32,000 nt of DNA from Pseudoalteromonas translucida KMM 520. Lineage in GTDB: Bacteria; Pseudomonadota; Gammaproteobacteria; Enterobacterales; Alteromonadaceae. The stretch lies in contig NZ_CP011034.1 of NCBI RefSeq assembly GCF_001465295.1, forward strand, positions 2,490,001 through 2,522,000. Direction: 5' to 3'. The notes beneath the pieces were generated by a model. The model made no database searches. It was not told the origin of the DNA and saw only the letters and a program-made list of their open reading frames with translations. A program made the position numbers and the translations under genes. Positions 1 to 32,000 of this stretch are shown piece after piece (within the stretch, counting starts at the first letter, position 1; each line of letters opens with the position of its first letter).

Positions 1-190
1 TATGATTATGAACTCTACGACGGTTTTTAACCCGCGCACTACAATGCCCTGCTTTTAAATTAAGTATGTAGGGTTTCATCGAGCCAAAGTATGGCGCTTT
101 AAAACAGACTATTTTTGTAAATAACCAATGCCCAAAGGGTAGCTTTTTAACAATACGCCATGCTGTTAAAACTGAAGATTTATTGCTCAT
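1..190 (-). CDS. DUF4442-like hotdog-fold protein, N-terminal part only (gene runs off the left edge)
   Basis: A minus-strand ATG at 190..188 opens a frame with no stop down to position 1: MSNKSSVLTAWRIVKKLPFGHWLFTKIVCFKAPYFGSMKPYILNLKAGHCSARVKNRRRVHNH. The V.N.R.V.NH pattern recalls DUF4442/PaaI-like hotdog proteins. It is absent from the ORF track because the window truncates it. Confidence 0.45.
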   Translation of the reverse strand, partial: MSNKSSVLTAWRIVKKLPFGHWLFTKIVCFKAPYFGSMKPYILNLKAGHCSARVKNRRRVHNH

Positions 191-558
191 TATTATTTTC
201 CATCGTTTATTCTTTTGCAAAAATAACACATCAGACCAGTTTGAGATAGTGTCTTTAAAACCCCTTTTAGCTATTTAACATGAATCCTGGTTAAGAGATT
301 TACTAACGTACTGAATCATAAATTTATTTTCTCTAGCAAGAGGTTTCTGTGACAACAAGGCTAATTTACGCGTCAATAGCTGGCCTATTACAAGTAAATT
401 CAACGCAGTTAACGCTGAAAATAGCTGCTTCAGATAGATTTATTATCCAGAGTTAAGGTTATTTAAATTAAAAAGTATCAATGTCGACGATACTAAGGGT
501 CATAAGCCCTTTCTTTTTTATTAGTCCCCCCCTAAAATACGCGACAAAAGGAGAACTA

Positions 559-1752
559 ATGCAAACACAGCCCGCTAAACCAAACTTAACTTTATTACTT
601 ATATTAGCGTTACTCGTTATTTTTTGCCCTATGGCTATTGATATTTACTTACCTGCATTTCCAACTATTGCTGAGCAATTTTCTGTTTCAGAACAGCAAG
701 TACAACAAAGTGTTGCTATTTTTATGCTCACTGTAGGCTTAGGGCAATTAATTGCAGGCCCTCTTGCTGATAAGTTTGGTCGTAAACCGGTCGCTGTCAT
801 TGGTATTAGCCTGTATGCGGGCTCTGCCTTGTTAGCCTATTATGCTCCTTCATTTAATATATTACTGCTCGCGCGTGCTTTACAAGGATTAGGAGCATGT
901 GCCACTTTTGTGGTTGCTTTTGCCATAGTACGTGACAAATACGGTGCACAGCGAAGTGGGCAAATGATCACTTATTTAAATGGTATTATTTGTTTTATTC
1001 CAGCATTAGCACCCATTTTAGGGGCATGGTTAACCGTGCAGTTTGGCTGGCGGATGAATTTTTTATTTTTAACTTTTTTTGCCATTTTTGGCTTAGTTAT
1101 AACCTTATTATTTTTTAAAGAAACGCGCCCAGCAGACAGCCATTATCAAGGCCATATTTTAGATCTGCGTCGTTTTATACCCATTATTAGCACTCCCATA
1201 TTTTTATTTAATAGCTTACTTTGTATGGTCGCAATGTCGGCAATACTGGTGTATGTAACACTTGCGCCGGGCTGGTTAATTACTCACTTAGGCGGCACTG
1301 TTGCTGACTTTACCTTTTGGTTTACACTCAATGCGGTATGTAGCATTGTGGCGAGCTTTATAGCGCCTATGTATATTAAAAATAATAGCCAGCGTGCTTT
1401 GCGTCTTGGGGTTGGCTTATTGATTTTTTCGGGGGTATTAATGCTGGCGCTTAGCACTATACAAACCGCGCTAGCACTTATGTTACCTATGCTTATTGCT
1501 GCACTTGGTTTTGCTTTAAGTTTAGGCTCAGCAGCTGGTATGGCACTTTCTCGCTTTGCAAAACAAGCCGGAACCGCTTCAGCGTTACTTGGCGCAATGC
1601 AAATGAGTGGTGCGAGTATATTAGTGTTTGCAACACAGTTTTTAGGGTTAACTACACCGTGGCTAATAGCCTTTCATTTACTATTATTACTTCCTCTTTG
1701 GCTTATTTTAATAAGTAAAAAAGGACATGCTTTACACCCAACTCAAGGCTGA
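559..1752 (+). CDS. MFS transporter, Bcr/CflA-type drug-resistance family
   Basis: About 12 hydrophobic segments, with MFS motifs such as GPLADKFGRKPV after TM2. I prefer the ATG at 559 (MQTQPAKPN...), which follows AAAGGAG at 546-552, over the ORF-track start at 481. Confidence 0.85.
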   Translation: MQTQPAKPNLTLLLILALLVIFCPMAIDIYLPAFPTIAEQFSVSEQQVQQSVAIFMLTVGLGQLIAGPLADKFGRKPVAVIGISLYAGSALLAYYAPSFNILLLARALQGLGACATFVVAFAIVRDKYGAQRSGQMITYLNGIICFIPALAPILGAWLTVQFGWRMNFLFLTFFAIFGLVITLLFFKETRPADSHYQGHILDLRRFIPIISTPIFLFNSLLCMVAMSAILVYVTLAPGWLITHLGGTVADFTFWFTLNAVCSIVASFIAPMYIKNNSQRALRLGVGLLIFSGVLMLALSTIQTALALMLPMLIAALGFALSLGSAAGMALSRFAKQAGTASALLGAMQMSGASILVFATQFLGLTTPWLIAFHLLLLLPLWLILISKKGHALHPTQG

Positions 1753-1754
1753 TC

Positions 1755-2387
1755 ATGATAAACCCTGATTTTTTAGTTTCTTTTTTACTGGCTAGCTTTT
1801 TAATTGCGGTGGCCCCTGGGCCTTCTAATGCCTTTTTAATGGCGCAAACCTTTGCTAATGGGCGTACGGCAGGAATGCAAAGTGCGTTTGGTTTTGCTCT
1901 CGGTGGAGTAGTACATACATTTTTTGCTGTTGTTGGCTTAACCGCCATACTTAAGGCCTCAGAAGTAGCTTATAGTGCTGTGCAATATGCAGGCGCTGCT
2001 TATTTGTGCTACTTAGGGATAATGATGCTTAAAAGCACTTTTATAAAAGAGCCTATTGAGCAAACAGACAAACCACATATAACTACGAAGAAAAATAAAA
2101 ATGTAATGTTTCAAGCCATGATGACCGAAGTACTTAACCCTAAAGTGGCGTTATTTTTTATCGCGTTTATTCCACAATTTGTTGATCCAACACTTTCCTC
2201 TGCTACCTTCCAGCTCGCCTTTTTTGGTTTGTTGTATCCACTTTTTGCTTTTCCGATTGATTGCACTTATATTTATTTTGGCGATAAAATTGCGCGCTTT
2301 TTTAGAGATAACCCAAATAGTCAAACTTGGATAGATAGGATCACCGGCATTGTTTTCATTGCCCTTGCTATTAACTTATTACTTTAA
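1755..2387 (+). CDS. LysE/RhtB-family amino-acid exporter
   Basis: 210-aa membrane protein with the LysE-type N-terminus (IAVAPGPSNAFLMAQT...). It starts 2 nt after the MFS stop, so it is probably co-transcribed. Confidence 0.85.
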   Translation: MINPDFLVSFLLASFLIAVAPGPSNAFLMAQTFANGRTAGMQSAFGFALGGVVHTFFAVVGLTAILKASEVAYSAVQYAGAAYLCYLGIMMLKSTFIKEPIEQTDKPHITTKKNKNVMFQAMMTEVLNPKVALFFIAFIPQFVDPTLSSATFQLAFFGLLYPLFAFPIDCTYIYFGDKIARFFRDNPNSQTWIDRITGIVFIALAINLLL

Positions 2388-2405
2388 CAATAAAAAGAAT
2401 TTTTT

Positions 2406-2870
2406 ATGGACCAAAAAATACAATCGCTACCGGCTAAAAAAAATATTGCACTAGTAGCGCACGATGGTAAAAAAGCGGCTTTAAAATTATGGTGTATAAA
2501 ACACCTAAATGCACTAAGCGAGCATACATTATATGCCACAGGCACCACAGGGCATTTAATCAATAAAACCACAGGGCTAGATGTGATTCAATTGCTTAGC
2601 GGCCCAATGGGCGGCGATCAGCAATTAGGGGCGAAAATTGCTGAGCATGAAATACATATGCTGGTATTTTTTTGGGATCCGCTGGCATCGCAACCCCACG
2701 ACCCAGATGTAAAAGCGCTGCTGCGTTTAGCGGCAGTGTGGAATATACCGGTTGCCTGTAATGAAGTAAGTGCTGATATGCTGCTAAGCTCGCCATTAAT
2801 GAATGTTGAGCTTGAGCGCACCTTGCCAGATTACGAAAAGTATTTAGCAACCCGACAAATAGATATTTAA
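2406..2870 (+). CDS. mgsA: methylglyoxal synthase
   Basis: 154 aa with hallmark MgsA segments: [52 protein letters not shown]. Confidence 0.95.
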
Positions 2871-2881
2871 TATTTAATGGC

Positions 2882-4246
2882 TTAGCTGTAAAGCATGCTA
2901 GCCCACTTAGTTAAGCCGGCGGTTACACTACCAAAGTGATCGCCGTTAACCATTTTAATATCACCTAAATGTTGGCTAAGCGCCGCTTTAATAAGAGGCG
3001 ACTGTGCACTACCACCGGTTAAATAAATAACATCGGGCGTAGTATCTGCATCATTTATAGCTTGCTTCGCTAAAGTGACTATTTGGCTAATGCTATCATC
3101 TACCGCTAAGGCTAAATCACTGACTGAAACATCTTTACTTAATGACGCATCTAAAAAGCTAAGATCACAGTTATAATTAGTGGCTGAAGTTAGTGCTATT
3201 TTAGCAGCCTCAGCTTGTTGTACTAATTGATGCCCTTGCCTATTTTGCTGCAAATATATTAATCGTTTAAATAGCTCTGGCGCGCTCACATCGCGCAATT
3301 GTGCGCTAAGTTCTCTATGATGGTTTGCACTATAAAATTGGCTTTGTAAGTTTACATCGTTAATTTTACAGGCTTGCCAAAAAGCTTGATTAGGTAAAGG
3401 TAGCCCTGATTTAAACGTACTGCCTAAGCCTAAAAGCGGCATTAAGCCATAGTAACTTAAAGCTATGTCTAAATCGTTTCCACCAATACGCTTACCACTG
3501 TGAGCTAAAAAGTCAGCGTCACGGTCACTTTTATCCCGAAAGCTTGGCCCCATTTGCACAAACGAGCAATCGCTGGTACCGCCACCAATATCGATAACCA
3601 GTACTTTTTGATTTTGTGTTAAGTGGCTCTCGTAATCAATACCGGCAGCCAGTGGCTCATATAAAAATGCGACTTCTTTAAAGCCGGCGCGTTTTGCAGC
3701 GCGCTCTAAAATACCAATTGCTTGCTGATTTGACTCCTCACCGCCTACCGCCTGAAAGTTAACCGGACGACCAATAACGGTTTGGGTTAACGTTTTGCTT
3801 AGTGATTGCTCTGCACGTTGTTTTATTTTTAAAATCATTGCGGTGGCAATGTCTTCAAAAAAGTTAATTTGTCCTTGTTTTAAACCCGTAGCGCCAAAAA
3901 ATGATTTTGGTGATTTAACAAAATAACCCTCTTCAGGAAATTGCACATACTCGCTAATTGCTTCGCGACCAACAAATAAGGTTTCGTCTGTGGGGTGTAA
4001 ATCTAAGTCAGATTTAATTCGTGGTAATGAATTTAGCAGTGCTTGGCGCTGAGTTTTAAACGCAAGCTCATCGCTGCTACCTTGTAAATGCTTGGCAACA
4101 TAGTCAACCACCAACGCACTATGGTGGGTATAAAGTGTTGAAGGTAGGTAATGTTTTCCTTGCTCTAACGGCACTAATTGAACGTTACCCTCGTCCATTA
4201 CACCCATAGCACAATTAGAACTACCATAATCAAAACCAACAAACAT
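2882..4246 (-). CDS. yegD: Hsp70-family putative chaperone, YegD-like
   Basis: The N-terminus MFVGFDYGSSNCAMGVM matches the YegD/actin-like ATPase phosphate-1 motif. The DIGGGTSD phosphate-2 motif is present, and the length (454 aa) fits E. coli YegD (about 450 aa). Confidence 0.85.
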   Translation of the reverse strand: MFVGFDYGSSNCAMGVMDEGNVQLVPLEQGKHYLPSTLYTHHSALVVDYVAKHLQGSSDELAFKTQRQALLNSLPRIKSDLDLHPTDETLFVGREAISEYVQFPEEGYFVKSPKSFFGATGLKQGQINFFEDIATAMILKIKQRAEQSLSKTLTQTVIGRPVNFQAVGGEESNQQAIGILERAAKRAGFKEVAFLYEPLAAGIDYESHLTQNQKVLVIDIGGGTSDCSFVQMGPSFRDKSDRDADFLAHSGKRIGGNDLDIALSYYGLMPLLGLGSTFKSGLPLPNQAFWQACKINDVNLQSQFYSANHHRELSAQLRDVSAPELFKRLIYLQQNRQGHQLVQQAEAAKIALTSATNYNCDLSFLDASLSKDVSVSDLALAVDDSISQIVTLAKQAINDADTTPDVIYLTGGSAQSPLIKAALSQHLGDIKMVNGDHFGSVTAGLTKWASMLYS

Positions 4247-4328
4247 ATATCACCATACATCACTAAAAAGGCCGCGCAATTTAGCATACCTAGCAATAAA
4301 TATATACTCATATAGGGCTGAATAATTG

Positions 4329-5171
4329 TTAGGGTGACTCTCTCACACGTAAAAAACTAGCAAAACGAGGTAAGCCATTTTTTGTTAAACCATGGAATCG
4401 ATAAGTAATGGTGCTACCCAATGCTGGCGGGCTTTCGCGCTCGGCATCGCTAAATCCGGTGCCAATTGAAAACAGTTGCCCTTGCGGTGTTTTTACTCTT
4501 AACGATCCTAACATGCCTTGGTATTTACCTTTACCCGGCAGGTATGCAATCACTACTGCTTCTGCATCTAAGTAGGGCTTTAATTTTAATAGCGCATCGC
4601 TGCGCCCATCGGCATGTTTAGCGCTTGCTAAATGCAGCATAACGCCTTCGCCACCTTGCGCTGTTATATTTTTAAAATAGTCAGTTAATAATTGATTATT
4701 AATAAACTGATGCTGCTTAACAGCTTTTATATGAGGTGAATTTAAACCCGTAACAAGGCGGCTGTAATTGTTGTAGCGCTGGCTAAAAGGCACGTTTGCA
4801 TCTGGCATATCAAATACTTGATACGTAATACTTTGCCAATCATGATTGTTAGGGATTTTAGTGCGCACAATGCCACTGAGCACCGCAAAGTGCTGATGCT
4901 TAGTCCACAGTTCACCATCAAGCCATACTTTTGGTAAGGGCGCTGTAAACCATTCTGGCGCGTTTATTATATTACCTTGTCGAGTGACAAACTGTTCGCC
5001 TGACCAAATAGCCCTTACACCATCAAACTTTTCGCTGACTAAATAGTTACTTACATCACTGTGCTTAGTTTCATCATACACTTTAGCAAGCAGCACCTTG
5101 GGCAATGTAGCACTCACAATAGAGCTAAAAAATACTGCTGTGATTAAGGTAATTAATTTAATATAAAACAT
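4329..5171 (-). CDS. minimal ATP-dependent DNA ligase with N-terminal signal peptide (Lig E type)
   Basis: Adenylation motif I KxDG (SEKFDGVRAIW) and nucleotidyltransferase plus OB-fold-sized body. The hydrophobic leader MFYIKLITLITAVFFSSIVSA begins at the ATG at 5171; the ORF-track start at 5183 is a TTG. Confidence 0.85.
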   Translation of the reverse strand: MFYIKLITLITAVFFSSIVSATLPKVLLAKVYDETKHSDVSNYLVSEKFDGVRAIWSGEQFVTRQGNIINAPEWFTAPLPKVWLDGELWTKHQHFAVLSGIVRTKIPNNHDWQSITYQVFDMPDANVPFSQRYNNYSRLVTGLNSPHIKAVKQHQFINNQLLTDYFKNITAQGGEGVMLHLASAKHADGRSDALLKLKPYLDAEAVVIAYLPGKGKYQGMLGSLRVKTPQGQLFSIGTGFSDAERESPPALGSTITYRFHGLTKNGLPRFASFLRVRESP

Positions 5172-5203
5172 CAGCGCGTCCAAGCCAGGTAATGTGGTTT
5201 AAA

Positions 5204-5860
5204 CTATAGTTGAGATTGTAGCCATTGCCAAAACTCTTGCAGATCATCCATACGATAACTGGCTTGGCTAAAGTCATGGTTTTGCGTATGGTTATTAGCA
5301 ATCGCCACAACACTTACAGCGGCGTTGTTTGCTGCAGTTACTCCGGTAAAGGTATCCTCTACTGCTATGGCATGTTTAGCAGCTACATTTATCTGCTTGA
5401 GTGCTAATAAGTAAGGATCTCCGGCCGGCTTTGGATTAATAACATCATCTTTAGTGACTACTGCGTCAAATAGGTCATAAAAGCCAAGCCCCTTTAATAT
5501 TGGCTCTGCTTCGTGGCGAGCGCTGCCTGTTACTAACGCCATTTTTAAGCCGCTGCTTTTAACCGCTGTTAATACTTGCTCTGCAAAAGGCATTAGTGCT
5601 GGTAAATTGGTTTTTACATATTGTGCAAATAAACGGTATTTTTCATCTGCTAAATAGTCACTGCTAACCGATAAGTTATGCTGTTGCTTTATTTCACTTG
5701 CAGCTTCGAGCGTTGGCCGCCCCGAAAAACGCTGACAAAACTCACCCTCTTCGTAGTTTACATTAAATGGCGCAAGTACCTGGCTCCAACATGCAAAGTG
5801 CATCCTTTCAGAATCGACTAACGTGCCATCCATATCAAATAATACCGCTTTTAAAGTCAT
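5204..5860 (-). CDS. HAD-superfamily hydrolase (beta-phosphoglucomutase/phosphatase-like)
   Basis: HAD motif I DMDGTLVDSE near the N-terminus, motif II-like LVTGS, and a C-terminal acidic motif (VEDT). Confidence 0.8.
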   Translation of the reverse strand: MTLKAVLFDMDGTLVDSERMHFACWSQVLAPFNVNYEEGEFCQRFSGRPTLEAASEIKQQHNLSVSSDYLADEKYRLFAQYVKTNLPALMPFAEQVLTAVKSSGLKMALVTGSARHEAEPILKGLGFYDLFDAVVTKDDVINPKPAGDPYLLALKQINVAAKHAIAVEDTFTGVTAANNAAVSVVAIANNHTQNHDFSQASYRMDDLQEFWQWLQSQL

Positions 5861-5919
5861 TTTTATTCCTTATCACAGCGCTAAAAAAGACGCCTAAGCG
5901 CCTTTAACATGTTTATTAG

Positions 5920-6219
5920 TTACTCTGTTAAACCCGCCGGTGGCTCACCAGCGGCTTCTTCACCTGTTTCAACATCAACCAACTCATAACCACGTGCTTT
6001 ACGCGCCACTTTTAAAACTGGCTTTTCAAACGCTGTTTTTAATCGCTCAGAATCAGCTTTTAATTCATCAAGCGATGTACCAAAAGGAGCCGCACCGGTT
6101 TCAGACCAATTAGTTACTTTACCATTAAGATTATATTCTACTTCATGTATTTGATACTGCGCTGCTTCATCTTTTGTGGCTTCACAAAAAATCACTCGGT
6201 AGTTCCAAAATCCAGCCAT
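5920..6219 (-). CDS. small hypothetical protein (99 aa)
   Basis: Clean ORF with an AAGAG-like Shine-Dalgarno sequence upstream of the ATG, and codon style like its neighbours. I recognise no family. Confidence 0.5.
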   Translation of the reverse strand: MAGFWNYRVIFCEATKDEAAQYQIHEVEYNLNGKVTNWSETGAAPFGTSLDELKADSERLKTAFEKPVLKVARKARGYELVDVETGEEAAGEPPAGLTE

Positions 6220-6283
6220 TTTTTATCTCTTTATTTAGCAAATCAATTAACGTTACTTTAGCAGTAATACTAATGAATATAAA

Positions 6284-6310
6284 CGAAAAAGCCCGCTATA
6301 AAAGCGGGCT
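6284..6310 (-). terminator. rho-independent terminator downstream of the TonB-dependent receptor gene
   Basis: Minus strand reads AGCCCGCT-tttat-AGCGGGCT followed by TTTTT. Stem halves lie at 6289-6296 and 6302-6309. Confidence 0.7.
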
Positions 6311-6340
6311 TTGTAGTATTTTTGCTATTAGTGTTTAAGC

Positions 6341-8584
6341 TTAAAAGAAGTTAACTTTAAACTCTACACCAACGTAACGCTCTTCATTAACCATTACAGT
6401 ATTATTGTTGAAGTCTACGCCACCAATAGATTGTTGCTCGTCAAATAAGTTACGCACAAATGCTGACACTTGGTATTCATAGTCGCCATCTGCCCATGCG
6501 TAACCGGCACGTAAGCCAGTTTCAACAAGCGGCTTACCTTCAAACTCAACAGATTCATATAAGAAAAAGTTAATTTTGCTACGATAAGAAACGTCACCAT
6601 AAGCAAAGAATTCACCATCAGCTAGCTCTTTGGTATAACGTAATGTGAAGTTAGAAATCCACTCTGGAGCATGCGGTAAGCTGTTGCCATTTAATATAGC
6701 AAGACCTGAACCATTGATAGGGTCAGTTACCGTACATTGTGCACACACAGCTACAGCTAAATCGTTATCTTTAAGCTCAGTTTTGTTATAGCTTAAGTTA
6801 AAGGTAGCATTTAGTTCATCACTTAACACCCACTCAGAATCCAGCTCAAAACCATAACCTGTGGTTTTATCTGCATTAAGTAAGCGGTTAAAGTTAGCAC
6901 CACCACCTACAGCAGTTAACTGTTGATCATCCATAGTGTAGTAAAAAATAGTGGCATTCACACGGCCTTGGCCGTCCAATACGTCTGACTTAATACCTGT
7001 TTCGTACGATGTTACAGTTTCAGTATCTGCTGTTGTTACATCATTACCAAATAAAATACGCCCTTGCAAGCTAGGTGCACGAAAGCTATTAGCAATACGC
7101 GTATACCAGTTTACGTCGTCATTTACTTTATAGCTTGTTGAAATATCCCAGCTAATATGATCATCGCTAACATCGCGGTCTATAAATAACACACCGCCGC
7201 CAATTGGGCTCATAGTACGATCTGCAGAAAATTCTTTTTCGTCGTCTGAATAACGCAGACCTGCTGTTACTTTTAAGTCATCCGAAATAGTGTAATCAAC
7301 TGAGCCAAATACAGCCCATGCTTTAGTATCTTGTTGTTGTCTAACAAAGCCGTTTAACTCGCCCGCAGGTGATGAAAACGTATCATAGCTGAAATTTTCA
7401 ATTGTCAGCGCTTCATCAAAGTAAAACACACCTACTTGGTAGTTTACATCGCCAGCAAAGTTGCTTGATAAACGTAACTCTTGGGTATACTGATCATGGT
7501 CAGGAATACCATCAGCACTTTCTGAAGAAAATGGGATAAAGCCAGGACCTGCAGCGTAACCGCCATCGATATCTGCACGAGAGTATATTTCTGCACTTTC
7601 CCACGCCGAAATAGAGGTTAATGTGTGGTTATTAAAATCCCACTCAAGTTTTAAGCTCGCACCTTCTGATTCAACTTGCTGCGTCGCACGTGACGCCGCA
7701 TCGTGGTAAACCACGTCGTTTTTAAAATCATCAACTAAATCGTTAGTGCCAGGTTTAATTGAGTTTGCGAAAAAGGCAATTGGCTTACCGTCCATATCGC
7801 GTACGTGGTAGTTAAATAAACCAGTGAAGTCATCGCCTTCGTATAAAAACTGAATACGGGCTGCTTTATCTGTGTAGCCGCCTAACGCATCTTTTTGTTC
7901 AAACCCTGGAGCGCGATTATCAATGTAATCGTCTTTATCTTGCCAAAGTACAGATACACGCGTTGATAAACGGTCAGTTAAACCACCGCCTACCGCACCT
8001 TCAAAATCTACAGCGCCACGGCTACCGTAAGATACCGAGCCGTAACCTTCAAATTCTTGGCTTGGTTTTACTGAGTCAAATTTAACAAGGCCCGCAGGCG
8101 TGTTACGACCAAACAAAGTACCTTGTGGTCCACGTAGTACTTCTACACGTGAAACGTCAAATACTGGAAAGCCTTTTAAAATAGCGTTTTCTTGTACTAC
8201 TTCATCTACAACCAATGATACAGGTTGTGATGCGTTTAAATCGAAATCTGTATTACCTAAACCACGTACATAAAAGCGTGGGAATGAACGACCAAATGAA
8301 GACTCAATTGATAAACTTGGGATTTTCGCATTCATAAAACGAATATCCATACCAGCAGAGCTGTAAGCATCCAAGCTATCGCCTTGCAGAGCAGAAACAG
8401 CTACTGGTACTTCTTGTGCATTTTCTACACGTTTACGAGCAGTAACTTGAATAACTTCTAATTGATTTTTCTTTACCGCTGGCACTTGCTCAGCAGCAAT
8501 AGTAGAAAATGAAGTGCCTGCTACGGCAGAGAGTAACGCTGCATTTACTAGGGTTGCTAACGTAGATCTTTTCATTGCTTTCAT
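6341..8584 (-). CDS. TonB-dependent outer-membrane receptor
   Basis: Signal peptide MKAMKRSTLATLVNAALLSAVAGTSFSTIAAE, plug-domain motifs (VLRGPQGTLFGRNT) and a C-terminal aromatic residue (..KVNFF). The start is set at the ATG at 8584 (alternative 8575); the 75-codon upstream extension in the ORF track lacks receptor homology. Confidence 0.9.
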   Translation of the reverse strand: MKAMKRSTLATLVNAALLSAVAGTSFSTIAAEQVPAVKKNQLEVIQVTARKRVENAQEVPVAVSALQGDSLDAYSSAGMDIRFMNAKIPSLSIESSFGRSFPRFYVRGLGNTDFDLNASQPVSLVVDEVVQENAILKGFPVFDVSRVEVLRGPQGTLFGRNTPAGLVKFDSVKPSQEFEGYGSVSYGSRGAVDFEGAVGGGLTDRLSTRVSVLWQDKDDYIDNRAPGFEQKDALGGYTDKAARIQFLYEGDDFTGLFNYHVRDMDGKPIAFFANSIKPGTNDLVDDFKNDVVYHDAASRATQQVESEGASLKLEWDFNNHTLTSISAWESAEIYSRADIDGGYAAGPGFIPFSSESADGIPDHDQYTQELRLSSNFAGDVNYQVGVFYFDEALTIENFSYDTFSSPAGELNGFVRQQQDTKAWAVFGSVDYTISDDLKVTAGLRYSDDEKEFSADRTMSPIGGGVLFIDRDVSDDHISWDISTSYKVNDDVNWYTRIANSFRAPSLQGRILFGNDVTTADTETVTSYETGIKSDVLDGQGRVNATIFYYTMDDQQLTAVGGGANFNRLLNADKTTGYGFELDSEWVLSDELNATFNLSYNKTELKDNDLAVAVCAQCTVTDPINGSGLAILNGNSLPHAPEWISNFTLRYTKELADGEFFAYGDVSYRSKINFFLYESVEFEGKPLVETGLRAGYAWADGDYEYQVSAFVRNLFDEQQSIGGVDFNNNTVMVNEERYVGVEFKVNFF

Positions 8585-8737
8585 GTCGGGGATTAACCTT
8601 TTTAGTGCACTCTTGTTCAACGGTTGATGTGTTGCGCCACTTATAATAGCGGACTCAGGCAATTTTTCGCGATACGCTACGCGGACCTCTTTCTCGAGAG
8701 TGCAAAACGAATTAAAGAGGCTGAATGAGTGGTTAAT

Positions 8738-8746
8738 ATTATAACA
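8738..8746 (-). promoter_or_regulatory. candidate extended -10 promoter element (TGTTATAAT) for the receptor gene
   Basis: The minus strand reads TGTTATAAT about 150 nt upstream of the ATG at 8584. No convincing -35 hexamer is present. Confidence 0.3.
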
Positions 8747-8984
8747 CCCTGACGCTCTTTTACTGCATAAAAGAAACATAAAAAAAACAATTTGTGCAAA
8801 AAAATACATGTCTTAAAATAATTAAAAATAAACCCTTTAAAAAAGCAAAGCAGCGGACATTTGACCTGTTTCAAATCAAAAATATGCACTAGGGGCTTTC
8901 GGGTTTTATATTAAATTTGTTTGACCCTGCGAATAACAATGGCTACCTTATCCGAGCGCTCATACTATTTACTTAAGGATTAAA

Positions 8985-9533
8985 ATGAATCTTACTAATA
9001 CGCTCACCAAAAACTGGGCGGTACTTTTACTTCGTGGTGTTATAGCCATACTGTTTGGTTTAATAACCTGGTTTGCACCTGAGGCATCGTTGCAAGTTAT
9101 GTTATTAGTTTTTGCTGGCTACTTTTTATTTGATGGCATATTAAGAGTTTGGGTTGCCATAGCATCAAAAAAATCGAATCCCTTTTGGATGCTATTATTA
9201 GTTGGTGGCTTACTTAGTATTATTGCCGCTTTTGTCACTTTACTTGCACCAAACCTTACTGCCTTATTGTTACTTTATTATGTTGCTGCGTGGGCTATTG
9301 CAATTGGTGTAGTAGAAATATTTTTAGCCCAAAAGTTACGTAATGAAATTAGTAACGAATGGATTTTAATTATTAGTGGTTTTATTTCTATAATATTTGG
9401 ACTGTACTTAGTATTTAACCCTGGTGCTGGCATTTTAACCTTGCTTTGGTTAGTTGCTGCATACGCTATAGTATTTGGCGCGCTTATAGTTGGTTTAGCG
9501 CTTAAGTTAAAAAAATTAAATCAAAGCCACTAA
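8985..9533 (+). CDS. HdeD/DUF308-family membrane protein
   Basis: 182 aa with six hydrophobic segments. N-terminal signature W..LLLRGVIAILFGLI.W..P is typical of DUF308/HdeD. Confidence 0.75.
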   Translation: MNLTNTLTKNWAVLLLRGVIAILFGLITWFAPEASLQVMLLVFAGYFLFDGILRVWVAIASKKSNPFWMLLLVGGLLSIIAAFVTLLAPNLTALLLLYYVAAWAIAIGVVEIFLAQKLRNEISNEWILIISGFISIIFGLYLVFNPGAGILTLLWLVAAYAIVFGALIVGLALKLKKLNQSH

Positions 9534-9540
9534 TTAAACT

Positions 9541-9572
9541 GGCTTAGCACCTAAATGCTAAGCCACTTTTTT
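9541..9572. terminator. hairpin terminator between convergent genes
   Basis: GGCTTAGCA (9541-9549) pairs with TGCTAAGCC (9556-9564), followed by ACTTTTTT. Confidence 0.6.
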
Positions 9573-9590
9573 ATATTTAATGGGTGCTAA

Positions 9591-10451
9591 TTACAGTGGC
9601 GTATTTAATTTTTTATCATCAATATGAATAATACGTTGTGGTAAGGCAATTTTAATATTATTTAATTTAAACTGCTTATAAAGACTAAAACGAATATCGC
9701 TGCGAACTTGTCGCAACATAGTTTCAGACTCTGCATACACCCAAAAATAAGCGCTAAACATCATGGCGCTTTCTGCAAAATCATCTAACAACACCGCCTT
9801 TGGTAAGGTGGGTAATATTGCTGGATGCTCTGCAAGCACTTGTTGCATCAGTTTTTCAACCAATTCAACATCTGAGCCATACATTACGCCAACATTAACC
9901 GAGGTTCGTGCATTACGATCAATTAGCGTCCAATTAGTTACTGTATTTTCTAATAGTTGGCTGTTTGGTACAAGCATATGTACGCCATCGTTACGGCGAA
10001 TACGGGTTGAGCGAGTGTTTATCGTTTCAACTACGCCCTTGGCATTGCCCACCTCTAAAAAATCACCAATACGAATTGGCCGCTCCCACATTAATATCCA
10101 ACCACTAATAAAGTTATTAATGATATTTTGCGCACCAAAACCAACGCCTATCGCAATAGCACCCGACACAAAAGCAAAAGCTGTAAGCGGTATATTTAAC
10201 ACCTCTAAAGAGGTAAAAATTAAAATTGCGATACTTAAAATAAAATAAATTCGCGTAAATAACAGTACCGCATCAGGGTTCATTTTACGTTTAAGTAATG
10301 ATTTTTTTATTAACTTACCAATACGTGTAACTACAAACCACATAGTAAATAATATCAATGGGATCTGAATTATCTTTACCACTGTAATTTGCACATCGTT
10401 GTAACTAAAAAGTACAAAAGCAAGCATTTGATTTAGTTGTTCTAATGTCAT
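9591..10451 (-). CDS. mechanosensitive ion channel, MscS family
   Basis: Pore-lining TM3 and beta-domain signature GFGAQNIINNFISGWILMWERPIRIGDFLEV. Confidence 0.9.
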   Translation of the reverse strand: MTLEQLNQMLAFVLFSYNDVQITVVKIIQIPLILFTMWFVVTRIGKLIKKSLLKRKMNPDAVLLFTRIYFILSIAILIFTSLEVLNIPLTAFAFVSGAIAIGVGFGAQNIINNFISGWILMWERPIRIGDFLEVGNAKGVVETINTRSTRIRRNDGVHMLVPNSQLLENTVTNWTLIDRNARTSVNVGVMYGSDVELVEKLMQQVLAEHPAILPTLPKAVLLDDFAESAMMFSAYFWVYAESETMLRQVRSDIRFSLYKQFKLNNIKIALPQRIIHIDDKKLNTPL

Positions 10452-10640
10452 TTATTTTCCAAATAAGTAAGAAGATACCGCTCTATAAACGAGTGTCTAA
10501 AATAAAAGTAAAACTGGTTCAGTGTTCGCTAAGTTTAGCACGTCATAATATTAGAGGGATAAAATCAATTTATACAATCAACTAACTCTTTATGGTACTT
10601 AGTGCTATATAAATAGTGTACTTGCACTGGAGATAACATT

Positions 10641-10850
10641 ATGACGCAACTAACTTTAGCTCAAAAACTAGCAACCTTGCAGCCGCAGGTTGACCTTAAT
10701 TTATTTGAAACTAGCCTCGAATATCGTAATAAAATTTTATCTTTGCTTGCTCAACAAGAACAAGCACTAGCCACTATTAATCAAGAATTTGGCCAGCAGC
10801 AGCCGGTAAACTTTAGCTCTGATAAAAAATTTGTACTGGGTTACAATTAA
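10641..10850 (+). CDS. small hypothetical protein (69 aa)
   Basis: ORF preceded by GGAG 8 nt upstream of the ATG. No recognisable family. Confidence 0.4.
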   Translation: MTQLTLAQKLATLQPQVDLNLFETSLEYRNKILSLLAQQEQALATINQEFGQQQPVNFSSDKKFVLGYN

Positions 10851-11068
10851 AATTGGGATACATTTTCTGCTTATTTACTTAACTAAGTAGCTCAAACGTT
10901 TATATTTAGAGCTACTTTTACCCACCTTTACCTCTATTATTCGCTAATTTGCGTTTAAATCCCGCTTAATACCGATAAACATGATTGTATATAACTCTAA
11001 ATTTGATAAGTTAACTGTGTTTTTCGACTCGCACAGCCTATTTCGGCTAATATTTTTATGGAGTTACT

Positions 11069-13204
11069 ATGCGTAAAACATTGATCGCCACTACTATTGC
11101 TAGTGTTTTAGTATTATCTGCCTGTACATCAAACGATTCAAACAACATGGCAAAAGAGAGCGCTACACAAGTGCAAAACATTAATGCAGACAATGTATTG
11201 TTCAAATCAAGCCCATTACAATATATGGCACCAGAATTTAATAAGTTCTCTACTAAAGATTACGAAGCTGCATTCGATGCCGGTATTGCTCAGCATAAAG
11301 CACAAGTATTAGTAATTGCTAACAACCCTGCCCCAGCTACATTTAAAAATACGTTAGTTGAAATGGAGCTTTCGGGTGAGTTATTAAATCGCGTATCTAC
11401 CGCATTTTATAACTTATCAGGATTAATTTCTGACAGTGAATATCAACGTATCGATGAGAAAATGGCGCCTGTACTTTCAGCGCATTCAGACGATATTTAC
11501 TTAAATGGTGCATTATTTAAACGCGTACAAACTATTTACGACAATAAAAGCAAACTAAATGCTGAAGATCAGCGCCTTATTGACTTTTACTATAAACAGT
11601 TTGTTAAAGCGGGTGCAAAATTAAACGACGCTGAAAAAGCAAAAATGCGTGAAATTAACTCTGAGCTTGCTAAGCTTTCGACGGCATTTTCGCAAAACGT
11701 TTTAAAATCGTTTAAAGAAGACGTAATTGTTGTTACCGATAAAAGTAAATTAGCTGGTCTTTCTGAAGGCGAAATTGCCAGTCTAGCCGATGCTGCTAAA
11801 AAAGCGGGCAAAACCGGTTACATGATCACTTTAGTAAACACCACGCAACAGCCAATTTTAAGTAGCCTAGAAAACCGTGACTTACGCGAGCAAGTGTTTA
11901 CAGCCTCAACTAAGCGTGCGGCTAAAACTAACGGCCCTATTATTATTAAAGAAACCAACCTACGCGCTCAAAAAGCAGAGCTTTTAGGCTATAAAGATTG
12001 GGCTTCTTATGTAATGACTTCGCGTATGGCGCAAACCACTGAAAATGTTTACGGCATTTTAGATGACCTTGCACCAAAAGCAGTTGAAAAAGCAAAAATT
12101 GAAGCAGCAGCAATTCAAAAAGTAATTAACGATTCTGGCGAAAGTTTTGAACTTAAACCGTGGGATTGGGCTTTTTACGCTGAAAAAGTACGTGCTGAAA
12201 AGTACAACCTAGATCCAGCCCTAGTTAAACCTTACTTTGAATTACAATCGGTAATTCATAATGGTTTATTCTTCGCTATGGAAAAACTATACGGTATTAC
12301 TTTTAAAGAACGTAAAGATCTGCCGGTTTACCACGAAGATGTAACTACCTTTGAAGTATTTAATGCTGATGGCAGTGCAATTGGTTTATTTTACATGGAC
12401 CCATACGCACGTGAAGGTAAGCGTGGCGGTGCTTGGATGAGTGCATACGTAGGACAAAGTGGTTTAAAAAATACTAAACCTGTTATCTACAACGCGCAAA
12501 ACATTCCAAAACCAGCAGCAGGTCAGCCTACATTATTAACGTTTGACGAAGTATCTACTTTGTTCCATGAATTTGGTCATGCGGCGCATGGTTTATTCTC
12601 AGATGTTAAGTACCCAAGTCTAGCGGGCACAGCAACAGCACGTGACTTTGTTGAGTTTCCTTCTCAAGCAAATGAAGATTGGATGATTGAACCGACTGTA
12701 TTAGCTAACTACGCTAAGCACTACAAAACAGGTGAGCCAATTCCACAAGACCTGCTTAACAAAATGTTAGAATCACAAAAGTTTAACCAAGGCTTTGGTA
12801 CTACTGAGTACTTAGCTGCGGCATTGCTTGATATGGAATGGCATTCTTTTGGTTCTGATAAAAAAATAGCTGATGTAGAAGAGTTTGAGCAAAGCGCGCT
12901 AGAAAAACATGGTATTGCTTACTACCCTGTACCACCGCGTTATAAATCAAACTACTTTAGCCACACTTTTGCCGGTGGTTACTCTGCAGGTTACTACGCG
13001 TACCTTTGGACCGAAGTATTTGCAGCCGACGCCTTTGCCCATATGGAAAATAACGGTGGCTTAACGCGCAAAAATGGCGATAAGTTCCGTAAAGAAATCC
13101 TATCTAAAGGTAATAGCCGCGACTTAATGCAAAGCTACATTGAATTTAGAGGTCAAAAACCAACTACCGACGCACTTCTTAAGCGCCGTGGTTTAGTAGA
13201 CTAA
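11069..13204 (+). CDS. dcp: peptidyl-dipeptidase Dcp (M3 zinc metallopeptidase), lipoprotein-type leader
   Basis: HEFGH zinc motif, M3-family length, and a lipobox-like LVLSAC near the N-terminus. Confidence 0.9.
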   Translation: MRKTLIATTIASVLVLSACTSNDSNNMAKESATQVQNINADNVLFKSSPLQYMAPEFNKFSTKDYEAAFDAGIAQHKAQVLVIANNPAPATFKNTLVEMELSGELLNRVSTAFYNLSGLISDSEYQRIDEKMAPVLSAHSDDIYLNGALFKRVQTIYDNKSKLNAEDQRLIDFYYKQFVKAGAKLNDAEKAKMREINSELAKLSTAFSQNVLKSFKEDVIVVTDKSKLAGLSEGEIASLADAAKKAGKTGYMITLVNTTQQPILSSLENRDLREQVFTASTKRAAKTNGPIIIKETNLRAQKAELLGYKDWASYVMTSRMAQTTENVYGILDDLAPKAVEKAKIEAAAIQKVINDSGESFELKPWDWAFYAEKVRAEKYNLDPALVKPYFELQSVIHNGLFFAMEKLYGITFKERKDLPVYHEDVTTFEVFNADGSAIGLFYMDPYAREGKRGGAWMSAYVGQSGLKNTKPVIYNAQNIPKPAAGQPTLLTFDEVSTLFHEFGHAAHGLFSDVKYPSLAGTATARDFVEFPSQANEDWMIEPTVLANYAKHYKTGEPIPQDLLNKMLESQKFNQGFGTTEYLAAALLDMEWHSFGSDKKIADVEEFEQSALEKHGIAYYPVPPRYKSNYFSHTFAGGYSAGYYAYLWTEVFAADAFAHMENNGGLTRKNGDKFRKEILSKGNSRDLMQSYIEFRGQKPTTDALLKRRGLVD

Positions 13205-13231
13205 TTAGTTAACTAATTAACACATTTTAAA

Positions 13232-13254
13232 AAGCCCGCTTGCGGGCTTTTTTA
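13232..13254 (+). terminator. rho-independent terminator after dcp
   Basis: GCCCGC-tt-GCGGGC (13234-13247) followed by TTTTTT. Confidence 0.8.
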
Positions 13255-13351
13255 TTGCCATTAACTTAACCCACTTTTACACCCTTTTAACTCAAAGAAA
13301 ATACCACTTTAAACAACTATGTTAATCTGAATAAAAAATTCAGGTGCCGCT

Positions 13352-14779
13352 ATGAAACTCGTATTAATACTCCCCATCACGCTTATTTTAGCTGCTTGTA
13401 ACCAAGTGACTCAAAAACAACAAGCCGACATTATTATTAACCACGCCAATGTAATTAATATGATCACAGGGCAAATTACGGCTAATCAATCCATTGTTAT
13501 CAAAAACTCTACTATTGTAGCCCGTGGCGGCAATGAGCTAAATTTACGTTACAGCGCAACAAGTCAAATTGATGCCAGTGGTCAATATGTAATGCCTGGG
13601 CTTTGGGATATGCATGTACACTTTGGCGGCGGCGAGCAACTAATAACAGAAAACAAACAATTACTGCCGTTATATTTAGCCTATGGCATAACCACAGTGC
13701 GCGATGCGGCCGCTGATTTAAGTGAATCGGTATTGCAATGGCGCGAGCAAATTAATCAAGGCACATTAATTGGCCCTACTATTTATACCTCAGGGCCAAA
13801 GCTCGAAGGTAAAGACTCAATTTGGCCTGGCGACTTAGAAGTAGAAACCAGCGCAGAAATGCACGCCGCCATTGATAAACTTGAGGCCATGAATGTCGAT
13901 TTTATTAAAATTACCGACAGCGCTTTAACGCCACAGTTATACTTACAAGCAGTACAAGAGGTTAAAAAGCGCGGTTACCAAATTTCGGGGCATATTCCTT
14001 TTTCGCTTTCGGTAACCGATGTGTCAAACGCAGGGCTTGATGCGATTGAACATATGACCTACATGCTAAAAGCCGCAGCCGATAACGAACAAGAAATTTC
14101 TGCTAAGGTAAAATCAGGTTTACTGAGCTACTCCAGTGCACTGCCAATTATTACTGAGCATGTTGATAAAGCCACAGCAATGCAAAAATATCGTATGCTC
14201 GCAAAAAACAATACCGCTGTTGTACCTACCTTAATTGGCGGCCAAATTACGGCCTACATTGATGAAAACACCCACCAACAAGACGAGTACCTAAATTATT
14301 TAGGCAAAAGATTAAAAGCTACCTACCAATGGCGAGTTGATCGCGCAAATAAAGATACCCCTGAGCAAATAACACAACGCAAAGAGCGTTTTATAAAAAC
14401 AGCAAAATTACTCCCTTGGGTGCAGCAAGCTGGCGTATCAATTATTGCCGGTACCGACGCCGGTTTTTTAAACTCTTATATTTATCCGGGGTTGTCGTTG
14501 CATCAAGAACTCGCTATTTTTAGTGATTACGGACTAACCCCGTTACAAACACTACAAAGTGCCACAATAGCTGGGCCTAAATTTTTAGGTAAAACGCAGC
14601 AATTTACCAGTTTAGAGGTGGGTAAAGTGGCAGATATTATTATTTTAGCGCGCAATCCACTAGTTAATATTCGTAACACGCAATCACTGCAAGGCGTTAT
14701 TAGCCATAACCGCTACTACAATAAAAAAGCGCTAGAGCATTTAAAATTACAAGCCAAGCAATTTGTAAGTTCACAATAG
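13352..14779 (+). CDS. amidohydrolase-family metallohydrolase, lipoprotein-type leader
   Basis: MPGLWDMHVHFGGG metal-binding HxH motif, a C-terminal GTDAG motif, and lipobox LILAAC. Confidence 0.85.
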   Translation: MKLVLILPITLILAACNQVTQKQQADIIINHANVINMITGQITANQSIVIKNSTIVARGGNELNLRYSATSQIDASGQYVMPGLWDMHVHFGGGEQLITENKQLLPLYLAYGITTVRDAAADLSESVLQWREQINQGTLIGPTIYTSGPKLEGKDSIWPGDLEVETSAEMHAAIDKLEAMNVDFIKITDSALTPQLYLQAVQEVKKRGYQISGHIPFSLSVTDVSNAGLDAIEHMTYMLKAAADNEQEISAKVKSGLLSYSSALPIITEHVDKATAMQKYRMLAKNNTAVVPTLIGGQITAYIDENTHQQDEYLNYLGKRLKATYQWRVDRANKDTPEQITQRKERFIKTAKLLPWVQQAGVSIIAGTDAGFLNSYIYPGLSLHQELAIFSDYGLTPLQTLQSATIAGPKFLGKTQQFTSLEVGKVADIIILARNPLVNIRNTQSLQGVISHNRYYNKKALEHLKLQAKQFVSSQ

Positions 14780-14788
14780 TTACTTTTT

Positions 14789-14814
14789 AGTCCACTTGTT
14801 TTATCAAGTGGACT
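14789..14814 (+). terminator. hairpin downstream of the amidohydrolase gene
   Basis: AGTCCACTTG-ttttat-CAAGTGGACT forms a perfect 10-bp stem. The T-tract after it is weak. Confidence 0.5.
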
Positions 14815-14872
14815 ATTACTCTTTATTATTATCTAGGTTAAACTCGTTGTTTTATTTGGAGTTATAAAAACC

Positions 14873-15727
14873 ATGGCTTACTTGTTTGCTGTCACCCTAT
14901 TATGGGCGTTCTCGTTTAGCTTAATTGGTGTATATTTAGCAGGCCAAGTTGATGCATGGTTTAGTGTGTTAATCCGCATTGCACTCGCTGCATTAGTTTT
15001 TTTACCATTTTTAAAGGTTAAACATACCCCTAAGCCACTGGCGTTAAAATTAATGCTTATTGGTGCAGTGCAACTTGGTGCTATGTACAGCTTTTACTAT
15101 CACTCATTTTTATATTTAAGCGTGCCTGAAGTACTACTATTTACAGTGATGACCCCGCTTTATATCACCCTACTAAACGATGCTTTAGAAAAACACTTTA
15201 ACCCTCGCTTTTTTATTGTTGCTATTATTGCTATTGGCGGCGCGGTAGCCATTAGGTATGAAGGCATAAGTAGCGACTTTGTGCTTGGCTTATTATTAGT
15301 CCAAGCGGCTAACCTGTGTTTTGCTATTGGCCAAGTGGCCTACAAACGCTTAATGAATAACAGTACCCTTGAGCACAAATCGGTGTTCGGTTGGTTTTTT
15401 ATCGGCGCTTTGTGTGTTGCTTTAGTGTGCTACATGCTGTTTGGCAATACCGATAAACTACCAACAACCACAACTCAATGGAGCGTGCTTATTTATTTAG
15501 GAATAGTAGCGTCTGGGTTTGGTTATTTTGTTTGGAACAAAGGAGCTACCTTAGTCAATGTGGGGGCGCTGGCGGTAATGAATAACTTACTTATCCCTGC
15601 TGGTATTATTGTTAATGTGCTTATTTGGAACAGAGATGCCGATTTATTCAGGCTAACTATTGGTGCAGGAATTATTTTAGCTGCATTATTGGTGAATCAA
15701 TACTTTAATAAAAATGCCATAAAATAG
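14873..15727 (+). CDS. EamA/DMT-superfamily transporter
   Basis: 284 aa with about 10 TM segments arranged as two EamA-like halves. Confidence 0.8.
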   Translation: MAYLFAVTLLWAFSFSLIGVYLAGQVDAWFSVLIRIALAALVFLPFLKVKHTPKPLALKLMLIGAVQLGAMYSFYYHSFLYLSVPEVLLFTVMTPLYITLLNDALEKHFNPRFFIVAIIAIGGAVAIRYEGISSDFVLGLLLVQAANLCFAIGQVAYKRLMNNSTLEHKSVFGWFFIGALCVALVCYMLFGNTDKLPTTTTQWSVLIYLGIVASGFGYFVWNKGATLVNVGALAVMNNLLIPAGIIVNVLIWNRDADLFRLTIGAGIILAALLVNQYFNKNAIK

Positions 15728-15768
15728 CGCTACACTTACAGCATCTTAATAATTTAAAGTTGTTTTAA

Positions 15769-17010
15769 ATGCTCGGTAAAATAATTTTAGTCGCCAGTTT
15801 TATTTTTATTATTACTGGCTGTAGCAATACCCTAATTAACGAACAAAATGCTCAACTGGGTACGCGTCCTTATTATTTAATTAACGATATGGACGCTAGT
15901 GATTTAAAAGCACAATTAGAATCGTGTAGTGAAGGCCCTTTTTATCGCACCGACTTTTCAATTGGGCATCGCGGTGCGTCTATGCAGTATCCTGAGCACA
16001 CTAAAGAAGCCTACACTGCTGCTGCAAGAATGGGCGCAGGTATTGTAGAGTGCGATGTTACATTTACAAACGATAATGAACTTGTATGTCGCCATTCACA
16101 ATGCGATTTACACACCACAACCAATATTTTAGCCATTCCTGAATTAGCGGCTAAATGCAGCGAACCATTTATCCCTGCCGACGCTAATGTCGCAGTAACC
16201 GCCTCTGCAAAGTGCTGTACTAGCGACATTAGCTTGAGCGAGTTTTTAACCCTTAAAGGCAAAATGGATGGTGCAAATATTCACGCAACTACTGCTAAGC
16301 AGTATCTGCAGGGCACACCTAATTGGCGCACCGACTTATACGCAACTAATGGCACATTAATGACGCATAAACAAAGTATTGCGTTATTTAAAGCACTCGG
16401 GGTAAAAATGACTCCTGAGCTTAAATCACCAGAAGTTAGCATGCCTTTTAAAGGCATGACGCAAGAACAATACGCGCAAAAAATGTTAGATGAATACACT
16501 CAAATGGATATACCTGCGTCGCGAGTATACCCGCAATCATTTAATCTTGATGACGTAAAATATTGGATAAACAACAATCCTGATTTTGCTGATCAAAGTG
16601 TCTATCTTGACGGGCGCGATAGCGATGCTGGGTTCGATCCTAGTAATCCACAAACATGGCAACCAAGCATGGATGAACTGGTTGCTAATGGGGTGAAAAT
16701 TTTAGCCCCGCCTATTTGGATGATGTTAAAAATAGATAACGAAAGCAATATTGTGCCATCACAATACGCAATTGCCGCTAAAGCTGCGGGCTTAGAGCTT
16801 ATTGCATGGAGCCTTGAACGCTCAGGCCCACTTAACCAAGGTGGTGGCTATTACTATCAATCGATTGCTGATGTAATAAATAACGATGGCGATATGATGA
16901 AAGTAGTTGATGTACTTGCGCAAGATGTTGGTGTAATGGCGATATTTTCCGATTGGCCAGCAACCGTTAGCTACTACGCAAGCTGCAATAAAATGCCTGC
17001 TAGCCTTTAA
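15769..17010 (+). CDS. glycerophosphodiester phosphodiesterase-family protein, lipoprotein-type leader
   Basis: GDPD catalytic signature IGHRGAS..YPEHT...A...GAG.VECDV, and lipobox ITGC. Confidence 0.85.
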
Positions 17011-17028
17011 CTAGTCGTATATTTTATC

Positions 17029-17065
17029 GCGCTCAGTTACCATATAAATTTATATAACTGAGCGC
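17029..17065. repeat. perfect 11-bp inverted repeat (GCGCTCAGTTA / TAACTGAGCGC) with a 15-nt AT loop
   Basis: Read directly from the sequence. It lies between the GDPD stop (17010) and the dienelactone hydrolase start (17070), so it may be a terminator or an operator. Confidence 0.6.
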
Positions 17066-17069
17066 AATT

Positions 17070-17804
17070 ATGATCATCCAGCAACATAACGCCGACTTGC
17101 CTACCCCTACAGGGTTAATGCGAACTACTATTTACCGCCCTCAGGCGCAAGGGTTGTTTCCTGCACTTATTTTTTACTCTGAAATTTTTCAACAAACCGC
17201 CCCTATTGCCCGCAGCGCCGCTATTTTAGCAAGCCATGGCTTTGTAGTATTAGTACCTGAAGTATTTCATGAGTTAAATCCTATTGGCACTGTGCTCGCT
17301 TACGACGACGCAGGCAAAGACAAAGGTAATGCCGACAAATGGGCTAAACCTTTAGAGCATCACGATAGCGATACCCAAGCCATGATCGACTTTGTAAAAC
17401 AACAAAACTATTGCACAGGTACGCTTGGTGTAATAGGTGTGTGTATTGGCGGGCATTTAGCATATAGAGCCGCATTAAACCCTGAGATTAAAGCCGCATT
17501 TTGTTTATACGCAACCGATATTCACAGCAACACATTACCAGCAAAAGCAGATAATAATTCATTTGAACGTATGGCAGATATACAAGGCGAAATTCACTTT
17601 ATATGGGGTAAACAAGATCCACATGTGCCACAAGAAGGCCGCACTAAAATATACCAGCAATGCGTAAGCACTGGCATTAATTACCAATGGCAAGAAGTAA
17701 ACGCACAACATGCATTTATGCGCGACGAAGGTGAGCGATACGACGCAGCGCTTGCAATAAGTATGTATCAACAAGCTATGGCATTATTTAACCGCACTTT
17801 ATAA
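17070..17804 (+). CDS. dienelactone hydrolase-family protein
   Basis: Alpha/beta-hydrolase with a nucleophile elbow around GVCIGG (Cys nucleophile, as in carboxymethylenebutenolidase). The 244-aa length is typical. Confidence 0.8.
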   Translation: MIIQQHNADLPTPTGLMRTTIYRPQAQGLFPALIFYSEIFQQTAPIARSAAILASHGFVVLVPEVFHELNPIGTVLAYDDAGKDKGNADKWAKPLEHHDSDTQAMIDFVKQQNYCTGTLGVIGVCIGGHLAYRAALNPEIKAAFCLYATDIHSNTLPAKADNNSFERMADIQGEIHFIWGKQDPHVPQEGRTKIYQQCVSTGINYQWQEVNAQHAFMRDEGERYDAALAISMYQQAMALFNRTL

Positions 17805-17862
17805 ATTAACTGTTTAAATTAACCTAAACTCTGGATAATAAATCTTTTAACCAGAGTTCATA

Positions 17863-18786
17863 TTAAATATTTTTTAGCATGCCTAAAGCAGTATGTTGTT
17901 TTACAAAGTAGGCTTTTAAATAATCTATAAATAGCCGCAATTTTTTAGAACCTGCTGCTCCTGGCGGAAATACACCATAAAGCTCAATATCTTTGCTTTT
18001 GTAATCGTCTAATAGAATTTCTAGCAACCCTGCTTGCACTTTAGGCCACGCATCGTACAGCGGAATACGACCTATACCATGTCCGGCTTCAACAAAAGCA
18101 GTACGGGCAGCGGCGTTATTGGTACTTAAACCGCCTTGCATTGTAATATCGTGTTTTTTCCCCTCTTTTGAAAGGGTTAACGTTTTACTGCCCAATTGAT
18201 ACACCACCCATTGATGCTGAGCTAACTCCACAGGGTTTTTAGGTTTGCCAAAATGAGCAAAGTAATCTGGCGAGCCACAAATACAAGTACTCATTGTTGT
18301 GAGTTTAGTAGCTTGTAAGTTAGAGTCACTTAGCGCCACCCCACGAATGGCAAAATCAAACCCATGTTTTATAATATCAACCACATCATCGCTAAGTTGT
18401 AGGTCTATGTTAATTTTGGGGTATTGGCGTTTAAAGTTATTAATAGCAGGCACTATTAATTGCATTCCTACATTTACCGGGCAACTAATTTTGAGCAGCC
18501 CCTGAGGCTCACTTTTTATATTTTCTATTTGTTGATTTGCCGCATTAGCTTGCTCAGTAATTATTCTGCAGCGCTCGTAATACGCCACTCCCGCCTCTGT
18601 TAATGCCATAGTGCGTGTTGAGCGATTTAGTAGGGTAATTTCAAGTTGGGTTTCTAATTTTTTTAAATGGTAACTTGCCACCGCGCGCGTTAAGCCTAAC
18701 TGCTTAGCCGCAGCGGTTAAACTACCCTGCTCTACAATTTGTGCAAACACCACCATACTTTTTAACTGCTCAAACGACACTTTCAT
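17863..18786 (-). CDS. LysR-family transcriptional regulator
   Basis: N-terminal HTH (FAQIVEQGSLTAAAKQLGLTRAVASYHLKKLE) and a LysR substrate-binding domain. The ATG at 18786 lies 5 nt downstream of AGGAGG, so I prefer it to the ORF-track start at 18804. Confidence 0.9.
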   Translation of the reverse strand: MKVSFEQLKSMVVFAQIVEQGSLTAAAKQLGLTRAVASYHLKKLETQLEITLLNRSTRTMALTEAGVAYYERCRIITEQANAANQQIENIKSEPQGLLKISCPVNVGMQLIVPAINNFKRQYPKINIDLQLSDDVVDIIKHGFDFAIRGVALSDSNLQATKLTTMSTCICGSPDYFAHFGKPKNPVELAQHQWVVYQLGSKTLTLSKEGKKHDITMQGGLSTNNAAARTAFVEAGHGIGRIPLYDAWPKVQAGLLEILLDDYKSKDIELYGVFPPGAAGSKKLRLFIDYLKAYFVKQHTALGMLKNI

Positions 18787-18929
18787 AACACCTCCTAAAT
18801 TCACTGCATTATTGTATCAATTATTAAACCAATAAAGTTAAATTTATCATCGTTGTTTAAAGCATTATTAGTGCATATAGTAGTTGGTAGCAAAGTTAAC
18901 TAATTTAAATCATCAAAAGGAATATCCTA

Positions 18930-19613
18930 ATGGCTAAAAAAATACTTATGGTTTTAACCTCACATGCAGAATTGGGCAACACAGGTGAAAAAACAGGTTT
19001 TTGGGTAGAAGAATTCGCAGCCCCTTATTACGCATTTAGAGATGCAGGCGTTGAAGTCACTCTTGCATCGCCAAATGGCGGCCAGCCACCGATAGACCCT
19101 ACAAGTACTCTTGCTGATTTTCAAACTGATGCAACTAAACGCTACGACGCAGACAGCGCCGCACAAACATTAATGGCCAATACTAAAGTGCTTAGTGAAG
19201 TAAATTCGACAGATTTTGACGCGGTATTTTACCCAGGCGGCCACGGCCCATTATGGGACTTAGTAGAAAACACCGACTCTATTGCACTTATTGAAAGCTT
19301 TATTAAAGAGCAAAAGCCAGTAGCGGCTGTTTGTCATGCCAGTGCCGTATTTTTAAATACTAAAGATGCCGATGGCAACGCACTGGTTGCTGGTAAAAAA
19401 GTAACTGGTTTTACTAACAGTGAAGAAGCTGCAGTACAACTTACCGACATAGTGCCACTTTTAGTTGAAGACGAACTAATTAAAAAAGGCGGCGACTATC
19501 AAAAAACAGATGACTGGGGTGTACTTGTACTCGAAGATGGCCTAGTAATTACCGGTCAAAACCCAGCAAGCTCAGAACTTGCTGCTAAAAAGCTACTAAC
19601 CAAACTAGGTTAA
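18930..19613 (+). CDS. DJ-1/PfpI-family (type 1 glutamine amidotransferase-like) protein
   Basis: Nucleophile-elbow Cys in VAAVCHASAVF and GGHGP motif. It is divergent from the LysR gene, a classical regulator-target layout. Confidence 0.85.
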   Translation: MAKKILMVLTSHAELGNTGEKTGFWVEEFAAPYYAFRDAGVEVTLASPNGGQPPIDPTSTLADFQTDATKRYDADSAAQTLMANTKVLSEVNSTDFDAVFYPGGHGPLWDLVENTDSIALIESFIKEQKPVAAVCHASAVFLNTKDADGNALVAGKKVTGFTNSEEAAVQLTDIVPLLVEDELIKKGGDYQKTDDWGVLVLEDGLVITGQNPASSELAAKKLLTKLG

Positions 19614-19630
19614 TAGCGATTTATAAGTAA

Positions 19631-19661
19631 AAAAGCACAGCATTAAATACTGTGCTTTTTT
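19631..19661 (+). terminator. rho-independent terminator
   Basis: AAAAGCACAG-cattaaata-CTGTGCTTTT followed by TT. Confidence 0.8.
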
Positions 19662-19727
19662 AATTGCTTTGCATTAGCAAATACAATTCCTATACTGGCA
19701 ACTATTAAGCTCAACTAGGACGATTAT

Positions 19728-20321
19728 ATGGCAACCAAGCCAACCACACGGTCATTACTAACAAGCAAACGCTTCGCTATTTTTAGTATTGTTACAATTT
19801 GCTTTTTTTTACAGCTAATTAATAGCTTACCTGGCATTAATCTTAATGGTTTTGGCATTTATCCGCGCAGCATTAATGGCTTAATTGGCATACTGTGCGC
19901 GCCATTTTTACATGGCAGTTGGTGGCACTTTGCCAGTAACATGCTGCCTTTTGTAGTTTTAAGTTGGTTGATTTGCCAATACAGTGTTAAGCGTTTTTAT
20001 AGCGTATTTATTTTTACCGCATTAGTAGGTGGCTTTTTAGTATGGGCATTTGGTCGTAGTAATATTCATGTAGGTTTAAGTGGCGTTATATATGGGTTGT
20101 GGGGGTTTATACTTTGTTATGGCGTAATAAGACGTTCATTTAAATCCATTGTTATTGCTGTTGTCGTTGCGCTACTTTACAGCGGATTTGTTTGGGGTGT
20201 ACTACCACAGCGCTTGCATATTTCGTTTGAAAGCCACTTATTTGGGGCGCTAAGCGGATTATTTTTAGGCTATAAATTAGCAAAAGCCGACAAGCTTAAA
20301 AGTCAAAAAACTCGCCTTTAA
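19728..20321 (+). CDS. rhomboid-family intramembrane serine protease
   Basis: Six TM segments, a GLSGVIYG catalytic Ser motif and a downstream His in a TM helix (SHLFGALSG). Confidence 0.8.
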   Translation: MATKPTTRSLLTSKRFAIFSIVTICFFLQLINSLPGINLNGFGIYPRSINGLIGILCAPFLHGSWWHFASNMLPFVVLSWLICQYSVKRFYSVFIFTALVGGFLVWAFGRSNIHVGLSGVIYGLWGFILCYGVIRRSFKSIVIAVVVALLYSGFVWGVLPQRLHISFESHLFGALSGLFLGYKLAKADKLKSQKTRL

Positions 20322-20375
20322 TTTATTTTAATGGCCACATTTATTAATACATGTATTTAAACAGAGGTTATTTTT

Positions 20376-21215
20376 ATGAGTGAGCAAAATCAATACACCC
20401 CACCCAAAGTTTGGACATGGGACAGTGAGAGTGGCGGTAAATTTGCCAGCATTAATCGCCCCATTGCCGGCGCAACTCATGACAAAACCTTGCCAATAGG
20501 CAAACATACATTCCAACTTTATTCGCTTGCTACACCAAATGGTCAAAAAGCCGCGATTATGTTTGAAGAGCTACTAGAGCTGGGCTTAACCGATGCAGAA
20601 TACGACGCATATTTAATAAACATTGGTGATGGCGATCAGTTCGGCTCTGACTTTGTTGATATTAATCCAAATTCAAAAATTCCAGCATTAATGGATCATT
20701 CAACCACGCCGCCAACGCGTATTTTTGAATCGGGCTCTATACTGCAATACTTAGCAGAAAAGTTTGATGTGCTTATACCTAAAGATTTAAAAGCTAAAAC
20801 TGAATGTCGTAACTGGTTATTTTGGCAAATGAGCTCAGCGCCGTACTTAGGTGGTGGCTTTGGCCACTTTTATAGCTATGCCCCCACTAAAATGCAATAT
20901 CCTATTGATCGTTTCACCATGGAAACTAAGCGCCAGCTTGACGTGCTAAATCGCCATTTAAGTGCAAACGAATACATGGCAGGAGATGAGTACTCAATTG
21001 CCGATATCGCAATTTGGCCTTGGTATGGCTCTTTAGTGCTTGGCGACATTTATGATGCAGCTGAATTTTTAGATGTTGCCTCATACACTCATGTTGTACG
21101 TTGGGCTAAACAAGTTTCAGAGCGCCCTGGCGTAAAACGTGGTCGTCGCGTTAACCGCACATGGGGACCTGAAGAAGAGCAACTAGCAGAGCGCCACAGT
21201 AATAACGACTTTTAA
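20376..21215 (+). CDS. yghU: glutathione-dependent disulfide-bond oxidoreductase (Nu-class GST, YghU-like)
   Basis: Near-colinear with my recollection of E. coli YghU: PPKVWTWD...GG.FA.INRP..G.THDKTLP.GKH..QLYSL.TPNGQK, and GGGFGHFY.YAP. Confidence 0.88.
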   Translation: MSEQNQYTPPKVWTWDSESGGKFASINRPIAGATHDKTLPIGKHTFQLYSLATPNGQKAAIMFEELLELGLTDAEYDAYLINIGDGDQFGSDFVDINPNSKIPALMDHSTTPPTRIFESGSILQYLAEKFDVLIPKDLKAKTECRNWLFWQMSSAPYLGGGFGHFYSYAPTKMQYPIDRFTMETKRQLDVLNRHLSANEYMAGDEYSIADIAIWPWYGSLVLGDIYDAAEFLDVASYTHVVRWAKQVSERPGVKRGRRVNRTWGPEEEQLAERHSNNDF

Positions 21216-21580
21216 TCAGATAGCCTCCCCTTTATATAAATTATTATGAAGGGGTTTAATTCAGCCTACCTTTTTAACCATAAAATATATTCCAGCATAA
21301 GTTAGTAAATTTCACTTAGCAACCCCCTAAAATTTATATTAACCTGATGTAATAATCTCCTTCAGTATTGCAAGGTGTCATTCAACGATAGCAGGGACAG
21401 GTTTGCTGTCATATATACGGTCTTTAATGAAGGTTATTACTTCTGACCTTGATGTAATCTGCGCATATTGTTCTGATCAGGTTATATTACATAGCGTAAA
21501 CTAATCGTATTTATTATTTATTACGTAATGGAGTGAGTAATTAATAATGAGGCTAACTCGTTTTTAGGGTTAGTAGTTTT

Positions 21581-22711
21581 ATGCAAAACGATTTAAGCAA
21601 AAAAATAAACATAGTGTGGTTTAAACGCGATTTACGCCTTAGCGATCATCAGCCATTAAAAAATGCATTTAGTAACGGCTTACCTACCCTACTACTTTAT
21701 AACTTTGAGCCATTACTACTTGAAGATGCACACTACAATGAGCGGCATTGGCGCTTTGTATATCAATCTATAATTGAGTTAAACAAGCAACTAGCGCGCT
21801 TTAATGCCTGCGTTTATATATTTAATTTAAACATGGGTGAGCTACTTGAGTCGTTAAAAGCGCAGTTTGAAATAGTGAATATATTTAGCCATCAAGAAAT
21901 AGGTTTAAACAACACCTTTGAGCGCGATAAAGCTATTAAAGCCTGGTGCCAACATAACCAGGTTAATTGGCAAGTATCGCAAACAGGCGCAGTTATTCGC
22001 GGCAAAAAAAATCGTAACAATTGGAATGAGCGCTGGCAGCAAACAATGCAAGCACCTATTGCTGTTCCTAACTGGAAAAACATAAAAACAATTACCCTCA
22101 ATAACTACCAAACACCTGAGCTGCCAAGCGCTTATACGCAAGATCACGACAGCTTTCAACAAGGTGGCCCGCTGCAAGCACGCACTGTAATGCAGAGCTT
22201 TTTTGCCGAGCGTGGCAAGGGTTATCAAAAAGGAATATCGAGCCCAAGTTTAAGCCAAACTTATTGCTCTCGGCTTTCGCCCTATTTAGCCTGGGGGAAC
22301 ATTAGCCTTAGGCAAGTGTATCAAATGGCCTTTGATGAATACCATTCAAAGCATCCTGATAAAAGAGGCTGGAAGCGCCCGCTTGCTGCATTTGTATCGC
22401 GCTTGCATTGGCACTGCCACTTTATGCAAAAGTTTGAGAGCGAATGCTCTATGGAGTTTTTAGCCCTTAATCCGGGGTATCACGTATTTCCGTATCGTGA
22501 TGACGAAAACGTAAAAAGCGATATTGAACGCTGGGCGCAAGGCCAAACAGGTATTCCAATTATTGACGCTTGCATGCGCTGTTTAAAAGCCACCGGTTAT
22601 ATAAACTTTAGAATGCGTGCCATGCTAGTGAGCTTTGTAACGCATCATTTAAATATAAGCTGGCAGCAAGCAAGCTTGCCTCTCGCTAATTACTTTTTAG
22701 ATTTTGAGCCT
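21581..22711 (+). pseudogene. cryptochrome/photolyase-family gene, 3-prime truncated by an insertion
   Basis: Photolyase N-terminal domain (VWFKRDLRLSDHQPL) and FAD-binding domain run up to ...LANYFLDFEP (codon 377, ending 22711). Family members continue with GIHY.Q.QMQ.G and roughly 100 more residues. Here the frame runs into an AT-rich, unrelated 53-codon tail (22712-22873). Confidence 0.8.
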
Positions 22712-22735
22712 GTAAAAGGAATATGTAAAATAAAA

Positions 22736-22891
22736 ACAGGATACTTTTGGAGCGCTTATATCATAAGGGCTAGAGTTAAAATAAGTATCCTGACGAAGAA
22801 TTGTAAAATTTCCTTACAGGATACTATGAAAAACGAATTTTTCGGTCATTCTGAAACCTATAGACTTGGTTAGGATTTAGAACAGGATACT
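22736..22891. repeat. cluster of the 10-mer ACAGGATACT: three direct copies plus one inverted 9/10 copy
   Basis: Direct copies lie at 22736-22745, 22816-22825 and 22882-22891. The inverted copy AGTATCCTGA lies at 22784-22793. All are read directly from the sequence and begin 25 bp inside the homology breakpoint. Confidence 0.85.
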
Positions 22892-22902
22892 AATTGTCAT
22901 CG

Positions 22903-24099
22903 ATGAATAAAATCCATAAAGAAAGAATAAAGGTTGCTATATGGTGGGTCAAGAAAGATTTTAGACTTAATGACAATGCCGCTCTATTTAATGCTTTAGA
23001 GTCGAATAGCATTGTTATACCGATGTACCTTTTTGAACCGCTATTAATGAATGGACCTGATTGGGGTAGTTTTCATACTGAAGCAATAAGTGATGGCGCT
23101 ATGTCACTAAGTAAAAACCTCACTCACTTCAATAGTAAACTTTTAACTTTTGGCTCATCTCCAATTGACGCTGTAGAGCAAATCCGCCAGAGAGTAAATT
23201 TAAGTGGGTTTGAAGTTAAAGAGGTTTTTTCGCATGAATAAACTGGTCTTACACACACATATAAGAGAGATAAAGAATTTAAAAACTGGTGTCAAAACAA
23301 TGGTATTCAATGACATGAATTTACAAATAACGGTGTTATTAGGGGACCTATAGATAGAAATCATTGGGAAAAACGTTTTGTAAAATACATGATGCAAGAA
23401 CGACCAAAATCTCACAAAGGTAAACTTTCTGCCAGTTTTCCTGAAAAATTAAAAAATATATTTCAAGATAAGTTTTATGATAATTCTGAAACTCACAGAC
23501 CCTCTATTTCCGAATCAGAATACATGAACGTAAGCGAACGGTCAGGAAACCTAATACTTAAGGATTTTTTAAATAATAGAGGTCAAAAATACAGGGGTTG
23601 CATTAGTAGTATGAATAGAGCAACTGAAGCTTGCTCTAGGCTATCTGCACAAATTGCGTGGGGCTCGTTGTCTTTAAGAACAGTCTTGCAGGAGTGTGAT
23701 AAAAGAATTGAAGAAATTAATACCAAAGATCCCATCACATCAAAACATTGGAGGTTTAGTTTAGTAAATTTCAGGTCTAGGCTTTTTTGGCATTCACATT
23801 TTGTTCAGAAGCTCGAAAATCAAGTTGATATGGAGTTCAATGCTGTAAATAAAGCATTTAGAAGTGGCTTGCCGTGCATCTATGCGGAAATCGACAATTG
23901 CGAGCACAATAAACGTTTAGAAGCATGGTTACATGGGGAAACAGGGTTCCCAGCTATCGATGCAGCCATGCGTTATTATCAAAGATATGGATGGCTTAAT
24001 TTTCGATCTAGAGCAATTATTACTAGCTTTGCATGTAATGCGCTTAGGTTGCCATGGCAAACGGTCCTATACGAACTGTCGGAAGACAATAATGTTTGA
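22903..24099 (+). pseudogene. second, divergent cryptochrome/photolyase-family gene with two in-frame stops and a 3-prime truncation
   Basis: ORFs 22894-23241 and 23389-24099 share one frame. The stretch between them translates as TGLTHTYKRDKEFKNWCQNNGIQ*HEFTNNGVIRGPIDRNHWEKRF, colinear with the upstream copy. TAA at 23239-23241 aligns with Glu and TGA at 23311-23313 aligns with Trp. Homology ends near ...PWQTVLYELS. Confidence 0.8.
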
Positions 24100-24302
24100 A
24101 ACTTTTTTGCCTTCCCAGTCCGTTCCTTTCGTGTCAATAGAAGGTATGTATGACAATAAAGATCAAAACTTAGATTCAATCAACGTGCCTATCCAAAGAA
24201 AAATTGTGACAACAAAGATTAAAACTCACTTTTGGACAAAAACGTTTCTGAGCCGAATGACAGCTCTGTGCCATAAGCGGTCATTGGTAATACCTCAATA
24301 AT

Positions 24303-24355
24303 AAGTTGTTAGTAAAGGTTGGCTAGAATGAGTTGCGCCTTGCCAACCACAACTT
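24303..24355 (-). terminator. imperfect hairpin downstream of the radical-SAM remnant
   Basis: AAGTTGT (24303-24309) pairs with ACAACTT (24349-24355), and GGTTGGC (24317-24323) pairs with GCCAACC (24342-24348). Confidence 0.35.
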
Positions 24356-24364
24356 ATTTCTTTG

Positions 24365-24992
24365 CTATTTTTTTTCGCATACACCACACTTAATACAGTA
24401 GCCATGTGGGTCTTCATTTATATAATCAGCAGGATTTGGGATATTAAGGATGTATGAATTAACACAACTAGACTTTTTAAATGCCTTGATGCCAGACTTT
24501 TCAAGTAGAGAAGAAAACTCTAGCATCTTACGTGAAATATTAATTTCGTAAGATTCACCAGAAGTACAATCTAAAACCTGTTTATCACCACTAATCTCTA
24601 TTTCCAAAGAGGCATCAGGCAACTTAAAAAGCTGAGCTTTAATTATTTCATCAACGAATAGATCACCAACCACACAATGCTCTACGCCAAATTTATTAAA
24701 AACCTTAATAAAACTATTAATCTCAAGATCAGTAATACCTGATAAGAATGGTTTGACCATTACATTTGTTGATACTCCGTTATCTCTTAATTTTTTTATA
24801 CTCTTGAGCCTTAATTCAGGCTTATCAGCATAAGGCTCAATTTCCCTGCTTCTACTAAGAGTGCTAACAGACGTTGAATAAAGTATTTGCCCAGCATAAG
24901 AATTACATTTCACAATACCCTCGACAACATCATCACTCAGCTCATATCGACTCATTATTTGTATTGGATTTTTTAGCTTTGCTAGCTCGCTT
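24365..24992 (-). pseudogene. radical-SAM protein remnant (COG1533/SplB-like), lacking its N-terminal CxxxCxxC region
   Basis: The pattern ILYSTSVSTLSRSREIEPYADKPELRLKSIKKLRDNGVSTNVMVKPFLSGITDLEI fits the distal half of the radical-SAM barrel in the COG1533 family. No Fe-S cluster motif is present, and the frame is cut at 24992 by the IS3 left end. The apparent GTG start at 25018 lies inside the IS inverted repeat. Confidence 0.5.
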
Positions 24993-25069
24993 TGTAGTGG
25001 TACAGTGATTTTGGCCACCCATTAAGAAAGAAATGTTATGCTAATAAGCATACAAATTTGGGTGAAAAA

Positions 25070-26250
<1,181 letters not shown>

Positions 26251-26258
26251 CCACTACA

Positions 26259-26351
26259 GTTTCTGTACCAGAACGTTGTGTCTTATGTATTGGTCAGGCA
26301 TCAACATATTACTATGTCCAAATAGTTTCTTTAAAATCAAAATTGATAACG
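26259..26351 (-). pseudogene. stranded C-terminal segment of the downstream tyrosine recombinase (carries the catalytic Tyr)
   Basis: The minus strand reads, in phase with 28757.. once the IS66 is removed: (TLS)ILILKKLFGHSNMLMPDQYIRHNVLVQK. This is the LGH....Y box II tail of tyrosine recombinases. No stop is reached before the IS3 end at 26258. Confidence 0.75.
26344..26351. repeat. IS66 target-site duplication, left copy (TGATAACG)
   Basis: Identical 8-mer at 28757-28764, immediately outside the IS66 inverted repeats. Confidence 0.9.
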
Positions 26352-26431
26352 GTGAGCGTCCGGCAAATTGCGTCTGACAAATTAATCTCAACTTAAGTAA
26401 GTTACAACCAAACAATTATTTGGAGTAACTT

Positions 26432-26731
26432 ATGAGAATTATGCGCAGCCCAGAGCAATGGCAAACCATCATCCATGAACAACAATCAAGTGGTTTAACC
26501 ATCATTGATTATTGCCGGCAACATCAATTATCAATGACTAGCTTTTATGCGGTAAGAAAGAAACTCGGCCTATCATCGAATAATTTCGTTCGCGCCAAAA
26601 TTACACAGCAAGTCGAAATAGTTGATGAACAACCATCCATCACGTTAACTGTTGGCAAGGCAAACGTTAGTTTGCCAGCCACAACCTCTGCAACGTATTT
26701 AAGCCAGTTACTACGCGAGTTTGTTCAATGA
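26432..26731 (+). CDS. tnpA: IS66-family accessory protein TnpA (orf1)
   Basis: 99 aa, first gene of the IS66 trio. Its stop overlaps the tnpB start (ATGA). Confidence 0.8.
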   Translation: MRIMRSPEQWQTIIHEQQSSGLTIIDYCRQHQLSMTSFYAVRKKLGLSSNNFVRAKITQQVEIVDEQPSITLTVGKANVSLPATTSATYLSQLLREFVQ

Positions 26732-27075
26732 AAATGTTTGTTGAGCCGTCAGAGGTTTTTCTGCATCGGGATTTTGTCGACTTTCGAAAAAGTATTAATG
26801 GCTTAGTGAGTATTGTTGAAGATGAGCTTGTTCGCGATGCCTATACCGGTACGTTGTTTGTATTTTGTAACAAGGCCAAAGATAAGCTGAAAATTCTATA
26901 CTGGGATAAAACAGGGTTCGCGCTTTGGTATAAACGACTTGAAAAGCAAAAATTCAAATGGCCAAGTAAACTATCGAGCCAGGAATTTGAATTAACCTAT
27001 CAACAACTGGATTGGTTGTTATCTGGATATGACGTGCTTGGCCATGAACCGCTGCACTATCAGTCACCGATCTAA
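26728..27075 (+). CDS. tnpB: IS66-family accessory protein TnpB (orf2)
   Basis: 115 aa with the conserved IS66 Orf2 pattern DFRKSINGL...V......G.LFVF.NK..DKLKIL.WD..GF.LWYKRLE. Confidence 0.88.
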   Translation: MKMFVEPSEVFLHRDFVDFRKSINGLVSIVEDELVRDAYTGTLFVFCNKAKDKLKILYWDKTGFALWYKRLEKQKFKWPSKLSSQEFELTYQQLDWLLSGYDVLGHEPLHYQSPI

Positions 27076-27171
27076 CTAGATCTTTTATCAGTCAACGATC
27101 GTGTACGCAAGTCCTTATTCTATTTGCGTTACAAAGCAGAATCATCTGTCTGTTCTTGCTAAACTCGATGG

Positions 27172-28734
27172 ATGAAAATTGATACTAACTCACTCCCTGA
27201 CGACCCAGAACAACTCAAGCAAATGTTGCTTGAGTTGCAGGCTGAAACTACCCAAGAGTTAGCGAAAAAAGATAAAATCATCAGTGAACAAGCCATTCAA
27301 ATTAATCAGTTTATTGAACGCTATGAAATTGCCAAGCGTAAACAGTTTGGTAAAAGCTCCGAGCAACTCCCGGGGGCGGGGGAAACCTTCAATGAAGCGG
27401 AAGAAATCATTGATGAGGCCGATAAAACGTTATTAGCTGCGGCTGATAGTCACAGTAAGGTCACAATTAAAAACAAACCGACGCGCAAGCCACTGCCAAA
27501 AGAATTACCTCGAAAAGTGGTGACAATTGATTTGTCCATTGATGAAAAAGTGTGTGATTGTTGCCAAGGTAAGCTGCATAAAATTGGTGAAGCTCGTAGT
27601 GAAAAACTTGAGTTTGTTCCTGCGTACATCAAAGTGATAGAGACAGTTCGACCGAAATATGCCTGTAAAAGGTGTGAGCAAACTGGCACAGAAAATTCTA
27701 TAAAAGTTGCACCTGTTCCAGCAACCCCCATTCCTAAAGGCATTGCCACCAGTAGTTTGCTGAGTCAAATCATCAGCGCCAAATATCAATATGGGTTGCC
27801 GCTATATAGGCAAGAAAAAATGTTCAATGAGTATGGTATTGAGCTGAGTCGTAAAACCATGTCAGATTGGATAATACGGTGTAGTGAATTACTGATGCCA
27901 TTAGTTAACGAGCTAAAAGCAGCATTGCTTAGTCAAGCGGTGCTCCATGCCGACGAAACGCCCTTAAAGGTGATTAAGGCCGATAATAGCAGCAGTTACA
28001 TGTGGGTGTATTGTTGTGGTAGCGATTCGGTGGCCGCCAATAGTTTGCCAAATATTATCCTCTATGATTATCACAACTCTCGTGCCGCAGCTTGTGTAGT
28101 TGATTACCTTGGTGACTATGACGGTTACCTGCAAGTCGATGGTTATGCAGCGTACGGAAAAACAGATGCAATATTGGCAGGTTGTATGGCGCATGCACGT
28201 CGAAAATTCATTGATGCGAAAACGGTGCAAACGAAAAACAAAACCGGCAAAGCCGATGTTGCCTTAAGTCTTATTAGAAAACTCTACGGCATTGAGGCAA
28301 GCTTAAAAGACAAAACGGCCGCAGAAACGTATCAAGCACGGCAGGAAAGTTCAAAACCCATCATCGATAAACTTCACCATTGGATTATCGAAAATAAAGA
28401 TAAAGTGCCACCGAAAAGTAAACTTGGTGAAGCGATTACGTATTGGTGTAACCAAGAACATAAGCTCATCACCTATTTAAAAGATGGTCGCATAAATATA
28501 GATAACAATCGCGCTGAGCGGGCTGTGAAACCGTTTGTGATTGGCAGAAAAAACTGGTTATTCTCCAATACCGCGCGGGGTGCAACGGCTAGCGCCGTGC
28601 TCTATAGTATTATTGAAACCGCGAAAGCGAACGGACTGTTGGTCGACAACTATTTGCAAACCTGCCTAGATGAGCTTGCTAAAAAGCCTGAAAGTGTAGA
28701 GCACTTGCTACCTTGGAATGTTAATCAAGGCTAG
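27172..28734 (+). CDS. tnpC: IS66-family transposase TnpC
   Basis: 520 aa with an N-terminal coiled coil, a zinc-finger region (CDCC...C.RC), and a DDE core (HADETP..., QVDGYAAY, ...NNRAERA.KP...GRKNWLF). Confidence 0.92.
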   Translation: MKIDTNSLPDDPEQLKQMLLELQAETTQELAKKDKIISEQAIQINQFIERYEIAKRKQFGKSSEQLPGAGETFNEAEEIIDEADKTLLAAADSHSKVTIKNKPTRKPLPKELPRKVVTIDLSIDEKVCDCCQGKLHKIGEARSEKLEFVPAYIKVIETVRPKYACKRCEQTGTENSIKVAPVPATPIPKGIATSSLLSQIISAKYQYGLPLYRQEKMFNEYGIELSRKTMSDWIIRCSELLMPLVNELKAALLSQAVLHADETPLKVIKADNSSSYMWVYCCGSDSVAANSLPNIILYDYHNSRAAACVVDYLGDYDGYLQVDGYAAYGKTDAILAGCMAHARRKFIDAKTVQTKNKTGKADVALSLIRKLYGIEASLKDKTAAETYQARQESSKPIIDKLHHWIIENKDKVPPKSKLGEAITYWCNQEHKLITYLKDGRINIDNNRAERAVKPFVIGRKNWLFSNTARGATASAVLYSIIETAKANGLLVDNYLQTCLDELAKKPESVEHLLPWNVNQG

Positions 28735-28756
28735 ACGCATTTGCTCAGACGCTTAC

Positions 28757-28764
28757 TGATAACG
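28757..28764. repeat. IS66 target-site duplication, right copy (TGATAACG)
   Basis: Identical to 26344-26351. Confidence 0.9.
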
Positions 28765-30202
28765 TGCTATTTGTTCCAATATATCCAGCAAGCGTTGCTC
28801 TAATGCAGTGGCATGTTCCTTCTTCATCTTCTTCACTAATAGTTTCAAGCTTGATATTAAATCGCTTTGCAAAAGCACTTAGTCGCCTATTTATAGTGTT
28901 GCCGACTCGACATAAGTTGTCATTATTGTTATGAGGTCCATGTGCAAAGGAGAATAGTCTATTCTGCACGAGAAAATTACTATCCTTGGAATAATTAAGC
29001 AGCTTCAGTAATTTTATCGCCTGAATACATGGCTCACCAATAGGAATGTAAATAGTATTCCTAGTTTTCTTTACTTGACACTCGAGAAACCATATTTTGT
29101 ATTGTTTACTATATTTTAAGCAATCAGTCTTTAGATTTCTAAGATCAACGTTTCTTAGTCCCGTTGACAATAAAACCACCCATAGCGCTCCGCTCTGGGC
29201 TATCGAAAAAAGCTCTGTAAACCATTCCGCATTAATTGACTTATCGTACCAATCAAACTCACTTTCCCTCAAATGGTCTTCTTGTTTATGATTTAGTTCC
29301 ACTAAGAAATTTTGTTCTTTATAAAGTAGTTTTTGAAAGCATTCATCACGTGTAAAGAAAGTATTCAGGTTAGTATAATTGCGTCCTTTAAAATATTTTA
29401 ACCTAAGTCTTTTAATCAAGGTTAGAAACGCTACTATCGGCAAACTCTTGTCTTCGTTAGAAAGCTCAATTCCGTGTTCTGGTGAAACGCTAATTCCTTG
29501 ATAAAGTTTGGATGCACTCTTTACAATTCCAGATATCGTTTCTTCAGAAAATGAAGAATATGGTTTTCTATTACTTACTACTTTATTTTCAATAGTATTG
29601 CACGAATTTGTCCACGTTTGTGATGTGACACCCTCGTGTGTCCACGGTGTCAAAAATCCCGACAAGAAGATCTGCAAATCTTCAAATTTTTGGGCTTTTT
29701 CTAGCGTACTCAAAGCACTAGTATAATTATCACTTACTTTGTCTATTGATTTATTAGTTATCATCAAATACAAATCGTGCACACCAAGCTCAGCCAATGA
29801 TACCCATGGCGCGTTTTTCTCTGCACTCAATATAGGATTTGGTAAACCAAGTAACTGAGGGCAAAATGAAGTAATCAAATAAGTAACTTTTCCGTAGACT
29901 GTCCCGTGGCTGTAATTAAGAACTTTCATACAATAAACTATAAAAATTTTTAAAAGTACTATTAGCGGTAACGCAGATTGGTGCTTGTAAAGAGACTCAA
30001 AGATAAAAGGCTTTGAAAAAGAATCTTCTGTTGGGATCAGCCATGTTTTGTCCTCAAACTTAGAACTCGTTATTGATGAAATATCCATTTTTTCATATTT
30101 TTCAGTCAGTAGAGATAACATCTCCCATTGCTTTTTACCTATATCAAAACGACTTTCGTTAGGCGCTTCAATCACAATTTCTTGTGTTTCATTTTTATAC
30201 AT
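28757..30202 (-). pseudogene. large atypical tyrosine recombinase, 3-prime end interrupted by IS66
   Basis: Recombinase motifs are present: box I LLSTGLRNVDLRNL, a beta-hairpin Lys region VKKTRNTIYIPI, and HxxR as CHCIRATLAGY. The ORF-track tail LSVSV* is read from the IS66 end. The likely start is the ATG at 30202, 6 nt after GAGG; the alternative GTG at 30214 overlaps the upstream stop as GTGA. Confidence 0.8.
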
Positions 30203-30210
30203 ATTGCGCC

Positions 30211-32000
30211 TCACAGTATTGGGGGTAACATTGGTTGGTCTTTTGATTCTGCAGATCTTGCTAGCACAAAACCTTGGTCTACTATAAGATCTCCATCTGG
30301 GTGGTCGTTACGAAATTTTTCTAGACAATCAATAGCTATTGCTTTTCTATCGGCTATTATTTCATTAGTTGGAGAGGGCATATTTTCATATTGTAGTATT
30401 CTGAAACATATCCTAGGGATATGCTCTGCAAAAACAACGCTACGCTCACAACCTAAGCAGAGGTCATAAAGTTTACACTTTCCTGCAATAGGAATATCGT
30501 GTGTTGGTTTTAGAGGGTCTTTGCAATCACAAAGATATACCGGAACATTTTCTAACGACTTATCATTCGTGTGTCCAATACTCCCCTTGAACTCCAAGGC
30601 TTCTTCGAACATTTTATTTGTTAAAGCAAGAACAGCACTACTGTACACAAAGTTACCAACGCCTGTTTTTAAAATATAATTACACATAGTAGTATCAAAG
30701 TTATTATGATTTAGTGCGTCTCTCAACTTACGGGCGAGATCGGCGGCGTTCGACGTTGAATCAAGTAACTGCACTAAACTTGTAGCTGCATATACTTTCC
30801 TGAGTTTTCTAGAATCTATATATGTTAATTGTTTTATGTTTTCGTCATAAATTGGAAATCGCTTACAGAAGGCAGCTATGTCTGAACCAATATTATTCGT
30901 GCCAATAAAATATGCCGAATTGTTGTCAGAGAAAACAGATTCCCATAAATCTAACACGTCATAGATAAAAGAGTTAACGGGGACTCGTAAATCAATATTT
31001 TTAGATACTACCCCCCTCGTCTTTTTACCAGTTACTCTTAATACTGTTTGACTGAGTATTTTTTTCGCATCAACACCCAGCTCGATATCTGTGCGATTTT
31101 TCCAGTGCAACAAATCATACTGTCGCAATAGAGATGTAATCGATTGTCTATTAAAACCAGTCTGACAAATTAACAATAGAATTATAGCGGCTTCATTGGA
31201 CGGGAAAGTTAACAAATAAGTTCTTTTGAATTCAATATAACCTTCCATATCCCCTCGTTCGTAGAGAGCCGAAACATATGCCACAAAATCGTCTTTTAAC
31301 TCTTTATTAATTCCCTTTCTATCTAGCTTTTTAATTATATGCCTAAAGAAATGGTCTCTGGCGTACAATTTCTGCTTAGAAAACGGAGTATTGAATTTAA
31401 TAGACTTAGCGAACACCAAGAAATTTTGATGTAAAAGTATCAATGCCTCATTCTTTTGGGTTTTGTATAGTTCAATTATTCTATACAACGCGGAACTCTC
31501 AACCGGATTTTTGTGATTTTCAAATTCTTGTGCCGAAATAAGATAACCTCTTTCTTCTAATTCATGTTCATCAACACTTACAAGCCAACCCCAACGTTCT
31601 TTTATAAAATTAAATTGATAGGTCGCATAACCCAATAACTGCATTAAAACTGAATCGTCATAAGTGTTACTCTCGAAGATATTTTCAACATTGGCGTCGA
31701 AGCTTTTTTTATCAGTTATTTTTTTAATACTTATTGATCTTGGAAAATTAGAGGGAAAAATATAGCTTAAAGTACTCGCTTCCGTGTTCGCTAATCGCTG
31801 TTTTTTAAATTCTACTATTTTAAATTCATCAATTTCAGAGATACTGCTAATATTAAAATGTTGAATACAAAACGTAATAAATTTTGAAAGGGTGTCATAT
31901 GTAGAATTTAATTTTTTTCTGCTTGATACAGAAGATACTGCCCATTTTGAAAATAATGTTGCAGCTATTTCTCGCAAATCTCTATGCGGATCTGTTTGAT
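30211..32000 (-). CDS. large atypical tyrosine recombinase with a Cys-rich C-terminal extension (5-prime end beyond the window)
   Basis: Motifs are ICQTGFNRQS (box I Arg), GKKTRGVVSKNIDLRVPV (Lys hairpin), SRKLRKVYAATS (box II Arg, with RxxR in place of HxxR) and LNHNNFDTTMCNYILK. The Tyr codon is at 30676-30678. The frame stays open upstream of the listed TTG start through position 32000 (..QTDPHRD-LREIAAT), so this CDS is partial. Confidence 0.75.
   Translation of the reverse strand, partial: QTDPHRDLREIAATLFSKWAVSSVSSRKKLNSTYDTLSKFITFCIQHFNISSISEIDEFKIVEFKKQRLANTEASTLSYIFPSNFPRSISIKKITDKKSFDANVENIFESNTYDDSVLMQLLGYATYQFNFIKERWGWLVSVDEHELEERGYLISAQEFENHKNPVESSALYRIIELYKTQKNEALILLHQNFLVFAKSIKFNTPFSKQKLYARDHFFRHIIKKLDRKGINKELKDDFVAYVSALYERGDMEGYIEFKRTYLLTFPSNEAAIILLLICQTGFNRQSITSLLRQYDLLHWKNRTDIELGVDAKKILSQTVLRVTGKKTRGVVSKNIDLRVPVNSFIYDVLDLWESVFSDNNSAYFIGTNNIGSDIAAFCKRFPIYDENIKQLTYIDSRKLRKVYAATSLVQLLDSTSNAADLARKLRDALNHNNFDTTMCNYILKTGVGNFVYSSAVLALTNKMFEEALEFKGSIGHTNDKSLENVPVYLCDCKDPLKPTHDIPIAGKCKLYDLCLGCERSVVFAEHIPRICFRILQYENMPSPTNEIIADRKAIAIDCLEKFRNDHPDGDLIVDQGFVLARSAESKDQPMLPPIL

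What the first reader, a model, noticed from the sequence alone, without database searches (positions are those of the whole stretch)
21581..22873. Insertion junction inside a conserved motif of a host cryptochrome/photolyase-family gene
The 430-aa ORF is colinear with photolyase/cryptochrome proteins only to ...SLPLANYFLDFEP, codon 377, which ends at 22711. In this family that motif continues EPGIHY.Q.QMQ.G and is followed by about 100 more residues. Here the frame enters a low-complexity AT-rich tail (VKGICKIKTGYFWSAYIIRARVKISILTKN...). Everything to the right is more AT-rich and full of mobile-DNA genes. This looks like the left border of an integrated element that uses a highly conserved coding motif, not a tRNA gene, as its target.
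Basis: partly seen in the sequence, partly recalled or inferred. Interest (0 to 1): 0.7.

Follow-up and report, generated by a model that had tools for sequence, protein, structure and literature searches.

The report
Mobile element splits a photolyase gene
A cryptochrome/photolyase gene of a marine Pseudoalteromonas is cut, to the nucleotide, inside its most conserved motif by a decayed copy of a rare mobile element with several recombinases, and relatives of this apparently undescribed element also insert into conserved motifs of other enzyme genes.

Summary
The 430-aa ORF matches full-length (503-509 aa) Pseudoalteromonas cryptochrome/photolyase proteins only to ...FLDFEP. DNA identity to the closest intact allele stops at 22712, and no orthologue carries the tail.

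Position 22713 is the module-distal end of an integrative element.
- Its recombinase genes (28757-32000, minus strand) are 98.8% identical in DNA to an element in another Pseudoalteromonas.
- There, the missing 3' part of the gene (IHYPQIQMQ...) lies 118 bp from the first recombinase gene, joined at the same nucleotide.
- The other end of the window's element is predicted about 328 bp beyond the window.

The element's core module has four parts:
- A, a tyrosine-recombinase-like protein without the first catalytic arginine;
- B, a large tyrosine recombinase;
- C, a P-loop protein;
- D, a second tyrosine recombinase; some relatives also carry a RecD2-like helicase.

Family A has only 107 clusters among 1.84 billion representative proteins. 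Relatives interrupt RecQ at its Walker A motif, M49 peptidase at HEVAH, and ribonucleotide reductase.

This copy is dead. IS66 splits B, and an IS3-linked deletion removed C and D. A photolyase paralogue carried as cargo is a pseudogene.

The element is closest to GInt, SE and Tn554 elements but differs in gene content. I rate it a new variant of a known kind.

The parts
21581..22712 (+). 5' portion of the host cryptochrome/photolyase-family gene (Cry2/DASH-like): codons 1-377 plus 1 nt
   Evidence: Pfam DNA_photolyase and FAD_binding_7, the latter to profile position 107 of 203. 94-96% identical to 503-509 aa Pseudoalteromonas proteins. DNA identity to intact alleles ends at 22712.
22713..22873 (+). 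Read-through tail of the ORF (53 codons plus stop), encoded by element DNA
   Evidence: Absent from all 120 best homologues. No similarity to the intact gene beyond 22712.
22713..22719 (.). TAAAAGG, 7 nt between host DNA and the distal terminal repeat; possible spacer or footprint
   Evidence: Read from the sequence. No matching spacer at the module-proximal junction of L009.
22720..22752 (+). Distal terminal inverted repeat (AATATGTAAAATAAAAACAGGATACTTTTGGA)
   Evidence: This is the best match in the whole window, both strands, to the recombinase-proximal terminal 50 nt of L009: 27 of 34 positions, score 36 against 30 for the next best. The L021 terminus gives the same top hit. It shares the family end motif CAAAATACGTAAA-N10-GGATACTATT.
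22737..22891 (.). Cluster of four exact CAGGATACT copies (22737+, 22784-, 22817+, 22883+); candidate accessory recombinase sites, function untested
   Evidence: Four exact copies in 155 bp against one in the other 31.8 kb. The last two lie in DNA homologous to the native upstream region of phr'-type genes, where the motif is not conserved.
22903..24076 (+). phr', a photolyase-family pseudogene carried as cargo; in-frame stops at 23239 and 23311, and 3' end missing
   Evidence: Pfam DNA_photolyase and FAD_binding_7 positions 1-92 of 203. A single frame with two stops. 31-37% identical to the host gene. 74-75% identical to intact 531-534 aa chromosomal genes of other bacteria.
24077..24290 (+). 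A ~210-bp module with three 20-nt direct repeats that truncates phr'. It starts TGT and its layout recalls a Tn7-family left end; identity unresolved.
   Evidence: Repeats at 24085, 24152 and 24208. 67 plasmids carry it, always with the same sharp 5' boundary. No Rfam match. No tns genes were seen beside the plasmid copies examined.
24365..25018 (-). C-terminal fragment of a PA0069/Rv2578c-type radical SAM gene (SplB-like), cut at its 5' end by IS3
   Evidence: NCBIfam rSAM_PA0069 profile positions 145-248 of 348, E 5e-11.
25020..26258 (+). IS3-family insertion sequence (orfA 25058-25381, orfB 25420-26250). Its left boundary is approximate, and a deletion lies to its left.
   Evidence: ORFs. 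Homology to recombinase gene B resumes at 26259.
26259..26351 (-). Middle fragment of recombinase gene B (...LSILILKKLFGHSNMLMPDQYIRHNVLVQK; holds the catalytic H...Y)
   Evidence: 98.9% identical to L009 13469-13561. Peptide seen.
26352..28756 (+). IS66-family insertion sequence (tnpA, tnpB, tnpC) inside gene B, flanked by the 8-bp duplication TGATAACG
   Evidence: ORFs. The two matches to L009 overlap by 8 bp.
28757..30214 (-). 5' two-thirds of gene B, a large tyrosine recombinase of about 732 aa when intact
   Evidence: The intact L009 protein scores 32.1 bits on Pfam Phage_integrase, above the cut-off. PHROG integrase hit. The full RKHRHY set is conserved in 20 homologues.
30211..32000 (-). 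Gene A, cut by the window end (588 of about 673 codons). Tyrosine-recombinase-like protein with Asn in place of the first catalytic Arg, plus a C-terminal Cys/His cluster.
   Evidence: 97% identical to P0121. Conserved N361, K404, R478, H509 and Y519. Foldseek top hit is integrase 3nkh_A, probability 0.98. 98.8% DNA identity to L009.

Best explanation
Position 22712/22713 is the recombinase-distal junction of an integrative element that entered the host cryptochrome/photolyase gene by site-specific recombination. The crossover lies inside the codons for the invariant motif FEP|GIHY, in the sequence GAGCCTG^GAATTC. The element belongs to a rare family. Its conserved module, read inward from the other end, has four genes:
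- A, a tyrosine-recombinase-like protein lacking the first catalytic arginine;
- B, a large complete tyrosine recombinase;
- C, a P-loop AAA_33-type protein;
- D, a second complete tyrosine recombinase.
Some lineages have a 250-aa protein and a RecD2-like helicase between C and D. Cargo follows the module. The element ends in a ~30-nt imperfect inverted repeat of the family motif CAAAATACGTAAA-N10-GGATACT.

Shown: the junction; the same junction for the other half of the gene in a second species; the conserved module; the end motif; the decay of this copy.

Inferred: B and D catalyse integration and excision through a circular form, with A and C as accessory factors. This follows from analogy with GInt, SE and Tn554 elements, where all the clustered genes are needed. 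Identity between the element and target sites is limited to about 2 bp (TG/CA), as in Tn554 and SE elements, rather than a long shared core.

The copy in this window can no longer move by itself. IS66 splits B. An IS3-associated deletion removed the end of B, all of C and D, and most of the cargo. The cargo photolyase paralogue phr' has two nonsense codons and has lost its 3' end to another inserted module. The host gene lacks the last 126 residues of its FAD-binding domain and is very probably inactive.
For: Junction and truncation. Complementary junction with the 3' remainder beside gene A in L009 and L010: (L011 holds only its first ~30 residues). Same element (98.8% over 3,244 bp), and the IS66 duplication. 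Module conserved in 23 genome loci and several metagenome loci from Gamma-, Beta- and Zetaproteobacteria and Sulfurovum. Domains and catalytic residues. End motif and inverted repeat. Other conserved-motif targets: (RecQ ...K|GGKSLCYQ, M49 peptidase FHEVA|H, DUF5117 protease AHEVG|, ribonucleotide reductase TITLAFA|, an unidentified gene SIHGAEV|). Several of these recur in different genera. No tRNA in the window.
Against: The proximal end and the 3' remainder of this particular copy lie outside the window, and the source contig could not be retrieved. The inverted-repeat match is modest: 27 of 34 positions in AT-rich DNA. No distal end could be found in any related locus, and the metagenome scan gave only a chance hit. 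The interior was deleted beside IS3, so the distal end and phr' could belong to a second, related element in tandem. No excision or circular form has been shown for any member of the family.
Confidence: 0.8

Rival explanations
1. The break is a non-specific rearrangement. An IS-mediated or transposon-mediated deletion or inversion fused the gene to unrelated DNA, and its position inside the conserved motif is a coincidence.
For: IS3 and IS66, and a transposon-end-like module, lie within 1.4-6 kb of the junction. An IS3-linked deletion did occur in the element.
Against: No IS end abuts 22713. The complementary half of the gene is joined to the other end of the same element at the same nucleotide in another species. 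The DNA at 22720-22752 is the inverted counterpart of that end.
Confidence: 0.04
2. There are two elements in tandem or nested. The distal end plus phr' (22713-24076) belongs to a different, related element from the one that supplies genes A and B. The IS3-linked deletion fused the two.
For: The interior between phr' and gene B is deleted or replaced. phr' is itself cut 25 bp upstream of its own VP|GIH site by another inserted module. No phr' was found within the 12 kb of L009 that could be read.
Against: The distal repeat matches the proximal end of exactly this element lineage best. The total predicted length is only about 9.6 kb, and no second recombinase module is present in the window.
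Confidence: 0.12
3. The element is simply a GInt, or an SE, that annotation has missed.
For: Three tyrosine-recombinase-type proteins sit at one end, and one of them lacks the first arginine, as described for GinC (PMC5385486). D resembles the small integrase of a GInt-like four-gene operon on a Klebsiella plasmid (29% over 123 aa, E 2e-11). The element has terminal imperfect inverted repeats and gene-internal targets, as in SE and GInt elements (PMC10214605, PMC5385486).
Against: Gene order and content differ. The arginine-less protein comes first. A 330-aa P-loop protein takes the place of the small GinD/Srap/TnpC-like protein. A helicase is optional. A and B show no similarity to the GInt-like proteins (hhalign probability 0.15%; BLASTP E 0.76). 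A has no match (E limit 1e-5) and B none (E limit 1e-3) among 72,556 plasmids. Family A has only 107 clusters in 1.84 billion representative proteins.
Confidence: 0.1
4. The 430-aa protein is a natural short isoform of the photolyase family with its own C-terminus.
For: The ORF is open for 430 codons.
Against: None of about 8,000 homologues shares the tail. FAD_binding_7 is cut at profile position 107 of 203. The tail is encoded by element-end DNA.
Confidence: 0.01

Closest known systems
GInt genomic islands (ginABCD; Bardaji et al. 2017, PMC5385486)
   Same: An operon of three tyrosine-recombinase-type proteins sits at one end and reads inward, followed by variable cargo and a short AT-rich far end. 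One of the three proteins lacks the first catalytic Arg. Insertion is site-specific into or at the ends of conserved genes (ssb, ribonucleotide reductase, an ABC transporter). The paper also notes duplicated target genes.
   Different: The order here is Arg-less protein, large recombinase, P-loop protein, optional 250-aa protein plus RecD2-like helicase, then small recombinase. There is no small GinD/TnpC-like protein. A and B show no detectable similarity to a GInt-like operon. Only about 2 bp are shared at the junctions, not 10-11-nt imperfect direct repeats. Insertion falls in the middle of catalytic motifs.
Strand-biased circularizing integrative elements (SE; PMC10214605, PMC9345347)
   Same: Several tyrosine-recombinase-fold proteins, including a non-canonical one, cluster at one end. 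The ends are imperfect terminal inverted repeats. There is target specificity without a long shared core. The extra 7 nt at one junction may correspond to the SE 6-bp footprint. No conjugation genes are present.
   Different: The SE core is intA-tfp-intB-srap, and none of those genes is recognisable here. SEs are reported only from Gammaproteobacteria, whereas this family also occurs in Beta- and Zetaproteobacteria and Sulfurovum. The copy-out behaviour is untested here.
Tn554 family (TnpA, TnpB, TnpC)
   Same: [quoted passage not shown]
   Different: Here there is a third recombinase-like protein and a P-loop protein and no TnpC. The hosts are Pseudomonadota rather than Bacillota, and the targets differ.
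Islands that target gene interiors or ends and repair them (for example dusA-specific islands, PMC8409611)
   Same: A conserved protein-coding sequence serves as the attachment site instead of a tRNA gene.
   Different: Those islands use a single integrase and restore the reading frame from element DNA. Here the gene is split in mid-domain and is not restored. In three cases a separate paralogue of the target travels with, or next to, the element.
Tn7 and attTn7 (TnsD recognition of the conserved glmS coding end, PMC2918618)
   Same: The strategy is the same: an ultra-conserved coding sequence is used as a landing pad that works across many hosts.
   Different: Tn7 uses a DDE transposase and inserts outside the gene. 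This is a comparison of strategy only, not of relationship.

Membership tests
Cryptochrome/photolyase family (host gene 21581-22873) | N-terminal DNA_photolyase domain | tested here: met
   PF00875, 60.2 bits, residues 11-136.
Cryptochrome/photolyase family (host gene 21581-22873) | Complete FAD_binding_7 domain | tested here: not met
   Only profile positions 1-107 of 203 are present. Orthologues have 126 more residues. The gene is a truncated member.
GInt | Three tyrosine-recombinase-type proteins: two with the full catalytic set and one lacking the first Arg | tested here: met
   B has R354, K383, H469, R472, H496 and Y505. D has R217, K257, H348, R351, H393 and Y402. A has N361 in place of the Arg, with K404, R478, H509 and Y519. 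All are conserved at 90% or more in 18-22 homologues.
GInt | Operon order ginA-ginB-ginC-ginD, with a small HLH/TnpC-like fourth protein | tested here: not met
   The order is A (Arg-less), B, C (330-aa P-loop, AAA_33 at 35.2 bits), optional X plus helicase, then D.
GInt | Sequence homology of the three proteins to GinA, GinB and GinC | tested here: inconclusive
   The comparison was with a four-gene operon (397, 599, 645 and 149 aa) on K. pneumoniae plasmid NZ_CP093487.1. I take this operon to be GInt-like from its layout only. D against the 397-aa protein gives E 2e-11. B against the 599-aa protein gives E 0.76. The A profile against the 645-aa protein gives probability 0.15%. No curated Gin sequences were available.
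GInt | Flanking 10-11-nt imperfect direct repeats | tested here: not met
   attL is GAGCC[TG]TAAAAGG and attR is CGTATTT[TG]GATCC. Only TG is shared.
SE (strand-biased circularizing integrative element) | Core genes intA-tfp-intB-srap | tested here: not met
   The module composition differs. tblastn found no hit for A (E limit 1e-5) or B (E limit 1e-3) in 72,556 plasmids; the SE papers place SEs on plasmids such as pSEA1, but whether such plasmids are in this collection was not checked.
SE (strand-biased circularizing integrative element) | Imperfect terminal inverted repeats | tested here: met
   27 of 34 positions match between the window's distal end and the L009 proximal end. This is the top hit in the window. 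The support is modest.
SE (strand-biased circularizing integrative element) | 6-bp footprint, and circle formation without an empty site | not testable with these tools
   A 7-nt TAAAAGG lies between host DNA and the distal repeat. No second distal end was found for comparison.
Tn554 family | TnpA and TnpB tyrosine recombinases with a small TnpC | tested here: not met
   No small third protein is present. An extra recombinase-like A and a P-loop C are present instead. No direct sequence comparison with Tn554 proteins was made.
tRNA/tmRNA-targeting integrase islands | Attachment site in a tRNA or tmRNA gene | tested here: not met
   ARAGORN finds no tRNA or tmRNA in the window. The junction is inside a protein-coding motif.
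Tn7-like transposon end (module 24077-24290) | Terminal TGT, three spaced ~20-nt transposase-binding repeats, and tnsABC genes in the same element | tested here: inconclusive
   TGT and three repeats are present. The resemblance to Tn7 sites is recalled from memory only. No tns genes were seen near four plasmid copies.

The most novel reading that the evidence does not exclude
This is an undescribed class of multi-recombinase integrative elements (A-B-C-D, with or without a helicase). As a family trait, they home to DNA that encodes catalytic or cofactor motifs of conserved enzymes. The motifs seen are photolyase FEPGIHY, RecQ Walker A, M49 and DUF5117 HExxH, ribonucleotide reductase, and possibly HAD motif I. 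Such motifs would give tRNA-like target conservation across genera. The elements may offset the damage by carrying a diverged paralogue of the gene they interrupt, as seen with phr' here, DUF808' in L017 and the M49 peptidase in L024. In the same window a second mobile module has cut phr' 25 bp upstream of the same motif, so unrelated elements may converge on one coding landmark.
Probability: 0.4. Interest if true: 0.8.

Novelty: new variant of a known kind. Interest (0 to 1): 0.62.

Why it matters
Integrative elements are usually located through tRNA genes or known integrase families. This one would be missed by both approaches, because two of its four core proteins have no Pfam or NCBIfam match. 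It shows that recombinase-driven islands can use the most conserved stretches of enzyme genes as portable landing sites in Gamma-, Beta- and Zetaproteobacteria.

It adds a third lineage beside GInt and SE elements, with a P-loop protein and sometimes a helicase in the recombination module. That is useful for working out how multi-recombinase elements function, since their mechanism is still unresolved.

Target-gene paralogues occur in or beside the element in three target classes. This suggests a testable compensation strategy.

For this genome the result is also practical: the cryptochrome/photolyase gene is a pseudogene caused by insertion, not a short isoform.

Tried and rejected
- Retrieving the source contig by exact protein look-up failed three times (430-aa ORF, 485-aa B fragment, P0138/PTRA_a2653). 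The right end of this copy was therefore never seen.
- Searching for the distal end in related loci gave nothing above shuffled controls. I tried a simple pattern and local alignment of each proximal end against its own downstream DNA.
- The metagenome scan for the distal repeat returned one chance match in unrelated AT-rich coding DNA.
- I first suspected that phr' was the 5' half of a previous host's target gene brought along by the element. I rejected this because the terminal repeat lies outside phr', and phr' has its own start and a native-type upstream region.
- I considered that phr' had been cut by a second copy of the same element. I rejected this because the DNA at 24077 has different repeats and matches a 210-bp module found on plasmids.
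- Whether the L024 peptidase gene is a chimeric restoration or pure cargo could not be settled.
- The Tn7-like reading of the 210-bp module could not be confirmed. There is no Rfam hit, and no tns genes lie next to the plasmid copies.
- A PDB sequence search with the A profile found nothing. The AlphaFold model of A is only moderate (pLDDT 65), so the integrase fold hit is supporting evidence, not decisive.
- P0122, a 57% relative of A, is not in a photolyase gene.
- Literature searches found no report of photolyase genes as attachment sites or of this module.
Full report
**Observation.** ORF 21581-22873 (430 aa) carries Pfam DNA_photolyase at residues 11-136. It also carries FAD_binding_7 at residues 271-378, and that match stops at profile position 107 of 203.

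A search of 5.8 billion proteins returned Pseudoalteromonas cryptochrome/photolyase proteins of 503-509 aa that are 94-96% identical. They cover only 86-87% of the query, and none has the tail VKGICKIKTG.... In the alignment the family continues [24 protein letters not shown] and then runs for about 126 more residues.

At the DNA level the closest intact allele (P. nigrifaciens, L005-L008) reads GATTTTGAGCCTG|GAATTCACTAC, and the window reads GATTTTGAGCCTG|TAAAAGGAATATG. Host DNA therefore ends at 22712 and foreign DNA begins at 22713. GC content drops to the right of the junction. The window contains no tRNA gene.

**What lies to the right.** In window order:
- 22713-22752: 7 nt (TAAAAGG) followed by an AT-rich terminal sequence.
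- 22737-22891: four exact copies of CAGGATACT. The rest of the window has only one.
- 22903-24076: a second photolyase-family gene, phr'. It lies in one frame, has two nonsense codons and lacks its 3' end. It is 31-37% identical to the host gene.
- 24077-24290: a 210-bp module with three 20-nt direct repeats.
- 24365-25018 (minus strand): the C-terminal part of a PA0069/Rv2578c-type radical SAM gene.
- An IS3-family element, then an IS66-family element.
- 28745-32000 (minus strand): two large ORFs. The first matches Phage_integrase and PHROG integrases.

**The recombinase genes identify the element.** The 588-aa ORF at the window edge (gene A) is cut by the end of the window. It is 97% identical to the 673-aa protein P0121, and the indexed search found only seven homologues.

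Contigs that encode P0121 (L009-L011) show four genes in a row: A (673 aa), B (732 aa, Phage_integrase), C (330 aa) and D (463 aa, Phage_integrase). In L009 and L010, a 123-aa FAD_binding_7 fragment lies on the opposite strand 118 bp upstream of A. That fragment is the missing part of the photolyase gene and starts [14 protein letters not shown]. L011 holds only its first ~30 residues before the contig ends.

Its junction reads ...TTTACGTATTT|GGATCCACTACCCG. The join lies between the first and second G of the Gly codon, exactly complementary to the window's junction, with no duplication or loss.

The window and L009 are 98.8% identical over 3,244 bp of A and B. The host photolyase remainder in L009 is only 74% identical to the P. 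nigrifaciens protein. The same element therefore sits at the same nucleotide of the same gene in two different Pseudoalteromonas species. This is the signature of site-specific integration. Projecting from L009 places the proximal end of the window's copy at about coordinate 32,328, just outside the window.

**The end at 22713.** The proximal ends of the gammaproteobacterial family members share the motif CAAAATACGTAAA-N10-(A/T)GGATACTATT, directly abutting host DNA.

I aligned the proximal 50 nt of L009 to the whole window on both strands. The best hit is 22720-22752 on the plus strand, which is the inverted orientation at the junction: 27 of 34 positions, score 36 against 30 for the next best. 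The L021 terminus gives the same top hit. Position 22713 is therefore the recombinase-distal terminus of this element type.

The support is modest. No distal end could be recognised in other loci, and a metagenome scan for the repeat found only a chance match.

**State of this copy.**
- Gene B is split by an IS66 element (26352-28756) flanked by an 8-bp duplication. The next 93 bp of B follow at 26259-26351.
- An IS3 element then joins B to the radical SAM fragment. The end of B, all of C and D, and most of the cargo are therefore gone.
- phr' is a pseudogene.
- The element is a remnant of about 9.6 kb and cannot move by itself.
- The host gene lacks half of its FAD-binding domain and is very probably inactive.

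**The family.** A scan of one genome per species (185,579 species) found 23 loci. They come from Alteromonadales (Pseudoalteromonas, Glaciecola, Alteromonas, Colwellia, Psychrobium), Betaproteobacteria (Methylotenera, Gallionella, Sideroxydans, Undibacterium, Deefgea), Mariprofundus and Sulfurovum.

In nearly all loci long enough to show it, the order is A, B, C, D. About half have a 250-aa protein and a RecD2-like helicase between C and D.

Residues conserved at 90% or more, with domain scores:

| Protein | Conserved catalytic residues | Other features |
|---|---|---|
| B | R, K, H-x-x-R, H, Y (full tyrosine-recombinase set) | C-terminal Cys cluster; Phage_integrase 32.1 bits |
| D | R, K, H-x-x-R, H, Y (full set) | Phage_integrase 28.3 bits |
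| A | K404, R478, H509, Y519; invariant Asn where the first Arg should be | Cys/His-rich C-terminus; no Pfam, NCBIfam or PDB sequence match |
| C | Walker A motif | AAA_33 35.2 bits |

A moderate AlphaFold model of A (pLDDT 65) has a staphylococcal integrase as its top Foldseek hit, with probability 0.98 and E 0.034. An exhaustive HMMER search of 1.84 billion representative proteins with the A profile found only 107 proteins. A and B have no tblastn match among 72,556 plasmids.

**Targets across the family.** Where host DNA next to the proximal end can be read, it is usually a conserved gene cut in a conserved motif:

| Target | Junction | Loci |
|---|---|---|
| RecQ | Walker A: ...K\|GGKSLCYQLPALL; DEAD profile starts at position 51 | Methylotenera, Gallionella |
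| Peptidase M49 | NTMFHEVA\|H | two Pseudoalteromonas, one Psychrobium |
| DUF5117 protease | AHEVG\| | Glaciecola |
| Ribonucleotide reductase | ...APTGTITLAFA\|; barrel profile cut at position 395 of 523 | Undibacterium |
| Unidentified gene | VYIQSSIHGAEV\| | Glaciecola (L021, L022), Alteromonas gracilis (L023), metagenome contigs (L012-L016) |
| DUF808 | two different positions | L017-L019; L030 and L038 |
| Gene starting M-x-R-R-Y-D-L-I-V-F-D\| | by eye resembles HAD motif I; not tested | L035 (Sideroxydans), L039 (uncultured betaproteobacterium), L040 (Deefgea) |

The closest distinct relative of A (P0122, 57% identical) is not in a photolyase gene. Each lineage therefore has its own site, but using a conserved coding motif as the site is a shared habit. 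At the junctions that can be compared with an intact gene (photolyase and M49), element and target share only CA/TG.

**Paralogues of the target.**
- In the window the element carries phr', which starts 190 bp inside the distal end and reads in the same direction as the broken host gene. Its nearest relatives (74-75% identical) are ordinary chromosomal genes of 531-534 aa in other bacteria. About 80 bp of native upstream DNA came with it.
- L017-L019 have a full-length DUF808 gene, 55% identical to the truncated host copy, just after D.
- L024 has a full-length M49 peptidase gene, 65% identical to the truncated host fragment, just after D.

I could not decide whether these are cargo that compensates for the lost gene or, in L024, a chimeric restoration. 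The GInt paper also mentions insertion at a duplicated ribonucleotide reductase gene (PMC5385486).

**Comparison with known systems.** The closest are GInts (ginABCD: three integrase-type proteins, with GinC lacking the first Arg, plus a small protein), SEs (intA-tfp-intB-srap) and Tn554 (PMC5385486, PMC10214605).

Shared features:
- a multi-recombinase operon at one end;
- one non-canonical recombinase-like protein;
- cargo, followed by an AT-rich far end with imperfect inverted repeats;
- gene-internal targets;
- almost no shared core between element and target.

Differences:
- gene order;
- a 330-aa P-loop protein instead of a small GinD/Srap/TnpC-type protein;
- an optional helicase;
- a wider host range than SEs.

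I compared the module with a four-gene operon on a Klebsiella plasmid, which I take to be GInt-like from its layout alone. A and B show no detectable similarity to it. D does resemble its small integrase (E 2e-11). I therefore rate the element a new variant of the multi-recombinase integrative-element kind, not a member of GInt or SE. Literature searches found no description of this module or of photolyase genes as attachment sites.

**Mechanism, with status of each step.**
- Shown: a precise junction, and its reciprocal in a second species.
- Shown: a conserved four-gene module with two complete tyrosine recombinases.
- Shown: a conserved terminal motif.
- Inferred: B and D carry out strand exchange between a circular attP (predicted TTTACGTATTT-TG-TAAAAGGAATATGTAAA) and the target.
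- Inferred: A, which lacks the arginine and has a zinc-finger-like tail, and the P-loop protein C act as essential accessory or targeting factors, as the extra genes do in GInt and SE elements.
- Inferred: the 7 nt TAAAAGG at the distal junction may be a footprint of the SE/Tn554 type.

None of the inferred steps could be tested here.

Noticed in passing
window 24077-24290: A ~210-bp module starts exactly where phr' loses homology. It begins TGTCGGAA and holds three 20-nt direct repeats (GACAATAAAGATCAAAACTT type) spaced 67 and 56 bp apart. 67 plasmids of Pseudoalteromonas, Vibrio and Enterobacterales carry it, always with the same sharp 5' boundary, and it is unannotated there. From memory its layout resembles a Tn7-family left end. 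It lies 25 bp upstream of the VP|GIH site of phr', which is the distance and orientation expected for TnsD-type targeting of that motif. No tns genes were found near the plasmid copies, and there is no Rfam match.
   Followed up: partly
window 22903-24076: The element carries its own photolyase-family gene, now a pseudogene with stops at 23239 and 23311. It starts 190 bp inside the distal end and reads in the same direction as the host gene it interrupts. Intact relatives (74-75% identical) are ordinary chromosomal genes, and in L046 one sits in a cluster of three photolyase genes plus a DPRP gene.
   Followed up: partly
L024 8111-9262 and 19073-20743; L017 1797-2594 and 12313-13308: In two other target classes a full-length paralogue of the interrupted gene lies just after the last recombinase gene: an M49 peptidase (65% identical) and a DUF808 gene (55% identical). 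These could be compensating cargo or a chimeric restoration; this is unresolved.
   Followed up: partly
window 24365-25018 (-): This is the C-terminal two-thirds of a PA0069/Rv2578c-type radical SAM protein, a family often annotated as DNA repair photolyase/SplB-like. It lies next to the photolyase pseudogene, so DNA-repair-type cargo may have been clustered here before the IS3 deletion.
   Followed up: no
window 26352-28756 and about 25020-26258: An IS66-family element with a clean 8-bp duplication (TGATAACG) lies inside recombinase gene B. An adjacent IS3-family element marks a deletion that removed the rest of the recombination module.
   Followed up: yes
proximal ends of L012, L021-L023, L026, L029, L032: In the gammaproteobacterial subfamily the terminal motif CAAAATACGTAA reads Q-N-T-stop in frame with the interrupted gene. 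The 5' fragment of the target is therefore terminated at once. The betaproteobacterial subfamily has a different terminus that reads (E/D)-F-T.
   Followed up: no
L036 7868-9370: In Undibacterium a family member interrupts a ribonucleotide reductase large-subunit gene at profile position 395 of 523. This gene is normally essential, which implies a second copy or a restoration that was not visible in the locus.
   Followed up: no
window 6283-6377 (-): The only Rfam match above the gathering score in the window is a Trp operon leader. It is unrelated to the finding.
   Followed up: no
window 21216-21580 compared with L005/L006 3871-10000: P. nigrifaciens has about 6 kb between the GST-like gene and the photolyase gene, holding an EF-hand protein, a two-component system, a YHYH protein and a flavin reductase. 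The window has only about 365 bp there, so the upstream neighbourhood also differs between these close species.
   Followed up: no
L043 993-2372 (plasmid pMEGA of P. translucida TAC125): An annotated IscB RNA-guided endonuclease gene lies on the same plasmid that carries three copies of the 210-bp module. It is not adjacent to any of them.
   Followed up: no

Follow-up and report, generated by a model that had tools for sequence, protein, structure and literature searches.

Several described families of integrative elements carry more than one tyrosine recombinase. RIT elements have three ordinary-size recombinases and are not known to have an accessory protein. Other families pair their recombinases with accessory genes: the SE elements, which are strand-biased circularizing integrative elements, carry intA-tfp-intB-srap (Idola et al. 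2023, PMC10214605), the GInt elements carry ginABCD (Bardaji et al. 2017, PMC5385486), and the Tn554 family has tnpA-tnpB-tnpC, one of its members, Tn552-II, also having a target-gene-like gene (PMC12486829). Here we analyse a stretch of 32,000 nucleotides of Pseudoalteromonas translucida KMM 520 (the window), in which positions 22713-32000, together with about 330 bp beyond, are probably a degenerate, immobile site-specific integrative element lodged in a cry2-type photolyase gene. The features are listed in Table 1.

Table 1. Features of the host gene and of the inserted DNA (window coordinates)
Feature	Coordinates	Strand	Basis or remark
Host cry2-type photolyase gene, 5' part (codons 1 to ~377), integration target	21581..22712	+	Pfam, orthologs, empty sites
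7-nt spacer TAAAAGG, between host DNA and distal inverted repeat	22713..22719	.	matches neither host gene nor repeat
Distal terminal inverted repeat AATATGTAAAATAAAAACAGGATACTTTTGGA	22720..22755	+	match to L001 proximal terminus
Four CAGGATACT boxes, candidate recombinase binding sites	22737..22891; 22737, 22817, 22883 (+), 22784 (-)	.	enrichment
phr2, cargo photolyase-family paralog, pseudogene	22894..24084	+	two in-frame stops, C-terminal ~130 aa missing
PA0069/Rv2578c-type radical-SAM gene, 3' remnant cut by IS3	24365..24992	-	NCBIfam NF033668
IS3-family element	24993..26258	+	orfA 25058-25381, orfB 25420-26250; Pfam HTH_Tnp_1, rve
Gene B internal fragment (codons ~483-514, incl. GHSN...Y505), between IS3 and IS66	26259..26351	-	100% identical to L001 11439-11531
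IS66-family element inside gene B	26352..28756	+	Pfam TnpB_IS66, DDE_Tnp_IS66
Gene B, 5' two thirds, large tyrosine recombinase	28757..30214	-	98% identical to P0001 (732 aa), residues 1-485
Gene A (codons 79-673 of 673), open at window edge	30211..32000	-	97% identical to P0166

The photolyase gene and the insertion point

The 5' part of the host gene matches Pfam DNA_photolyase and the first half of FAD_binding_7, and is 94-96% identical to intact Pseudoalteromonas orthologs (503-509 aa), up to residue ~377 only. Empty sites were found in six Pseudoalteromonas contigs, and DNA identity between these and the window ends past GAGCCTG, at 22712, a comparison by which the junction set at this point in the first-pass annotation proves exact. 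A search of related genomes recovered intact copies of the element at 97-98% identity. In at least two other host backgrounds, whose flanking genes differ, the near-identical element interrupts the orthologous photolyase gene at the very same nucleotide. In the intact copies (L001, L002, L031 and L032) the photolyase 3' fragment lies immediately against the recombinase end, beside the first gene of the module, where it had been expected. At single-base level the two breakpoints complement each other: the host gene part in the window stops with ...GAGCCTG, the relatives restart at G[T/G]AT[T/C]CA, and the empty site reads GAGCCTG followed directly by GAATTCA. Between L001 and L031 the host fragment is 77-87% identical, and identity is 95-98% at the first base of the terminus and beyond. 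Insertion occurs at a single defined position, within a coding motif that is conserved, and leaves no target duplication. The right junction of the window copy lies about 330 bp past the window edge.

The recombinase module and the known families

At least two overlapping large recombinase genes, transcribed leftward, had been proposed for the right end of the window. The overlap, the strand and the open edge stand, but a tyrosine recombinase can be demonstrated for gene B only, gene A having no integrase-model match. The 489-aa open reading frame represents the N-terminal two thirds of gene B, a ~732-aa gene interrupted by IS66, and 93 bp more of this gene survive between IS66 and IS3. The larger part keeps R354, K383, H469 and R472 and is severed from H496 and Y505. 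Intact B scores 32.0 bits on Phage_integrase (cutoff 27.1), its catalytic residues are invariant across 20 homologs, and its structure model (pLDDT 78) has Cre and XerA as top fold matches. For gene A there was no Pfam, NCBIfam or PDB sequence match, and its model (pLDDT 50) gave no fold match to solved structures. It has invariant G359, N361, K404, R478, H509 and Y519 in recombinase-like spacing, and the protein, which is family-specific and recombinase-like at best, has a Cys/His cluster at its C-terminus and may be a degenerate tyrosine-recombinase-like subunit.

A and B open an operon-like module, A-B-C-(E-F)-D, that is syntenic in 19 further GTDB genomes of Gamma-, Beta- and Zetaproteobacteria, its genes overlapping or closely spaced, and that stands at one end of the element with variable cargo after it. 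A (~690 aa) has Asn in place of the first catalytic Arg, while B (~730 aa) has the full R-K-H-R-H-Y set. C (~335 aa) combines a coiled coil with a polynucleotide-5'-kinase-like P-loop domain, which matches the kinase domains of CthPnkp and T4 PNK (E 3e-8) in an alignment where the P-loop, DATN and RNxxR motifs line up. E (~260 aa) and F are present in about half of the members; F is a RecD2-like helicase of SF1B, whose 312 bits on the RecD2 model fall short of the curated cutoff of 500. D (~460 aa) is a second complete tyrosine recombinase, above the Pfam integrase cutoff when intact and with invariant catalytic residues; it is the third recombinase gene that had been predicted, found at 463 aa in the intact copies and absent from the window. 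The protein gene that is interrupted differs from lineage to lineage. The photolyase-gene target proposed earlier holds for the window sublineage and not for the relatives, which target peptidase M49, DUF5117 metalloprotease, DUF808 and RecQ genes. The M49-targeting relatives carry a paralog of their own target, like phr2 in the window element.

The logic of SE elements is largely shared. Both have the module at one end, with two catalytic RHRY tyrosine recombinases, one of ordinary and one of large size, a degenerate recombinase-like protein with an incomplete set and a coiled-coil accessory; in both the terminal inverted repeats are imperfect, the targets specific and not duplicated, and the spacer beside the recombinase end host-derived (PMC10214605). 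Both occur in marine Gammaproteobacteria, Alteromonadales being major SE hosts, and a further likeness to SE elements is that no conjugation genes were seen here in the stretches examined. By hhalign, the N-terminal region of C weakly matches pBT2436 Srap (probability 63%, E 7e-5), and D matches pAQU1 IntA at 88%, in the catalytic domain only. However, no sequence relationship is detectable beyond this generic domain: BLAST against IntA, Tfp, IntB and Srap of two SEs gave no similarity (best E 0.48), and A against Tfp reached at most 3% probability in hhalign. The order also differs, the degenerate protein A coming first here, followed by the large B, the accessory C and the ordinary-size D. 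The accessory has 335 aa and a polynucleotide-kinase-like domain absent from Srap (154-161 aa), half of the members have the optional pair of E and the RecD2-like helicase, A and B carry C-terminal Cys clusters, and the repeat is ~34 bp long instead of 13-19 bp. Moreover, the present family extends to Beta- and Zetaproteobacteria, two groups in which a tfp-srap survey found none. An SE-type (intA-tfp-intB-srap) element is therefore an unlikely identification.

GInts have the same tripartite layout, in which the cargo lies between a terminal recombinase operon and a short, AT-rich far end, as well as insertion within a protein gene, four core genes and one recombinase-like protein without the first arginine (GinC there, A here). 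In Escherichia coli Sakai, GinA (401 aa) and GinB (437 aa) are of ordinary size, GinC comes third (543 aa) and GinD has 132 aa; neither BLAST nor hhalign found similarity of the module proteins to GInt proteins. The 10-11-nt imperfect direct repeats that flank GInts differ from the present case, none being seen on comparing the window element with the empty sites. In Tn554, the target is likewise not duplicated and a flanking 6-7-bp spacer is taken along from the previous insertion site to the distal end, and Tn552-II, like the window element and its M49-targeting relatives, has a paralog of the gene that it targets. The Tn554 family, compared by description, differs in its Firmicutes origin and its three genes, without a degenerate third recombinase, a kinase-like domain or a helicase. 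RIT elements, also compared by description, share several tyrosine-recombinase genes in tandem between inverted repeats; in contrast, the present module has two ~700 aa proteins, with a kinase-like protein between them and D. Within the comparisons made, the suggestion of an undescribed lineage is upheld: there is no family-level similarity to SE or GInt proteins, none of the curated NCBIfam models fits A, B or C, and a literature search found no published description of the module.

Ends, cargo and insertion sequences

The AT-rich, repeat-bearing end noted earlier is present, with its CAGGATACT boxes and a GC content of 0.34-0.36, against about 0.36-0.46 in the host DNA leftward. Read inward, the L001 recombinase-proximal terminus matches the distal repeat at 27 of 34 positions, a score reached in none of 1000 shuffles. 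With an nhmmer profile of 10 proximal termini, the distal repeat was the best non-training match, but a weak one (E 0.75, 10 bits). Eleven loci share the conserved proximal terminus, which keeps a constant spacing to gene A and has the layout AAATACGTAAA, ~10 nt, then GGATACT; the termini of L010 and L011 have the same GGATACT box ~24 nt inside. In the whole window CAGGATACT occurs five times against 0.11 expected (~45-fold enriched). On these alignments, the sequence from 22713 can be identified as an imperfect repeat, in inverted orientation, of the recombinase-proximal terminus conserved in the family, which argues against placing the recombinases in a separate element that would lie entirely to the right of 28757 and agrees with the single element of the first-pass annotation. 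The 7 nt that correspond to the TAAAAGG spacer at the opposite end are host-derived in L001 and L031. TAAAAGG is possibly a footprint carried from the previous site; as only one distal end is known, this reading draws on a single case.

The decayed cargo recognised earlier, a photolyase-family pseudogene and a radical-SAM remnant, lies at or within a few bases of where it had been placed. The paralog phr2 is 31% identical to the host photolyase, and its homology to the closest intact relative, L046, stops at 24084; the radical-SAM remnant covers profile positions 145-248 of 348. The two insertion sequences reported earlier were also located. IS3 has terminal inverted repeats TGTAGTGGT...TTTGGCCAC, the first starting at 24993, and its flanks, CTT and GTT, show no target duplication, so that it marks a deletion or recombination joint. 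IS66, with three open reading frames (26432-26731, tnpB at 26728-27075 and the transposase at 27172-28734), is flanked by an 8-bp duplication, TGATAACG, at 26344-26351 and 28757-28764.

The missing IS3 duplication would also suit an accretion, in which IS3 joined the recombinase element on the right to an unrelated decayed segment on the left, and 22713-24992 was never cargo. No intact relative carrying the phr2/radical-SAM cargo was found, the left 2.3 kb having no counterpart among the intact relatives examined, and the cargoes of L001 and L031 diverge completely after about 10.6 kb. Such a history is nevertheless quite improbable, because the 22712/22713 boundary exactly complements the right boundary of the relatives, both falling in one and the same codon of the photolyase gene, and bears the family terminal repeat, inverted. 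Two elements at the same nucleotide plus recombination would also take more events than one internal deletion, and the left piece would still derive from an element of the same family. The simplest reading makes the left 2.3 kb and the right 3.2 kb parts of a single element from the start.

A chromosomal DNA-rearrangement or defence system (recombinases, helicase and kinase) beside disrupted genes is very hard to credit: defence islands often contain RecD-like helicases and P-loop proteins, F matches PADLOC RecD-like models and the L001 cargo is defence-like (Tmn-like and PbeA-like proteins in PADLOC), but both empty and occupied sites exist, near-identical copies occur in hosts that have diverged, identity changing sharply at the terminus, the disrupted genes vary between lineages, the terminal sequence keeps its distance from gene A, and C and E have no PADLOC match.

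Proposed decay history and recombination of the element

The window copy is degenerate and immobile, and lacks the gene B 3' end, gene C and gene D of the intact copies. For the integrative element that we favour, decay would have begun with insertion of IS66 into B. C and D, the 3' end of B and part of the cargo would then have been lost, either in a deletion associated with IS3 or when one IS3 copy recombined with another, and the leftover photolyase paralog and radical-SAM gene would have degenerated. In intact members, B and D would perform the strand exchanges at the two ends, with A and C as non-catalytic or accessory partners, and the far end would carry an imperfect inverted copy of the proximal terminus plus extra GGATACT boxes. 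As with Tn554 and SE elements, the spacer crossed by recombination would be heterologous and 6-7 bp long; the host spacer would stay beside the recombinase end and that of the previous site would go to the distal end. More speculatively, the kinase-like domain and the helicase might process 5'-OH nicks or unwind one strand.

In its general design and junction pattern the element resembles Tn554 and SE elements, and it can be classed as a new variant among multi-tyrosine-recombinase integrative elements. Its module, which pairs tyrosine recombinases with a DNA-kinase-like protein and in some relatives also with a RecD2-like helicase, is rare and apparently undescribed.

Remains of the island and its intact relatives

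Positions 1-21000 of the window carry ordinary chromosomal genes. The gene starting at 21581 is of the cryptochrome/photolyase family and comprises the coding sequence for the N-terminal domain and for half of the FAD-binding domain, the first; its best relatives (503-509 aa, from Pseudoalteromonas nigrifaciens, P. arctica and allies) share 94-96% identity with it over only the first ~377 residues. The junction that the first-pass annotation had placed at 22712 is borne out by six empty sites in other genomes (L003-L008), whose match to the window stops after GAGCCTG; in the alignment with these sites the break falls within the photolyase motif LDFEP|GIHY. To the right of 22712 lies a low-GC stretch with four CAGGATACT boxes, a sequence found five times in the whole window against 0.11 expected. 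The lone copy outside the island, at 15986-15994 (-), is found at the beginning of a GDPD-family gene (ORF 15769-17010) or close to it and is probably a chance match. An ORF map and Pfam and NCBIfam scans of the window recovered the features listed by the first-pass annotation, which are given in the table with the junctions and the targets of related elements.

Features of the window copy, junction sequences and target genes of the family
Feature	Location	Remarks
phr2, second photolyase-family gene	window 22894-24084	in frame, two nonsense codons, C-terminus missing
PA0069/Rv2578c-type radical-SAM gene, 3' part	window, after phr2	strand opposite to phr2
IS3-family element	window 24993-26258	inverted repeats TGTAGTGGT...; flanks CTT / GTT, hence without duplication
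IS66-family element	window 26352-28756	8-bp duplication TGATAACG on both sides
Two overlapping leftward genes	window, after IS66	second one still open at base 32000
Empty site junction		GAGCCTG GAATTCA CTACCCG
Window left junction		GAGCCTG TAAAAGG AATATGTAAAAT...
L001 right junction		...ATTTACGTATTT GTATTCA TTATCCG
L031 right junction		...ATTTACGTATTT GGATCCA CTACCCG
Target, peptidase M49	L012, L013, L020	cut inside zinc motif HEVA|H
Target, DUF5117 metalloprotease	L019	cut at HEVG
Target, DUF808	L015, L016	adjoining truncated gene
Target, RecQ	L022	first ~50 residues missing

The 489-aa ORF of the window is incomplete: its homologs have 690-740 aa, and the closest of them (P0001, 732 aa, 98% identity) is encoded on a 3.3-Mb contig. 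This intact locus, L001, lies at around 2.10-2.13 Mb of ENA ERZ21849169 contig_1557 and contains in order a photolyase 3' fragment of 121 aa, encoded on the opposite strand, A (673 aa), B (732 aa), C (334 aa), D (463 aa) and cargo. At least two recombinase genes had been proposed for the island; two leftward genes are indeed seen in the window, and the full set in L001 comprises three recombinase-type genes and one other, the predicted third recombinase gene being D. The same module, with 96-99% protein identity, is found on the contigs L031 (SRR12321169 contig 73), L032 and L033. Intact copies with their insertion sites were recovered from related genomes (L001, L031 and L032), and in these relatives a photolyase 3' fragment adjoins the recombinase end, the window's own right junction lying outside the window. 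In L031, the longest of these three contigs, the host genes neighbouring the fragment differ from those of L001.

The window segment 28757-32000 corresponds to L001 11446-8203 with 98.6% identity, and 26259-26351 to L001 11531-11439 with 100% identity. These two matches overlap in L001 by the 8 bp of the IS66 duplication, so IS66 is a simple insertion into gene B. The IS3 element breaks B a second time, at codon ~514, and fuses it to the middle of the radical-SAM gene. Inactivation by two IS elements, as first suggested, is confirmed; the remainder of B, the whole of C and D and some cargo are missing from the window copy.

Between L001 and L031 the identity is 77-87% across the photolyase fragment and 95-98% exactly from the start of AAATACGTAAAT, a step that fixes the proximal boundary of the element, that is, its recombinase end. 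The left and right breakpoints are complementary to the base, the target being neither duplicated nor lost. Read inward, the left end of the window copy and the proximal end of L001 share 27 of 34 positions, a score reached by 0 of 1000 shuffles. With a profile of ten proximal termini, taken from elsewhere in the family, the best non-training match was window 22723-22755, inverted relative to gene A, although this match is weak (E 0.75, 10 bits). Because the IS3 element is not flanked by a duplication, recombination between two copies of IS3 could have brought the two halves together. A single element with imperfect inverted repeats at its ends, from 22713 to about 32330, is nevertheless the simplest reading. 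Overall, the empty sites, the complementary breakpoints and the intact copies with D and the photolyase 3' fragment support the interpretation of this region as an island. The window copy is an ordinary dead remnant of it, which accounts for the split photolyase gene.

The surroundings of the photolyase gene vary on its upstream side, where the window has rhomboid and GST-like genes (19728-21215) and L003-L008 have a flavin reductase or a PfkB kinase gene (5272-5880). The downstream synteny (OsmC, M20 peptidase, DUF2986 and TonB receptor) is common to L001 and the empty sites. In L008, from a related Pseudoalteromonas genome, an IS3-family element (4539-5711; HTH_Tnp_1 and rve) is located ~300 bp upstream of the intact photolyase gene.

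Gene content and distribution of the module

In 20 loci the gene order is A (no Arg-I), B (large, RHRY), C (kinase-like), in some cases E and F, and D (ordinary RHRY). Six residues of B (R354, K383, H469, R472, H496 and Y505) are invariant in 20/20 sequences. Intact B scores 32.0 bits with Pfam PF00589 (cutoff 27.1), and its AlphaFold model (pLDDT 78) matches Cre and XerA in Foldseek with probability 1.00 and E 6e-4. Gene B, split in the window copy, thus encodes a tyrosine recombinase with the R-K-H-x-x-R-H/W-Y set and a predicted Cre/XerD-like two-domain fold. Intact D is also above the Pfam integrase threshold; R217 is present in 17/17 sequences, and K257, H348, R351, H393 and Y402 in 16/17, the exception being a truncated ORF.

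The invariant positions of A are G359-x-N361, in which Asn replaces Arg-I, K404, S475-x-x-R478, H509 and Y519, with the spacing of a recombinase active site. Two members match an integrase SAM-like N-terminal domain, and the Cys/His-rich C-terminus has a weak ZZ-type zinc finger match in eleven. PF00589 and integrase models match 0/21 members, and the A family profile has no sequence match in the PDB; the hhalign probability with the SE IntA catalytic domain is 33%. A structure model of A was discarded, its alignment holding 6 sequences only, its pLDDT being 50 and its fold matches meaningless. A is probably a degenerate recombinase-like subunit.

The C proteins have a coiled-coil N-terminal half and a P-loop domain at the C-terminal side. 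The profile of 17 of them matched the CthPnkp kinase domain (4gp6, E 3.4e-8), T4 PNK (1ly1, 3.8e-5) and also Pnkp1 (4xrp); Walker A and the DATN and RNxxR motifs align with 5'-kinase domains, and Pfam AAA_33 gives 33.3 bits against a cutoff of 27. The P-loop domain of C, a gene absent from the window, can therefore be grouped with polynucleotide 5'-kinases as a predicted kinase. Where present, E (~260 aa) and F (~730 aa) lie directly before D. F reaches 312 bits on TIGR01448 (RecD2), under the curated cutoff of 500, and is a putative RecD2-like SF1B helicase.

To survey the family, the B alignment was scanned against one genome per species, which returned 19 loci. They belong to Gammaproteobacteria (Alteromonas, Glaciecola, Psychrobium, five Pseudoalteromonas, Oleiphilus, Colwellia and MAGs), Betaproteobacteria (Methylotenera, Sideroxydans, Undibacterium and Gallionella) and a zetaproteobacterium (Mariprofundus). 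In 19/19 loci A, B and C keep one order, and their frames overlap or abut; D is within reach in 16, and E and F precede D in nine. The family is rare: an exhaustive search with the A profile returned only 97 representatives among 1.84 billion proteins, and relatives of B were found neither on PLSDB plasmids nor in IMG/VR viral contigs. Except for a weak Pnkp match of C, none of the curated NCBIfam models fits A, B or C, and no earlier description of an A-B-C-(E-F)-D module was found in the literature. Together with the lack of family-level similarity to SE or GInt, this agrees with the earlier suggestion of an undescribed lineage. As far as established, the window copy belongs to a rare, so far undescribed variant of multi-tyrosine-recombinase integrative elements.

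Target sites, spacer and cargo

The proximal terminus is conserved in 11 loci as AAATACGTAAA, ~10 nt and a GGATACT-like box; the copies of L015/L016 and L020 deviate. In most loci examined the gene adjoining this terminus is truncated, while a ThiF-family gene (L011) and a cytochrome b561 gene (L018) beside it are essentially complete. As other lineages hit other genes (M49, DUF5117, DUF808 and RecQ), the photolyase target proposed for the island holds for the window's sublineage and does not extend to the whole family. The M49 (L012, L013, L020 at ~7790) and DUF5117 (L019 at ~7680) genes encode unrelated metalloproteases, and both are cut in the codons of HEV(A/G)(H). The DNA common to the two target sites is CAYGARGTTGS. 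Since the same sequence occurs in unrelated genes, the target seems to be chosen by its DNA sequence, the encoded catalytic motif being incidental. The attachment sites within conserved coding or catalytic motifs, such as HEVAH of metalloproteases and LDFEP|GIHY of photolyases, are clean and testable.

Next to the proximal terminus, the 7 nt agree with the host gene in every case, and the distal TAAAAGG of the window fits neither host nor repeat. In SE and Tn554-type elements the recombinase end retains the central bases of the target, and the far end receives the spacer of the previous site (PMC10214605, PMC12486829). By analogy, TAAAAGG may be a spacer footprint brought from a previous site, as read from the single distal end in hand. 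Distal termini of other members were searched for by regex, reverse-complement and nhmmer, and none was found within 10-kb flanks.

The cargo of the intact relatives is defence-like and includes a PbeA/type-IV-restriction-like helicase, a VspR-like protein, an HTH control protein and an Xre/ParS_C-like protein (cargo regions L001 15169-22199 and L031 17209-20229). A Tmn-like protein (YobI ATPase) is an addition of L001. As far as L001 18485 the identity of L001 and L031 is 97-100%; after about 10.6 kb the two diverge completely. In the window the cargo consists of the photolyase paralog phr2 and the radical-SAM gene, both dead; the family of the latter is annotated as DNA-repair photolyase-like. 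Intact versions of this left-hand cargo were found neither in the fetched loci nor by an exact metagenome scan with the distal terminus. Relatives of phr2 in metagenomes have 41-57% identity and no link to the module, and the closest one, L046, has 84% over 88 aa on a 2-kb contig.

A paralog of the target is also present in M49-targeting elements, which carry an intact full-length M49 gene just downstream of D (L013 20175-21842; L020 17604-19274) with about 70% DNA identity to the disrupted host copy. The reading of this downstream paralog as a substitute 5' part joined to the host's 3' part was considered and rejected, as HEVA|H is not followed by a terminus and the identity is no higher in the 3' part. 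The M49 paralog and phr2 both parallel the 'target-gene-like' gene of Tn552-II, a Tn554-like staphylococcal transposon, which its authors proposed to rescue the disrupted target (PMC12486829). A paralog of the target gene may thus be a recurrent cargo, a lead that comes from at least two lineages. That phr2 itself was hit by a sibling element is unsupported: its homology with L046 (129-725), the closest intact relative, stops at 24084 (...LYELS), ~20 nt before the att-equivalent site VDYVP|GIHV, and no terminus-like sequence follows the end of phr2 (window 24060-24100).

Relation to SE, GInt and Tn554 and implications for transposition

Reference proteins were taken from SE-Pda04Ya311 (pAQU1, L028), SE-PaeBT2436 (pBT2436, L029) and the GInt of E. 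coli Sakai (L030), with coordinates from the supplement of PMC10214605. The SE proteins are IntA (429-545 aa), Tfp (576-614), IntB (671-679) and Srap (154-161), and those of the Sakai GInt are GinA (401), GinB (437), GinC (543) and GinD (132); in the window family, A has about 690 aa, B 730, C 335 and D 460. The comparison of the recombinases with the Gin and SE proteins that had been called for gave catalytic-domain matches only (hhalign: D with SE IntA 88%, D with GinA 73%, B with GinB 16%) and no family-level kinship. BLASTP of A-D against all twelve SE and GInt proteins gave a best E of 0.1. The SE survey recognized its elements by Tfp and Srap homologs in one synteny block (PMC10214605); against Tfp and Srap of L028 and L029 the best BLASTP E of A-D was 0.48, which does not identify such a block. 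By hhalign, A has at most 3% probability with Tfp, and the C N-terminus has short (27-58 residues), weak matches to Srap (63% and 27%).

The order A-B-C-[E-F]-D also departs from the SE order, intA-tfp-intB-srap at the motif-C end. The window family resembles SE in its imperfect terminal inverted repeats, the lack of target duplication and the spacer footprint suggested by one distal end, and differs from both SE and GInt in the order of its genes, the sizes of its proteins and the possession of a kinase-like domain and a helicase. A-D do not match the GInt operon of two ordinary integrases, GinC and the small GinD; the one trait shared with it is a recombinase-like protein lacking the first Arg (GinC there, A here). 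The 10-11-nt imperfect direct repeats of GInt are absent from the flanks (...GAGCCTG|TAAAAGG and GTATTCA|TTATCC). Tn554 and RIT were set beside the window family by architecture alone; the junctions are compatible with the Tn554 pattern of insertion without duplication and a carried 6-7-bp flank, with one distal end seen. The element thus does not pass the tests that define SE and GInt, though it is clearly on the same plan.

The analysis shows site-specific insertion without duplication, inverted-repeat termini and horizontal spread between hosts; two of the recombinases have complete catalytic sets, and the window copy has been inactivated. SE and GInt have two active recombinases and one degenerate, and all of their core genes are needed. 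In a way that mirrors this make-up, B and D would act at the two ends and A would be a non-cleaving partner. The extra CAGGATACT boxes are candidate accessory binding sites, and strand exchange would proceed across a heterologous spacer. Tyrosine recombinases leave 5'-OH ends. The presence of a 5'-kinase-like protein and a 5'-3' helicase in one operon suggests nick processing and strand displacement, as copy-out models of SE and Tn554 require; speculatively, C and F might process the unresolved nick and displace one strand. A broader proposal, which we regard as rather improbable, is that A-B-C-(E-F)-D is a distinct class in which the kinase-like C and often a RecD2-type helicase are integral to transposition. 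C and the helicase might phosphorylate or hold 5'-OH ends and displace one strand to give a single-stranded copy-out intermediate, and the elements may routinely carry a compensating target paralog.

Multi-recombinase integrative elements such as Tn554, GInt and SE move resistance and virulence genes. Their transposition is still an open question, especially the strand-biased, copy-out-like reaction by tyrosine recombinases alone. The module described here has the same design with predicted end-processing (kinase-like) and optional unwinding (RecD2-like) functions built in, which hints at the host functions that the other families may borrow. If the proposal is true, this family, small in members and with clean attachment sites, would offer a genetic handle on how elements of the Tn554/SE type form circles while no empty site is left behind.
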